Assembly: GCA_965223545.1 (NCBI GenBank)
Contig: OZ245006.1
Coordinates: 4,256,001-4,320,000 of the forward strand
Source of the DNA: Planctomycetota bacterium
GTDB taxonomy: Bacteria; Planctomycetota; UBA1135; UBA2386
Direction of reading: 5' to 3'
Length of the DNA stretch: 64,000 nt
Made by a program: the position numbers and the translations under genes. The notes beneath the pieces were generated by a model. The model saw only the letters and a program-made list of their open reading frames with translations. It had not been told where the DNA came from and did no database searches. Of this stretch, positions 1 through 64,000 are shown piece by piece. Every line of letters begins with the position of its first letter. Positions within the stretch are counted from its first letter, which is position 1.

Positions 1-29
1 TACGCGCCGGCTGGCCAGAATCACGAGAG

Positions 30-2279
30 ATGCGCCGGTTTCTCTCGATCGCAGCCGCCGCCGCGCTGTCGGTGTCGGGCGGCATGGCGCAATCGAGCCT
101 CAACGTCGATCTGTTGGGGCGGCTCGACGGCCACCGGCGCTACAGCGATGTGTGGGGCCATGTCGGACCGAACGGTGCCGAGTACGCGCTGTTGGCGACC
201 GACACCGGCACGTCGGTCATCGACTGTTCGGTGCCGACCGCGCCGGTGGAGCGCGGCTTCTTCGCCGGACCGGTGTCGGACCTGCGCGACATCAAGGTCT
301 ACCGCAACACGGCGTACGTGGTGTCGGAGCGCGGCGGCGGCATGCAGATCATCGATCTCACCGATCCCGCCAAACCCGTCCTGGTGGGTGTGTGGGGCAC
401 GGCTTGGTTCAACCGGGCCCACAACGTCGCCGTCGATGCGGCGACCGGTTGGATCTACGCGGTGGGAACGGATGTCGGCACCGTGGTGATGGACGGCTCC
501 GCCAACCCCCGGGCGCCACTCCTGGTCGGCGTGTACGGCAGTGCTTCGGTGACCGACTACATCCACGACCTGACGTTGCACAACGGTGTCGGCCACGCGG
601 CGATGATCTGGAACGGGGTCTACCGCCTGCTCGATGTGAGCCGATGGCCGTTCTCGGTGCTGTCCGAACAGCGCACTGCCGCGGCCTTCACCCACAACTG
701 CGCGCCGCGCTCGGACGGTCGTCTGGCGGTGACCACGGACGAGCAGGAAGGCGGCCTGATTCAGCTGTGGGATGTCTCCGATCCGCGCGCGCCGGTGGCG
801 CTGTCGGTGTTCTCGCCCAACACCGCCGCGATCCCACACAACGCCTACCTGGTCGGCGATCTGTGCCACGTGTCGTGGTTCACGGAGGGCTACCGGCTCA
901 TCGATGTGTCCGATCCCACCGCGCCGCAGGAGATCGGCTTCTACGATGCGCACTCGGGCCCCAGCGGGACCTCCGAGGGCGCCTTCGGCTGCTACCCGCT
1001 GCAGCCATCGGGGTTGGTGTACGTCTCCGACCGGGACGACGGTCTCTTGGTGTTGCGGCCGCACGCGCTGCGCATCACCCACGATGCCCTGTCCGACTCC
1101 GACGACGAGGACGGCCCCTACGTCGTGCAAGCGGTGGTGCGCTCGCCGGATCCGGTCACTGCCGTGGACCTGCACTGGTCGGCGGGCGGGGTGACGGGGA
1201 CGGTCGCGGCGCAGCCGACGGGAGTGCCCGATACCTGGGCGGCGGCGATTCCCGGGCAGCGCGCTCCCGCTCGGGTCAGCTACTTCTTGACGGCCGCCGA
1301 CGGCGCGGGGGGGCAGGCTCGGTTTCCGCCGCCGCCGGCGCAGCTCGCCTTCGACGTCGGCCGGCAGATCGTGGTGTATGTCGACGACTTCGAGGGGCCG
1401 GACCGGTGGAGCCACGGCGCCACCGGCATCGACGACTGGGAGCGCGGCGCGCCGGCGGGGCTCGGCGGCACCGCGCACGTCGCCTGGTTGGATGCGGGGG
1501 CCGCGCATTCGGGCGCGTCGGCCTGGGGCACCGATCTCGGCTTGGCGGCCGGCGCCGACGGGGCACACCCCGACCGGACCAGTAGCTGGTTGCAGTCACC
1601 GCCGATCGCGACCGGCGGTGAGGCGGGCCTGCGCTTGTCGCTGTGGCGCTGGCTGAACGTCGAAGCCGCGGACCGCGCGCGGATCACCGTCAACGGGCAG
1701 GTCGTCTGGCAGAGCCCGGCGACCGCGCACACCCAGGACTTTCGCTGGCGCGAGCTCGAGCTCGACGTGAGCTCGGTGCTCGATGGCGCGACCGCCGCGA
1801 CGTTGCGGTTCGAGCTGCAAGCCGGCGCCGGCATCGAGCTCGGCGGTTGGAACTTGGACGACGTCGCGCTGTCCGCGCTCGGCGACTGCGTTCCGCCGCG
1901 GCGCTACGGCACCGCCACCGCGGGGTCGGGGGGAGTGTTGCCGCGCATCGACCTGAGTGGCTCGCCGCGGGTCGGGGCCGGCTTCTCCGTCGACGGCCTG
2001 GCCATGCGCGGCGGGGCGAACGCGGCACTGGTACTGTCGCCGCGGCCGGCCGCGCTGGCGGTGCTCGGCGCCACGCTGCTGGTCGATCCGGTCGGCGCGA
2101 CGGTCGTGCCGCGCACCGTCGCCGGCGCCGGCACCGCGCGCGTTCCGCTTTCGGTGCCCAACGATCCGCGCCTGGACGACGCCGACCTGTTCGGCCAGTG
2201 GATCGTGCTCGATGCCGGCGCTCCGGGCGGCGTTCTCGCCGCCAGCGAGGGCCTGCGCATCCGCGTCTGCCAGCGGTGA
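30..2279 (+). CDS. Secreted choice-of-anchor B family / LVIVD-repeat beta-propeller protein with C-terminal beta-sandwich domains
   Basis: Signal peptide ending GGMA-Q; motifs YSDVWG, RAHN, YIHD, FTHN, TTDE, IPHN, GAFGCYP; repeated (I/L)xD(V/L)(S/T)DP LVIVD units; DDFE...W...GWNLDDV jelly-roll-like domain. Confidence 0.8.
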   Translation: MRRFLSIAAAAALSVSGGMAQSSLNVDLLGRLDGHRRYSDVWGHVGPNGAEYALLATDTGTSVIDCSVPTAPVERGFFAGPVSDLRDIKVYRNTAYVVSERGGGMQIIDLTDPAKPVLVGVWGTAWFNRAHNVAVDAATGWIYAVGTDVGTVVMDGSANPRAPLLVGVYGSASVTDYIHDLTLHNGVGHAAMIWNGVYRLLDVSRWPFSVLSEQRTAAAFTHNCAPRSDGRLAVTTDEQEGGLIQLWDVSDPRAPVALSVFSPNTAAIPHNAYLVGDLCHVSWFTEGYRLIDVSDPTAPQEIGFYDAHSGPSGTSEGAFGCYPLQPSGLVYVSDRDDGLLVLRPHALRITHDALSDSDDEDGPYVVQAVVRSPDPVTAVDLHWSAGGVTGTVAAQPTGVPDTWAAAIPGQRAPARVSYFLTAADGAGGQARFPPPPAQLAFDVGRQIVVYVDDFEGPDRWSHGATGIDDWERGAPAGLGGTAHVAWLDAGAAHSGASAWGTDLGLAAGADGAHPDRTSSWLQSPPIATGGEAGLRLSLWRWLNVEAADRARITVNGQVVWQSPATAHTQDFRWRELELDVSSVLDGATAATLRFELQAGAGIELGGWNLDDVALSALGDCVPPRRYGTATAGSGGVLPRIDLSGSPRVGAGFSVDGLAMRGGANAALVLSPRPAALAVLGATLLVDPVGATVVPRTVAGAGTARVPLSVPNDPRLDDADLFGQWIVLDAGAPGGVLAASEGLRIRVCQR

Positions 2280-2354
2280 TCGGCTGGTAACCGTGGGCGA
2301 CCCGCGGGCCACTGAGAAGTGAGCGCTCGATGTCGAGCCGAAGGAGAACCGCGC

Positions 2355-2885
2355 ATGAGAATCGACCTTTCCGATGGCCCGCAGACCCACGACTACACTT
2401 CGGTGCCCGCGGGCACCTACGTCTGTCAGGTCGCCGACGTGCGCGCAGGGACGACCCGCGCCGGAGATCCGCGTTGGGGGCTCCGGCTGGTGGTCGCCGA
2501 GGGCGAGTTCGTCGGACGGCATGCGGCGTGGGATGGTCTGGTGTTTTCCGCGCGCGGGCGCACCCGTGTGCGGCTCGTGCTGGCTGCCTTGGGCCTGCCG
2601 AACACCGGCACGATCGACCTGGAAGTGGGGCAACTGATCGGCCGTCGCGCCCTGGTGCAAGTGCGCCCGAGTGAGTTCGAGAATCCAGCCGGCGATGTGA
2701 TCCGGCGCAACGAGGTGCCGTACGACGGGTACCGCCCCCTGCCGGAGGAGGCGTCGCCCGAAGGGGCATCGACCGGATCCGAGGAGTCGGCGGTGTCGTC
2801 GGACGCGGTGTCGCAGGCTGGAAGTCGCGATCCCGGGCAGCGCGGCGGCGACGAAGACGTCGACCCGAACGAGATCCCGTTCTGA
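2355..2885 (+). CDS. DUF669-like, SSB-like OB-fold protein with acidic DxxxxEIPF tail
   Basis: AAGGAG RBS at 2341-2346 before ATG 2355; DYTSVPAGTYVCQV N-terminus typical of DUF669; low-complexity linker; C-terminal DEDVDPNEIPF. Confidence 0.7.
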   Translation: MRIDLSDGPQTHDYTSVPAGTYVCQVADVRAGTTRAGDPRWGLRLVVAEGEFVGRHAAWDGLVFSARGRTRVRLVLAALGLPNTGTIDLEVGQLIGRRALVQVRPSEFENPAGDVIRRNEVPYDGYRPLPEEASPEGASTGSEESAVSSDAVSQAGSRDPGQRGGDEDVDPNEIPF

Positions 2886-2893
2886 GCCGAAGC

Positions 2894-2899
2894 TACGAT
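2894..2899 (+). promoter_or_regulatory. Putative -10 box (TACGAT) of a leaderless ligA transcript
   Basis: TAnnnT 6 nt upstream of GTG 2906, no SD. Confidence 0.5.
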
Positions 2900-2905
2900 G
2901 CGCGC

Positions 2906-4963
2906 GTGGATGTCCGCCGTCGCATGCGACAGCTCGCCGCGCAGATCGAGCGCGCCAACGAGCAGTACTACAACGAGGCCGCTCCCGAGCTGACGGATGC
3001 CGAGTTCGATGCTCTGTTCGCCGAGCTGCGCGCGCTCGAGGTCGAGCACCCGGAGCTCGCGCAAGAGGATTCGCCGACCCGGCGTGTCGGTGCGCCGTTG
3101 CCCAAGGGGTCGCGCTTCGAGACCGGTGCCCACCTGATGCCGATGCTGTCCATCGAATCGCTGCAGAGCGAGGAACAGGTCGCCGAGTTCGACGCGCGCG
3201 TCCGCAAGTTCTTGGAGCTCGCCGAGGACGGGCCGCCGGTGCGCTACGCGGTGGAGCCGAAGCTCGATGGGGTCAGCGCAAACTTGTTGTACGAGAACGG
3301 CGTGCTCGTCCGCGGATTGTCGCGTGGCGATGGGAGTCGCGGCGAGGACGTGACCCGCAACCTGCGCACCGTCGGCAACATCCCTTTGGCCCTGGGCGGC
3401 GAGCGCTGGCCGGCGCGCATCGAGGTGCGCGGCGAAGTGATCTTGTCGAGAGCCGCCTTCGACCGGCTGCGCGATCGGCAGGAGACGACGACGGACACGC
3501 CCTTTCGCAACGCGCGCAACTCGGTCGCCGGCACGCTCAAGTTGCTCGATCCGGCGGTGGTGGCCCGGCGCCAGCTCGACTTCATCGCCTGGGGCACGGG
3601 TCATGTCGAGGGCTTGCCGGCGGAGTCCTACGAGGAGGTGCGTGCCGCGCTGCTCGAGTACGGCTTCACGGCCGCGGACCCGTTCGCGGTGGTCGATGGG
3701 GTCGACGGTGTGGTCGCCTACCACCATGAGCTCGAGGAGCAGCGCGAGCAGTTCGACTACGAGATGGACGGCATCGTGGCGAAGGTCGCGCGCCTCGATT
3801 GGCAGCGGCAGCTCGGCCGGACGGCGCGCACTCCGCGATGGGTCTTGGCGTACAAGTTCGCCGCTCGCCAGGGCGACACGGTTGTCGTGGCGATCCGCGC
3901 CCAGGTCGGGCGGACCGGCGCGATCACTCCGGTCGCCGAGTTCGAGCCGCTGGAGCTGGCCGGGGTGACGGTGCAGCGCGCGAGCCTGCACAACTGGGGA
4001 TTGCTCGCCGAGCGCGACGTGCGGGTCGGCGATCACGTCGTGCTACAGCGCGCTGGTGACGTGATTCCGGAAGTCGTGCGCGTGCATCTCGACCGGCGTC
4101 CGGCGACGGCGGTGCGTCCCGAGCCACCCGGAGAGTGCCCGAGCTGTGGGGCGAAGCCCGAGCTCGACGGCGCGCATCTCTACTGCGTCAACCTCGACTG
4201 TCCGGCCCAGCTCAAGGGCCGCATCGTCCACCTGGCTGGTCGGCGCGCGCTCGACATCGACCGGCTGGGGCCGAAGTACGTCGATCAGCTCATGGAGGCG
4301 GGATTGCTTTCGACGTTGGAGGACGTGTTCGTCCTGCCGGGGCGGCGCGACGAGCTCCTGGCCCTGGAGCGGTGGGGAGAGCGCAGCTTTGATCGGTTGG
4401 CGGCCGAGATCGAGAAGGCCAAGCGGCCGACCTTGGCGCGCTTCCTCAACGCGCTGGGCATTCGCCGCGTCGGTGAGCAAACCGCGAAGGACTTGGCGAA
4501 TGCGCTGGAGACGCTCGACGCGGTGCGGGCCGCCGACGAGGACGATCTACTCGCGGTGGATGGAGTGGGGCCCGAGGTGGCGAAATCGATCCGCGCCTTC
4601 TTCGCGTTGCCGGCCAACCAGCGGTTCTTGGCCGAGGCCCTGGCCGCGGGCTTGCAAGTACGGGGCGCCGCCGCGCCATCCGGCGAAGGCGTGCTCACCG
4701 GTCGGGTGATCTGCTTCACCGGCGGCCTGGCGACGATGAGTCGAGACGAGGCGCGCGCGCGGGTCGAAGCGATGGGCGCGAGCACGGCCACGTCGGTCAC
4801 CAAGAAGGTGACCGACGTGGTGATCGGCGGCAAGGCGGGGTCCAAGGTCGAGAAGGCGCGCAAGCTCGGCATTCGGGTGCTCGACGAGGAGCAATTCAAA
4901 GCACTGCTCGCCGGCCGCCTGGACGTGTCCGACGCCGACCCAGCGGAGGCGCAAGGATCGTGA
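2906..4963 (+). CDS. ligA: NAD-dependent DNA ligase
   Basis: YY...DAEFD subdomain Ia, EPKLDG adenylation motif, SRGDG, FRNARN, DGIVAK, AYKF, QVGRTG OB fold, C4 zinc finger, HhH repeats, C-terminal BRCT. Confidence 0.98.
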   Translation: MDVRRRMRQLAAQIERANEQYYNEAAPELTDAEFDALFAELRALEVEHPELAQEDSPTRRVGAPLPKGSRFETGAHLMPMLSIESLQSEEQVAEFDARVRKFLELAEDGPPVRYAVEPKLDGVSANLLYENGVLVRGLSRGDGSRGEDVTRNLRTVGNIPLALGGERWPARIEVRGEVILSRAAFDRLRDRQETTTDTPFRNARNSVAGTLKLLDPAVVARRQLDFIAWGTGHVEGLPAESYEEVRAALLEYGFTAADPFAVVDGVDGVVAYHHELEEQREQFDYEMDGIVAKVARLDWQRQLGRTARTPRWVLAYKFAARQGDTVVVAIRAQVGRTGAITPVAEFEPLELAGVTVQRASLHNWGLLAERDVRVGDHVVLQRAGDVIPEVVRVHLDRRPATAVRPEPPGECPSCGAKPELDGAHLYCVNLDCPAQLKGRIVHLAGRRALDIDRLGPKYVDQLMEAGLLSTLEDVFVLPGRRDELLALERWGERSFDRLAAEIEKAKRPTLARFLNALGIRRVGEQTAKDLANALETLDAVRAADEDDLLAVDGVGPEVAKSIRAFFALPANQRFLAEALAAGLQVRGAAAPSGEGVLTGRVICFTGGLATMSRDEARARVEAMGASTATSVTKKVTDVVIGGKAGSKVEKARKLGIRVLDEEQFKALLAGRLDVSDADPAEAQGS

Positions 4964-5076
4964 GCGACCCGGCCCGCCGCTGGTTGGGGGACGTGCTCCG
5001 CGTCCTGCTGCTCGGCCTGGCCTGCGGCGTGCTCCTCTTCCTGGCCCAACTCGCCTGGGCCATCCTCCAATCCTGA
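4960..5076 (+). CDS. Small (38 aa) single-pass membrane protein, not in the ORF track
   Basis: GTGA overlap with the ligA stop; GGAGG at 4945-4949; translation MSDPARRWLGDVLRVLLLGLACGVLLFLAQLAWAILQS; GC-rich third codon positions. Confidence 0.55.
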   Translation: MSDPARRWLGDVLRVLLLGLACGVLLFLAQLAWAILQS

Positions 5077-5143
5077 ACGTACGGAGCCAGGCTCCGATTC
5101 ATCAGTTCGCCCCGCGCGACCGCGAAGCCAAGCGAGCGCCACC

Positions 5144-5866
5144 TCAAAGCTCCGCGATCTGCCGCGGGTCGGCGCCCGGCAGTCGGAGCAGGAACGCGCG
5201 CAGGTCTTCGGCGAGGGGGGCGCGCAGCGCGGTGTACTCGCCCGTGAACGGGTGGAAGAACTCGAGGTGCCATGCGTGCAGGGCCAAGCGGGGCAGGCCG
5301 AAGTGCTCGCGCAGGTAGGCGTTGATGCGGCCCTTGCCGTGCGTCGTGTCGCCGAGGACGTGGTGCGCGATGCCCTTGAGGTGTCGCCGGATCTGGTGGC
5401 GCCGGCCCGTGCGGATGCGGATCTCGACGAGCGAGTGGCGGTCGACGCGGGCGAGTCGCCGGAGCTCCGTCGTGGCTGGCTGCGGTTGACCGGACTTGCC
5501 CTTGAGCGGCCGATCGATTCGCAGCTGCTCGGGGGCGACGTCGCGCACGACGGCGAGGTAGATCTTGGCGCTGGTCGGCGAGCGCAGGGCGGAGTGGAGC
5601 GTGCGCGCGGCCTCGGCGCTGCGGCCGAAGACGAGCACGCCCGAGGCGCCCCGATCGAGGCGGTGGACCCCGAACAGTCGCTCACCGAGTTGCGCGGCCA
5701 GCAGCTGGTGCAAGGCGATGCGGTCACCGCTCATCGGCGTGCGGTGGACCAAGAGGCCCGCGGGCTTGTCGACCGCGACCAGATCGGCGTCTTGAAACAG
5801 AACCGGGATGGCCGGTGGGGGCAGCGGCTCCGGTAGAGGGGTGCTGGCATGCTGCCGGGAGTTCAT
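5144..5866 (-). CDS. RluA/TruC-family RNA pseudouridine synthase
   Basis: VDKPAGLLVH, HRLDRGASG (catalytic Asp), TGRRHQIRRHL, LGDTTHGKG, LALHA; start re-called at ATG 5866 (uncertain). Confidence 0.92.
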   Translation of the reverse strand: MNSRQHASTPLPEPLPPPAIPVLFQDADLVAVDKPAGLLVHRTPMSGDRIALHQLLAAQLGERLFGVHRLDRGASGVLVFGRSAEAARTLHSALRSPTSAKIYLAVVRDVAPEQLRIDRPLKGKSGQPQPATTELRRLARVDRHSLVEIRIRTGRRHQIRRHLKGIAHHVLGDTTHGKGRINAYLREHFGLPRLALHAWHLEFFHPFTGEYTALRAPLAEDLRAFLLRLPGADPRQIAEL

Positions 5867-5962
5867 CTGCGCTGCCGCGGCCGCCGAGCCGTCGGCGTCG
5901 CCCGGCAGGTCCGCAGTATAGCGGCCGCTGGATCGGTCGGGCCGGCCGGATAGAACGGCGGC

Positions 5963-6787
5963 ATGGGATCCGCGCTCGCCAACCAAGTTGCCATCGTCAC
6001 CGGTGGGGGATGGAACGTCGGTCGCGCGGTCGCCGAGCGGTTTGCCGCGGAGGGGGCGGCGGTCGTGGTGGCGTCGCGCACGGCGGCGCGGTTGGCCGAG
6101 ACGGTGACCGCGATCGAGACGGCAGGCGGCCGGGCGTTGGCTGTGCCGACCGACGTGACCAAGGAGGAGCAGGTCGCCGCCCTGGTCGACACCACGGTGC
6201 GGCACTTCGGCACGGTGGACGTCTTGGCCGCCTTGGCCGGCGGCGGTCTCGAGCACCGACCACTCGAAGAGGTGTCGCTCGCGCTGTGGGAGCACGTCTT
6301 CGCCGTCAACGTGCGCTCGACGTTTCTGTGTGCGCGCGCAGTGTTGCCGATTCTGCGGGCGAAGAACCGCGGCAGCATCCTCACCTGTGCCGGGGGTGGC
6401 GCCTTCTTTCCAATGCTGGGTCCAGAGTACAACGCCTACGCGTGCGCCAAGGCCGCGGTGTGCCGGTTCACCGACCAGCTGACGGCCGAGCTGTGGGAGA
6501 CGGGGATCCGCGTCAACGGGCTGACGCCAGGGAAGGTGTTGAACGCCGATCGCCTGCGGGAGATCGAGGCGGAAGAGCAGCGCACGGGCGTTGTCCATCC
6601 GGAGCGCCAGGGCAACCGTCCGCCCCACGATGCGGCCGAGCTCGCGCTGTGGCTGGTGTCGGAGCAGAGTGCACCTTTGCGCGGTCGCATCGTCTCTGTC
6701 GACGATGATTGGTGGCGCGACCCCGACGCGGTCGCACGCGTCGACGCCACCGTGCACGCCTATCGGCTGCGTCGGGCCGATCTCTGA
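5963..6787 (+). CDS. SDR family NAD(P)-dependent oxidoreductase
   Basis: VAIVTGGGWNVG nucleotide-binding motif, YACAK catalytic YxxxK, GIRVN. Confidence 0.92.
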   Translation: MGSALANQVAIVTGGGWNVGRAVAERFAAEGAAVVVASRTAARLAETVTAIETAGGRALAVPTDVTKEEQVAALVDTTVRHFGTVDVLAALAGGGLEHRPLEEVSLALWEHVFAVNVRSTFLCARAVLPILRAKNRGSILTCAGGGAFFPMLGPEYNAYACAKAAVCRFTDQLTAELWETGIRVNGLTPGKVLNADRLREIEAEEQRTGVVHPERQGNRPPHDAAELALWLVSEQSAPLRGRIVSVDDDWWRDPDAVARVDATVHAYRLRRADL

Positions 6788-6830
6788 CGATCGTCCGCGC
6801 GCAGCGCCGGTCGACTACCGGCGTGCCGGG

Positions 6831-9479
6831 TTACGGCCGGACCACCGTGCGCTGGTCGGCCTGCAGCGCGATCGGCAGGCGCCGGACTTCGGCGCCGTCC
6901 TGCAGCAACACCAGCGTGCGGGCCGCGTCACTGACGGCGAGCGGATTGGAACGTCCCCTGACGATGTCGTGCTCGAAGCTCTCGAATCGGCTCGTCCCCC
7001 TGAACTCGCTCACCTCGAGCGGCTCGTCCTGCGCGTCGAGAATCCGCAACGCGTCCGCCTCCGCCGGGTCGTTCAGCTCGACTTGGAAGTGGCACCGCCG
7101 GCCGACGACGATGCGCACGGCGTCGGCCGCGCTGATCAGTGCCGCGAGCCCGCCCTCGACATGGCGGCCCCACTCGAGCGGAACCGTGCCAGCGCCATCC
7201 AGGCGCAGGTAGGCCAGGGTGCGCGGCACATCGTGCAAGACGAATGAACCGTCCTCTTCGGTCACGGTCCCGTCGGCGCCCCAGTGGTAGGTGCCGGCGA
7301 CCTGCTCTTGTACGCGGGTGACGAACGCGTCGCACATCGGTGCGACCGACACACCGGGCACCGGTTCTCCGCGGTGGTCGACGACGGTGCCGCGCAGCTC
7401 GGCAAACAGGCCGGCCGAGGACAGCACGATGCGCGCGTTGTCGCGGCCCGCCTCGACGTCGCCGAGCTCGCTGCGCAGAAGCGTCGAAGGGTCCATCGCC
7501 TGCACGCGATAGGAGCGCGCCAGCAGCCCTTCCAGCCGAAAGCGTCCGTCGGCATCGGCTTCTACCGAACGCCAGCCCGGCTCGGCACCGGCGATCAAGT
7601 TCTCGCAGTGCATGAGCCGTGGAAACCGACCGGTGCTCGGATCGCCGAGGCCGCCGAAGAACAGTGGGTCGGCGACCCACACCATCGCACCGGGGCGCGG
7701 CTCGCCCCGCTCGTCGACAACCCGACCGGCGATCGACAGCGGGGGACCGCCGAGCCGTAGCACGATGCTGTCCGGCCAGATCGGCTTGCCGTCCGCATCG
7801 CGCCCGGCAGCCGGCAGGTGCGCGGGCAAGTGCCCGGGCTTGATCGCGCGCAACTCGCCCGCATCGACTTCGAGGTAGCGACGCGCCATTCGGTTGAATG
7901 ACTGTTCGGCGTCGAGCGCAAAGGAGAACCTTCCTTGTGTGTCGGTGGTTGTGGTGTCGATGCCCATCGCGACCGTGGCCCCGTCGACCGGCGTGCCGGC
8001 AGCGTCGACGACAAGGCCGCGCAGAGTGTCCTCGCTCCGCGCCGGATCGCCGAGCTCGAGCAGGAGGTCGCTGCGGTCGGAGGTCGGTGCCACCATGCGG
8101 TGTGGTTCGAGCCCCTCGACGCTTCCGATCAGCGTCGCGCCGTCGACCGCGGGGGCGATCAGCTCGAACGATCCATCCACGCCTGATGTGGTCCGCCACG
8201 ACAACGTGGTGGAGTCGTCGAGCACAGTGCCGATGCGCGCCCGCAGATCGCTCGGCAGAGTGATCTCGACGCTTGCACCTTCGCGGGGCGTCGCATCCGG
8301 TGCCACGACCAAGCCCGCGAGCAGCACCCGCGGCGCGGCGACGACCACCGGGGTCGCGCCGCTGTCGGCGGCGACCGGCCGCGCACCGAGCACGGTGACG
8401 TAGTCGGCGTCGTCGACGTGCAGCGCTCCGGCCGCCCCCGTCGCGAACTCGAACCACCCCTCGGCGTCGGTGGTGGCAACTGCGATGCCCGTGTCCTCGC
8501 CGGCGTCGGACTCGGCGGCGACCGGGTTGGCCCCGCTGCCACTGCGCGGTCGCACCGCGACCCCGGCGAGGGGGCGGCCCCGAACGTCGAGGACGCGGCC
8601 GCGGACCGCCGGCGAAGTCCTGGTCGCGATCGCGGCCGGCTGGTCCACGGCGGCACGCGGGGCGGACTCGACCGGGCGCCGGCCGGCAGCGCTGGCATCG
8701 GTGGGCTGGAGCGCCGCGGGTACACCGTCCTCGGATTGTGGCGGCGAGCCCGACGTGGTCCGGTCGGCGGGCGTCGAGTTGGTCGCCAATGCGAGCCAGG
8801 TGACGCCGGTGGCGGCGACCGCCAGAAAAGCGACGATGACTTTGGTGTTCATGGCGAGGATGCCGAGCGTCAACGGTGAAGCGAGACCGGGTGCAGCGAG
8901 GCACGTCGAGCCAACGGCGGGGCCGGCCGCAGCCGTGCCCAAGTCGGGGCGGAGCAGCGGGGCGAGCGCCAGCAGCCACGGCGTGTCGCGACCGTGCTGA
9001 CGCTTCAGTTGGTCGCGCAGCCGCTGCAGGCCGCGCGCCAGCCGAGTCTTGACCGTCGCCACCGGCACTCCCTGTCGGTCGGCGATCTCGGCGGGGCCGC
9101 AGCTCTCGAAGTAGCGCAGGACGATCGTCGTGCGGTAGGGCTCGTCGAGCGCCAACACGAGGGCGGCGATCGCGCGCTGGGCTTCGATGCGTTCCAGCAG
9201 GTCGTGGTCACCGCGGTCGGGGCGGGCGGCACACCGCTCGTGGTGAAGACGCCGCTGCTCGGCGCGCCGGCGGTGTGCCTGCCGGTTTCGCATCACCGTC
9301 GCGAGCCAGCCACGCACCGGCTGGCCGCCGCGCGGCGGCCGCGCCAGGGCTCGCAGCCACGTATCCTGCTCGAGGTCGTCGGCGCCGGCGGCGTCGCCGG
9401 CCAACTGCAGGGCCAGCCGGCGAACCCAGCTGGACTCGCGCAGGAGCTGTTCGGGGGGGACAGGAGTCGGATTCGCCAT
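6831..9479 (-). CDS. ECF sigma-70 factor fused via a TM helix to carboxypeptidase-regulatory-like (Ig-like) repeats
   Basis: Region 2 ADDLEQDTWLRAL/GWLATVMRN; region 4 LDEPYRTTIVLRYF...EIA...TVKTRLARG; TM segment VIVAFLAVAATGVTWLAL; repeated GRVxD..G.P..G and TD..G.F units. Confidence 0.88.
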   Translation of the reverse strand: MANPTPVPPEQLLRESSWVRRLALQLAGDAAGADDLEQDTWLRALARPPRGGQPVRGWLATVMRNRQAHRRRAEQRRLHHERCAARPDRGDHDLLERIEAQRAIAALVLALDEPYRTTIVLRYFESCGPAEIADRQGVPVATVKTRLARGLQRLRDQLKRQHGRDTPWLLALAPLLRPDLGTAAAGPAVGSTCLAAPGLASPLTLGILAMNTKVIVAFLAVAATGVTWLALATNSTPADRTTSGSPPQSEDGVPAALQPTDASAAGRRPVESAPRAAVDQPAAIATRTSPAVRGRVLDVRGRPLAGVAVRPRSGSGANPVAAESDAGEDTGIAVATTDAEGWFEFATGAAGALHVDDADYVTVLGARPVAADSGATPVVVAAPRVLLAGLVVAPDATPREGASVEITLPSDLRARIGTVLDDSTTLSWRTTSGVDGSFELIAPAVDGATLIGSVEGLEPHRMVAPTSDRSDLLLELGDPARSEDTLRGLVVDAAGTPVDGATVAMGIDTTTTDTQGRFSFALDAEQSFNRMARRYLEVDAGELRAIKPGHLPAHLPAAGRDADGKPIWPDSIVLRLGGPPLSIAGRVVDERGEPRPGAMVWVADPLFFGGLGDPSTGRFPRLMHCENLIAGAEPGWRSVEADADGRFRLEGLLARSYRVQAMDPSTLLRSELGDVEAGRDNARIVLSSAGLFAELRGTVVDHRGEPVPGVSVAPMCDAFVTRVQEQVAGTYHWGADGTVTEEDGSFVLHDVPRTLAYLRLDGAGTVPLEWGRHVEGGLAALISAADAVRIVVGRRCHFQVELNDPAEADALRILDAQDEPLEVSEFRGTSRFESFEHDIVRGRSNPLAVSDAARTLVLLQDGAEVRRLPIALQADQRTVVRP

Positions 9480-9603
9480 CGGTACGGCCAGCGGGTGGCA
9501 CACCGGCCCTTGCGCAGAGGATTCACGAAAACGCCAAAAACGTCACCCGGCCCCGGCCGGGGTCCATCTCCGCGGCAGCCGCCATAGACTGCGCGCCCGA
9601 CCG

Positions 9604-10842
9604 ATGATCGTCCGGTTCAGTCTCTACGGCTTCCTCAAGAACCAGCGCTACTTCGAGCCGTTCTTGGTGCTCGCGCTGCTCGACCGCGGCCTGTCGTTCT
9701 TCGCAATCGGTGTGCTGGTCGCCCTGCGCGAGCTCACCGTCCACTTGCTAGAGATTCCGTCGGGGGCGATCGCCGACCTGTTCGGCCGCAGCCGGGCGAT
9801 GATCGTCTCGTTCGCCGCTTACATCGCCAGCTTCGTGGTGTTCGCCCAGGCGCGCAGCTTCGCGGGTTTCGTCCCGGCGATGCTGCTCTTCGCGGTCGGC
9901 GAGGCGTTCCGCACGGGCACGCACAAGGCGATCATCTTCGCGTGGTTGCGGCAGCAAGGCAGGGAAGACGAGCGCACCAAGGTCTACGGCTACACACGAT
10001 CGTGGAGCAAGCTCGGCTCGGCGACCTCCGCTCTGCTCGGGGCGGGTTTCGTCTTCTACGCGGAGAGCTACGTCGACGTGTTCTACTTCGCGATCGTTCC
10101 CTACCTGCTCTGCATGGTGAGCTTGGCGACCTACCCGCGCGCACTCGACTACGGCGAACGCCAGCGGCTCCCGGCGCGCGGCATTTGGGCCAACGTGCGC
10201 ACGGTGCTCGCCTCGGCAGTGCGCGAGCCTCGACTCCGGCGGCTGTTGCTCGAGGCGATGGGGTTCGAGGGCCTGTTCAAGGTCGTCAAGGACTACCTCC
10301 AACCGGTGCTGTTGTTGGCCGCGACGGCATACTTCGCCGGCGCCGTCGAGGGCCTCGGTGACGAGCAACGCACGGCGCTCTGGTCCGGCGCCGTCTACAG
10401 CGCGTTGTTCTTCGCCGCCGCCTACGCCAGCCGCAAGGCGCACGTGTTCGCGCACCATGCCGGCAGTGACGCCGCGGCAGCGCATCGTCTCTGGGTCGGC
10501 AACGCCGGCGCCTATGCGGCGATCGTTGCGGCCGCGTGGATCGGGTCGGTGGCTCTGGCGGTCGCTGGCTTCGTCCTCCTGCACGTGCTGCAAAACCTGT
10601 GGCGGCCGATCCTCATTGGCCGCGTCGATGCCGTCGCCGACAGCTCTCTCGGCGCGACGACTCTGTCGGTGGAAAGCCAAGCCCAACGCCTGGCGACGAT
10701 GGTGCTCGCGCCGCTCCTTGGTTGGGTGATCGACAGCGGTCCCACCGGTGTCGCGCGGTTCTGGCCGATCGGCGCCGTCGGCCTGCTGATCGCGGTGTGC
10801 GCCCTGTGGCGGGCTCCACGTGCGGCGCCGGGCGAACCGTAA
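9604..10842 (+). CDS. MFS transporter
   Basis: LEIPSGAIADLFGRSRA (MFS motif A); about 12 hydrophobic segments. Confidence 0.9.
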   Translation: MIVRFSLYGFLKNQRYFEPFLVLALLDRGLSFFAIGVLVALRELTVHLLEIPSGAIADLFGRSRAMIVSFAAYIASFVVFAQARSFAGFVPAMLLFAVGEAFRTGTHKAIIFAWLRQQGREDERTKVYGYTRSWSKLGSATSALLGAGFVFYAESYVDVFYFAIVPYLLCMVSLATYPRALDYGERQRLPARGIWANVRTVLASAVREPRLRRLLLEAMGFEGLFKVVKDYLQPVLLLAATAYFAGAVEGLGDEQRTALWSGAVYSALFFAAAYASRKAHVFAHHAGSDAAAAHRLWVGNAGAYAAIVAAAWIGSVALAVAGFVLLHVLQNLWRPILIGRVDAVADSSLGATTLSVESQAQRLATMVLAPLLGWVIDSGPTGVARFWPIGAVGLLIAVCALWRAPRAAPGEP

Positions 10843-10913
10843 GCCGCCAGCTCGTGGGGGGTGGCGACTGCATCGGGCTTGACGATGCATTGCGCCGGCG
10901 GAGGATCGCGCGC

Positions 10914-11342
10914 ATGGATGCGGAGCCCGCCGCCGACGAATTCCACGAGCTGTTCCACGAGATCTTCGTGCGCTTCCACGTGCGCGATACCGGCGCCGAC
11001 CGCGGTGTCTCGCGCGAGGCGTGGGCGGTGATGGAACACCTCAGCGAAGCGGGCCCGTTGACGGTGACCGAGGCCGCGCGCCATTTTGCGCGCAGCCAGG
11101 CTGCGATGAGCGAGATCGTGACCCGCTTGGAGCGCCGCGGCCTGCTGACGCGATTCACCGACGAGCGGGACCGGCGGCGGACGCTGGTGTGGCTGAGCCG
11201 AGATGGCGTCGCCGCCTGGCGCCGCGCGCAGCGCCCGCTCGACCGAGGGCAGCTGGTGAGTGCGTTCACCGCGTTGTCCGCTCACCAACGCCAACAAACG
11301 CTCGTCGCGCTGCGCCGCCTGTTGCGGCGGAAGCTGCGATGA
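10914..11342 (+). CDS. MarR family transcriptional regulator
   Basis: wHTH with LERRGLLTR and DERDRR wing motif; GGAGG upstream of ATG 10914; TTGACG further upstream. Confidence 0.9.
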   Translation: MDAEPAADEFHELFHEIFVRFHVRDTGADRGVSREAWAVMEHLSEAGPLTVTEAARHFARSQAAMSEIVTRLERRGLLTRFTDERDRRRTLVWLSRDGVAAWRRAQRPLDRGQLVSAFTALSAHQRQQTLVALRRLLRRKLR

Positions 11343-11362
11343 CTGGACCTCAGGAGTTCGAC

Positions 11363-11611
11363 ATGACCGAGACCCATCCCTGTGAGAGCTGCACGATGCC
11401 GATCGAATCCGGGGCTCTCTGCCAGCACTGCGCGGGCGCCGACGGCGCCCTGCGCCCCTTCGAAGAGCTGTTTCCGCGCATGGTGCAGTGGGCGATGCAC
11501 AACGACGGCGCGCTCACCCGCGAGCAGGCCGAGCAACAGACCGTGCAGTTCATGGCGACCATGCCGGCCTGGCGGGCGCACCCAGAGGTCGTCCGCCGCG
11601 GGCGGGGCTGA
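11363..11611 (+). CDS. Small zinc-ribbon domain protein
   Basis: CESCTMP...CQHC and terminal MPAW; AGGAG RBS before ATG 11363 (alternative ATG 11339 overlaps the MarR stop). Confidence 0.75.
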   Translation: MTETHPCESCTMPIESGALCQHCAGADGALRPFEELFPRMVQWAMHNDGALTREQAEQQTVQFMATMPAWRAHPEVVRRGRG

Positions 11612-11682
11612 TCACTTCGAATCCGCCTTGCCAGCGGCGTCAAGTCGAGCGCGGTCGGCTCCCGATAGCGGAAGCAGCAGGC

Positions 11683-13317
11683 ATGCTGACTTCCGCCCAC
11701 ACGCAGTGGCACGGCGGCCGCCGAGAGTGCGATCTGGCGATTGTCGGTGCCGGCCCCGCCGGTCTGACCCTGGCCAGGGAGCTGCGGTCGGCGGGCCTCG
11801 ACATCGTCGTGCTCGAGGCGGGCGGCCTCGAGGCGCGCCATCCGCGAGAGGCGGGGCGCCAACCGGCTCCGACCGGCACGTACGACGTCGATCATGCGCG
11901 CGCCCGCGGATTCGGTGGCACGTCCAACACCTTCGTGCCGACGGGTTGGCGCGCCCGCCCGCTCGATCCGAGTGACTTCGAGGTGACCGACGGCGACCCT
12001 TGGACGGGCTGGCCGCTGTCCTATGCGGACTTGCTTCCGTTCTACCGGCGGGCGCAGGAGGTCTGCGGTCTGGGAACCTTCGAGTACCGGGGTGAGCCTT
12101 GGGCGGCCGCCGCTGGTCGGCCGTCCCTGTGGGTCGAGGACGACGAGCTACAGACCAGCGTGTTCCAGCTGGGACCGCCCAAGCACTTTCGGCGCATGGC
12201 CGACGATGTCGCGAACTGGGGCTCGGTCGACGTCGTGCTCGGAGCTCGCGTGGTCGAGATCCGGTTGGCGCCGGACGGTACGGTGGAGGCGCTGCGCGTT
12301 CGCGTCCGCGGTGGAGCAGAGACCGAGCTGCACGCGCGGGCTTACGTGTTGGCGTGCGGTGGGATCGACAACGCGAGGCTGCTGTTGGCCTCGGGAGACG
12401 GTGGCGTCGGCAACCACCATGATCTGGTTGGCCGGACCTTCATGGAGCACCTGCACGCCGATACCGGCGTCTTTCGGCCCGCGGACCCCGCGGTCCTTCG
12501 CGACATGTGCTACTACCTGCCGCAGGGCGCCCCCGGGGCTGGGGGATTCCAGGGCGCGCTGAGCTTTCGCGACGACGTCCGGCGGGAAGCGGGGTTGCAC
12601 AACTGCATCTTCTGGCTCTACCCGGTGCCGGAGTTCTGGGCGACGGAGGTCGGTCGGTCGGTGGGAGCGCTGCGCAACGCGCTGCGCGAGCGGCATTGGC
12701 CGGAAGCCGGTGGCACGCATCTGCGCCGGTGTCTGCGCAACGTGCCGGCGTGCGCGTCGACGGTGGCGAGAAGGGTGGCACGCCGGCCGCGCCCGCCGGC
12801 CGCCGCGCGACTCGCGATCGAGGCCGAGCAACGGCCGGCCGTCGAGTCACGCGTCGTGTTGACGGCGAAGTGCGATTCTTTCGGTGTGCCGGTGCCCGCC
12901 CTCGATTGGCGAGTGACCGCGGCGGACTTGACGTCGCTGCGAGCGACCCAGGAGCGGCTCGATGCCCTGTTGCGCCGGCAAGGCCTCGGCCGGATCGAGT
13001 GCATGTTCGGTGACGAGTACCCGAGGGCACACCTGGGGGGTGGCCACCACCACATGGGAACGACGCGCATGAGTGCCGACGCGCGCTACGGGGTAGTCGA
13101 CGGCGACTGTCGCGTGCACGGGGTCGGCAATCTGTTCGTCGCGGGGAGCTCGGTGTTCCCGACCTCGGGCGCCGCCAATCCGACCCTGACGATCGTCGCG
13201 CTCGCGCTGCGCCTGGCAGACCGGTTGCGTGTGGATCTCGACGGTCATCGAGGAGGCGAGGTGGTCGAGGGCCGCGCCGCCGGTGCAACGACCCACCGAG
13301 CGCGGGTCAGCCCTTGA
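11683..13317 (+). CDS. GMC family FAD-dependent oxidoreductase
   Basis: IVGAGPAG FAD motif, VLACGGIDNARLLL, VGRTFMEH, HHMGTTRM, GSSVFPTSGAANPTLTI. Confidence 0.93.
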   Translation: MLTSAHTQWHGGRRECDLAIVGAGPAGLTLARELRSAGLDIVVLEAGGLEARHPREAGRQPAPTGTYDVDHARARGFGGTSNTFVPTGWRARPLDPSDFEVTDGDPWTGWPLSYADLLPFYRRAQEVCGLGTFEYRGEPWAAAAGRPSLWVEDDELQTSVFQLGPPKHFRRMADDVANWGSVDVVLGARVVEIRLAPDGTVEALRVRVRGGAETELHARAYVLACGGIDNARLLLASGDGGVGNHHDLVGRTFMEHLHADTGVFRPADPAVLRDMCYYLPQGAPGAGGFQGALSFRDDVRREAGLHNCIFWLYPVPEFWATEVGRSVGALRNALRERHWPEAGGTHLRRCLRNVPACASTVARRVARRPRPPAAARLAIEAEQRPAVESRVVLTAKCDSFGVPVPALDWRVTAADLTSLRATQERLDALLRRQGLGRIECMFGDEYPRAHLGGGHHHMGTTRMSADARYGVVDGDCRVHGVGNLFVAGSSVFPTSGAANPTLTIVALALRLADRLRVDLDGHRGGEVVEGRAAGATTHRARVSP

Positions 13318-14335
13318 TCAGCGGGAGCAGCAGCTCGGCCACTTCGGCACTGAGCTCGGGGTTCGGATGGTTGTCGAGCGGGCCGACGACCATGGTGGCA
13401 GGATCACGGCCGCGCAAGTGGCGGGCGAGGTCGATCACGGTCACTCCCAAGCCTTCGAGATGCCGGACAACCCGGTCCACATAGGGCAAGCTGCGATCGA
13501 TCTCGCGCAGCTGGGGAAACACCGTTGCCAACACGCGCGCCCCACGCGACCGCGCCGTCGTCACCAGGGCCGTCAACTCGTCGCGGTGTGTTGCCCAGAC
13601 ATCGTCACGCAGCCAGACTCGTTCGAAGAACTCCCACGCCTGACGATCGATCTCGCCTCCCTTGGCGAAGCGAAACACCTGCCAATACACGAAGTCGGCG
13701 AGGTGTGAGCGACGCAACAAGGCCTGCAGCCAGGGCGGGGGTAGATCGAAGCGCGGAGCTTCGCCGAGCCCGTGCGCGCGGACCGCATTCTCGATGTCGT
13801 TGAAGTAGTACGACAAGACCACCACTTCCGGGTCGGCGGGGTGGTTGGCGATCGCGTCGCGCTGATCCACCGTGTGCCATCCGTTGCGCGCCAGGACGAC
13901 CACCGACCAGTCGGGTCCGAGTGCCTGTCCGAGTCGGTTGCTGGCGCGATCCGCGATGTCGCGAATCCCGTGGCCGGCGACCAGAGAATCGCCGACGTGG
14001 AACACGACCCGCTTGGCCGCGAGCTGCGCGGGGTCGTGCTCGAGGTCGCGGATGCCCAGCGAATTGATGGGTCGCCAGTAGCGGGCGAACCACCGCTTGC
14101 TGGCCAGCGTGTAGCCGAAGCTATCCGAGCGATCGAGCAAGCCGTAAACGGCGAGCTCCAGCGTCGCCGTCGTGAGGATCAGGGCACTCGACGCGATGCC
14201 GATCTGCGCCAGGCGCCGGCGCGTGCCGGATGCGGGCCAATACCGGCGTCCGAGCCAGAATGCGGCTCCGGTCGCCGCCAAGACCATGACGATGAGCAGG
14301 AGAACACGGGTGGGGTGAGCGCCGAGACACAGCAT
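13307..14335 (-). CDS. Membrane-anchored SGNH/GDSL hydrolase or acyltransferase
   Basis: Two N-terminal TM segments; block I VGDS, block III YYFND, block V DNHPN. Confidence 0.8.
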   Translation of the reverse strand: MLCLGAHPTRVLLLIVMVLAATGAAFWLGRRYWPASGTRRRLAQIGIASSALILTTATLELAVYGLLDRSDSFGYTLASKRWFARYWRPINSLGIRDLEHDPAQLAAKRVVFHVGDSLVAGHGIRDIADRASNRLGQALGPDWSVVVLARNGWHTVDQRDAIANHPADPEVVVLSYYFNDIENAVRAHGLGEAPRFDLPPPWLQALLRRSHLADFVYWQVFRFAKGGEIDRQAWEFFERVWLRDDVWATHRDELTALVTTARSRGARVLATVFPQLREIDRSLPYVDRVVRHLEGLGVTVIDLARHLRGRDPATMVVGPLDNHPNPELSAEVAELLLPLIKG

Positions 14336-14350
14336 CCGCGGCTGCCAAGC

Positions 14351-16147
14351 CTACCGGGGGACGAGAGCGGAGACCCATTCGCGCCAAGATCCGCGCAGGG
14401 CTCCCAGCAGCCGCGAAGTGCGCACGCTGCGGCCGCCGGTGCGCTCGTTGATCAGTTCGCCGAGTCGCTCCGCCAATCGGGCGTAGACCCAGCGCTGGTA
14501 GTGCCGGATGTTGTCGACGACCGCCGCGGTCGAGGTGACGAGCGGTCGGACATCGCAGATCACCGTGCTGGGCATGCCGTCGACGGCTTCTCCGAGTGCG
14601 CGGTTGAGCTCCGCATGGTGGGTGCCGCGTCCTCTCTCCACCGGGTGCGGCAGATCGAGCTCCGCGCCGTTGACCAGCACCAGGAGTTGATCGTCGCGCA
14701 GGTGGTGGCGAAGCCAGCGGACGTTGTTGGCAAGCCGAGCCCCGTCGGTCTTGCCCACGAAAGTGAACTCGGCCGCGAACCAGTCGAGGAACCCCTCGGC
14801 GTAGGGCTTGGCAGACTCGACGTGGTTTCGGTGGCGTTGGTCGGTGACGTCGATGAAGTAGTCGCCGAAGGGCACGACCCAGTCACTGTCGCGATAGCGG
14901 TAGAGCCCCTGGTCGTAGTCCATCAAGACGCTGTAGACCACGACGTCGATGTCGGCGTCGAAGGCCTGGGTCCGGTAGGCCGCCGCATCCAGGAACGGCA
15001 AACGGTCCAGGGCATCGGCAAAGCGCTCGGCGATGCCGTGGTCGTGACGGCGCAGGATCTCGAGGTGATCGGTCCTCACCGAATGCCCGGCGTCACCCGG
15101 GTAGTTGAACTCGGTGCGGATCCGTTCGCTGGCGCGGAAGAAGTGCACGACTTGATCGAGGTCGCAGCCTCCCTTCAGCAGGATGTTCGCGGACGCATCA
15201 TCTCCGCTCGCCGGGGCGTCATCGCCGATGGCGCTCTCCCGGATCCAGTCGACCGCGCCGCCGGAGCTCAGGTCCGTGGCGACCTCGCCGACGACGTCGA
15301 GCGCGGGGCGGTCGAGACGTTGGTACAGCCAACGCTCGATGCCCATGTTCAAAACCCGGCAAGAGAACAAGAAGTGCTCCAGCCGATCGTCGCGGATGGC
15401 GTAGAAGCCACAGATCCCGTAGTCGCCGTAGCGGTCGATGGCCCGGATGAAGCCCGCGTCGACGTTGGCCGCCGCCAGCAGTGCATCGAGCGCTGGGCCG
15501 TCGATGCGTTCTTTGGTGTAGTTCAGCTGATTCGTGCGCTCGATCAGCTCCAGCACGCGGTCGCGATGGCGCGCCACGTCGTGGCCGACCTCGACGCAGA
15601 TCTCGGACTCGCGCAAGAACGCGTCGTGGTCGATGTTCAAGGCGGCGCGGGCCTTGGCCTTCGCGGCCAGCACTTCGTAGTGCGCCAAGCGTCGGAGCTC
15701 GGGGTCGGCGCGACCGCGCAGCGCCCGGTGGTCGGCGATGGCCTCGATCGCCTCGGCTGGAGCGACCTGCAGGCCGGGGCAGAAGTGCTCCGCTTCACGC
15801 AGGTTGCTCAACCTGTCATCGATGAACAGCACGTTCTCCGCCCGCAGCTGCATCTGGTCGATGAGCGCGCGCAGCATCGGCCCCTTGGGTTGCCACGCGA
15901 TCTGCGGCATGACGAAGTAGCGCCACAGCCCGCGCTCCTGCAGGACGCGCTGGACCGACTCGAAGTCGTTCTTCGAGCAGATGGACGACACGATGCCGCG
16001 CTCCGCCAGGGCGATCACCAGGTCGTGGTGCGCGGGAACGTAGGCGATGCCTTCTTCGCTGAGCGTGCCGCGCCAGAAGGTCTCGTCGAGATCCCACACC
16101 ACCAGCTTGACCGTTCCGCGCAGGGATAGAGTCTCGGTGGAGGCCAT
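14351..16147 (-). CDS. FkbH-like HAD-IIIC phosphatase/acyltransferase with GNAT-like and C-terminal domains
   Basis: KLVVWDLDETFWRG (DxDxT), SICSKN, LFIDD, RTNQLN, DRYGDYG, SCRVLNMGIE; start at ATG 16147 or 16162. Confidence 0.88.
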   Translation of the reverse strand: MASTETLSLRGTVKLVVWDLDETFWRGTLSEEGIAYVPAHHDLVIALAERGIVSSICSKNDFESVQRVLQERGLWRYFVMPQIAWQPKGPMLRALIDQMQLRAENVLFIDDRLSNLREAEHFCPGLQVAPAEAIEAIADHRALRGRADPELRRLAHYEVLAAKAKARAALNIDHDAFLRESEICVEVGHDVARHRDRVLELIERTNQLNYTKERIDGPALDALLAAANVDAGFIRAIDRYGDYGICGFYAIRDDRLEHFLFSCRVLNMGIERWLYQRLDRPALDVVGEVATDLSSGGAVDWIRESAIGDDAPASGDDASANILLKGGCDLDQVVHFFRASERIRTEFNYPGDAGHSVRTDHLEILRRHDHGIAERFADALDRLPFLDAAAYRTQAFDADIDVVVYSVLMDYDQGLYRYRDSDWVVPFGDYFIDVTDQRHRNHVESAKPYAEGFLDWFAAEFTFVGKTDGARLANNVRWLRHHLRDDQLLVLVNGAELDLPHPVERGRGTHHAELNRALGEAVDGMPSTVICDVRPLVTSTAAVVDNIRHYQRWVYARLAERLGELINERTGGRSVRTSRLLGALRGSWREWVSALVPR

Positions 16148-16227
16148 CGTTGCCGGTGTCATCGGCCAAACGGGGTCCGTCGCAGTAGCCTTCGGGGGGC
16201 CCGCTACGGCGGGAGCCAGCGACCGCG

Positions 16228-17298
16228 TCAGCGCTCGGCGCGAGGCGCGCTGGACGCGCTGGCCGGCACCCGCAGATTGCTCCAACCCTCACTCGGTCTC
16301 CACGAGTAGCGTCCGTCGCCGAGAATGAGGTCGCCGCCGTCACGACCGGTGAACGGATGCCGCGCGAACACGCGCCAGGCGTGGTGTTCGGCCGTTCCGC
16401 GGGCGGCCTCGATGCCCGGGTCGTCCATGTTGCGCGGCAGTCGATAGATCTCCTCGACGGCCCCGGTCCAGGCGTCGGCATCGACGTAGTGGAGATTGGT
16501 TTCTGTCTGCAGAAAGACCCGAAACCGCCAGGGCACGCCGGGGCGCGCCGCCGCGCTGCGACGGTCGACGGCCTCGCCGGCGGTGAGTGCTGCTTCGGCA
16601 TCGCGCACCAGCTGATGAGAGCGGTGCTGGAACCCGGCGAGAACCGCCAGATAGGCCGCCGCCACGACGACACCCGCGACGCACCACAGCCGCCGCCGCC
16701 GCTGGTCCGACCGCGTGAATCGCGCGGCGCACACGCCGATCGCCGCAGCGCTGAACAGCGCGGCCACCGGCCAGCCGACGCGGTGCGAGGACCACAGGGC
16801 CGACGCCGCCACCGCGTAGAACACCAACCAGGGCCAGCCGCGGCCTCGGCCCGGCGAGCCGAGACAGGCCGCGGCGCCGAGGGTGATCCACAGCCACGGG
16901 TCGACGATGTAGACCAAGTCGCCGTAGTACCAGGTGCCATCGAACGGCAGCCACGGGCGCACGCCGTAGTTGTTGAGTGCGTCCATCCCGAGGTGCAGCA
17001 GCAAACCTGCCCACGAGACCGCGACCAGCACCGGCAAGCTGCTGCCGAAGCGGCGGCGGGTGCACCACCAGACGAGCACGCCGAGCAGCACGCCCTCGAT
17101 GGCGATGCCGGCCAACGCGTGGGTGACGCCGCGGTGGTGGCACAGATACCACGGCTGTCCGCCCCAGGTGTAGCCGACGATGTCGATATCGGGCAGGTTG
17201 GACGCCGCGACCGCGGCGATGGTGGCCGGTGGGCCGTAGCGATCCAGCCCGAGTCGCGCCAGCGCGAGCCCCGCCAACGTGTGTGCGGCGTTTTCCAC
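16228..17298 (-). CDS. Membrane-bound metal-dependent hydrolase (YdjM-like)
   Basis: AHTLAG, SNLPDID, HHRGVTHA, HLGMDALNNYG, IVDP; multiple TM segments. Confidence 0.88.
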   Translation of the reverse strand: MENAAHTLAGLALARLGLDRYGPPATIAAVAASNLPDIDIVGYTWGGQPWYLCHHRGVTHALAGIAIEGVLLGVLVWWCTRRRFGSSLPVLVAVSWAGLLLHLGMDALNNYGVRPWLPFDGTWYYGDLVYIVDPWLWITLGAAACLGSPGRGRGWPWLVFYAVAASALWSSHRVGWPVAALFSAAAIGVCAARFTRSDQRRRRLWCVAGVVVAAAYLAVLAGFQHRSHQLVRDAEAALTAGEAVDRRSAAARPGVPWRFRVFLQTETNLHYVDADAWTGAVEEIYRLPRNMDDPGIEAARGTAEHHAWRVFARHPFTGRDGGDLILGDGRYSWRPSEGWSNLRVPASASSAPRAER

Positions 17299-17324
17299 GT
17301 CTTACCGGGTGAGCAGCGGGCGGA

Positions 17325-18635
17325 TCAGTCGATCTCGTACGGCAGTGCGCCTGCCTTCTGCAGGTACGGGCACTTGCGACAGTAGTCGGTGAGCTCACCG
17401 GTGTAGAGCCCAACCCGCAGGCGCTGGTACTCGGGCCCGTTCCAGATGTCTTCGAACTCCTGCTCGAACGCGTTGCCGAGGATCGGGCGGTCGGGCGCGC
17501 AGCAGGGAAACACCTCGCCGTTGAGGCCGACGAAGACCCGGCGCCACGGCATGTCGCAGTAGTACTTGCCGCCGTAGTCCGCGGGCTGCGCCATCGGCAA
17601 CGTCGTCTCGGACGGCTCGTGGGATGCCGCCGCGCCGCACTCCTTTGGTTCGGGGGTCTGCGCGGCGGACGCGACGGTGGGAACCGGGCTGCCGGCGGCT
17701 GGCGCGGACGGAGCCGCCGCCAGCTGCTCGGGTGCTTGCGCTGTCGGCGTTTGCTCGGCAGTGCTCTCTTGGTGCGCGTCCGGTGGCGGTCCGTCGCTCG
17801 TGCTCTCGGCGGCCGCGGCGGCGAGCCGCGCGGCCGCATCCGGTGGCAATGGCTCCGGAAACTCGATCTCGATGCCGTGCGAGGCGGCAATGGCGCGGGC
17901 CTCATCGAGGGCGCGGTTGGTCACCTCCGGACAGTGCATCGGCGATGACGCGCGGATCCGCTCGCTGGTGATGATGACGTAACAGGCGGAGACGAAGTCG
18001 ACGTCGTTGGCGGCGGCGATCTCCATGATCCGCGGCAACTCGTGGACGTTCTCCCGCATCAGGACGACGTTGAAGCAGAACTTGATGTCGTGCCGGAGGC
18101 CGAGGTGTCGGCGCGCTCGAGCGAACGCGCGCACGTTGGTCATTACGGTGTCGAAGTCGCCGCCGGTGCGCACGTGCTCGAAGGTCGCCTTACTGGCCCC
18201 GTCGAACGACACGGTCAGGCGCTGCAAGTGCGGCATCATGTGCTCCATGCGATCGCCGCACAGCAGCATACCGTTGGTGAACATCTCCAGCTTGCAGCCG
18301 AAGCGTGCGACCGTGTCGATGAACTCCTCGAAGTAGGGCAGCACGAACGGTTCGCCGCTCAGCGTCGGGTTGATCGTGCGCATGTGCGGGAACGCGCGCT
18401 CGGCAACCATGCGGAACGTCTCCAACGGCATCGTGAACCGCGGCCGGCCCGCGGCGCGCAGGTCGTCGCGCAGCATCTCGTAGCCGCACATGAAGCAGTG
18501 CAGATTGCAGGCGCCGGTGAACTCGAAGACGCCGTGCATCGGCCAGCCGTCCACAGTGCCGCTGCCGTGCCGCTCTGCTGCCAGGACGCGTTGGTCATTG
18601 ACGCGTTTGGCGTCTTCGAATGGCGGCGCGCTCAT
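17325..18635 (-). CDS. Radical SAM protein with C-terminal SPASM/Twitch domain
   Basis: CNLHCFMC (CxxxCxxC), SGEP, TNG, VSFDG; C-terminal CDMPW...GEVFPCC...LGN...CRKC; Ala/Pro/Glu-rich linker between the domains. Confidence 0.92.
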   Translation of the reverse strand: MSAPPFEDAKRVNDQRVLAAERHGSGTVDGWPMHGVFEFTGACNLHCFMCGYEMLRDDLRAAGRPRFTMPLETFRMVAERAFPHMRTINPTLSGEPFVLPYFEEFIDTVARFGCKLEMFTNGMLLCGDRMEHMMPHLQRLTVSFDGASKATFEHVRTGGDFDTVMTNVRAFARARRHLGLRHDIKFCFNVVLMRENVHELPRIMEIAAANDVDFVSACYVIITSERIRASSPMHCPEVTNRALDEARAIAASHGIEIEFPEPLPPDAAARLAAAAAESTSDGPPPDAHQESTAEQTPTAQAPEQLAAAPSAPAAGSPVPTVASAAQTPEPKECGAAASHEPSETTLPMAQPADYGGKYYCDMPWRRVFVGLNGEVFPCCAPDRPILGNAFEQEFEDIWNGPEYQRLRVGLYTGELTDYCRKCPYLQKAGALPYEID

Positions 18636-18642
18636 CTCGGCG

Positions 18643-18648
18643 ATGGTA
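18643..18648 (-). promoter_or_regulatory. Putative -10 box (TACCAT) for the radical SAM gene
   Basis: TAnnnT 7 nt upstream of ATG 18635, no SD. Confidence 0.45.
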
Positions 18649-18696
18649 GTTGTCGGCCCGGGACGCGCAACCTGCCCAGCCCTGAGCGGCCCGCCA

Positions 18697-19968
18697 TCAG
18701 GGCGCCCCCGCGCCGGTGCGCGAGGCCCACGCCGCGAAGTGATGCGCCTCGGCACGGGGCTCGTGGGCGAGCATCGGCGTGTCGCGGTGGTAGTCGCGGA
18801 AAGCCCGGCTGAAGCCCTTCGGGTCGCGGTCCCACCAGCGTCGGGCGAGCATCGATCCGTGCTGCAGTCGCTCGAAGCGGAGCTTGGCGACGAGGAGGGT
18901 GGCGATCCGGAGGCCGTCCGAGTGCACGCCGGCCATCGGCGGAGGCGGCGGCGGGGCGGAGTCGGGGTCCCGCAAGGCGCCCGCCAGCCAGTGCGCGGCC
19001 TCACCGAGGGAGTCCGTGTCGACGTCGGTGCGCCACTCGCCGTCGACCAGGTGGGGCGGCGTGGTCTCGAGCGCAGCGGGTATCTCGCGGCCGCAGCGAT
19101 CCGCGATCGCCCGCACGCGGTCCAGCTCGCGGAGCAGCGGGTCGACGTCGCCTGCGGCCACCGTGCCTTCCATGCGTTCGAGGGTGATCCCGCGCAGCCG
19201 GCGGCAACGGGGTGCCCAAGTCTCGCACAGGGCCCAGACCGGTTCGGGGACCGCGGCGTCGTGGCTGTCGAGGCGCAGGGTGCGGCCGTTCGGCAACCAC
19301 GCCGGGTCGCTGCGGCGGCCACCCGAGACGTGGATCTCGATCACGGAGTCGAGATCGACGCGCTGCAGGTAGTCCTCCGCCTCGATGCCGAGGTTGATCG
19401 CCATGGTGTAGACGTTGTGCAGATCCAGGACCAAGTGCGTCCGGGGCGCGCTCAACACCGAGGCGAGAAACGCCGGCTCATGCAGCCAATCACCGGGGCT
19501 GCAGTAGTGCACGGTGGTCTCCACGCCGACGTCGGCCACGATGCGCTGCAAGGCCGCCAAGTTGTCGCGCAAGGCCCGCGCCCATGCGTCGCACATCGGC
19601 AGTGCCATCGGCAACGCGACGTTCTCGCCGGCGACGACGGAGGCGCCGAGATGGTCGGTGTACCAGGCGTAGCGGAGCATGCGATGGTCCTCCGCGATGC
19701 GCTCCAGCCACTGCTCACGCCGGACGCGATCGGCCGAATCGATCGACCCGAGGCTGAGCCCGACGCCGTGTGCGACGATGGTCTTGCCGCGCTCTGCGTG
19801 ACGCTGCACTTGGCGGTGGAAGCCGTTGGGACGCAGCCCGGCGCCGTCTGCGACCCAGAGGGTCTCCGGCGCGACTTCGAGATAGTCGGCGCGTTCCAGC
19901 GCGGGCGCCAGCAGCTGCAGGTACTGCGCGTCGGGCTGGAAGGTGATGCCGGTGGCGGCGCCGCTCAC
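18697..19968 (-). CDS. DUF692 family multinuclear non-heme iron oxidative enzyme (MNIO; MbnB/TglH/ChrH-like) with C-terminal extension
   Basis: DYLEVAPE, HGVGLSLGS, WYTDHL, VETTVHY, LVLDLHNVY, EIHVSGG, LDSH, ITLER; GTG start overlaps the upstream stop (GTGA). Confidence 0.9.
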   Translation of the reverse strand: MSGAATGITFQPDAQYLQLLAPALERADYLEVAPETLWVADGAGLRPNGFHRQVQRHAERGKTIVAHGVGLSLGSIDSADRVRREQWLERIAEDHRMLRYAWYTDHLGASVVAGENVALPMALPMCDAWARALRDNLAALQRIVADVGVETTVHYCSPGDWLHEPAFLASVLSAPRTHLVLDLHNVYTMAINLGIEAEDYLQRVDLDSVIEIHVSGGRRSDPAWLPNGRTLRLDSHDAAVPEPVWALCETWAPRCRRLRGITLERMEGTVAAGDVDPLLRELDRVRAIADRCGREIPAALETTPPHLVDGEWRTDVDTDSLGEAAHWLAGALRDPDSAPPPPPPMAGVHSDGLRIATLLVAKLRFERLQHGSMLARRWWDRDPKGFSRAFRDYHRDTPMLAHEPRAEAHHFAAWASRTGAGAP

Positions 19969-20858
19969 TCGCTGTAGAAGAAGAGGAAGCGCTGGGCGAG
20001 TTCGGGGACGTGCCCCATGCCGCAGCCGACGGCGACGTTGTCGCGCTCGCCCTCGATGCGCATGCCGCAACCGCCGCTGTGCGCCCACTTGGCGCCGGGC
20101 AGGTGCGGCTGGACGATCTCCTGCCGGCTGGCGTCCGCCAAAGCGGCCAGCAGGCGCTCGCCGTCGCCCGCGCGGCGTGGTGCGGCGGCGGCGATGCGCA
20201 CTACGGCCGCGGCCCGCACCAGCAGGCCTGGATCGGCGGTGCCCGAGTTCATCGCCCGATCGAGTGCTTCGCGCTCGTCCTCGGCCAGCGTGGCCCGCTG
20301 TCGGTCGGCGCGCTCCGCCAGCCAGCCGAGGTTCGGCGCGACGGCTCGCCGGACGGCGGCGCTGAGCCTGGCCACGCAATCCCGGTAGTAGCGCTCCTCC
20401 GCGCCGTCTCGGGGGCTCCGCATCGGTGCGCGGGGCGGGGCTTCCGCCAGCTCAGGCGCGATTGGGACGACCTCGTCTCGAGCCGGGTCCACGAGCAGCA
20501 TCAGGGGGTCGCCATCGATCTTGACGGCGAGGTGGCTGCGCAGCTCGCCCGCGGTCGCGCAGGCGGGAACGCACAGGGCCAGGTCGCGCAGGGCTTCGTC
20601 ATCGGCGTGGTTGAGCCACGCGCCGAACAGCTCTCCCCGTTGCCAGCGGGCGGATTGGTCCTCGGGAAACAGCAGCACGAGCAAGGGTTTGCCGTGAGCC
20701 CGGGCGCGGCGCGTCGCCGCGACGAGGGCGGCGGTGCGCGCCGATCCGTCCGTGCCATCGGCCGGATCCTGGGCGCCCAGCGCTGCCGCCAACCAACTCG
20801 GCAGCGCGATCGCGCCTGCGGTAGCGGTGGATCGGACAAGGAACTGGCGGCGGTTCAC
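19965..20858 (-). CDS. Tat-exported hypothetical protein with C-terminal Cys/Gly/His motif (candidate MNIO substrate)
   Basis: NRRQFL twin-arginine signal and LGA-Q cleavage site; thioredoxin-like ARAHGKPLLVLL segment; tail SGGCGMRIEGERDNVAVGCGMGHVPELAQRFLFFYSE; start GTG 20858 (or ATG 20867). Confidence 0.8.
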   Translation of the reverse strand: MNRRQFLVRSTATAGAIALPSWLAAALGAQDPADGTDGSARTAALVAATRRARAHGKPLLVLLFPEDQSARWQRGELFGAWLNHADDEALRDLALCVPACATAGELRSHLAVKIDGDPLMLLVDPARDEVVPIAPELAEAPPRAPMRSPRDGAEERYYRDCVARLSAAVRRAVAPNLGWLAERADRQRATLAEDEREALDRAMNSGTADPGLLVRAAAVVRIAAAAPRRAGDGERLLAALADASRQEIVQPHLPGAKWAHSGGCGMRIEGERDNVAVGCGMGHVPELAQRFLFFYSE

Positions 20859-20865
20859 GTCGGTC

Positions 20866-20871
20866 ATTCTA
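20866..20871 (-). promoter_or_regulatory. Putative -10 box (TAGAAT) driving the Tat protein-MNIO pair
   Basis: Near-consensus -10, 7 nt upstream of GTG 20858. Confidence 0.5.
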
Positions 20872-21166
20872 GGCGCTCTCGATGGGTCGAATCCGGGGCG
20901 GCACACCAGCTGCAACGTCAGACCAGCCGGGAAGTTCCGGAGGGTTGATCGGCCGGGGCCGTGGCCGGCTTGACGGCGGGGTCGCGCCCGGGGCCCAAGG
21001 GCAGGTCGAGTTGGCTCAGGTTCGGACTCGGCTCCAGCCGATCCACCGGTATCCGCCTTGTGATCGAAGGAGCCGGATGTCGCTGTCGGCGAGCCGGTCG
21101 AACCGTTCCCAAATGGATGACTCTCATTCCATCCGCACTGTCTCGGATTCCACAGAGGGTTGATCG

Positions 21167-22876
21167 ATGCGTCTACATGGGTTGGCCCCGTTTCTGATTC
21201 TGTTCGCCGGCTGCAGCAGCGACGGCGGTTCCGACTTGATGACCCCGACGATCGCGTCGGCGTCCTTCGTCGGTGCCGGAGCGTCTCCCGCGGCCGGGGA
21301 TGTCATCCACCTACTGATGTCGCGCGACGTCGAGTTGACGGCACAGACGCTCGATGACGACGACCTGCAGCTCTCCGACGGAAGCGTCGGGACGATCGTC
21401 GGCACCGCGCTGCAGCTCGATTCGCGGACGGTCCAAGTGCGTCTTGGCGCTGGCACGACGTTCACCCCGGGTACGACGACGGTGGTGTTCACCGGGCGCA
21501 ACGACGCCGTCGTCAGTCGCAGTGGGCTTCCGGCTCAGGGCGGCACCCCCCGCGTTGTCGAGGTCGGTGACGGTGATCGTCCCACGATCCTGGGAGTGAC
21601 ACTCAACGGCGTCTCGGACACGTTCAATGGCCGTGGTGCCGCCGGCGGCGTTCTGATGGTGCCGCGCAACGGTTTCTCGGTCGACATTCAGCACACCGAC
21701 GGGACGTCGGGTGTCGATCGAGCGCGGACGCAGATCACCACCAACACCGTCGTCGAGACCCCGCTGGGGGCGCTGCCCGCGGGCACCGACATCACGGGTT
21801 GGACCACGATGAGCACGGCGGGCAACGTCACCTCGTTCCGGATCGACCCGGAGATCGTGTTCCCCGACGGCTTCGCCTCCATCACCGGCGTGGTCGTCGA
21901 TCAGACGGGGATGAGCTCCGAGCCCCAGTCGTTCGTCTTCAAGGTCACCGACGCGACGTCCGCCCTGCGGCCGACCGAGCGGACGCAGGTGTGGTATCTC
22001 GACACGACCCGCGACCTGGAGTCCTACGACGTCGACGGCAACGGCGTCAACGTGATCGGAGGCGCCAACGGCCGTTCGGACCTGGAGGATCTCTTCGAGG
22101 TCGTCGGCCTGTATGGGGGCGGAGGTCTCAACCGGATGGTGATGTCGGGCGTGGAGAACGCGATCCTCGAACGCCTGCAGCAGTACTGCTTCGGCGTCGA
22201 CGCGGTGTTCACGTTCGATCGCCCCGGACCGCCGTTCCCGAGCGAGGAGAGCGTCGGCTACCCGACGTTCCCGTACTCGCAGATCTGCATCGCGGGGGCG
22301 GCCGACTACAAGGGCACCAGCAGCCTTCTCGGCCTGGCGATCTTCGACCCGAACAACACGACGCAGGACAACGACTGTCTGGCGGATGTTCTCGGCGAGC
22401 GGCTCGGCGTGTTCGTGCACACCCTGGTGCATGGCTACATGACCGCCGGTTCGACGACGACCTACCGGCTGACCTTCGACCCGCTCACCCCGTGGTTTGG
22501 CGGAACGCCGATCGGCAACGATTCGCTCGACATCCAGCGGATGACAGGACAGCTGAACGACGCCCGCACGGTGGTGATCGAGAACGCGATCGACCGCATG
22601 GGCTACTTCATCGCGTCCGTGGTCGCTCACGAGTGCGGCCACTCGATGGGACTGGTTCAGGATGGCGCGATGCCGGTCGGCTTGTTCGGCGGTGACGCCA
22701 CCAATTTCCCCGGCTCGACTTCGGGCCACATCGACACGAGCTTCCAGTACACGGGATTCGCGATGAACCTGATGAGTCCGTTCATCGACTTCGACGGTGC
22801 CATCGACCCGGGGTCGAGCTTCAACCACCTCAATCTCACGTACCTGCGCGAGCAGGTCCTGTACGGCAACAAGTGA
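21167..22876 (+). CDS. Lipoprotein with Ig-like domains and a C-terminal zincin-type metalloprotease domain
   Basis: Lipobox LFAGC; VAHECGHSMGL (HExxH); downstream Met-turn-like NLMSP. Confidence 0.75.
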   Translation: MRLHGLAPFLILFAGCSSDGGSDLMTPTIASASFVGAGASPAAGDVIHLLMSRDVELTAQTLDDDDLQLSDGSVGTIVGTALQLDSRTVQVRLGAGTTFTPGTTTVVFTGRNDAVVSRSGLPAQGGTPRVVEVGDGDRPTILGVTLNGVSDTFNGRGAAGGVLMVPRNGFSVDIQHTDGTSGVDRARTQITTNTVVETPLGALPAGTDITGWTTMSTAGNVTSFRIDPEIVFPDGFASITGVVVDQTGMSSEPQSFVFKVTDATSALRPTERTQVWYLDTTRDLESYDVDGNGVNVIGGANGRSDLEDLFEVVGLYGGGGLNRMVMSGVENAILERLQQYCFGVDAVFTFDRPGPPFPSEESVGYPTFPYSQICIAGAADYKGTSSLLGLAIFDPNNTTQDNDCLADVLGERLGVFVHTLVHGYMTAGSTTTYRLTFDPLTPWFGGTPIGNDSLDIQRMTGQLNDARTVVIENAIDRMGYFIASVVAHECGHSMGLVQDGAMPVGLFGGDATNFPGSTSGHIDTSFQYTGFAMNLMSPFIDFDGAIDPGSSFNHLNLTYLREQVLYGNK

Positions 22877-22886
22877 GGCGCTCGTC

Positions 22887-23855
22887 ATGAAGATCCAGAT
22901 CAGTGCTCTGAGTGTGCTGTTGGTGGCCTCGGCGGGCGCGCAACAGCTTCCGTTGGCGGTGTCCGACGCCGATCTCGTCGTCGTCGCCACCGACACTGGT
23001 GTGCGGCCGCTCGGCAAGGACTTCATCCTGCACACGCTGACGGTCGAGGCGGTGCTGAGCGGTCAGGCGCCGGAGCGGGTGACGGTGGTCGAGCACAAGC
23101 GGTTCGCTGCCGCGGTGCGGCCGACCCCGGGCCAGCGGCGCCTCTACTGCTTGCGCGGCTACGACGAGCAAGCGCGCCGGCTGTCGCTGCCGACGCGGAG
23201 GGCGCCGTACTACAAGATGGTCGCCCACGCCGGCAGCAACCCGCCCGTCGGCGAGATCGAGTCGGATCCCGCGGTGACCCTGGTGCGGGCGGTCGTTGCA
23301 GCGGAGGACGAGCTCCCCGAGAAGACGGCACAGGTGCTGCTCGGGGTGATCTTTGGCGATGCGGTCACCGTGCGCAGAGACGCCGTCGAGGCGTTGATCC
23401 GGCACCGGCGTGCGCTGGCCTCGCTGGACGAGTCCCAGCACCAGCGCCTGCTGGTCGGCATGCTGGCCGAGCGGGAGGACATTCCATTCAAGCTGGCCTT
23501 GGCGCATCTGTGCGCCGAGCTGCGGCTGGACGGCATCGTGCCGGCCATGTGCGAGGCGGTGGCGCAGACGACCGACTTGCGGGTGCCGCAGGTGGCCGGC
23601 CGCATCGCGCGCGCCCTGCATGGCGAGCAGGCTCACGAAGAGCTGCTCGGAGCGTTGCGCGCGGCGCGGCGCCCCGCACTGCGGGCACGCATGCTGATCG
23701 CGGTCGGCGCGACGTCCACCGTGGGCGCCCTCGATTACCTCTTGGCGCAGCGAGACCGCGCGGGCGAGGGCCGTGCCGACATCGACGCGGCGCTGCGCTT
23801 GCACGGATCGCGACGGGCCAAGGCCATTCTGCGAGGAAACGGAAACCAGCGATGA
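22887..23855 (+). CDS. Secreted HEAT-like repeat protein
   Basis: Signal peptide AGA-Q; helical repeats such as VRRDAVEAL; GAGG upstream of ATG 22887. Confidence 0.65.
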   Translation: MKIQISALSVLLVASAGAQQLPLAVSDADLVVVATDTGVRPLGKDFILHTLTVEAVLSGQAPERVTVVEHKRFAAAVRPTPGQRRLYCLRGYDEQARRLSLPTRRAPYYKMVAHAGSNPPVGEIESDPAVTLVRAVVAAEDELPEKTAQVLLGVIFGDAVTVRRDAVEALIRHRRALASLDESQHQRLLVGMLAEREDIPFKLALAHLCAELRLDGIVPAMCEAVAQTTDLRVPQVAGRIARALHGEQAHEELLGALRAARRPALRARMLIAVGATSTVGALDYLLAQRDRAGEGRADIDAALRLHGSRRAKAILRGNGNQR

Positions 23856-24460
23856 CAGCCTTCGAGAAGATCGCCCGCAGCTCAGCGGTGGGCCTCGTCG
23901 CCTTGCTCGCAGGGTGCGAGTCGATGCAGGGAGTGCGAGTTGCCGGCAGTGTCGTCGGCGGCCCGATCACCAGCTACGACGTCAATACCAATGACAGCGA
24001 CGGCGAGGCGCTCGGTGGTCGCCTGCAGATCAGCCAGACGGTGCGCGACCTGCCCGAGATCGAGATGGGCATCCGCGTCGACGGCATGGTCAAGGAGGCC
24101 GACGACAGCAGCGGTGGGTTGACCACCGACATGGAAGGTGCCGAGCTCAACGTGGCGCCGACTCTGCGGTGGAGGCCGTTTGCCGAGGGTGGCGCGGTGC
24201 AGCCGTTCGTCGAGGGCTTCGTCGGCTACAACCACAGCTGGTTCGACATCACGCGTACCAGCGGATCGTTGTCGATCGCCGACGACGGCAGCGCTGGCGG
24301 CCTGGTCTACGGCGTCGGCGGCGGGCTCGAGTTCGGCTCAGCCGGCAGCGCATTCCAGGTCGGCATCGAGTTCTTGCGCATCGACTCAGAGTTGAACGGC
24401 AGCACGGACGTCGACGAGACCCGATTTCAAGGCTTCGCCGGCCTGATCTTCTCATTCTGA
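23852..24460 (+). CDS. Outer-membrane beta-barrel protein (small, OmpA/OmpW-type barrel) with possible lipobox
   Basis: ATGA coupling with the upstream gene; LLAGC; amphipathic strands (VQPFVEGFVGY, YGVGGGLEF); C-terminal GLIFSF with terminal Phe. Confidence 0.8.
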   Translation: MTAFEKIARSSAVGLVALLAGCESMQGVRVAGSVVGGPITSYDVNTNDSDGEALGGRLQISQTVRDLPEIEMGIRVDGMVKEADDSSGGLTTDMEGAELNVAPTLRWRPFAEGGAVQPFVEGFVGYNHSWFDITRTSGSLSIADDGSAGGLVYGVGGGLEFGSAGSAFQVGIEFLRIDSELNGSTDVDETRFQGFAGLIFSF

Positions 24461-26212
24461 CGCGTTCTCCAGGCCGGAGAGCGCGTAGACCCGCGTCAGG
24501 TCGACCTGCGGCAGCGCGGCAACCAGCCGGCGGAAGGCGTTGACCGCGCGCAGGCTGGCCGGATCGGTTGGCAGCGCGGCGAACGCACCGCGCGAGGCCA
24601 CCAGGACCACCTTGCGCCGGGCGCGCGACAGCGCGACGTTGAGCCGATTGACCGAGAAGAAGAAGGCGGCGCGGTGATCCAGGCTGTCGGCGTCGCCCAC
24701 AGCCATCGAGATCAGGACGACGTCGCGCTCCTGGCCCTGGATCCGCTCGACGGTGTCGACGGTCAGTGCCGCGACGTCCGGCAGTGCCTTCTTTTCGATG
24801 GCGGTGCGAATCAGGCGGACCTGCGCGCGGAACGGTGCGACGACGGCGATCTCGCCGGGCCCGAAGCCGTGGTGCCGCACCAGCTCGTCGATCAGATCGG
24901 CGATGAGGTTGGCTTCCTCCGGTGATCGCTTGCCCGGTTGCAGGTGGTCGATCCGCGCCAAGACCGCGCCCCGGTCCGGCCGGAGCACGTCGTCGAAGGT
25001 ACCGCCGGGGCGCACGGGAAGCCGTCGATCGGCGGCGCTGTCGGCAGAGGTCAGCGCGTCCCCGTAGAACGCGCGGCTGACGACGTCACAGATGTCGCGG
25101 TTCATCCGGTAGGTGACGTCGAGAAGGTGCGGTGGATAGTGGTCGGCAAAGTGCGCGAAGATCGAGCGCGTGACTTCGCCGTCCGTGTGGTGGGCCTTGA
25201 CCACCGGAGGCAGCTGGCAGTGGTCGCCAAGCAGGATCCACCGTTGTGAGAGCAGCATGCCGGCGATCGCATGCGGAATCGGCAGCTGGGCGGCTTCGTC
25301 GAAGAACGTGTAGTGGAACGTGCGCTGGCTCGGCAGCTTCGCCAGCGCGAAGCACGTGCCGGCGATGACCGCGGAGGTCGTCGGCAGGCGATGGCCATGG
25401 CGGGGATTGACCAGGCGAATGCCGGCGCGAAGCAGCTCGCGGTCCGTGCCGCGGGGGTAACCGAGCTTGATGAGCTGGAGATCGGGGTCGATGCGGCGCA
25501 GGGCGAGCAGAGCGTTGTCGACCGCCCGGTGGGTGAACGCACTGAGCGCGATGCGGCAGCCGCGGGCGCACAGGGCGGCGACGACCTCGGCGAGGAGGCG
25601 GGTCTTGCCGGTCCCCGGTGGTCCCTGCACCAACGTCAGCTGGTCGCAGGCGATCGCCTCGGCACCGGCGACCACCTGCGAGGGGTTGAGGCCCTGCCCG
25701 GTCAGCAGCGCGGTGGCGCGGTCGTAGCGACCCGTGTCCTTGGTCAGAGAGAGCTCGCCCCGCAGCGCGGCCGAGACGTCGGTGTCGGCGAAGCCGGCAC
25801 GCACGACGTCGTGCAGCCTACCGCGCGCACCCACTGTCCGCCGGTCGATGCAGTAGATGTGGTTGGCCCGCAACCGGAGATCGCTGGCGCGGGCAAAGCG
25901 GTCGCGCTGCAGTCGCAGCCGCCTGTTCTGCGGCTCGTAACCCCCGTAGATCATCGACAGGCCGGTGCCGAGGTCGAGGCCGTCGCTGACCGTCAGCCGG
26001 TCGCCAGCACGGAACTTGCTGACGTTCTCGTCGACCTCGAACTCGAGCACGTCGTTGCCCTGCGCGCGCAACAGGACAGCATCCTTGATGCACTCACCCT
26101 CGAGAACTCGATCGTCGATCGAAAGCGCGCGCAGATCCTCGTTGCTGCGCAGCTCGTCGTCTTCTTCTCGATCGAGAAAGCGGATCAGCCGTTGCTCGAG
26201 CGAGACATCCAT
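24452..26212 (-). CDS. Superfamily 1 (Upf1/Dna2-like) helicase
   Basis: QGPPGTGKT, FTHRAVDN, FFDEAAQ, GDHCQLPP, YRM, APFRAQ, TVERIQGQERD, NRLNVALSRAR. Confidence 0.92.
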   Translation of the reverse strand: MDVSLEQRLIRFLDREEDDELRSNEDLRALSIDDRVLEGECIKDAVLLRAQGNDVLEFEVDENVSKFRAGDRLTVSDGLDLGTGLSMIYGGYEPQNRRLRLQRDRFARASDLRLRANHIYCIDRRTVGARGRLHDVVRAGFADTDVSAALRGELSLTKDTGRYDRATALLTGQGLNPSQVVAGAEAIACDQLTLVQGPPGTGKTRLLAEVVAALCARGCRIALSAFTHRAVDNALLALRRIDPDLQLIKLGYPRGTDRELLRAGIRLVNPRHGHRLPTTSAVIAGTCFALAKLPSQRTFHYTFFDEAAQLPIPHAIAGMLLSQRWILLGDHCQLPPVVKAHHTDGEVTRSIFAHFADHYPPHLLDVTYRMNRDICDVVSRAFYGDALTSADSAADRRLPVRPGGTFDDVLRPDRGAVLARIDHLQPGKRSPEEANLIADLIDELVRHHGFGPGEIAVVAPFRAQVRLIRTAIEKKALPDVAALTVDTVERIQGQERDVVLISMAVGDADSLDHRAAFFFSVNRLNVALSRARRKVVLVASRGAFAALPTDPASLRAVNAFRRLVAALPQVDLTRVYALSGLENASE

Positions 26213-26270
26213 CGACGCGACCCAGCAGACAACACCGGCGCCGCTCCCGCGAGCAGAAGTGCGTTCGCGG

Positions 26271-26323
26271 CCCCGAAATTTCCTGCGGTGTGTACTCCGT
26301 ACACACCGCAGGAAATTTCGGGG
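26271..26323. repeat. Perfect 25-bp inverted repeat with a 3-nt loop
   Basis: CCCCGAAATTTCCTGCGGTGTGTAC-TCC-GTACACACCGCAGGAAATTTCGGGG, read directly from the sequence. Confidence 0.95.
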
Positions 26324-26335
26324 GATTGAGCTCAC

Positions 26336-27739
26336 TCAGCCACGCTGTGGGACGGCGTCGGCGAGGAGGGCGACGAGGGCGCAGAGGTCGTCGAGGTCGC
26401 TTTCGCCCTTGCGCGCCAGGTGCAGTGCTGCGTCGCCCCGATCGACCCACAGGCCGACGGCGGCGGCATCGCCTGCGCGGTGTGGATCGCGCTCCAGCAG
26501 GGCGCGGACGTGGTCGTCGAGGCCAAACACGGGGGTGGGGCAGCTGGCGATGCCGCGCAGCCGCGGGCGCAGATCGACCAGCCGGCGTTCGATTGCTCGA
26601 CCCTCGCGTTGCCGCCAAGAGATCTCTTCGATCCATCGGCGGGCGGAGGATCCGTAGTGCCACAGGGGCGTGCGGGCGGGCAGCTGCTCGAGCAGCCGAT
26701 GGAGACTGGCGAGCTCGTCGGCGCGCTGCGCGGGCCGCGCCGAGAGCAACGTGCCCGTCGGCGTCGCCGGATGGCGGAGGCCGATCCAGTGCACCCGGTC
26801 GGCGAACGGGTCGCCCAGGAGGTGCAGCACGGCGATGTCTTCGGGTCGCACCTGGGTGGCGCTGGGCTCGAGCGTCGGGCGTCCCGCCGCGCGCGCGGTG
26901 GCGGCTCCCCGCAGGCGGCGGAGCGCAGCGCTCTCGATGTGCGTGCGGCGCGATACGGATTCGACCGAGCGCAGCCCGTGCAGGCTCTCGCAGGTGCGCA
27001 GGCCGGCGGTCTCGAGCGTGGTGCGCAGGCCGCGCGTCATTCCCTGCAGCAGCGACAGATCGTCGGCCGCCTGCAGTGCGGGCACGCAGACGTCCGACCA
27101 TCGACAAGAACGGCAGGCCGGGCCGTAGAACGGGCGCGTGCGCGAAGGCTCGAGACGGCTGGCCTGGATCTGTTTCAGCAGGTCGTCGAGCACGGTGTCG
27201 TAGTCGCTGCATGCAAACCGCTCTTCGTTGCCGTTGCGCAGCACGAGGTAGCCGTACGCCGGCGCGCGGCCTTGCACCACGGCCAACAATCGGCTGTAGA
27301 ACATCACCTGCAGCACCTGATCGCCGCGCGCTCTGCGCGACGATTTGATGTCGCCGACCACGTAGTGGTGCGGCCCCAGCATCGACTCGCCGGCTTCGAT
27401 GCGGAGCAGGTCGGCGATGCCGAGGGCGTTCTCGCCGAGCAGCACCGCCTGCAGCAGCCCCGGTGCGCCGGCGCGCATCAGCTCGAGCGTCGCGGCCGCG
27501 CCGGCCTCGAAGTCGCGGTCCGGATAGCGGGGCTCGGTGTAGCCGAGGTCCGCGGTGAGGACTTCTTCGAGCTCCCGGCCGCGGCGCAAGACGAACTCCT
27601 CGATCTCGGTCGGCGGCCGCCGGCGCGCGCGATCTTCGTGGAAGTCGAGCGTCACCGCATGCGGACACTTCGAGTAGGAATAGACGTGGGTGCCGGTGAC
27701 GCGTCCGGGTTCGGGCGAATCGGCCGCGCTGCGGCTCAT
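26336..27739 (-). CDS. TM0106 family RecB-like nuclease (Cas4/AddB-type Fe-S ligands) with HhH and degenerate RNase H-like domain
   Basis: N-terminal KCPH plus ACRSCRWSDVC; GIADLL...YVVGDIKSS...QVMFY RecB motifs; DDLSLLQGM HhH; ATG overlaps the upstream stop. Confidence 0.85.
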   Translation of the reverse strand: MSRSAADSPEPGRVTGTHVYSYSKCPHAVTLDFHEDRARRRPPTEIEEFVLRRGRELEEVLTADLGYTEPRYPDRDFEAGAAATLELMRAGAPGLLQAVLLGENALGIADLLRIEAGESMLGPHHYVVGDIKSSRRARGDQVLQVMFYSRLLAVVQGRAPAYGYLVLRNGNEERFACSDYDTVLDDLLKQIQASRLEPSRTRPFYGPACRSCRWSDVCVPALQAADDLSLLQGMTRGLRTTLETAGLRTCESLHGLRSVESVSRRTHIESAALRRLRGAATARAAGRPTLEPSATQVRPEDIAVLHLLGDPFADRVHWIGLRHPATPTGTLLSARPAQRADELASLHRLLEQLPARTPLWHYGSSARRWIEEISWRQREGRAIERRLVDLRPRLRGIASCPTPVFGLDDHVRALLERDPHRAGDAAAVGLWVDRGDAALHLARKGESDLDDLCALVALLADAVPQRG

Positions 27740-29655
27740 ACGATTCTCACCCGACAGTCGAGATACGCCGCGCCCAACCCGAGATCGGTGGGGCGTGCCT
27801 CGATCAGCACGTTGGCGCTGTGCCCGCGATCGTAGTGTCCCCCTTTCGGCATCAGCGCAACGTCGGCGCGCAAGCGCTCGTCGAGCTCGAGGCGCGCGCG
27901 CAGCCGACCGTTCGAGCTCTCGACGGTGACGATCTCGCCGGCGGCCCGCCCGGGCGCGGCGTCGGGATGCACGCGGACCCACGTGTGCTCGCCGAGGTCG
28001 CGGCCAACCCACTGCGACGCCTGGCTCTTCACCGTCGAGTTGCTGAACAACCACAGCGGAAACTCGGGGTCGTCGGCCGCCGGTGTCGGCAGCGCATCGA
28101 GCAGGCGCACCCGGCCCGACGGCGTGCGCACTCGGCCGTCGCCGAACAAGACCTGGCGGCGCATCGGGTCCCGCACCGCGCCGTCGCGCAACTGCTGCAG
28201 GTCGACGCCGTGTGGCTGGAGCTTGCGCAGCAATCGCTGCTTGTAGTCGGTCACGCCGCCCGCCATCGCCGCGCCCAGACCGACGCGGCCGGCGAGTGCG
28301 GTGAACAGCTCGACCTCGTGCAATACGCCGGCCGGTGGCGGCACCACGGGCCGTGACGATGCCAGCCAGTCGTGGCCGTACGCGCCGAGCAGATCCTCAT
28401 CCTCGAGAAGGGTCGGCACGGGGAGGACCAGGTCGGCGCGGCGGCCGGTATCGGTCAAGAACGGGTCGACGACGACGACGAAGTCCCGCGTCTCGAACGC
28501 GCGCGCGACGGTGGCGGAGTCGGGCAACATCGCCACCGGGTTGCCGGCGGTGACCCAGATGGCGCGCACCGGTGGGTCGGAAGCGGCCAAGATGTCGGCA
28601 CCCAGCAGGGGTTCGCGAATGCGACGCGGCGCCTGCTCCGGGTCGCTACCGACCGCGTCGACATCGAACGACGCGCGCCTGGCGAAGTAGAACGAGCACC
28701 CACCGCCGGGCCGGTGCAAGTTGCCCGAGATCGCACTCAGTGCGTCCAGTCCACGCACGATGGCCGCACCGGTCGAGCGGCGTTGCATGCCCCAACCGAC
28801 CAGGATCGCGGTCGGCCCGTTTCGCAGCTGGTCGGCCAGCGCGCGCGCCGCTTCGAGGGAGACTTCGGCGGCGGCGGCCCATTCGGCCGCTGAGCGGCGC
28901 TGCACCAGCGCGCCGTACTCTTCGAGGTTCTCGACTTGGGTCGAGACCTCGGCGGGCAGCCCGCGGTCCCAGAGCAAGCGACCGACAGCCATCGCCAGCT
29001 CGAGATCGCCACCCGGACGCGGCGCCAGCACCACATCGGCGAGACTCACCCCCTTGTGGTGCACCGGATCGATCAGCGTGATGTGAGTGCCGCGCCGCCG
29101 GGCCTCCTTGAGGATCGGCACCAAGTGCACGTTGCTGACGAACGGGTTCTTGCCCCACAGGATGATCGAGCGGCTGTGCTCCAGATCGTGCAGCGCGTTG
29201 CTGTCGCTGACCCCGAAGTCCTGCATTTGCGCCGCCTCGCCAGCGCCGCTGCAGATGTCACCGATCTTCGTCGCGCACGGTCCGAACAGGGCGAAGAAGC
29301 GATCGGCCACCGACTTCAGCAGGCCGAGGCTGCCGCCGGAGCGATAGTGGAGGATCGAGGCGGGCCCCGACTCCGCGCGGATCGCTGTCAGCCGCTCCGC
29401 CGCGTGATCCAGCGCCTGGTCCATCGAGACCGGCACCAACTTGCCGTCGACCCGCAGCAGTGGCTGGCGGAGACGGTCGGGCGCATTCTGCGCCTCGACG
29501 AATCTGGAAGTCCGGTAACAAAGGAAGCCGCGGGTGACGGGGTGGTCCGGGTCACCGGTCAATCCGGTGACGCGGCCATTCTCCACGGTGGCGAGGATTC
29601 CACAGGCATCGGGGCAATCCCGGTTGCAGGTCGTGCGGTGAACGGTCGGCGCCAT
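27736..29655 (-). CDS. Molybdopterin-dependent oxidoreductase (DMSO reductase superfamily), cytoplasmic
   Basis: TCNRDCPDAC...GFLC Fe-S motif, DRLRQPL, ILWGKNP, AGNP, DPFLTDT, ADLVLP, C-terminal VHPDAA dinucleotide-binding domain; no Tat signal. Confidence 0.92.
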   Translation of the reverse strand: MAPTVHRTTCNRDCPDACGILATVENGRVTGLTGDPDHPVTRGFLCYRTSRFVEAQNAPDRLRQPLLRVDGKLVPVSMDQALDHAAERLTAIRAESGPASILHYRSGGSLGLLKSVADRFFALFGPCATKIGDICSGAGEAAQMQDFGVSDSNALHDLEHSRSIILWGKNPFVSNVHLVPILKEARRRGTHITLIDPVHHKGVSLADVVLAPRPGGDLELAMAVGRLLWDRGLPAEVSTQVENLEEYGALVQRRSAAEWAAAAEVSLEAARALADQLRNGPTAILVGWGMQRRSTGAAIVRGLDALSAISGNLHRPGGGCSFYFARRASFDVDAVGSDPEQAPRRIREPLLGADILAASDPPVRAIWVTAGNPVAMLPDSATVARAFETRDFVVVVDPFLTDTGRRADLVLPVPTLLEDEDLLGAYGHDWLASSRPVVPPPAGVLHEVELFTALAGRVGLGAAMAGGVTDYKQRLLRKLQPHGVDLQQLRDGAVRDPMRRQVLFGDGRVRTPSGRVRLLDALPTPAADDPEFPLWLFSNSTVKSQASQWVGRDLGEHTWVRVHPDAAPGRAAGEIVTVESSNGRLRARLELDERLRADVALMPKGGHYDRGHSANVLIEARPTDLGLGAAYLDCRVRIV

Positions 29656-29776
29656 GGTCGTTGTCGTCGTATCGCGGTGATCTTCGCGCACGCGTGTGGA
29701 TAAGCAAAGGCCGTGCAGCCCCCGATCTCCCCGGTATCGAGCTGGCGTGTCCTGACGGTATAACAGCGGATCTCGC

Positions 29777-31609
29777 ATGGAGACCCGTTTTCAGCTCGCA
29801 CCGCTGCTGCGTCGATTCCGTCGGGTGCGCATTGGGGCGTCGTGGTCCGGCGCGCTGTTGCTCGCGGTTGCGATCGCGGTGGAGATCGTCGGCCGGCACA
29901 CGACGTCGGACTTGCAGGACTGCTTCGCGCTGGTCTTGCTCGGTGGGTCGATCGCGGTGGTCTACGTGGTGCGCGGTCGCGAGCGCGTACTGCGTAGCCC
30001 GGTGCTGCTCGGTGCGCGCAGTCGGTTGCGGGCATGGCTCCACGCGCATCGGCTGGAAGTCGGGGTCGACCTGCGCGGTGCGCCGCCCATCCAGCGCGGG
30101 GTCCCGCCTTTGATCGACGAGGTGCTGAGCATCACGGCGGTGGTCGCCGCGGTCTTCGTTATCGCGCTGCTCGCCATCGAGGTCGATGACCGCGCCGTGC
30201 TGGTACGGGTGTTCTATCTCGGTTATCTGTTGGCGTTGGGCGCGCTGTGGGTGTTGCTGTCGATCGTCATCCTCGCGGCTCTGTTCTTGCCGGCGGCGTG
30301 CATCAACGATGCGTTCGCGGTGCGGCACCGAGGCAGCGCGCCGCGGCGGCGACGGCCGGAGGCACCGGTGTTGATCGGTTACTTCGGCGCGGTGCTGCTG
30401 GCAGGCTCGTTGCTGCCGCAGTGGGTTGCCAGCGTGATCGCCGGCAGCGCCCTGTTGCTGTTCTACTTGGTGCTGCGCCGCCCGACCGGTCCCGCGGTGA
30501 CGTTGCTCTGGCGGTTGCGCAACGGATTCGAAGTGCACTCGCTGGACTGGCGCGCGTACGAGCTGCGGTTCGGCACGATTCTGGTCTTGGGTCTCGTGGT
30601 CTTGGTGCTCGCGTCGACCGGCAAACAAGCGCTGGGCCTGCCGCTCGGCGATGACGCCGAATCGATGCCGATTACGATGACCCTGGGGACTCTGGCCGCG
30701 TGGCTCGGTGCCGCTGGCTTGCTGTTCGGTGCGCTCTTCGCGGGGAACTGGTTCCTGCAGCACCGCCGGCGCGACCCGGCACGGCCCTGTGCACCGCGTG
30801 CCCATGTCGGTGGCGACAGCCCGCACCGCGAAGCCGTCGCGGCGGTCTTGCAACGCCGAGGCTGGGAGGTCGTCTTCGCGCCGGAGTCCGCGCGCGCGTG
30901 CGACGTCCAGCTGCGGGCGGTGCCGTCGCCGATGCCCCCGCTGGCGGACCCCGTGCAGTGGCCCGCAGCGGTCAGCGCCAAGGCCGTCGAGGTGCCCGAG
31001 CTGCAAGACAAGCTGCAGCGGCGAGCCGAGATCCAACGGCGACGCCAGCTGATGCGCGGGCTACAGCTGTTGTTCAAACACGCCAGCCGCCGGTCGTTTC
31101 GCCGCGGATCGGGCTTCTGGATCGCGCCGCACTACTGGTACATCGCCGGTATGACCCGGGACGTCGACGAGGACGACCTCGATTCGCAGGGCGGGACGAT
31201 CGTGAGTGGCATCATCGGGCCCGCCTACCACGTCCTGTTCTCGCGCGCCGCACGCAACCACTTCCACGTGGTCTTGGCTGCCCTCGATGTCGATCTGTTG
31301 TTCGTCGAGGACGGCGTCGATTTCAAGCGTCTGCGCGCCGTGTTGGCCGCGATGTTCGAGCACTTCGATATCCACGGCGACCGACAGCGACTGGAGGATC
31401 GCCACCTGGTGGGACTCCCCGGCACGCGCGTCATCGTGCACGACTTCGAGTTCGGCGAACCGCTCCGCCGCAAGGGCTATCCCGAGCCGGACTACGACAC
31501 GCTCGGCCGCGCGCGCATCCTGCACGTGTTTCGCGACCGCGGCGAGCACGAGGATCCGGTGCTGGACCCGGTCGACATCCGCGACATGCCGGTGCCGATG
31601 GCGAACTGA
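29777..31609 (+). CDS. Multi-pass membrane protein with soluble C-terminal domain, unknown function
   Basis: About 8 hydrophobic segments followed by about 270 aa of soluble sequence; GC-rich third codon positions. Confidence 0.75.
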   Translation: METRFQLAPLLRRFRRVRIGASWSGALLLAVAIAVEIVGRHTTSDLQDCFALVLLGGSIAVVYVVRGRERVLRSPVLLGARSRLRAWLHAHRLEVGVDLRGAPPIQRGVPPLIDEVLSITAVVAAVFVIALLAIEVDDRAVLVRVFYLGYLLALGALWVLLSIVILAALFLPAACINDAFAVRHRGSAPRRRRPEAPVLIGYFGAVLLAGSLLPQWVASVIAGSALLLFYLVLRRPTGPAVTLLWRLRNGFEVHSLDWRAYELRFGTILVLGLVVLVLASTGKQALGLPLGDDAESMPITMTLGTLAAWLGAAGLLFGALFAGNWFLQHRRRDPARPCAPRAHVGGDSPHREAVAAVLQRRGWEVVFAPESARACDVQLRAVPSPMPPLADPVQWPAAVSAKAVEVPELQDKLQRRAEIQRRRQLMRGLQLLFKHASRRSFRRGSGFWIAPHYWYIAGMTRDVDEDDLDSQGGTIVSGIIGPAYHVLFSRAARNHFHVVLAALDVDLLFVEDGVDFKRLRAVLAAMFEHFDIHGDRQRLEDRHLVGLPGTRVIVHDFEFGEPLRRKGYPEPDYDTLGRARILHVFRDRGEHEDPVLDPVDIRDMPVPMAN

Positions 31610-31635
31610 TCGCCCGGTTTCTCAGCGCGGCCACG

Positions 31636-31703
31636 AGTCCTGACGACAGTGGGCCTTCGGAAGTGTCGTCGCCGCGCGAAGACTTGCGGCCCCGGACGCT
31701 CAG
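31636..31703 (-). repeat. Partial copy of an intergenic structured repeat
   Basis: Near-identical to 31834-31901; bracketed by the direct repeat CTCAGCGCGGCC (31621-31632 and 31699-31710); inverted half-copy at 31711-31742. Confidence 0.9.
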
Positions 31704-31780
31704 CGCGGCCGGGGGCCGCAAAGGACGAGCCCGCGGCGACAATAGCGGAGCCCGCGAACCCAACGGTGCCGGACGGCCGC

Positions 31781-31897
31781 GCCGAGCGCAGACGCCAGTG
31801 TTGCTTTCGAGCGTCCGGGAGTTGCGCTACGGAAGTCCTGACGACAACGGGCCTTTCGGAAGTGTGTCGCCGCGCGAAGACTTGCGGCCCCGGACGC

Positions 31898-31901
<4 letters not shown>
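31781..31901 (-). repeat. Roughly 120-bp structured intergenic repeat beginning at the aceA stop codon
   Basis: Terminal stem GAGCGTCCGGG/CCCGGACGCTC; reverse complement aligns with 35982-36101. Confidence 0.9.
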
Positions 31902-33241
<1,340 letters not shown>

Positions 33242-33313
33242 TGGATGGTCGTGTTGCGGTTGTCAACGTGGCGACGAACCGGCCTGGACGACCGGCTCGC
33301 AGCGCCGGTGAGT

Positions 33314-34939
33314 TCAGTCTGAGAGTGCGGTGATGTGCTGGTAGGCGGGCAGAGTGAGGAATTCCTCGAGCTGCTCCGCGGAGATCAACTGCGCGAACAG
33401 CTGGCCGGCGAGCGCGAAGCGCTCGTTCTCGAACGCGTGCTCGCCCACGTCGGACCGGATGCGACCGAGCTCTTCGTCGAGGACTCGAGCGAACAGCTCC
33501 TGATCGATGCGACGACCGTCGCCGAGCGAGGCGCCGTGCCGGATCCACTGCCAGATCTGTACGCGGGAGATCTCCGCGGTGGCGGCGTCCTCCATCAAGT
33601 TGTGGATCGGCACACAGCCGTTGCCGCGCAACCACGCGGCCAGATAGAGCACGCCGACATGCAGGTTGTGCCGCAGCCCTTGCTCGGTGATCTCGCCGCT
33701 CGGTACGCGGAGCAGGTCCTCGGCGGTGACCGCGGGGCCGCCATACGGCGCGTCGATCTGGTTGTCGCCGGTCATGCCGGAATCGAAGATCTCGCGCGCC
33801 AAGCCGACCAGGCCGGGGTGCGCGACCCAAGTGCCGTCGTGTCCGTCCTCGACCTCGCGCTGCTTGTCCGCCCTGACTTTGCCGAGCGCAGCGTCGTTGG
33901 CAGCCGGGTCGCCCTTGATGGGAATCTGCGCGGCCATCCCGCCCATGGCGTGAATCCCGCGGCGGTGGCAGGTCTGGATCAGCAGCTGGCTGTAGGAGCG
34001 CAGGAAGTGCTGCTGCATCGTCACCGAGCCACGGTCCGGAAGGACGAACGACGGATGGGCGCGAAAGCGCTTGATGAAGCTGAAGATGTAGTCCCAGCGG
34101 CCGCAGTTGAGGCCGGCGCTGTGGTCGCGCAGCTCGTACAGGATCTCGTCCATCTCGAACGCGGCCGTGATGGTCTCGATCAGAACCGTTGCACGAACCG
34201 TGCCGGGCGGAAGGCCGAGCAGCTCCTGCGCGGCCAAGAACACGTCGTTCCACAGCCGAGCTTCGAGGTGGCTCTCGAGCTTCGGCAGGTAGAAGTAGGG
34301 GCCGGTGCCCCGCCGGAGCAGTTCCTCCGCGTTGTGGAAGAGATAGAGGCCGAAGTCGAACAGCGACGCGGACACCGCCGCGCCGTCGAGGGTGACGTGC
34401 GCTTCCTCGAGGTGCCAGCCGCGCGGCCGGACCACGAGCGTCGCCGTCGTCTCGGCCAGCGCGTAGTGCTTGCCGGTGTCGGGATGAGTGAAGTCCACTT
34501 GCCGCCGGATGGCGTCGTGCAGGTTGAGCTGGCCGTGGACGACGTTGTGCCAGGTCGGCGCGTTGGAGTCCTCGAAGTCGGCCATGAACACGCACGCCCC
34601 GCTATTGAGGGCGTTGATGATCATCTTGCGATCGACGGGGCCCGTGATCTCGACGCGCCGGTCGCGCAGGTCGGCCGGTATCGGCGCGACCCGCCAGTCA
34701 CCGTCGCGGATCGCGGCGGTCTCGGGCAGGAAGTCGAGCAGCGCGCCCGCGTCGAGGCGCTGCTGCACTTCTTCGCGCCGCGCCAGCAGTTCACGGCGGC
34801 GTCCACCGAAGCGCCGCTCCAGCGCGGCGACGAATGCGAGCGCCGCCGGCGAGACGATGCCTGCACAAGAAGGCTCGACCGCAGCGCGCACCGTCAAGCC
34901 GTTGTGCTGCGTGGATACCGTCGTGGAGTCCTCGTGCAC
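33314..34939 (-). CDS. aceB: Malate synthase A
   Basis: [64 protein letters not shown]; start uncertain (GTG 34939 chosen). Confidence 0.97.
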
Positions 34940-35127
34940 TTGGCGATCCCCCGCTTCCCCGTTTCGTTTCGACGCCGGTGGCCCCGAATCCCCCGGCACT
35001 CGAGAACATCGGCAAACGACGGCCGCCGTGTGTGGCGATTCTCTGGGCAGCCGGCCGATGCGCGGTGCGAAGGCGCTCCCGCCGAAGTTCGGTTATTTTT
35101 GCACCGCCCCGACGACATTGTGCAGCG

Positions 35128-35979
35128 ATGCAACACCCGACCCCGCCGATGCGCGGGCGCGCCGCGTCCGTGCTCTGGACCGCGTTGTTCTCCGCCGCGA
35201 CTGCCGCGCTGGTCACCGTCTGGCTATCGGGCTCCGGCCCGCCCAGCGCGCCCCCAAGGCCGGAACTCGCCATCGACGGAGCCGATCTCCGCGTGCTGCG
35301 CGAGAGGGTCGCCCAGCTCGAGCAGCGTCTGGCGGCGCGGCCGCTCCTCGCGGAGCCGATGAAGACCGCCGAACCCGGCGCGGGCGAGCAGCCCGCGCGG
35401 CGCGCGGTCGCCGACCGCGAAGCGCGGGTCGAAACGAGAATCACCGCGCTCGAGCAGCAGATCGCCGCTCTGGGCCAGCGGGCGTCGCGGTTGCGCATCG
35501 GGGGAGACTTGGACAAGAACCCGGGCGACGCCGCGGCCGCCGCGCAGAGCATGGTCGAAAGGCGTGCCGCGGAGCAGCGTCGTCGCGCTGACCTGCAGGC
35601 GACGATCCTCGACCCGGCCGCTGCGGCGGACGTCAAGCGACAGGCCTGGTCGCGGCTGCGTGGGATCGAGGACGCCTACTCCGATGAAGTCGTGGCCGAG
35701 ATGGTGCGTCTCGGCCTGGGCTCGCAGGATGCGAGGCTGCGCGCCGACATCTGGCGCCAGGCGGACGGCCGCTCCATGCACGATGCCCTGGTGCCCGCGC
35801 TGCTGCGGGCCGTGCAGACCGATCCCGACAGCTCGGTGCGCGAGGAGGCGGCGGAGACCCTCGAGAACTACGCGCACCGGCCCGAAGTCGCACAGACGCT
35901 GACGTTCGTGGCGGCCAACGACGCCGACGAGGGCGTGCGCCGCTACGCCGCGCGCTCGCTGGAGCGCGTCCGCCGATAG
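35128..35979 (+). CDS. Membrane-anchored coiled-coil plus HEAT repeat protein
   Basis: N-terminal TM segment; LRERVAQLEQRL coiled coil; HEAT repeats DPDSSVREEAAETL and DADEGVRRYAARSL. Confidence 0.75.
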   Translation: MQHPTPPMRGRAASVLWTALFSAATAALVTVWLSGSGPPSAPPRPELAIDGADLRVLRERVAQLEQRLAARPLLAEPMKTAEPGAGEQPARRAVADREARVETRITALEQQIAALGQRASRLRIGGDLDKNPGDAAAAAQSMVERRAAEQRRRADLQATILDPAAAADVKRQAWSRLRGIEDAYSDEVVAEMVRLGLGSQDARLRADIWRQADGRSMHDALVPALLRAVQTDPDSSVREEAAETLENYAHRPEVAQTLTFVAANDADEGVRRYAARSLERVRR

Positions 35980-35981
35980 GA

Positions 35982-36101
35982 CTGAGCCTCGGGGCCGCAA
36001 GTCTGCGCGCGGCGACAACCTTTCGGAAGGCTCGATGCCGCTGGAACTTCGACAACGCAGCTCCCGGAGGCTCGAAGACAACACTGGCCTCTGAGCTCGG
36101 C
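35982..36101 (+). repeat. Diverged copy of the roughly 120-bp structured repeat
   Basis: About 80% identical by manual alignment to the reverse complement of 31781-31901; starts 2 nt after TAG 35979. Confidence 0.88.
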
Positions 36102-36269
36102 CCCAAGGGCCGCGGTGGTTCGCTCGGCGCGACTCTCGAGTGCTATCATGGAACCGAGTTGCTTCGCCGGTGTCCCCAAGAGCGCTCGTGTGCGGTGTTC
36201 TAGGGGCCGGCGCAGTGAACGGCGTGGCCAATCGCGTCGAGGTGCTCTGGAGAAGCTCGGGGGCGTAGC

Positions 36270-36548
36270 GTGACTGAAGACTCTGCTCGTTCGATTCTGA
36301 AGCTGATCGCGGTCGCGGTCATCATGGTTGGACTCAGCATGTTCGTGCGCACGGTCATGAGTCTGTTGGCTGCAGGTTCCTCCATGCCTGAGATCTCCAC
36401 CGACATCCAATTCCAAGTGTCGGGCACCATCGCGCAGCTCGGGTTGTTCTCCGTGCTTGCAGACCTGGGCGTCGCCGCTCTCGGGCTGGCTCTGTTCGTC
36501 TTGAGCCCAAAGCTCGCCGAGAAGATCGTCGAGTCGTCGTCCCGCTGA
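36270..36548 (+). CDS. Small two-TM membrane protein
   Basis: Two clear hydrophobic helices; visibly lower GC than its neighbours; extended -10-like TGCTATCAT at 36141-36149. Confidence 0.6.
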   Translation: MTEDSARSILKLIAVAVIMVGLSMFVRTVMSLLAAGSSMPEISTDIQFQVSGTIAQLGLFSVLADLGVAALGLALFVLSPKLAEKIVESSSR

Positions 36549-36667
36549 GACAGTGCCTCCAGGCTCGCGGCGACGGATGTGTCCGGCGTTCCAAGCGGCG
36601 CCGGCGAGAGCGGCATCCGAGTTTACGGCCGTGGCCGCGCTGAAGACTGCAGGACCGGCCTGCTGCC

Positions 36668-36719
36668 ATGCGATGGAGCACGCCCTCAGCGCCGGCTGAG
36701 GGTTGCTGTTCCATCGCGT
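36668..36719. other. Long imperfect intergenic hairpin
   Basis: GCGATGGAGCA-CG-CCCTCAGC-GCCG-GCTGAGGG-TTGC-TGTTCCATCGC. Confidence 0.7.
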
Positions 36720-36938
36720 TCTGTGGCTCGAGTGCCCGCGAGCCCCGGTGGCGCCTCGGCACGAGACACTCCGGCGAGCCGATGCCGACTCCGCTGGCGG
36801 TTTTTTGGCAATGGCCAAAAGGCGGACATGTGGATGTGCCGAAAACCTCCACGGCGCAGGACCCCACCTGCCGTTTGCAGAGCCACCCCCCGGCTCGCGC
36901 AGGTGTGGCCGTCTCGCCGGAAACGAAACGGAGTCGGC

Positions 36939-38356
<1,418 letters not shown>

Positions 38357-38360
<4 letters not shown>

Positions 38361-39037
38361 ACGGCGGTGACCCGTCGTCGGCGCCCGAGGCTGCCCGCGC
38401 CGCGCGCGGGCAAGTGGTGGCGCGGCGGCTGCAAGCGGTGCTCGGCCACGAGCTGCGCAATCCGCTGGCGGCGGCCCTGACCAACGTCGAGACCGTCGCG
38501 GCGATGACCGACGCCGCTGATCCCCGCGCCCGGATGCTGCAACGGGCTGCGCGTGACCTGGACCGCGTCGCGGCCTTGCTCGATCGCTACCTTGGTCTGG
38601 GGTCGCACCGCGCCCCGCGCCTCGAGCGGGTCTCGCTGCGAGCCGCCGTGGCGAGCGCGTGCCGCACCGTCGAGGGTCTCGTCGTCGAACTCGACGGCGT
38701 CGATACCGACGTGCGTGTCGACCCGCTGCTGTTCCGTCGAGTGTTGGACAACCTGCTCGACAACGCCGCCAGGGCCGGTGCCTCGCGGGTCTGGTGTCGC
38801 TGGCGCCGCCGGACGGACGGTGGCGTCCATCTGGAGATCCGTGACAACGGTCGCGGCGTGCCCGACTGCCTGCGGGCGACGCTGTTCGAGCCCGGCGTCA
38901 CCGGGCGCGGAGGCACTGGTCTGGGACTCGCCGTGGCGCGCGACGTGATGCGGGCGATGCGCGGCGACATCCGGCTGCATCGCGGTTCCGGCGGTGCGCG
39001 GTTCGGCCTGCTCGTGCACGCGGCCCAGGAGGACTGA
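38357..39037 (+). CDS. Histidine kinase lacking a sensor domain
   Basis: GHELRNPL H-box within about 35 aa of the start; NLLDNA, DNGRGV, LFEPG, GTGLGL; GTGA overlap. Confidence 0.88.
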
Positions 39038-39039
39038 CC

Positions 39040-39915
39040 ATGCTCGTTCTGCTGGTGGAAGACGAGAGCGGGTTGCGTGAAGGGTTGGCGGACTACCTGT
39101 CGCTGCACGGCCACGTCGTGCGCGCCGTCGACAGCTGCGCCGCTGCGCTCGATGCTCTGCGAGACGAGGACTTCGACGTGGTCGTCACCGACTGGCGGCT
39201 CGGCGACGGGCTGGGCGCGCTGGTGTTGGAGCGCTGCGACAGCCCGGCGATCGTGATGAGCGGTCATCCCGACGAGGTCGCGTCGAGCGGCGCCAAGAGC
39301 TTGCTCTGCAAACCGACGCGGCCGGCGGATCTGCTCGCCGAGATCGAGCGCGTCGCGGCCGCGCCGGCACCGTCCGTGCAGGTCTCGCCCGCACCCGGCG
39401 CCGTCGACGCGGGCCTCCCGGCCGACGCGAGAGCACGGCTGCGCCTTCTGCGGCACGCGCTCGGAGGCGCCATCGAGTATCGCGTCGAGGCGGACGAGCT
39501 GCTCGTCGTCGCGCCGTTGCCCGCGCCGGCCGTCGAGCTGCCGGACGTCGTCGACCGGGTCGGTGGCGATGCCAGGATCCTGGACCATGGCGACGGTCCC
39601 CGTCTCGAGCTGCGCATGTTCGTCGACGGGCGCCCCGACGGTGCCGTGGCGGTACGGATCGACGACCCGTGGCCGCCGCCACCGGCGGTGGTAGCGCTCG
39701 ATCTGGCCTTCGAGCGCGATGCCGAGCGCTGCCTCCGCGCGGTGCGCGCAGCGGCGGCGCGCGCGTCGCGCGGGCGCCGTGTACACATTCTCAACGTCGA
39801 GCCCGAAGTGCGTCTGTACTTCGAAGCCACGGGAAACGGTGCGCTCTTGCCGATGAGAACGCCGTGCGGGCCGCGGTTGCCCGCTCTGTTGACGGAGCTG
39901 TGGCGGCAGACATGA
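39040..39915 (+). CDS. Response regulator receiver fused to an uncharacterised output region
   Basis: LLVEDE, VTDW phospho-Asp, MSG, CKP; GGAGGA RBS. Confidence 0.82.
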   Translation: MLVLLVEDESGLREGLADYLSLHGHVVRAVDSCAAALDALRDEDFDVVVTDWRLGDGLGALVLERCDSPAIVMSGHPDEVASSGAKSLLCKPTRPADLLAEIERVAAAPAPSVQVSPAPGAVDAGLPADARARLRLLRHALGGAIEYRVEADELLVVAPLPAPAVELPDVVDRVGGDARILDHGDGPRLELRMFVDGRPDGAVAVRIDDPWPPPPAVVALDLAFERDAERCLRAVRAAAARASRGRRVHILNVEPEVRLYFEATGNGALLPMRTPCGPRLPALLTELWRQT

Positions 39916-40733
39916 AGGACTTCGAGGACTCGAGAGCGGCATCGGTCGAAGCATCGAAGAACGCCGGTCAAACCGAGGGCGAGGCTCTCGATCGACTGAT
40001 GGCGGCGGGTGCGCCGGCCGCCGGCGCCGAGACACCGGCGGTTGCCGCCGAAGGCGAGGAGTCCTCGCCCGTTTCGCGCGAAGCCGAGACCACAGCCGGC
40101 GCCGCGCCCATCTTTCGGCGCGCGGCACGATCGGGCGCGCGGCTCGACGTCGTGCTGCAGGTGGCGTTGGCGATCAACGTCGTGGTGCTCGCAGTCCTCT
40201 TGGGTACCACCTCCTCCACGGGGGTGACCGAATCCGCGCCGCCGCCGGCGCAGAGCGACCCGGTGCTCACCCCGCTCCGCGAGATCGGTCAGCTGCCCGA
40301 CAGCCCGCTCTGGGAGCAGGCCGTGCGGGCGGCCGGGACCGGCGACTACGCCGGCGCCGTACGCCTGCTCGAGAGCTACCTCGAGGCGACGCCCCAGATG
40401 TCGGATGTCGAGCGCCAGCTGGTCTACAACCAAGTCGCCTACTACCTGATCAAGGTCGGTCGGGTCGCCGAGTCGCAGCGCTACACCGACCGCGCCCGCG
40501 AGCTGCTCGGCCGGGTCTACCTCGGCCAGGACTTGCTGCAGGCGGCCGAGGCCGCCGGCGGTCGCGGTGCGTTGGAGCAGATGAGGGCCTCGTACGCCCG
40601 CTTCTTGCTGCAGCTGGAGCAGACCTCGCCCGCAGTGCGGCAGCGCGAAGCCGAGGCGTTGCTCCGGCTCGGCGATTCGTATCGCATCGAAGCCGGCGGT
40701 CGCGATGACAAGGCCGGCGGCGAGGGAGGCTGA
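39912..40733 (+). CDS. Membrane-anchored TPR-like protein
   Basis: ATGA coupling; acidic N-terminus; TM segment VVLQVALAINVVVLAVLLG; GDYAGAVRLLESYL and EALLRLGDSY TPR-like helices. Confidence 0.7.
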   Translation: MKDFEDSRAASVEASKNAGQTEGEALDRLMAAGAPAAGAETPAVAAEGEESSPVSREAETTAGAAPIFRRAARSGARLDVVLQVALAINVVVLAVLLGTTSSTGVTESAPPPAQSDPVLTPLREIGQLPDSPLWEQAVRAAGTGDYAGAVRLLESYLEATPQMSDVERQLVYNQVAYYLIKVGRVAESQRYTDRARELLGRVYLGQDLLQAAEAAGGRGALEQMRASYARFLLQLEQTSPAVRQREAEALLRLGDSYRIEAGGRDDKAGGEGG

Positions 40734-40740
40734 GCCCGCG

Positions 40741-42330
40741 ATGCCGCCGCGATGCGTTCGGCGTTTGGCAACCGTGGCGATGGCCGCCGCCGGGTGCGGT
40801 GTGCCCGTCCTCGGCCAAGAGGCGGCGTGGTCTTTCACCGCGGAAGACGGCAGCGCGCTGGTCTCCGTGGACCGCCGCGGAGTGTCCGCGCGTGCCGCTC
40901 TGCGTGAGCTGGCGGACGGGATGAGTTGGGCGCTGGAGTTCGCCGGCTCGGGCATCGAAGAACGCCTGACCCGCGAAACCCTCGATCTTTCTCTGCGTGA
41001 TCGGGATCCGGAGACGGTGGCGATGCTGATCGGCGCGGCCGCCGGCGCCGACGTTCTACTGACCGATCGTGGCGAACCTACCGCACCGGCTCCGACGCTG
41101 TACGTGTCGCCGCAGCCCTCCGCGGACACCCCTGCCGGGCAGCAGCGGTTGCGGGCGAAGGCGGCGGAGTGGTATCAGCGGTTCCTGTTGAGCTCGATCG
41201 AGCAGCTACCGGCCCTGGCATCGCAGGAGATGCTGGTGCGCATGCAGCTCGGCGACCTGTATGCGCAGCTGGGAGAGTTGGCATTGGCCGCCGGCCAATA
41301 CGAAGAGGTGGTCGAGCGCGATCCCGACCATGGCTACGTACCAGCGGCGCTGCTGCGCTTGGCGCAGTGCCGCCACGAGATGGGGGAGCTCGACGAGGCC
41401 GAGCACTGGGCTTCGGTCGTCAGCCGCATGAGCCCGCGCCAGGCGGAGACCGCAGCGGCAACCGTTCTGTTGGGCCGCGTCTTGCTGGACTCCGGCCGGC
41501 TGCACGAGTGCGTCGCGACCATGACCGCGGCCATTGTGCCGTTGGCGACAGCGCCCGAGATCGTCGACATCCATCTGATCGCGGCGACCGCGGAGTGGCG
41601 CCGGGGCAACGCGGAGCGTGGGCTGGCCCACGTGCGCACTCTGCTGCGCCAGGTTGATCCGCGTTCTCTGTCCCGGCGCCGTTGGCTCGACGTGCACTAT
41701 CTGCGCGGGGTATGTGCCGAGCAGCTCGGCGCGGCCGGCGAAGCCACCCAAGCGCTGCAGCGGTTCTTGTGGACCTGTGCCGAGGACCCGCGGCGTGGCG
41801 CGGCAACCGTGTCGCTGGGGTGGGCGTACTTGGCGCAGGATCGATTCGTCGAGGCGCGGGCAGCGGCGCGCACGGCAATGGCAATGGCGGTGCAGATGGA
41901 CCCGGCGTGGCAAGCGCGTGGGCGCGAGCTGGATGCACGCGTCGGTCTGGCGATCGGCCAACTGGACGAGGCGCTGGCGCGGTTGACCGAGGAAGTCCGC
42001 GCCGCCCCGGGGCAGCGCGGGGAGCTCGCGGTGTTCACCCTCCAGGCGATGATCGAAGGGGATCGATTGCAAGCGGCGGTCGAGCTGGCCGGCAGTCTCG
42101 AGCTGGCCGGGATCGAGGGCGATCGGTCGCGATCGCTGCACGTCGAAGCGCTCTGGCGGCAGGCGCGCCGCACGGGGCACTGGCTGGACTTCGTGCGGCG
42201 GTCGGCAGCCGTCGTCGATGGCATTGTCGACGAGGACGAGCGGCGCACTGCGCTGCGATTGCTCGGCAGTGGCTATGGCGAGCTCGGTGACTGGACGCGG
42301 GCCGTCGAGGTCTTCTTGGGGGTGCTGTGA
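40741..42330 (+). CDS. Secreted TPR repeat protein with N-terminal STN-like domain
   Basis: Signal-like N-terminus ending VLG-Q; SVDRRGVSARAALRELA STN-like segment; multiple TPRs (YVPAALLRLAQC); start at 40705, 40741 or 40780 uncertain. Confidence 0.7.
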   Translation: MPPRCVRRLATVAMAAAGCGVPVLGQEAAWSFTAEDGSALVSVDRRGVSARAALRELADGMSWALEFAGSGIEERLTRETLDLSLRDRDPETVAMLIGAAAGADVLLTDRGEPTAPAPTLYVSPQPSADTPAGQQRLRAKAAEWYQRFLLSSIEQLPALASQEMLVRMQLGDLYAQLGELALAAGQYEEVVERDPDHGYVPAALLRLAQCRHEMGELDEAEHWASVVSRMSPRQAETAAATVLLGRVLLDSGRLHECVATMTAAIVPLATAPEIVDIHLIAATAEWRRGNAERGLAHVRTLLRQVDPRSLSRRRWLDVHYLRGVCAEQLGAAGEATQALQRFLWTCAEDPRRGAATVSLGWAYLAQDRFVEARAAARTAMAMAVQMDPAWQARGRELDARVGLAIGQLDEALARLTEEVRAAPGQRGELAVFTLQAMIEGDRLQAAVELAGSLELAGIEGDRSRSLHVEALWRQARRTGHWLDFVRRSAAVVDGIVDEDERRTALRLLGSGYGELGDWTRAVEVFLGVL

Positions 42331-43229
42331 CGCTGGCGAATTCGAGGCGCGGGGCGTTCGCACTTTGCTGCATCCTGTGGCTCGCCGGCTCCGCCCGCGT
42401 CGCGGCCCAACAGGAGTCGGAGCAACGGGCTGCGGCCGAGCGCCGGCTGTCCGAGCATCGCGTGGCGCTCGCACAGCGCGAGCTGGAGATCGAGGACATC
42501 ATCGACGCGATGACGCTGCATTCGCTCGGCGCCCGGGAGGGGTCGCCCGACCTGCCGCTGGTCGGTGGCGTGATGCGCGAGCGTGCCGAGGTCGAGGCCG
42601 AGCTCTTGGCCGAAGAACAGCACGTCGAGCAGCTGCGCGCGCTGCTCGCAACGCGCGTCGCCGAGCTCCGCGTCCACGGCGTCGCTACGACCGTGCAGAT
42701 GGGCGAGGAGGAGGTGGTTCCCGCCGCCTTGCCCGCTGATACGCCGTCGCCCGCGCCGGCGGTCGAGGTGGCGCCGGTCGAGTCGACGCCGGAGCCGAAG
42801 GCGACCACCGCCGAGCCCGCGTCCACCGGCGGCGAACCGACTCCGGCGAGCACCCCGCTCCCCGAGGGCGTTTCGGAAGAGGCCGAGCTCGCGCTGGAAG
42901 GACGCGGCCTTGCCGGGGCGGTGCGCGACCCGTTGCTCCTGGGCCGGGCGCTGTTCCGCGCGGGACGTTTCGACCTCGCCCGCCCGCTGTTGTTGGAGGC
43001 TGCGGAGCTACCGTCGGCGGGCGCTCTGCAGTGGTTCAGCTATGCCCGCTGCTGCGAGCGGATGGGCGACTACGAGGCCGCCGACCGCGCGCTGCAGAAG
43101 ATCGAAGCGATGGACACCCATACCGCTGCCGACGGTTCGGCGTCGCTGGGTCGCTGGGGCCTCGCCGCCAACTTGGCGCGCAAGCAAATGCTGTGGATGC
43201 GCGACCACGGCTCAGCGACCGCTCGGTGA
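42327..43229 (+). CDS. Secreted coiled-coil / Pro-rich linker / TPR protein
   Basis: GTGA overlap; signal peptide VAA-Q; coiled coil; PEST-like linker; TPR (LGRALFRAGRF, ARCCERMGDY). Confidence 0.65.
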   Translation: MTLANSRRGAFALCCILWLAGSARVAAQQESEQRAAAERRLSEHRVALAQRELEIEDIIDAMTLHSLGAREGSPDLPLVGGVMRERAEVEAELLAEEQHVEQLRALLATRVAELRVHGVATTVQMGEEEVVPAALPADTPSPAPAVEVAPVESTPEPKATTAEPASTGGEPTPASTPLPEGVSEEAELALEGRGLAGAVRDPLLLGRALFRAGRFDLARPLLLEAAELPSAGALQWFSYARCCERMGDYEAADRALQKIEAMDTHTAADGSASLGRWGLAANLARKQMLWMRDHGSATAR

Positions 43230-43742
43230 CAAGTAGCGCGTGCGCAGCACGTCGACGTGGTGGGCCATGTGGCCGGCGAGAATGTACAGCAAGGAGCGCA
43301 GCGTGAAGCGCACTCCGGAGGCGGTGCCGGTCGCCGCGCCCAGGTCGATGCCGGTCTCGTGCAGCCCTTCGATGAACGCCAGGTTTGCCGCCCGGGCCAA
43401 GTACAACTCTTCGACCAGCGATTCGAGCGTGCGGGCGTCGAAGTCGTAGGCGCGCACGTAGTCGTCTTGCTCCATGCCGGGCAGGGGACTCTGGTCGCCG
43501 CGCGCGATGTGGAACGCGCGGAAGGCGAACACCCGCTCGGCATCGGTGATGTGACCGACGACCTGCTTGATGCTCCACTTGTCCGGCGCGTAGCGCAGGC
43601 CGGCGCGGTCCTCGCCGATCTCGCTCAAGAAGGCGCGCACCTCTTCGGCCTGGTTGGCGAGCACGCCCAGGATCGGACCCTCGGGCACCAGCTCGATGTA
43701 GCCGTGGTAGTACGGGGCGGCTTCGTCGGGGAGCGGTCGCAT
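43212..43742 (-). CDS. DinB family protein
   Basis: YYHGYI, RYAPDKWSIKQVVGHITDAER, LPGMEQD, AGHMAHH. Confidence 0.9.
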   Translation of the reverse strand: MRPLPDEAAPYYHGYIELVPEGPILGVLANQAEEVRAFLSEIGEDRAGLRYAPDKWSIKQVVGHITDAERVFAFRAFHIARGDQSPLPGMEQDDYVRAYDFDARTLESLVEELYLARAANLAFIEGLHETGIDLGAATGTASGVRFTLRSLLYILAGHMAHHVDVLRTRYLSPSGR

Positions 43743-43795
43743 GCCCCGATGACAGACGATTCCCGCGGCGGACGCCAGCGCGCGGCCGGGCGAGG

Positions 43796-46700
43796 TCAGA
43801 AGTCTACTCGGGCGGTTTGCCCGGCTTCGACCTGAACGTACATCGGCTCGCGGTCCACACCGTCGCCGATGCCGGTCAGCGCCACCTTCCATCGACCCGG
43901 CAGCAAGCCCTCGAGCTTGGCGACGCCGTCGCGGAGCATGCCGAACTTCGGCGCGACGCTGGAGGGGTCTTCGCCCTCGTAGCTCGCGTTGACCATCGCG
44001 AACGGCTGTTCGACGCTGGCGTGCACCTCGATGCGGCCGGCGCCGGCGACGGTGATCTCGATCCCCTCGATCACGCCATCGACGGGCACGGTCACCGGCG
44101 CGGACTTGGCCGGGCCCCAGTCCTTGTCGCCCGTCACGCGCACCTCGAGCGGGACACCGGCGGTGACGCCGCGCAGCTCGAACGTGCCGTCGGCATCGGT
44201 GCGCCGCGAGGAGCCGCGCATGAACGAGGCGAACGGGCTGGCCGCGAGGGCGTTGGCGATCCCGGCTTCACCGGTATCGGGTGCCGCGGCCGCGACCGAC
44301 ACGCGCGCCCCCCGGACCGGCTGTCCGTCGCCGCGCCGCACGGTGCCCCGCAGCACCGCCGTGCTCAGGTCCACGTCGAAGCTGTTGGCGCCGGCCACGA
44401 GGGTGACGGGCAGCTCCGTGGCCATGCTGCGGTCTCGGTGGGTCACGCGGATGCGGTGCTCGCCCGCCTCCACGTCCTCGAGCTGATAGCGGCCCTCTGC
44501 ATCGGTTCGGCCGTTCACCCCGCGGTTGTCGAGGGCCGAGAGGCGGGTCGTGAGCTCCGCGGCCATCGCGGCCCCGGGTTCGGCCTTCTGCGGTTGGCCC
44601 CGGACAAAAGTCACCGTCGCGCGCGACAGGGGCACGCCGTTCTCCCGCACGATACCGGTGCAGGTCGCGGTCGGCGCCTTGGTCAGCTGCAGGGTCGCGG
44701 TGCTGCCCTCGGCGACGTGCACGGACTCGTAGCCGGCGGCCACGGGATCGAAGGAGTTGTCCGACCGCGTCGCGCCGGAGATGCGCATGCTCGCCCGGTA
44801 GCTGATACTGAACGGCCGGTCGCCGCCGCTGCCCGCGAGCTTGAAGTGGTGGTCGCCGGGCGGCAAGTGCCGGAAGCGGGCGACCCCCACACCGTCGACC
44901 TTCTCCGAGGCGTGGTTGCCGTCGGCATCGGCGCGCCGGACGGAGATGTCCGTCACCGGCTCGCCGCTCTGGTCCAGCACGAGCACGTCGACGCTGCCGC
45001 CGCGCAGCAGGGCCGCGTCATGGCGGGTGACGCCGCGGGCGCGGATCGTGATCGGGTCGCTGCGATAGGGCGCGAACTCATCGCTGCCGACGCTGACGCG
45101 GACGGCGGCGCCGGCCGGAGCGTTCAAGGTGCACTGTCCCTTCTCGTCGGTCGTCGCGCGGCGAGGAGTGTTTGCCCCTCCCACGGCCGCTGTCATCCCG
45201 TTGAGAGAAATCGAGGTCTGGCCGCGAAAGGAGCTCCGCTGTTGTCCCGGTGCGCCATCTTCTTCCCGCAACGAAACGGTGGCGTCGGCCACCGGCTCGC
45301 CGTCGGCCGCGCTCGTCACCGTGACGTGCAGCACGGGGGACGCGTCGAGCTGCAGGGTGCCGAGGTCGAGGCTGCCGCTTTCCGGGAGCTCGATCTTCTC
45401 GCGCTGCAGGTTCTGGTATCCGAGTGCTTCGACCGTGAGCTCGAGGCGCTGCTTCTTCTTCGGCCGCAGATTGTCGACCGTCACCACGCCACCGGGGTAG
45501 TCACGCGCCTCGCTGCCGCTGGCGCTGGCCGATGCGATCATCGCCGCGATGCCGCTGCCGCCGCCCATCTGGGTGCGCACCCACAGCCGCTCGATCGGCT
45601 GGCCGGTTTGCCGGTCGATCACTCGGAACGTCACCGAGACGCCGGCACTGTACGGCAGCTCGATCCCGACGGTTCCGGCGACGACCTCCACCCGCGGAGT
45701 GCAGGTCGACGCCTTGAGCGACCCGGTCCGGCTCTGCATGCCCCAAATGCGGTAGCGCTCGCCGGCGGCGAGGCCGCGCAGAGTGAAGCCGCCGTTCTCG
45801 CCGACCTCGGCCCAGCGCTCGCCGATCGGCAGGCCGGCGTCGGCCAGGTGCTCGCCGCCAGCGAACATCGAGGCGAACACGTTGCCGTTCTCGCGCTGCA
45901 CGCGCGTCGCCAGCACCAAGAGTGTTTCGACGTCGGTGGGCATGTCGGTGACTCGCCCGCTGACGGACTCTCCTTGCTCGGCGACCAGGACCAGGTTGTC
46001 GAGGCGGCCGCCGGCTTCGATCGACAGCTGGTCGATCACGGCGGTCGGATAGTCGCGGTGCTTGGCCCGCACCGAAAACTCCCCGGGAGCGAGGTGGTTG
46101 AGCGCAAAGCGGCCCTCGGCGTCGGTGACGGCCGACTCGCGCCCGTCGTCGCGGAGTGCGTCGAGGTCCTCCATGCCCGCCATCTGCATGTCTTGCATCG
46201 CGCCGAAGCGACCGCTCGATGCCCGTTCGACCCGCACCCCCTCGATGCCGCTGCCGGCTCGATCGATGACCCGGCCGGTGGCGACGCCGCCGGCACTCAG
46301 GGCCAACACGCCGAGTGAATGGTCACCGCCGTCGGGCGCTGGTGCCGACTGTCGCAAGACCTGGAAGCCCGGCGCGCGCACGACCACGCTGATCCGGTCC
46401 GCCTCCACCGGCGCCGCGGCGTGGAACCGTCCGTCGGCGTCGGTGACGACCTCGACGCGGGCGGCGTGGTCGGCGCGGGCCTGGGCCAGCATTGCGGTTG
46501 GATCGCCCGACATCACCTGCGGGCCGAAGCGCGTCGAGCGGCGCAGCTCGACGACGGCGCCGTCGACCGGGTTGTCGCTGTCGTCGACGACGCGGCCGGT
46601 GTAGCCGGGTGCGACCGCCCCCGCCGGCGCGGCGGCCGCGCCGACGCGCGCACGATCCGGTGCGCCCGTGGCCTCCGCCGGCGGGCGCTCGGCGTCGGGG

Positions 46701-46855
46701 TTCTCGCCGTCCAACCGGCTGCTGGCCGGGAGGCTCGATTCGGTCGAAGTGCCGGGGGGGTCGGGCATTGCGCCGGAGCCGCGCGCCATCCACCAAACGC
46801 TGCCCGCGAGAAGGGGCAGCAGGACGAGGAGAATCAACAGCGGGGTCTTCGACAT
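43796..46855 (-). CDS. Large membrane-anchored protein with multiple carboxypeptidase-regulatory-like (Ig-like) repeats
   Basis: GGAGG RBS; N-terminal TM segment; repeated GRVxD..G.P..GA.V and TDA.GR(F/Y) units. Confidence 0.85.
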   Translation of the reverse strand: MSKTPLLILLVLLPLLAGSVWWMARGSGAMPDPPGTSTESSLPASSRLDGENPDAERPPAEATGAPDRARVGAAAAPAGAVAPGYTGRVVDDSDNPVDGAVVELRRSTRFGPQVMSGDPTAMLAQARADHAARVEVVTDADGRFHAAAPVEADRISVVVRAPGFQVLRQSAPAPDGGDHSLGVLALSAGGVATGRVIDRAGSGIEGVRVERASSGRFGAMQDMQMAGMEDLDALRDDGRESAVTDAEGRFALNHLAPGEFSVRAKHRDYPTAVIDQLSIEAGGRLDNLVLVAEQGESVSGRVTDMPTDVETLLVLATRVQRENGNVFASMFAGGEHLADAGLPIGERWAEVGENGGFTLRGLAAGERYRIWGMQSRTGSLKASTCTPRVEVVAGTVGIELPYSAGVSVTFRVIDRQTGQPIERLWVRTQMGGGSGIAAMIASASASGSEARDYPGGVVTVDNLRPKKKQRLELTVEALGYQNLQREKIELPESGSLDLGTLQLDASPVLHVTVTSAADGEPVADATVSLREEDGAPGQQRSSFRGQTSISLNGMTAAVGGANTPRRATTDEKGQCTLNAPAGAAVRVSVGSDEFAPYRSDPITIRARGVTRHDAALLRGGSVDVLVLDQSGEPVTDISVRRADADGNHASEKVDGVGVARFRHLPPGDHHFKLAGSGGDRPFSISYRASMRISGATRSDNSFDPVAAGYESVHVAEGSTATLQLTKAPTATCTGIVRENGVPLSRATVTFVRGQPQKAEPGAAMAAELTTRLSALDNRGVNGRTDAEGRYQLEDVEAGEHRIRVTHRDRSMATELPVTLVAGANSFDVDLSTAVLRGTVRRGDGQPVRGARVSVAAAAPDTGEAGIANALAASPFASFMRGSSRRTDADGTFELRGVTAGVPLEVRVTGDKDWGPAKSAPVTVPVDGVIEGIEITVAGAGRIEVHASVEQPFAMVNASYEGEDPSSVAPKFGMLRDGVAKLEGLLPGRWKVALTGIGDGVDREPMYVQVEAGQTARVDF

Positions 46856-47017
46856 GGCCGCCTCCAGAATACGGGCATTCACCGGCGAGCGGGATCCGCC
46901 GGCGAGGAACGCCGGCGCCCGCGCTTCGGTTCCCGGTGCCCGCTCGGTGCTCGGATCTGTCACGCCGGTGTTGAGCCGGACTCGTGCAGGCTGCGCGCGC
47001 GGGGCATGATGCGGCGG

Positions 47018-47572
47018 ATGGCCGACCATCCCCCGTTCTCGCGGCTGTCGCGCGAAGTGCTCGTCGACAACCCGTGGCACCGCTACTGCCTGGACCGCTA
47101 CACCCAAGCCGACGGCTCGGAGGGCAGCTACTACTACATCGACATGGCGGGTTCGTGCGGCGTGATTCCGCTGTTCGCCGACGGCAGCACGGTGTTGGTG
47201 CGCGTGCACCGTTACTTGCACGGCCGCGTGCTGTGGGAGTTTCCCATCGGCGGGATGCATCCGGGAGACGATGCCGCCGCAGTGGCGGCCAAGGAGCTGC
47301 GCGAAGAGACCGGACTGGTCGCCGGACAATGGGTGCGATTGGGCTCCTTCGCCCCGTACAAGGGCGTGTCCAACGAGGAGTGTCACTTCTTTGTCGCAAT
47401 GGAACTCGATTGGACCGAGCGGGCGCTGGAGCCGAGCGAGGACATCACCGTGCACCGCATGCCGTTCGCCGAGGCGCGGCGCACCCTGATCGGACAAGAG
47501 CTCGGCTGCGGGCAATCGCTGGCCGGGCTGATGCTGTACGACCGTTGGCAGACGGCGGGCGGCGCGCGGTAG
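47018..47572 (+). CDS. NUDIX hydrolase (ADP-ribose pyrophosphatase-like)
   Basis: WEFPIGGMHPGDDAAAVAAKELREETG Nudix box; EPSEDI. Confidence 0.9.
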   Translation: MADHPPFSRLSREVLVDNPWHRYCLDRYTQADGSEGSYYYIDMAGSCGVIPLFADGSTVLVRVHRYLHGRVLWEFPIGGMHPGDDAAAVAAKELREETGLVAGQWVRLGSFAPYKGVSNEECHFFVAMELDWTERALEPSEDITVHRMPFAEARRTLIGQELGCGQSLAGLMLYDRWQTAGGAR

Positions 47573-47585
47573 GATCGAGCGCCGA

Positions 47586-48611
47586 TCAATCGTCAGGGGC
47601 GAGGGTCGCGCCAGCGATGCTCTGCCACAGTGCGGCCTGCTCGGGTTCGGTGAAGGGCCAGGGTGTCGCGCGCAGCTCGACGCGATCGAAGCGCACGGCG
47701 CCGGGCGCCGGTCGCGATCCTGCCGCGGCGCGCAGCGCCGCGTCGGAGGCGCGCGCGTAGGCCAAGCTGAGGTGGGGTGTCGCGACGTCGAGCAATCGAC
47801 CGTCCAGGCCCTCGACCACCACCTCGGTCAGGTCGATCAAGGCGGGCGTCTCGGCCAGTTCGAGATACAGGGTGCGGCGTAGCTCGGCGCTGTGATGGAT
47901 CCCTTCGACTGCCAGCTCCAGTGGCCGATGAGTGATCGCGGGGATCGAAGTGAGAGTGGCGCGGAGACCCTCGAGGTCGCCGGCGCACTCGATGCTGGCG
48001 AGGGTCACGTGCGGCGCGAAGCGCGGGCTGCCCAGTCGCGATGCACAATCGTCGATCCAGGACTGCAGCGGGTCGCGCGCGGGCGGGGAGGGCATCAGCC
48101 ACACCGACACCACCCGCTCGCCGCGTCGCGGGCTGCGGCCGGTCCACAGGCCGAGAACACCCGCGAGGGTGTCGCGCACGCGCGCATCGATCCCCGGCGC
48201 GTTGGATCCGCGGGGTCCGGCGACGTTGAGGGTGCGCACCGCGTGTCGTCGGAGGAAGAACAGCAATCGGCTGGCATCGGCCTCGGCGGGCTCACCGGTG
48301 ATCAGCAGGTGCGGCTTGCCGGCCCGGGCGGCGAGCTCGAGCGTGAGCGCGGTGCCGCCGGTGGGCCGATCGACCGAGAATGCCACCGTGGCGTCCGCCG
48401 CGCGCACGTTGGCCTCGGTGCGCACCGCGTAGTTGCGCGACTCCAGCTCGCGCAGCGTATAGCGGTCGGGGATGCGGCCGTCCTCGGCGCGCCGGCCGGC
48501 GGGGCAGAAGCCGCCGTGCGCGATGCCGTGCGCGAGCGCGAAGTCGAGGGCGGCGCGGTCGGCGCCGGTCTGGCCGCCGGAGACGATGCGGGGGAACGGG
48601 AGAGCCGGCAT
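47586..48611 (-). CDS. Fusion of a SLOG domain (cpYpsA / putative molybdenum carrier) and a 2H phosphoesterase (CPDase-like)
   Basis: IVSGGQTGADRAALD, GGFCPAGRRAEDG, RTEANV, GGTALT, LNVAGPRGS; then SVWLMP...APHVTL...PHLSLAY (two HxT/S motifs). Confidence 0.85.
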   Translation of the reverse strand: MPALPFPRIVSGGQTGADRAALDFALAHGIAHGGFCPAGRRAEDGRIPDRYTLRELESRNYAVRTEANVRAADATVAFSVDRPTGGTALTLELAARAGKPHLLITGEPAEADASRLLFFLRRHAVRTLNVAGPRGSNAPGIDARVRDTLAGVLGLWTGRSPRRGERVVSVWLMPSPPARDPLQSWIDDCASRLGSPRFAPHVTLASIECAGDLEGLRATLTSIPAITHRPLELAVEGIHHSAELRRTLYLELAETPALIDLTEVVVEGLDGRLLDVATPHLSLAYARASDAALRAAAGSRPAPGAVRFDRVELRATPWPFTEPEQAALWQSIAGATLAPDD

Positions 48612-48682
48612 GGTTTGCGAACAGCGGGTGCGGTCGAGACCGGCCTCGGTCGGAGTGTCCGATCGAGCTAACCTCGGCGGTC

Positions 48683-49750
48683 GTGATTGCTCTCGACCTG
48701 CTCGGGCTGACGGCGGACGAGTGCCGCGCCCATGCGCGGCGGGCCGTCGGCCGCGGCGCCGGCCTGGCGGAGGCAGTGTATCGGGCGGCGATGCACACCG
48801 GCGAGCTCCGCGCCGAGGCACTCGGCGCGGGCGCGGATCGCGTTGCGCGGTGGCGGGCGGCGTTCCGCTGCCGGCTGCCCGGCGTGGTGCGCGAGCAGCG
48901 CGAGCGGTCCGGGCGCGGGCGCACCACGATCAAGCTGGTGCTGTGTGGAAGCGACGAGCGGCTCGAGTACGAGAGCGTGCTGATTCCCATGGGCGCCCTG
49001 CACACGACCCAGTGTCTGTCGACGCAGATCGGCTGTCGCATGGGCTGCCGGTTCTGCGAGACCGCGCGGATGGGGCGGCTGCGGGATCTCGAAGCCGGCG
49101 AGATCGTCGGGCAGGTGGTGTTGGCGGCGACGGTGCTCGGCGCCCGGCCGCGGGGGCTGGTGTTCCAGGGCATGGGGGAGCCGCTCGACAACACCGACGC
49201 CGTGCTGCAGGCACTCCGGGTCCTGACCGACCGCCGCGGACTAGGCTACGCGCAGGGGCGGCTGACGGTCTGCACGGTGGGGCGGCCCGAAGGCATCGCC
49301 CGGCTGGCCGGCCTCGGCTATCGGCGGCTCAACCTCGCGTTCAGCCTCAATGCCGCCGACGACGCACTGCGCCGCTCGTTGATGCCGAGTCACCGCGGGT
49401 ACACCCTGGCCGAGCTGCAGCGAAGCCTGATCGCCTATCGGCAGCGGCGGAACGCAGAGCTCGCGATCCACTACTGCTTGTTGCCGGGAATCAACGACAC
49501 AGCGCACGACGCCCGCGCCGTGGCTCGTTTCGTCGCTCCGCTGGGGCGGAGCGTCGTGCATCTGATCCCGTACAATCCGGGGCGCCGGCCGCTGTGCCGG
49601 GCGCCACACGCCGGAGAGGTCGCACGTTTCGTCGACTGGCTGCGGGCCGCCGACGTCGCCGTGCGCCGCCGCAACACCAAGGGCGCCACCGTGATGGCGG
49701 CTTGTGGTCAGCTCGGCAATCCGCAGCTGCGCCGCGCTTGTCAGCGGTAG
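48683..49750 (+). CDS. rlmN: RlmN/Cfr-family radical SAM RNA methyltransferase (RlmN-like, possibly a paralog)
   Basis: ESVLIP, CLSTQIGCRMGCRFC, GMGEPLDN, SLNA, GIND, LIPYNP, AACGQL. Confidence 0.85.
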   Translation: MIALDLLGLTADECRAHARRAVGRGAGLAEAVYRAAMHTGELRAEALGAGADRVARWRAAFRCRLPGVVREQRERSGRGRTTIKLVLCGSDERLEYESVLIPMGALHTTQCLSTQIGCRMGCRFCETARMGRLRDLEAGEIVGQVVLAATVLGARPRGLVFQGMGEPLDNTDAVLQALRVLTDRRGLGYAQGRLTVCTVGRPEGIARLAGLGYRRLNLAFSLNAADDALRRSLMPSHRGYTLAELQRSLIAYRQRRNAELAIHYCLLPGINDTAHDARAVARFVAPLGRSVVHLIPYNPGRRPLCRAPHAGEVARFVDWLRAADVAVRRRNTKGATVMAACGQLGNPQLRRACQR

Positions 49751-50307
49751 CTGAGCTGCCGCTCTCGCGGCTGGTACAGGCCACCGTCCACGGGCTCGTA
49801 CACCCGACAGGCACTCATCTCGCCGCCGTACACGTGCAGCGTCGCCGCTGGTTCGGCGAACGGGTTGCGGATCACGTGGTACTCGAAGGGAGGGATCAGC
49901 GAGCCGGCTTCACCGACGCCGGCGGTGACGTCGCTCTCGTGCGCGAAGCGCACACTGCCGTCGTCGAGGCGCTCGGTCAGCGCATAGGACTCGACCACGA
50001 TCTGGCCGCGGTACACGCACTCGACGCACCACAGGCCGGCGTGGTCGTGGATGGTCGTGCCCTGGCCCGGTCCCCACGACATCACCACGACGGTGTAGCG
50101 ACCGAGCGGGTCGCGGTGCAGCAGACGGCGCGCGTAGCCGTCGGCCGCCGGCTCGACCCAGTGCTCGGGGATCGAGGCGCCGCTCTGCACGAGGTCTTGC
50201 AGTGCGATCTTGACCGCTTCGCACCGCGCCGGGTCGTCGTCGGCAACGACGGCGTCGTCGAGGGCGGCCACCAGGCGGTCGACCGCGGCATCGGAAGGAT
50301 CGTTCAT
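49741..50307 (-). CDS. Cysteine/thiol dioxygenase family cupin
   Basis: YARRLL, MSWGPGQGTTIHDH, EYH, LHVY. Confidence 0.88.
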   Translation of the reverse strand: MNDPSDAAVDRLVAALDDAVVADDDPARCEAVKIALQDLVQSGASIPEHWVEPAADGYARRLLHRDPLGRYTVVVMSWGPGQGTTIHDHAGLWCVECVYRGQIVVESYALTERLDDGSVRFAHESDVTAGVGEAGSLIPPFEYHVIRNPFAEPAATLHVYGGEMSACRVYEPVDGGLYQPRERQLSYR

Positions 50308-50313
50308 CGCCGG

Positions 50314-50319
50314 ATGATA
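50314..50319 (-). promoter_or_regulatory. Putative -10 box (TATCAT), leaderless
   Basis: 6 nt upstream of ATG 50307. Confidence 0.5.
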
Positions 50320-50326
50320 ACCCCGA

Positions 50327-52258
50327 TCAGTCGGTGACGGCGTCGTGCACGAAGCGGACGAACCGCGCCACGCTGCCGGCTCCGGCGAGCTTGTCCACGA
50401 TCTCCTCCGTCTGCGGATCGACGATGACGTAGATCGGCAGCGCGACGGTGCCGGTGAACTTCTTCTGTAGCTCGAGGATGCGCTGGTGGTGCGGGCTGCT
50501 CTCGGTGTCGGTGTGCAGCCGGGCCTCGACCACGTGCTGGAGCTCCGCGGAGACCTCCGGGAGCGGGAACACGGATTCCTCCATGCCCCGGCAGTTCACT
50601 CAAGTGACCCCGGTGAAGTTGAGCAGCAGCTTGCGGTTGGTGTCGATGGCGATCTGCCGCGCCTTGTCGTAGTCGTCGACGACGATCGTGTGCGCGGCCG
50701 AGTGCGCGGCCTGGTCGCCGGATTCGCCGCCGGTGCCTGCCGAGGCGATGCGATTGCTGTACGGCGGCACGATCGACGTCATGATGAAGTCCATCCTGTT
50801 GCCGGCGGCGCCGTAGGCGCAGTAGATCGCGAGCAACGCCGTCGCCAAAGCGCCGGTGAGGCGGCCACTGCCGATCGAGCCGACATCTTCCTTGAGCTTG
50901 ATGATGCCGAACAGCAACAGCGCCGCGATGCCGAAGATGCCGGCCCAGAGCGAGAGGAACAGCTCGCGCGACAGCCAGCCCCAGCCCCAGACCATGTCGA
51001 CGTTCGACAGGAACTTCAGCGCTGCCGCCAGCTCGACGAAGCCGAGGAACACCTTGAGCGTGTTCATCCACTCACCGCTGCGCGGCATCGTCTGCAGCTT
51101 GCTGGGCAGGAGCGAGAGCAGCACGAAGGGCAAGGCCATGGTCGCACCGAACACCGCCATGCCGAGCACCAGTCTGCCCAATCCGCCCGTCGCGCCGACG
51201 GCGAGCAGGTTGCCGACGAATGGTGCAGTGCAGGTGAACGAGGTGATCACCAGGGTGGCACCCATCAAGAACACGCCGGTGTAGCCGCCGGCGCCGCTGC
51301 TCTTGGCGGCGGCGTTCATCAAGAACGCCGGGGGCTGCAGGTTGATGACACCGAACAGCACCAGCGCGAAGACGAAGAACAGCGCGGCGATGACCAGGTT
51401 GGTGATCGGGTGCACCGCGAACGGAGCGATGGCCTGGCCGATCGTGACCGCGATCAACACGAACATCGCGACGATGCCCAGGCCGTAGGTCACCGCCAGC
51501 GGCAGTGGGCTGCGGCCGCTGTCCGCCGCCTGCTTGGTGAAGAAGGAGATCGTGATCGGGATCATCGGGTAGGTGCAGGGCATCGCGAGCGCGAACAGCC
51601 CTCCGCCGATGGCGAGCAGGATGAATGCCCACAGCGAGTCGTCGGTCCCCTCTTCGCCGGCTCTCTCGGATGTGGCTTCCTCGGATGCAGCTTCTGCGGC
51701 GTTTGCCTCGTTCTCGTCACCCTCGCTCGGCGCGTGTTCCGGGCGGACGGCACCCTCCTCGATGGCCAGCTCGACCGAGAACCTCTCGGTGGCTTCCGGA
51801 TCGCAGAACGACTCCGTGCACGCCATGTAGACCAGCTGGCCCTCGAGCTCGACGGCGCCCGGCGCGTGGCCCTCGGCGATCCGCATCTTCTGGCGCACGA
51901 CGAACTCGTCCTCGATCCAGAACGACTCGATGCCGAAGGACTCGTGCGGCTCGCCGAAAGGCACTTCTGCGGTGCCCTGGCGCGCGATGCCTTCGCGCTC
52001 GTCGACGGACAGCGTCGTCGGTGTGCCGGTGCTGTCTCCGGCCCCGTACAAATGCCAGCCGGGCACGATCTCGACCGCCAGCTCGACCGTGACGACCTCA
52101 CCCGGCCGCGCTGGATTGGGCGAGACGCTGGCCTCGGTGGTGATCTTGGGGCCCTCGGTCGGCAGGGCGAGCGGGTCGAACTCGCCCGGCACCTGGGCCG
52201 TGGTGCTGGCGGCGAGGCAGGCGACGGCGAGGGCAATCGCAGCGGATCGTGGCATCAT
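50327..52258 (-). CDS. dsbD: Thiol:disulfide interchange protein DsbD, predicted selenoprotein (UGA at 50600-50602, U-V-N-C)
   Basis: Signal peptide; N-terminal domain PGWHLY...YMACTESFC; TM domain MPCTYPMIP and SFTCTAP; the thioredoxin domain continues in frame as NFTGVT-UGA-VNCRGME...LPIYVIVDP. Confidence 0.9.
50566..50589 (-). promoter_or_regulatory. Bacterial SECIS-like hairpin
   Basis: GGGGCAUGGA-GGAA-UCCGUGUUCC: 10-bp stem (three G-U pairs) starting 11 nt after UGA, G-initiated loop. Confidence 0.75.
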
Positions 52259-52481
52259 GTCTGGCGGGTCAGGAGCCGTTCGGCGGGCGGCGGGCGAGCT
52301 CGCGGATGCTACCGCCGGCCCGCCGCGCGTGGGATTGGCACTTACGACAAACGAGTCCCGGGTGGCCTTCCTGGGCGGCGAAAAAAAGCCGCGGCCGGCT
52401 CCGGGCGGGTCCGCGCGGCTGCGCTCGCGGCGGCGGGGGATGGCGCTCGCGTGGCCCGCGCGCGGCCCGTATAGCGGGGCC

Positions 52482-54650
52482 ATGAGAGCGCTCCTCGTTC
52501 CCGTCTCGTGTGCCGTCAGCCTGCTGATCGCGCCGGTCTTCGCGCAGCAGAAACCGTTGTCTCGCGAGCAGGCCCTCGGCAGCGGCGAACGCGTGCGATG
52601 GTATTCGACGCCGGAGCGCGTGCGCTGGGCGCCCGATGGCGTGCACTACGCGATCCGCCGCGAGGGCAAGGTCGTCTGGGTGCATCCGGAGTCGGGAGCG
52701 GTGGTGTCGCCGCCGGCCGACGCGCGCCGCGGAGAGCGGGCGCCGCGCCCGCGCGGGCCGGGCGGTGCCGCCGGTGGTGACCCGCGCGTGAGGACGCGCG
52801 ACGGCGACCTGTGGTTCGGTCCCCCTGGCGCCGCCAACGACGGTGCCGCGAAGCGGCTGACCAAGGACGGGTTGGCCAAGGACATCGTCACGGTCAGCCC
52901 GAACGGCGAGTACGTCTCGTTCACCGCCGAGAACAACCTGTCGGTGGTGCGCGTGGAGGACGCCAGCGAGTGGAAGGTCACCGAGGACGGTGGGCCCAGC
53001 ATGTTCTGCGGCATCCTCGACTGGGTCTATCAAGAAGAGCTGTACGGCCGCTTCAACTATCGCGGTCACTGGTGGAGCCCGGACAGCAAGGCTGTGGCCT
53101 ACCTGCGGCTCGACGAGAAGGACGTCAAGACCTTCACCATCGTCGACTTCGTGCCGAAGCCTTCGCTCGACGAGGAGCGCTCGGTCGAGCCCGAGTTTCA
53201 GAAGTACCCCAAAGCGGGCGATGCCAACCCCACGGTGCGTCTGTTGGTGGCGCATCCCGAGACGCGCTCGCAGGTCGAGATCGACCTCTCCGACTATCCG
53301 GCTGACGTGCTCGTCGTGCGCGTGGGGTGGACGCCGGACTCCCGGCTGTTGTTCGCGGTGCAGGATCGCATCCAGACCTGGATGGACCTCAACGTCGCCG
53401 ATCCGCAGTCCGGCGCTTGGGTCAAGCTGATCCACGAGGCGTCCGAGACCTGGGTCAACCGACTGCCGTTCCCGGAGTGGTTGCCGGACGGGTCGTTCTT
53501 GTGGCTGAGCGAGCGCACCGGCTACCAGCACCTCTACCACTACGACGACAAGGGCGCCCTCGTGCGGCCGCTGACCGCCGGCGATTGGCAGGTCACCGAC
53601 TTGGTGCGGGTCGACGCCAGCGACGGAGTGCGGCGATGCTGGTTCACCGCTACCAAAGACGGCGCCATCGACAGCAATCTGTACTCGGTGGGGTTGGACG
53701 GCGGCGACATCGTGCGGTTGACCGAGGGCGAAGGCCGCCACTCGACCAGTCTCAACAAGGACGGTTCGTGGTTTCTGGACACCGTGTCGTCGATCGAGAC
53801 CCCGCCCGAGGTCCGCCTGTGCAAGGGCGACGGCTCGGGCTTCGTCGTGCTGGACAAGGCCGAGCCGCGCGCCGTCGAGACCCATCAGTACTACCCCAGG
53901 CAGCGGCTGACGATCCCTGCGCGCGACGGCTATCCGCTCGACGCGACGGTGATCCTCCCCCCGGGCCACGCCGACGGCAGTGGTCCGCACCCGATCTATC
54001 TGCCCACGTATTCCGGGCCCGATGCGCCGTCGGTGCGGAACGCGTTCTCGATCAACACCATGCACCAGTACCTGGCGCAGCAGGGTTGTGTGATCCTGCA
54101 GGTCAACGTGCGCAGCGCCAGCGGCCGCGGCCAGGCGCATACGGGCTTGGCCTACAAGCGGCTCGGTGTCTATGAGCTGCGCGATCTCGAAGACGCCGTT
54201 GCCTACGTCATCGAGAACCACGGTGGCGATCCCACCCGCGTGGCGATCGACGGCTGGAGCTACGGTGGGTTCATGGCGGCCTACGCGCTGACCCACAGCA
54301 AGGTGTTCTCTTTGGGGATCTCCGGCGCGGGAGTGCACGACTGGCAGCTCTACGACACGATCTACACCGAGCGCTACATGAGCACGCCGCAGCTCAACCC
54401 GGAGGGCTATCGCGAGACCTCGGTGATCGCCGGCGCCGCCAACCTGCACGGGCACTTGGTGCTGATGCACGGGGCCCGCGACGACAACGTTCACCTGCAG
54501 AACACCCTACGGCTGGTCTACGAGCTGCAGGCGGCGGGCCACGACAACTTCGAGCTGATGATCTACCCGCGCTCGCGGCACGGCGTGCGCGGCAGCCACC
54601 GCGGCAAGTTCGTGCTGCGCGCGATCGAGCGGCATTTGCTCGGCACCTGA
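52482..54650 (+). CDS. Secreted dipeptidyl peptidase IV family (S9B) peptidase
   Basis: Signal peptide VFA-Q; DWVYQEE, YPKAG, GWSYGG nucleophile elbow, YDTIYTERYM, DDNVH, terminal His in RSRHG. Confidence 0.95.
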   Translation: MRALLVPVSCAVSLLIAPVFAQQKPLSREQALGSGERVRWYSTPERVRWAPDGVHYAIRREGKVVWVHPESGAVVSPPADARRGERAPRPRGPGGAAGGDPRVRTRDGDLWFGPPGAANDGAAKRLTKDGLAKDIVTVSPNGEYVSFTAENNLSVVRVEDASEWKVTEDGGPSMFCGILDWVYQEELYGRFNYRGHWWSPDSKAVAYLRLDEKDVKTFTIVDFVPKPSLDEERSVEPEFQKYPKAGDANPTVRLLVAHPETRSQVEIDLSDYPADVLVVRVGWTPDSRLLFAVQDRIQTWMDLNVADPQSGAWVKLIHEASETWVNRLPFPEWLPDGSFLWLSERTGYQHLYHYDDKGALVRPLTAGDWQVTDLVRVDASDGVRRCWFTATKDGAIDSNLYSVGLDGGDIVRLTEGEGRHSTSLNKDGSWFLDTVSSIETPPEVRLCKGDGSGFVVLDKAEPRAVETHQYYPRQRLTIPARDGYPLDATVILPPGHADGSGPHPIYLPTYSGPDAPSVRNAFSINTMHQYLAQQGCVILQVNVRSASGRGQAHTGLAYKRLGVYELRDLEDAVAYVIENHGGDPTRVAIDGWSYGGFMAAYALTHSKVFSLGISGAGVHDWQLYDTIYTERYMSTPQLNPEGYRETSVIAGAANLHGHLVLMHGARDDNVHLQNTLRLVYELQAAGHDNFELMIYPRSRHGVRGSHRGKFVLRAIERHLLGT

Positions 54651-54798
54651 CCGGCGGGCGGTGGTCGGTCCCCCTGCCGCCCATGGCACCGGGCAGACGG
54701 CGGCCACCGCGTCGATCCGGCGGTTTGTGGCGTCGGCTGCGGTAGCATTCTCCAGCGGCGGGGCTCGCTTCCACACACGCCGACCGCTCGAAGATCGA

Positions 54799-57090
54799 AT
54801 GCCGCACTCCACCTGTGTCTCGCCCACCCCGCGCCGCCGGCGCGAGTTCTGGCTGCTCGCTGCCAGCCTGGCCGCCACCACCGCCTGCACCCGGTTGAGC
54901 TCGGACCGGGCGCCGCTGGTCAATCCGACGCCGCCGTCGGGGTCGATCGGTGATCGCGTGTGGAGCGATCTGAATTGCGACGGCATTCAGGACCCCGGCG
55001 AGCCGGGGCTCGACGGCGTGAAGCTGACGCTGCGCGACTCCGACGGAGTCGAGGTCGGCACCGCGGTGACGGGCACCGTGGCCGGTCGAGCCGGCGTCTA
55101 CCGCTTCGGTCGGCTCGCCGCCGGGACCTACACCATCGACGTCGACTCCGGCACTGCGACGGGCACACCCTCGCCCTGTGCAGTCGGTGGCAACCGCGCG
55201 GTCGACAGCGACTGTGCGCCGGCGACCGTGGTGCTCGTGGCCGACGACAGCCAGGATTCGTCCGTCGATTTCGGTTTCTGTCCGCCGGCGATGCGCTGCG
55301 AGGCGACGATCGGCGATCGCGTCTGGCACGATCTCGACTGCGATGGCATTCAGGATGCCGGCGAGCCGGGGCTGGACGGAGTCACGCTGCGGCTGCGCGA
55401 CGGGACGGGTGCCCTGCTCGCCACCGCGACCAGCGGCCGGGGGCCGACCGGGGAGCGCGGCCACTATCAGTTCTCCGGGGTCTGCGCCGGGACCTACGAG
55501 GTCGAGGTCGACTTGACCACGCTGCCGCCGGGCTTCTATCCGTCTCCGTGCGGCGTCGGCACGAACCCGTTCGGCAACAGTGAGTGCACGCCAACCGCGG
55601 TGACGGTGGTCGGGTCCGAGGACGATCCGAGCATCGATTTCGGCTTCTGCTCCTCCGGCTCGGGCGTCATCGGTGACTTCGTCTGGCACGACGTCAATGG
55701 CGATGGCATCCAGAACCCCGACGAGCTCGACGACGGGATCGATGGGGTGCGGGTGGTCCTGCGCGATGCCATCGGCGCCGAGCTGGCGTCGACGGCGACG
55801 GCGAGGGGTGGCAGCTACGCGTTCACCGGCCTCTTGGCCGGGACCTACTCGGTCGAGATCGACGGAAGCACACTGCCGCCGGGATTCTCGCCCACGGCGT
55901 CGGCCGCCGGCTCCAATCCCGCCTTGGACAGCAACGCGAGCCCGGCCATGGTCGTGCTTCCCACCGACGACAGTGTCGACCTGAGCATCGATTTCGGCTT
56001 CGTCGGCGCCGGTGCCGCGGGCGTCGGCGACTTCGTCTGGCTCGACCTCGATGCGGACGGCCTGCAAAGCAGCGGCGAGCCCGGCTTGTTCGGCGTGCGC
56101 GTCCAGCTGCGCGACGCGAGTGGCGCAGTCGTTCGCGTCGACGATACGGACGCCGCGGGGGGATACTCCTTCTTCGGCTTGGTGGCGGGGACCTACACCG
56201 TCGAGGTCGATGCGGCGTCGGTGCCGGGTTGGATGTTCGCCGCGCCCTGCCGCGTCGGTTCCAACCCCGCGCTCGACAACGACTGCAGCCCGGCTTCGGT
56301 CACCCTGGCCGCCAATCAGTACGATCCGACCGTCGACTTCGGCTTCGTCTCCGGCGGCACCGCGCTGGTGGGCGACTTCGTCTGGTTGGACGATGACGCC
56401 GACGGCGTACAGGATCCGGGTGAACCGGGGATCTCGGGCGCGGTCGTCGAGCTGCGCGATCCACAGCTGCGCCGGCTGATGTTGGCGGCGACCGACAGCA
56501 TGGGGGTCTACACCTTCCCCGCGCTGCCCGGCGGCGACTACCTCGTGCAGGTCGATCCGACCAGCGTGCCGGCGGGGCTGGCGCCGTCGCCCTGCGAGGT
56601 CGGGGTCGATCCCGCGCTCGACAGCAACTGTGCTCCCGCTGCTGTCAACCTGGCGCCGGGTGAGATCGTTCTCGACATCGACTTCGGCTTCCAGTCGCCC
56701 TGCAGCGCGCGGCTCGGTGACTTGGTGTGGTACGACGCGGACTGCGACGGCTTGCAAGAGGCCGGCGAGCCGGGCATTGCCGGGGTGACGGTCCTGTTGC
56801 GCGACGCCGCCTACAACGTGATCGGCCGCACGGTCACCGACGGCAACGGCCTGTATCTGTTCAGCGGCTTGTGCGAGGCGACCTACGTGGTCGAGGTCGA
56901 CGAGACCACTCTGCCACCCAACCTGGCGCCGTCCCCGTGCAACATCGGGCCCGACGACACCATCGACAACGACTGCAGCCCGGCGACGGTCTCGCTGATC
57001 AGTGGCTCGGTGTGGGACCTGAGCGTCGACTTCGGCTACCTGCCGCACTTCTTGCGGCCGCCGAGCGGCACCATGTCACCGACGCAGTGA
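54799..57090 (+). CDS. Exported protein made of six SdrD B-like (CnaB-type) Ca-binding repeats
   Basis: Six units starting (I/V/L)GDxVWxDxxxDG and ending DFG(F/Y); possible RR and lipobox (RRRREF...TTAC). Confidence 0.88.
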   Translation: MPHSTCVSPTPRRRREFWLLAASLAATTACTRLSSDRAPLVNPTPPSGSIGDRVWSDLNCDGIQDPGEPGLDGVKLTLRDSDGVEVGTAVTGTVAGRAGVYRFGRLAAGTYTIDVDSGTATGTPSPCAVGGNRAVDSDCAPATVVLVADDSQDSSVDFGFCPPAMRCEATIGDRVWHDLDCDGIQDAGEPGLDGVTLRLRDGTGALLATATSGRGPTGERGHYQFSGVCAGTYEVEVDLTTLPPGFYPSPCGVGTNPFGNSECTPTAVTVVGSEDDPSIDFGFCSSGSGVIGDFVWHDVNGDGIQNPDELDDGIDGVRVVLRDAIGAELASTATARGGSYAFTGLLAGTYSVEIDGSTLPPGFSPTASAAGSNPALDSNASPAMVVLPTDDSVDLSIDFGFVGAGAAGVGDFVWLDLDADGLQSSGEPGLFGVRVQLRDASGAVVRVDDTDAAGGYSFFGLVAGTYTVEVDAASVPGWMFAAPCRVGSNPALDNDCSPASVTLAANQYDPTVDFGFVSGGTALVGDFVWLDDDADGVQDPGEPGISGAVVELRDPQLRRLMLAATDSMGVYTFPALPGGDYLVQVDPTSVPAGLAPSPCEVGVDPALDSNCAPAAVNLAPGEIVLDIDFGFQSPCSARLGDLVWYDADCDGLQEAGEPGIAGVTVLLRDAAYNVIGRTVTDGNGLYLFSGLCEATYVVEVDETTLPPNLAPSPCNIGPDDTIDNDCSPATVSLISGSVWDLSVDFGYLPHFLRPPSGTMSPTQ

Positions 57091-57108
57091 CAGAAGTGCT
57101 GACGTCGG

Positions 57109-57837
57109 TCAGCGCTGCAGTTGCGCGTCGCACCAGGGCACGACCGTGGCGACCATTTCCTCGGTCGCCGTGCCACTGAACACGTGATCGGCGTCCGCCA
57201 GGGTCACCAGCTTGGCGGGGCCGCCGGCGCGGGCGAACGCGTCGCTCGAGTCCTCGAGCGGCACGACCGTGTCGGCATCGCCGTGCACGAGCAACCACGG
57301 CACCGCGATCGCGGCCGCCTGTTCCAGGGTGGAGCCGACCGCTGCCATGTCGTCCATGTAGGTCTGTGACAGGGGGCACTCGGGCTTGTCCCACATCGTC
57401 GACTGACCCGGCGTTTGATCGCCAAACTTGCGCTGTGCGAAGCCGGCGGTGTCGACCATGCCGGCGAGGGACACCAGGGCGGTGATGCGCGGGTCCGCGG
57501 CCGCGGCCAGCACACCGACCGCACCTCCTTGACTGTGCCCGACGTAGACGACCGGCTGCGTCGGCAGCGCGTCCAGCAGGGCGGCGAGGTCCTCGACTTC
57601 CTTGCTGATGGTGGAGGCGACGAAGTCCCCCTGCGAGGCGCCGTTGCCCGAGAACGACAGCCGCAGCGCGGTGAGGCCGGCGCTGGCCAGCCCCTCCGCG
57701 AGGGCCACCAAGAACGGGCGGTCCTTGTTGCCGGTGACGCCGTGGCCGAGAACGACGACCCCGGCTCTGCCGGGATCGCCGGGGTGCACGGAGTGGTCCA
57801 GCTGCTCGCCGTGTCGGTTGCGCAGCACTTCGATCAT
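57109..57837 (-). CDS. Alpha/beta hydrolase
   Basis: HGVTG, FSGNGAS, GHSQG nucleophile, HGDADTVV, ADHVF; TATCAT -10 at 57844-57849. Confidence 0.92.
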   Translation of the reverse strand: MIEVLRNRHGEQLDHSVHPGDPGRAGVVVLGHGVTGNKDRPFLVALAEGLASAGLTALRLSFSGNGASQGDFVASTISKEVEDLAALLDALPTQPVVYVGHSQGGAVGVLAAAADPRITALVSLAGMVDTAGFAQRKFGDQTPGQSTMWDKPECPLSQTYMDDMAAVGSTLEQAAAIAVPWLLVHGDADTVVPLEDSSDAFARAGGPAKLVTLADADHVFSGTATEEMVATVVPWCDAQLQR

Positions 57838-57903
57838 GGCCCGATGATAGGGCGAGTTCGGGTGGCACTGCAGCGTTGCTTGGTCGCTGTCCGAAGAGGA
57901 CAT

Positions 57904-58881
57904 GTGCCCTACCCCGAGCTCCCTGACCTCCAAGATCCCGCCCGGCGGCGGGCGCCGGTTCCCGTCGGGCTGTTGTCGGGCAAGCGCACACCCCTGCGCC
58001 GGTTGGCTTCGCTGGGGACCGCCACGGTCAACCGGGTGCTCGACAAGCTGATGCCGTCCGGCCTCTTGCACCGCTTTCTGCAGCGCGGTCTGGAGTTCAG
58101 TGAGGTCGACGTCGTGCTGCGGCGCGGCCACCGGGCACTGCACGGCTTGCGGATCGCGTTCCTGACCGATCTCCACGCCGGCAGCTTCATGAGCGAGCGC
58201 GACTTGCTGCGCATCTTCGCGAAGGTGGGAGAACGCGCACCGGATCTCGTGCTGCTCGGCGGTGATCTGATCAACACGTTCGACCGCGAGATCTTGCTCT
58301 TGCGCGAGCCGCTGCGCGCGATCGCGCCGCGATACGGTGTGTTTGCCGTGCCGGGCAACCACGACCGCTTCTACGGCAACGACATCGGCCTGTGGACGTC
58401 GTTCTTGAGCACCCACGGGGTGCGGGTCCTGCTCAACGAGGGTTGTCGGATCGAGCACGGCGACGGCGGGCTCTGGCTCGCAGGCGTCGACGACCTCACC
58501 GAGGGCCAACCCGACCTGGGCGCGGCCCTGGCGGGTCGCCGCGCCGACGAACCCGTGCTCCTGTTGTCCCATCACCCGGACTTCTTCTTCGAGGCGGCGG
58601 CCGCCGGCGTCGACCTGACGCTGTCGGGCCATACGCATGGTGGTCAGGTGGTGCTGTTCGGCGTTCCGCCGCTCACCCACAGCAGGTTCGGATACGCGAG
58701 CGGCAGCTACGAAGCTGCCGGCTCCCAGCTGTACGTCAGTAGAGGAGTCGGGGTGACGTTCCTGCCGCTGCGCGTCGGTGCGCCGCCGGAAGTGCCGATC
58801 CTGCGGCTGTGCGTGCCGGCGGCGGCGGGGGATGGCGCGGGCGCGGAGGTCGTCGAGACCGAAGGTGCGTCCTGCCGGTAA
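57904..58881 (+). CDS. Calcineurin-like metallophosphoesterase (YkuE/YaeI-like)
   Basis: TDLH, GGD, GNHD, SHHPD, SGHTHGGQ, VSRGVG; GAGGA upstream of GTG 57904. Confidence 0.92.
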   Translation: MPYPELPDLQDPARRRAPVPVGLLSGKRTPLRRLASLGTATVNRVLDKLMPSGLLHRFLQRGLEFSEVDVVLRRGHRALHGLRIAFLTDLHAGSFMSERDLLRIFAKVGERAPDLVLLGGDLINTFDREILLLREPLRAIAPRYGVFAVPGNHDRFYGNDIGLWTSFLSTHGVRVLLNEGCRIEHGDGGLWLAGVDDLTEGQPDLGAALAGRRADEPVLLLSHHPDFFFEAAAAGVDLTLSGHTHGGQVVLFGVPPLTHSRFGYASGSYEAAGSQLYVSRGVGVTFLPLRVGAPPEVPILRLCVPAAAGDGAGAEVVETEGASCR

Positions 58882-58891
58882 CATCCGGCTT

Positions 58892-59929
58892 GTGCAACCA
58901 CCGATCGAGACGCTGGGGCGGGTGATCGAGGCGATCGACTCGCACACCGAAGGCGAGCCGACGCGCATCCTCACCGGATTCTCGGACGTCGCCGGCGACA
59001 CCATGGCCGAGCGGCGCGCGACCCTGCTCGCCGAGCACGACGACGTGCGCCGGGCCTTGGTGCGGGAGCCGCGCGGCACCGAAGCCATCGTGCTGGCGTA
59101 TCTCACCCGGCCCGAGCACGCGCAAGCCGACGCCGGCGTGGTGTTCGCCAACGACGCGGGCTACCTCGGCATGTGCGGTCACGGCGCCATCGGCGTCGCG
59201 ACGGTGTTGGTGCGCACCGGCCGGGTGCCCGCGCGGGAGCCCTGCACCGACGTCGTGCTCGACACGCCGGTCGGCCAGGTGCGGGCGCGGGTGGCGGTCC
59301 GCGACGCCCGGCCGCGGTCGGTGGCGATCGCCAACGTGCCGTCGTTCGTGCACGAGCTCGGTGTCCGCGTGCAACCGCGCGGCCTTCCGGCGGTCGATGT
59401 CGACATCGCGTGGGGTGGAAACTGGTTCGGGTTCGTGCGCGGGCGCGACCTCGGGCTGACCCCGTGCATGGCCGAGCTCGAGGCGCTGATGGCGGCCGCG
59501 ATCGAGATCCGTGCCGAGCTCGAGCGGCGCGGCGTGCGCGGCGTCCAACCGACCGACGGTGAGGACGGTCGCGTCGATCACATCAAGATCTACGCCGACG
59601 AGACCGACGGCGACGGCCCGGCGACGCGCGCGCTGACCCTGTGCCCCGGCCGCGCCTACGACCGGTCGCCGTGTGGCACGGGGACCTCGGCCAAGCTCGC
59701 CGTGCTGCACGCCCGCGGCGAGATCGCCGTCGGCCAGCGGCTGCGCAGCCGCAGCGTGCTGGGCACGGAGTTCGGTGCCGTCATCACCGGTGTGACCACG
59801 GTCGAAGGGCGCGCGGCCGTGCTGCCGGAGATCGAAGGAACCGCCTTCATCACCGGCGTGCAGCGGTTCGTCCTCGATCCGGACGACCCGCTGCGGGCGG
59901 GGATCGAGCCGCCACCCGCCTCGTCGTGA
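58892..59929 (+). CDS. Proline racemase / hydroxyproline 2-epimerase family (Cys/Cys dyad)
   Basis: IDSHTEGEPTR, EPRG, MCGHG, GGNWF, DRSPCGTGTSAK; TAACAT -10 at 58879-58884. Confidence 0.93.
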   Translation: MQPPIETLGRVIEAIDSHTEGEPTRILTGFSDVAGDTMAERRATLLAEHDDVRRALVREPRGTEAIVLAYLTRPEHAQADAGVVFANDAGYLGMCGHGAIGVATVLVRTGRVPAREPCTDVVLDTPVGQVRARVAVRDARPRSVAIANVPSFVHELGVRVQPRGLPAVDVDIAWGGNWFGFVRGRDLGLTPCMAELEALMAAAIEIRAELERRGVRGVQPTDGEDGRVDHIKIYADETDGDGPATRALTLCPGRAYDRSPCGTGTSAKLAVLHARGEIAVGQRLRSRSVLGTEFGAVITGVTTVEGRAAVLPEIEGTAFITGVQRFVLDPDDPLRAGIEPPPASS

Positions 59930-59937
59930 CCGCGTGT

Positions 59938-61512
59938 TTACGGACGAATCTCGGTGACGACCGGATTGCTGAACAGATTGCCCATCGGCCCGAGTGAGAA
60001 GGTCTGCCAGATCAAGCTGGCGCCCAACAGCCCGGGACTGCCGGTCGGCACCGGCAGCGTGGCGAAGGCGCGGCCCGAGGTGTCACCGACGAAGAGTCCG
60101 AAGCCGATCGGTCCGCCGTTGAAGGTGTGCACCGTCGACCATCCACCGCCGAGCGAGGGCAGCGGGAACGCCGTCGGGCGACCGCCGGGGGCCGGGCCAC
60201 CGCCGATGACCAGCGCACTGGGGAAGCCCTGGAACAGCCCTTGCTGGCTGAGGCGGATGTTCGGATCGCTGGCCAGCGAGACCAGGCCGTCGTTGGCGAC
60301 GTGCAGCGCGACACTGCCGTAGGGAGCGTTCGACGCCCAGCCCGCGCTGACGGTGGCGAGCCCGCGCAGGACCGGCGCGCTGGCGGCGCCACTGCCCTGC
60401 ACGATGCCGGTCCACGATCCGTTGGCGGCTGGCAGGGACGTGGCTCCCATGGTGACTCCGTTGATTACCGCGATCGAGCCCATCGTCCCGCCCGTGTTGG
60501 GCGCGGTCGAGAAGATCGTGCCCTGCCAGGACCCCAGACCGCCACAGCACGTCGAGTCGATGTTCTCGAAGGTGAAGATCAGGTTGGGGTGGTCGACACT
60601 CTGGTCGAACCAGCCCTTGAAGGTGCCGCCGTTCGGATCGATCTCGATGCCGATCATCCAGAACGTGATCGCCGTCGGTTGCCCGAGGTTGTCGACGGCA
60701 CCCGATGCCGCACACATGTCGCGCACCGAGAACTCGCCCCCCGGCCCGACTCCGATTTCGTTGATCACCAGCCTGGCCGAGTCGGCGGCCACGTCTTGCA
60801 CGTTGCCGTTGGCGTCGTACGTGATCGCCGCCGCCGGGATGTAGCAAATGGCACCGTCGTAGGCGAACACCGAAGTCATGCCGTCGCTGACCCAGTGGCC
60901 GCCGGCGACCGATCCCCCCGAAGAGATGCCGTACGCCGGCGAGTAGTAGATCGAGCCGTCGCTCGCCTGGCAGATCGCGTTCGCGCCGGCGACCCAGGAT
61001 CCCGTTTGGGCGCCGATCGCCTTGGTGAAGTGGTCTTGTCGGATGAAGAACTCGACGTCGCCGTTGTCCAAGATGCGCACCCAGTCGCCCTTGCGGACCA
61101 CGTGGGTCGAGGTGCCGTCGAAGACCGTCACCGTCGGCGGCGAGGTGGTTTGCTCGGTGATCGACCAGAACACGCGCCGTGGATCGGCGGAGGCCTTGTC
61201 GGCCTGCTTGACGAACGGCGCGCCCAATCCCCACGACGCCTGGGGGAGGCCGGCGAACTCGGCCATGGTGGTGTCGCCGTCGGCGTCGCCGGTCACCGCC
61301 GCGATCGCCGAGCTCGGAATCCACGGGTGTGCCGCGGCGCCGGAACCCGGGGTGACGACGGAGATGTCGAACGGCCGCAGGCCGCCGAGACCGCCAGCGG
61401 AAGCGTCGAGGCTCGTGCTGTCGTAGCGCGAGAAGAAAAGCAGACTGTCCTGCGCTGGCAGGGCGGTTGCGGCCAGCGTGGCGCACAGGGCGAACAGTGG
61501 GGCGTGGCTCAT
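59938..61512 (-). CDS. Secreted Gly/Ser-rich hypothetical protein with C-terminal beta-sandwich tail
   Basis: GAGGAG RBS; signal peptide LPA-Q; tail LPVPTGSPGLLGASLIWQ. Confidence 0.75.
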   Translation of the reverse strand: MSHAPLFALCATLAATALPAQDSLLFFSRYDSTSLDASAGGLGGLRPFDISVVTPGSGAAAHPWIPSSAIAAVTGDADGDTTMAEFAGLPQASWGLGAPFVKQADKASADPRRVFWSITEQTTSPPTVTVFDGTSTHVVRKGDWVRILDNGDVEFFIRQDHFTKAIGAQTGSWVAGANAICQASDGSIYYSPAYGISSGGSVAGGHWVSDGMTSVFAYDGAICYIPAAAITYDANGNVQDVAADSARLVINEIGVGPGGEFSVRDMCAASGAVDNLGQPTAITFWMIGIEIDPNGGTFKGWFDQSVDHPNLIFTFENIDSTCCGGLGSWQGTIFSTAPNTGGTMGSIAVINGVTMGATSLPAANGSWTGIVQGSGAASAPVLRGLATVSAGWASNAPYGSVALHVANDGLVSLASDPNIRLSQQGLFQGFPSALVIGGGPAPGGRPTAFPLPSLGGGWSTVHTFNGGPIGFGLFVGDTSGRAFATLPVPTGSPGLLGASLIWQTFSLGPMGNLFSNPVVTEIRP

Positions 61513-61616
61513 GAGGCTCCTCGAGGAGAACAAGGGTGCCGCCACGATACCGCTTTCGGCGCGCGGGTGGGTCGCCCGGAGCGTTGGCCCGTCGTCGCGG
61601 CGCGAGGCCCCGCCGA

Positions 61617-63743
61617 TCACCGCCGCCGCAGAAAGATCGCGTCGCGGGGCCCGAGAGTCAGCGACCCACCCTCGACCCGGCCGTCGTTGAACGCGGGATC
61701 CTGGCCGGCCGTACCGACGATCCGCTCGAACTCGAAGCTGCCGCCGGAGCCGACCGTGAACGTGTGGTCGAAGGTCGAGGGGTTGACCATGACCAGGCCG
61801 TTCTCGAACTCGCGCTGCATCGCCGGCGTCGCCGAGTGCACGGTGAGATCTCTCAAGAAGAACGCGGCGTCGGTCTGCCCCTTGCGCAGGCGCAACTTCA
61901 AGTCGACGAGGCGCGGCAGGCCGACGCCACCCAGCGGTCCACCTGCCCTCCGCCAGTAGAACTCCGCTTCGTATGGCGTGGTGTGCGCCCAAGCCCTTGC
62001 CTGGTCGGGTGAGTAGCGGCGCGCGTTGGTCGGCTCGTCCGGGCCGATGTAGCGGTTGTGGCAGGTCATCTCCAGAACGCGAAACCGCTGGTGTGGCTCG
62101 GGAATGGCCTCGGCCCACACGGTGGCGAACACGACCAAGTCACCGGGCAGCGCGGCGAGATCGGGATACGTGATCACCACGTCCTGCGTACTGGAAGTCG
62201 GCAGGACGCGCAGCAGAGGCCCGTTCTGGTCGTAGAGCCGTTGGATCGTGCCGCCGGACACCTGCAACTTCGCCAAGAACGCGTTGGTGAGTGCAGCGCC
62301 TTCCCCGCCGAGTCGATCGGGTGTGTTCTTCGCCAGTCGCTGCGGCGGTTCCGTCGGCTGGCCGAGCCAGTTGGGCACCTGGTCGACGCCGCGCACCATC
62401 TCGTCGAACACTCCGAGCCCGAATGGGGCACCGACGTCGGGGCCTTTGAAGAAGGTCACGGACCAGTCCATCATCGGCCCCATCGCCAGCGACGAGCGGT
62501 GTGCGTGATACGGAACGTCGTCGGCCTGCCCGTCGCCATCCTCGTCGATGGCGTTGAACTTGTGGTTGATGTAGTTGTGGGTCGGGGTGTCGGCGTGCTC
62601 GTTCCAGAACAGCAGCCGGTTGACGCCGCTCGACCAATCGCGCAGAAAGCGCTGCCCGTCCTGGCCGCTCGGAAACCGCTCCGACTCGACGCCGCTGACG
62701 ATGCCGACACTGCGGCCGTTGCGCTGGTTCTGGTTGTCGAAGGTGAGCATGACCGACGGGTCGAGTGGCCCGATGGGCTGGCTGTAGGCGGCCCGGACGC
62801 CCTCGAGAAACTCGGCGATGCCTCGGTCGAGCGCTTCGTGGTCGTCGTCGCCGACGCCGTCGTTGTCGACGTCGAGCGCGCGCTGTTCCGAGAACGCCTT
62901 CGGGTCGCGGTTCAAGACGTCGATCTGAATGCCTTGGTAGATGCTCTCCGGCGCACTGGGGTCGTCCAGCCGGAAAGTCTGCTGCGTGTCTTGCAAGCGC
63001 GCCGCTCGGCAGCTCGCGGCGGCGTAGTTGTAGCACCAGAGCTGGGGACGGGTCGGGTCGCTGATCTTGTCGGGGTCGAAGACGTGCGCCGCGATGTATG
63101 CCCCCGCCGGGAAACTCCCCAGCGCGGTGCCGTAGAGGCCGCGCTGCAGGGACAGGGTCGAGCCGTTGATCCCGACCACTTGCGCTTGTTCGGCGTTGGC
63201 CCAGTCGCGAGCGCCCGGCGGACCGTTCACGATGACGACGTCGTCTCCGTTGCGGAATCCGCTGGTGTCCACCACATCGACCGACAGGACCACCAGCGGA
63301 TGTCCGGTCAGAGCGGTGACCGTGTTGCTCCCCGCGAAGTAGAGCCAGTCCTCGGCGGAGTACAGCGTCTGCGTCGTGCTGACCTCCGCGTTGCGCGACC
63401 GGCCGTTGACCATCGCGAACACGAACTTGCCGGGGTTGCGCGGTGCGTACTTGGTGAAGAACGCCTGCGAGTTGTGCATCCAACCCGGGCGGTTGCCGCA
63501 CAGGCCGTCGAGCAGGTTGATGCGGGCTTCCCACGGTCCGTACTCCATCGGATTGTTCGCGTCCAACCCGATGGTCGACTCGGTTGCCTGCGTGCGAAAC
63601 CAGAAGGCGCGCGGAAAGCCGTCAGCAAACAACTCGTTGCTGGTGCCTACCTGTGCCGCCGCCGGGACGGTCAGACCCAGAAGAAGCGAGGCGCAGAGGA
63701 AGGGGACGCAGAGGATCCGCGGGTCGTCGGTGTCTTGTGGCAT
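61617..63743 (-). CDS. Secreted hypothetical protein, possibly a glycoside hydrolase-like TIM barrel plus beta-sandwich
   Basis: Signal peptide AAA-Q; YQGIQIDV, GVESERFP; C-terminal QREFENGLVMVNP...LGPRDAIFL resembles GH C-terminal domains. Confidence 0.6.
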   Translation of the reverse strand: MPQDTDDPRILCVPFLCASLLLGLTVPAAAQVGTSNELFADGFPRAFWFRTQATESTIGLDANNPMEYGPWEARINLLDGLCGNRPGWMHNSQAFFTKYAPRNPGKFVFAMVNGRSRNAEVSTTQTLYSAEDWLYFAGSNTVTALTGHPLVVLSVDVVDTSGFRNGDDVVIVNGPPGARDWANAEQAQVVGINGSTLSLQRGLYGTALGSFPAGAYIAAHVFDPDKISDPTRPQLWCYNYAAASCRAARLQDTQQTFRLDDPSAPESIYQGIQIDVLNRDPKAFSEQRALDVDNDGVGDDDHEALDRGIAEFLEGVRAAYSQPIGPLDPSVMLTFDNQNQRNGRSVGIVSGVESERFPSGQDGQRFLRDWSSGVNRLLFWNEHADTPTHNYINHKFNAIDEDGDGQADDVPYHAHRSSLAMGPMMDWSVTFFKGPDVGAPFGLGVFDEMVRGVDQVPNWLGQPTEPPQRLAKNTPDRLGGEGAALTNAFLAKLQVSGGTIQRLYDQNGPLLRVLPTSSTQDVVITYPDLAALPGDLVVFATVWAEAIPEPHQRFRVLEMTCHNRYIGPDEPTNARRYSPDQARAWAHTTPYEAEFYWRRAGGPLGGVGLPRLVDLKLRLRKGQTDAAFFLRDLTVHSATPAMQREFENGLVMVNPSTFDHTFTVGSGGSFEFERIVGTAGQDPAFNDGRVEGGSLTLGPRDAIFLRRR

Positions 63744-63795
63744 GAGTGAACTCCGTCCCCCTTGGGAACCGGAGCTCTCTCGCCGTTACGGATGA

Positions 63796-64000
63796 TCAGC
63801 GCGCCGGCGGCTCGACGACGGTGCCGACGATCGGAATGGGCTGCATGACCCGCGCGATGGGCACGGCTTGCGGACGCGCCCGGCGGCGAGTGACCCTCAA
63901 GTAGTCGTCGAGGTAGTTCCACGTCGCCAGGCTGTCGTTGGTGTCCGGCTCGAGCAGGTAGCCGATGAGGTTGGACTTCGGTTGCGCCATCGGCACGAAG
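63796..64000 (-). CDS. C-terminal fragment of a gene running off the window, likely an M14 zinc carboxypeptidase family protein
   Basis: VPMAQPKSNLIGYLLEPDTNDSLATWNYLD resembles the C-terminus of bacterial M14 peptidases; 5' end lies outside the window. Confidence 0.6.
   Translation of the reverse strand, partial: FVPMAQPKSNLIGYLLEPDTNDSLATWNYLDDYLRVTRRRARPQAVPIARVMQPIPIVGTVVEPPAR

Follow-up and report, generated by a model that had tools for sequence, protein, structure and literature searches.

The closest described systems are DsbD of Escherichia coli (NF001419/PRK00293; 1l6p, 1vrs, 2fwh) and the Bacteroides domain 3f9u. With E. coli DsbD, the protein described here has three domains in the same order and a redox pair in each of them in common (PMC2631958). 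It is encoded in a stretch of 64,000 nucleotides of a Planctomycetota genome (contig OZ245006.1, positions 4,256,001 to 4,320,000), which is called the window in the following. In E. coli DsbD and in the window DsbD alike, the attacking residue is located in the C-terminal thioredoxin domain (PMC2631958), but the position that is taken by Cys461 in E. coli is occupied by a predicted selenocysteine (Sec) in the window protein. The NCBIfam model NF001419 (protein-disulfide reductase DsbD) scored 148.8 bits, which is under its curated cut-off of 330, and judged by its sequence the window protein is a divergent DsbD of the 3f9u type.

Selenoproteins of a related kind have been catalogued before. 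A UxxC “thiol:disulfide interchange protein” with the PF13098 domain (WP_011366075.1) is given in Table 1 of PMC13188914, a “thiol:disulfide interchange” selenoprotein family occurs in Geobacter and Syntrophus (PMC1794560), and the GOS family “Trx-like 2” comprises 22 UxxC sequences under cd02953 (PMC2398784, Table 2 and Dataset S1). These catalogued UxxC selenoproteins (PF13098 / GOS “Trx-like 2”) share with the window DsbD a UxxC motif in a thioredoxin domain, and PF13098 is matched here as well. The model cd02953 is presumably the DsbD-gamma model. By eye, the 22 “Trx-like 2” sequences, which are read fragments, all lack a transmembrane DsbD domain as well as the N-F-T-G motif, for which a search of Dataset S1 yielded one unrelated entry only. 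Most of the sequences have the appearance of small, secreted thioredoxins that possess a helical tail, and one single read looks like a fragment of a DsbD C-domain from a proteobacterium and contains U (PMC2398784). Because of this one read, a Sec-containing DsbD domain has a thin precedent in print. TsoB, a rhodanese/DsbD fusion-like selenoprotein (NF045694), has the DsbD transmembrane region in common with the window protein (residues 192-420, E 9.6e-36), but it contains two Sec residues (UxxxxU) and a rhodanese domain, whereas the window DsbD has one Sec (UxxC) and, according to Pfam, no rhodanese domain; with 123 bits against a cut-off of 805, its assignment to TsoB was rejected also on the score. 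Within the available part of PMC13188914, which lists 119 selenoprotein families, TsoB is the only mention of DsbD. The matched supplement rows of PMC4807772 hold two thioredoxin-like candidates and no DsbD, and the accessible parts of PMC13326102 and PMC12013277 do not mention Dsb. Periplasmic bacterial selenoenzymes as such are known, namely Fdh-N and Fdh-O of E. coli (PMC3160892). A full-length three-domain Sec-DsbD was not found in the portions of the literature searched, and BSepDB, which covers Planctomycetota, could hold the gene under a generic name. Within this scope the predicted full-length Sec-DsbD is new, whereas UxxC “thiol:disulfide interchange” selenoproteins are already catalogued.

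The dsbD frame, translated with TGA as U, lies on the minus strand of the window (52258-50327) and comprises 643 codons followed by a terminal TGA (Table 1). Apart from this stop, codon 553 (window 50602-50600) is the only TGA codon in the frame. It is embedded in the residues LLLNFTGVT-U-VNCRGMEESVFP and occupies the attacking Cys position of a U-V-N-C motif in the C-terminal thioredoxin domain. Under table 11, the gene is called as two open reading frames, 50600-52483 and 50327-50599. GC3 amounts to 0.91 on the 5' side of the internal TGA and to 0.96 on its 3' side. A preliminary description of the window had pointed out the split at the TGA and the continuing frame, and it had placed the TGA at the first Cys of the C-terminal CxxC of a DsbD whose remaining Cys pairs are intact. 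We found the same split and context, a pairing of Cys and TGA at this column in 103 loci (see below), and both Cys147/Cys152 and Cys228/Cys343 in place.

Table 1. Positions of the dsbD gene, its domains and residues, the candidate SECIS hairpins, neighbouring genes and further TGA candidates (window coordinates, unless preceded by C1).
Feature	Position	Strand	Basis
dsbD, 643 codons and terminal TGA, start Met1 or Met2	50327..52258	-	frame reading; GC3
Predicted signal peptide, residues 1-21	52196..52258	-	hydrophobic N-terminal helix; cleavage site judged by eye
N-terminal Ig-like domain (nDsbD)	51773..52114	-	PF11412 E 3.4e-8, over cut-off; Foldseek match 1l6p (E. coli nDsbD) E 4.7e-4
Cys147 and Cys152 of nDsbD	51820-51818 and 51805-51803	-	
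Transmembrane domain, ~8 helices	50807..51643	-	PF02683 E 1.9e-24; helices in AlphaFold model
Cys228 and Cys343 of the transmembrane domain	51577-51575 and 51232-51230	-	
C-terminal thioredoxin-fold domain (cDsbD)	50330..50689	-	PF13098 (over cut-off) and PF13899; PDB 3f9u
In-frame TGA, codon 553, predicted Sec, attacking residue of U-V-N-C	50600..50602	-	frame, Cys pairing, second-sample contig
Cys556, predicted resolving cysteine	50591..50593	-	frame reading
Near hairpin, 10-pair stem, GGAA loop 20 nt past UGA	50566..50589	-	fits published bacterial SECIS model (by hand)
Far hairpin, GGUC loop (50555-50552) 44 nt past UGA, candidate SelB-binding apex	50542..50564	-	
Radical SAM protein	48380-49750	+	
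DPP-IV/S9 peptidase, divergent from dsbD	52482-54650	+	
SdrD-B repeat protein	54661-57090	+	
Proline racemase family protein	58778-59929	+	
TGA candidates 1-6 of 12 (UxxC/CxxU)	C1:4588495, 4702574, 5604750, 6226245, 5051261, 3529969		
TGA candidates 7-12 of 12 (UxxC/CxxU)	C1:3116011, 1338116, 7929240, 473266, 4468926, 7238172		

Pfam assigned DsbD_N to residues 49-162, DsbD_TM to residues 210-419 and a thioredoxin domain to residues 528-634. In many orthologues (L010-L037, L118-L137), additional DsbD_N-like domains are arrayed in tandem further upstream within the frame; a single such domain is present in the window gene. The C-terminal domain matches 3f9u, the sole PDB sequence match of the protein, by sequence (E 6.8e-7) as well as by fold (E 2e-5) and aligns to its CxxC. 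In an AlphaFold model with Cys modelled at position 553 (mean pLDDT 84, pTM 0.66), three parts are seen: an Ig-like domain, a bundle of membrane helices and a thioredoxin fold. In Foldseek, this model is matched best by 3f9u, the C-terminal domain from Bacteroides, and by nDsbD of E. coli. Cys228 and Cys343 are invariant among 60 aligned proteins, and both transmembrane Cys motifs are kept in 82 of the 85 loci with TGA and in 16 of the 18 loci with Cys at the codon-553 column; additional cysteines of the window protein are Cys14 and Cys480. The signal-like N-terminus and the approximately eight helices, of which the hydropathy scan missed helix 464-484, agree with periplasmic soluble domains, and we infer that the Sec-bearing thioredoxin domain would be extracytoplasmic.

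For the comparison of orthologues, 130 loci were pooled (the 30 best loci of one search, the best 80 of 327 from another and 20 more, the latter picked partly for having no stop), and duplicates were collapsed, which yielded a non-random sample of 103 distinct loci with the own gene counted. The codon-553 column of these loci holds TGA in 85, TGC in 15 and TGT in 3 cases and no other codon. The homologues thus pair UGA with Cys at this column, as was to be expected from the preliminary description, and with 85 TGA against 18 TGC/TGT codons among the 103 loci, the TGA does not stand there by chance. Past the TGA, the frame stays open for 84-121 codons in 84 of the 85 loci, and in the remaining one the end of the locus is reached after 53. 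Of 251 genomes sampled evenly over the phylum, 123 gave a match. From outside the order 40 rows were retrieved (28 one-TGA, 12 no-stop), three of which repeat loci of one of the searches behind the 103-locus pool. TGA was found at this column in 27 of the 28 one-TGA rows (22 by pattern, 5 from printed context) and elsewhere in one, and the no-stop rows have Cys there in 10 of 12 cases, the residue being unread in the other two. The tree of the 103 loci requires 6 state changes, and 13 are required on a 71-row subsample, which was composed of 25 TGA rows (random ones and the own), 28 rows from the phylum-wide sample and the full set of 18 Cys rows. Kin among the rows are not independent. Some Cys clades are nested within well-supported Sec clades, but because the trees are unrooted, the direction of the Cys/Sec change is not shown in general. 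Going by these sequences, a predicted selenium-containing DsbD is most likely present in many Planctomycetota.

Decoding of UGA as Sec depends on selA, selB, selD and selC, and the objection that the genome might lack this machinery does not hold, since all four are present. Each was matched over cut-off: selA with 464 bits at C1:1265001, selB with 318 bits at C1:7664772, selD with 346 bits at C1:1264004 and tRNA-Sec, with a UCA anticodon, with 74 bits at C1:7952888. The selD gene has itself one in-frame TGA in a G-G-G-U-A-A-K motif. Among relatives in the order, selA occurs in 59 of 60 and tRNA-Sec in 55 of 60 genomes. A match to selA was also obtained in 59 of 60 picked one-TGA genomes (26 families) versus 23 of 30 picked no-stop genomes; G280 is a TGA genome without a selA match and is 90% complete. 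Loss of selA was considered as a general cause of the Cys forms and rejected, because Cys-form genomes in the order keep selA and outside the order 23 of 30 no-stop genomes do so as well. As Cys orthologues persist in Sec-competent genomes, Sec seems to be an optional upgrade.

We consider it very probable that the internal UGA of the full-length dsbD is decoded as selenocysteine, with selenium presumably being incorporated at position 553. A read-through with Cys, Trp or another residue by means of an altered code or a suppressor tRNA is highly improbable. A Cys at position 553 would work, as 18 of 103 orthologues have a Cys codon there, and SECIS-dependent insertion of Cys has been reported from some bacteria. 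However, TGA serves as the main stop in this genome, closing 1055 of the 1374 long, coding-like ORFs, and a prfB gene is present. The Trp codons of dsbD, 8 in number, are without exception TGG, and tRNA-Sec is the only UCA-anticodon tRNA among the 64 tRNAs found.

There is equally little probability that the TGA is a true stop, which would leave a 552-residue two-domain product and a 90-codon tail as a separate gene or relic, or that it is a sequencing error. It is true that the public gene calls end at this TGA (P0002 and 84 others among the best 120), that a GTG directly follows it, and that some truncated product is to be expected, as termination competes with recoding. Yet the column always holds TGA and never TAA or TAG as a stop, while TAG or TAA terminate 36 of the same 85 genes, and Cys codons are the sole alternative to this TGA, with no fewer than 6 switches on the order-level tree and 13 on the phylum-wide subsample. 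In addition, the tail is conserved and has the high GC3 given above, and a product restarted after the TGA would be without the attacking residue and the export signal. As regards an error, for which TGC or TGT in the reads had been named beforehand as the telltale sign, window 50200-50848 is matched with 0 differences, and thus identically across the TGA, by a contig (word depth about 388) that stems from another sample of the same study; run X1 is possibly the source of the window and so not independent, and runs X5 and X6 are without coverage of the codon.

A SECIS-like structure, for which a search had been suggested in the preliminary description, was found after the UGA. Folding of the 63 nt from the UGA on gives two hairpins (-30.2 kcal/mol, z -2.2), called near and far hairpin here. 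With the bacterial SECIS consensus (bSECISearch model, PMC13188914) this structure shares an in-frame stem-loop after the UGA and an apex of G followed by G/U. The published model asks for a loop of 3-9 nt, a G at the apex, a spacing of 16-37 nt and at most -7.5 kcal/mol, and the existence of non-conforming SECIS elements is noted in the same paper (PMC13188914). The near hairpin lies within all four constraints, but the far apex falls outside the spacing: the conserved apex stands 44 nt off, behind a second hairpin. Compared to synonymous shuffles, both hairpins are more stable (near, -16.1 versus -8.3 kcal/mol, p 0.006; far, -14.9 versus -6.3 kcal/mol, p 0.014), with p 0.11 for the downstream control. 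A far stem of at least 4 pairs is present in 67 of 85 TGA loci, missing in the other 18, and present in 0 of 18 Cys loci; its apex stands 44 nt from the UGA in 63 of these 67 genes (overall 38-50 nt). GGUC forms the far loop in 68 of the 80 TGA genes that align without gaps, whereas the near loop is highly variable; 5 TGA and 2 Cys rows with register shifts are left out of this loop count. Where the far hairpin encodes Ala-Val-Ala, GCG-GTC-GCC is used in 50 of 62 genes against 5.6 expected from each gene's own usage, and Glu +7 is encoded by GAA in 54 of 80 TGA genes and 2 of 16 Cys genes, compared to 27% gene-wide. In the two-hairpin structure, 80.9% of cells are paired (91% in the near stem), the covariation score is 0.234 versus 0.123 in shuffled and at most 0.145 in slid controls, and two-sided changes are seen in 86 cells versus 34 in shuffled ones and exceed every slid control, the structure having been drawn from these same sequences.

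Other results speak for caution about the hairpins. RNAalifold gave no consensus structure on the 85 TGA flanks (0 pairs), and Rfam had no match around codon 553. Most of the pairing is expected from the amino acids alone (near, 5.45 versus 5.14 of 6; far, 4.03 versus 3.54 of 5), and only 22 and 19 of 85 individual genes, about a quarter, beat their synonymous shuffles. When GGYY-loop hairpins behind any TGA were counted over the whole genome (599 sites), no peak appeared at 44 nt, so this spacing is not a genome-wide rule.

In the proposed mechanism, SelB with Sec-tRNA would bind an in-frame SECIS. As its apex we favour the far GGUC loop, which the near hairpin may bring within the reach of SelB. 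Alternatively, the decoding could be ordinary, with the near hairpin as the SECIS and the far GGUC hairpin as an accessory or a by-product of conserved residues. We regard this as rather unlikely, although a good deal fits it: the agreement of the near hairpin of the window gene with all four published constraints, the family-wide retention of its stem, the GAA bias at Glu +7 in TGA genes, and the lack of the far GGUC stem in most of the distant phylum members. It is the far loop, however, and not the near one whose sequence is conserved, and a GGUC apex occurs at normal spacing in other selenoprotein candidates of the genome (C1:6226245, C1:5051261). Furthermore, GU is found in the near loop of 13 of 18 genes without a far stem versus 2 of 67 with one, a trait that was defined after the data had been seen; in a phylogenetically independent test it gave 3 pairs on well-supported branches, on average 2.3 of them in the same direction, which is not significant (sign test p 0.5). 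Orthologues without the far hairpin include L015, L034, L058, L063, L073, L081, L114 and L129, most of them with GU in the near loop. These data suggest that the SECIS apex moves between the hairpins in evolution, albeit on too few independent events.

By analogy to E. coli, we infer electron flow, topology, partners and selenium use of the window DsbD as follows. Cytoplasmic thioredoxin would reduce Cys228/Cys343 (modelled on E. coli DsbD, PMC2631958), this pair would reduce the Sec553-Cys556 selenenylsulfide, and the selenolate of Sec553 would attack the Cys147-Cys152 disulfide. From there, nDsbD could hand the reductant on to proteins of thioredoxin fold in the periplasm, for instance isomerases, exported redoxins and factors of cytochrome c maturation. 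The U-x-x-C site of this membrane reductant relay is predicted to face the periplasm. Selenium would speed the Sec553 step and resist over-oxidation, and owing to its low pKa Sec would be ionised at all times. In E. coli DsbD, Cys461 is kept unreactive, with a pKa of 10.5-10.6, by Asp455 and Glu468 (PMC2631958, PMC3961690), and a variant with a more reactive Cys461 is only about 75% functional (PMC3961690). Counted from the attacking residue, the Asp455 position carries Asn in 84 of the 85 Sec orthologues and in 16 of the 18 Cys orthologues, and Glu468 is kept. Since Asn is present in Sec and Cys forms alike, the family seems to have left the E. coli gate independently of selenium. The dsbD gene is the only PF02683 match in the genome, which is 91% complete. 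A PF13386 (DsbD_2) membrane protein is encoded at C1:3318250-3318810 (+) (locus L181) and might provide a second trans-membrane reductant route; DsbD as the sole membrane reductant conduit is therefore not secure. By a crude count, the genome has 67 CxxCH ORFs.

With regard to the neighbourhood, a cysteine dioxygenase type I gene (PF05995; window 49741-50307, minus strand) begins 19 nt past the end of dsbD, also in minus orientation, and might share a transcript with it. Linkage to dsbD was seen in only 4 of 103 loci for this gene and at the window locus alone for the peptidase and radical-SAM neighbours, all in flanks of uneven length. No link to Sec-DsbD was seen for the four plus-strand neighbours (peptidase, radical SAM, SdrD-B, proline racemase), and neither a sigma-70 promoter nor a useful terminator was found. 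Elsewhere in the genome, a second selenoprotein candidate of about 610 codons is located at C1:3622532 (-) (locus L139), with an in-frame TGA in W-L-U-M-C, a C-terminal DsbD_N domain (PF11412 E 3e-14) and a hairpin downstream; it is possibly a partner-type relay protein. An unrelated UxxC candidate at C1:3793782 (-) shows the two-hairpin layout of dsbD, with an A-rich loop in its near hairpin and a GGU loop in its far one. In total, 17 TGA candidates of the UxxC/CxxU type were counted, some of which are probably false, and 12 of them look thioredoxin-, redoxin-, AhpD- or ArsC-like by eye (Table 1). From its sequence, the genome looks rich in redox selenoproteins. The prfB match (C1:3852269-3853294, plus strand) contains one TGA, which we take to be the usual programmed frameshift, and an EF-Tu-like match beside tRNA genes (C1:889915-891150, minus strand) contains one internal TAA.

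It had been anticipated that annotation pipelines would present a Sec-DsbD as truncated, and this is borne out by public entries: among the best 120 of 1637 public protein matches, 85 end on the residue before codon 553 (80 by pattern, 5 by eye), including the own 552-residue call of the window gene. Of the same 120, 34 run through with C, 1 has another residue and 0 have U. As U may be rendered as C, annotated selenoproteins could be among these 34; two of them were matched to loci, with TGC in both. Some of the public proteins go by the name of CcdA or hypothetical protein. In practice, the catalytic domain is missing from 85 of the 120 closest public entries.

Among bacterial selenoproteins, thioredoxin folds with Sec in place of Cys are the most frequent kind, and the finding is therefore only moderately surprising. 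Its interest lies in DsbD being the textbook case of a nucleophile held unreactive until the partner domain docks (Cys461, pKa 10.5). A natural Sec beside close Cys orthologues permits a direct comparison of what selenium gains in a membrane disulfide cascade, and the same Sec/Cys pair would also tell whether the high-pKa gate is general. Due to the far-set apex and its apparent hand-over between hairpins, the SECIS spacing rule becomes testable with natural variants. We put forward tentatively, as a possibility somewhat short of even, that in Planctomycetota the main periplasmic reductant conduit is a selenoenzyme without a deliberately unreactive thiol, decoded through a two-hairpin SECIS with a mobile SelB apex at 44 nt. 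If this is true, the selenium supply would set the amount of full-length DsbD and hence the reducing power of the periplasm.
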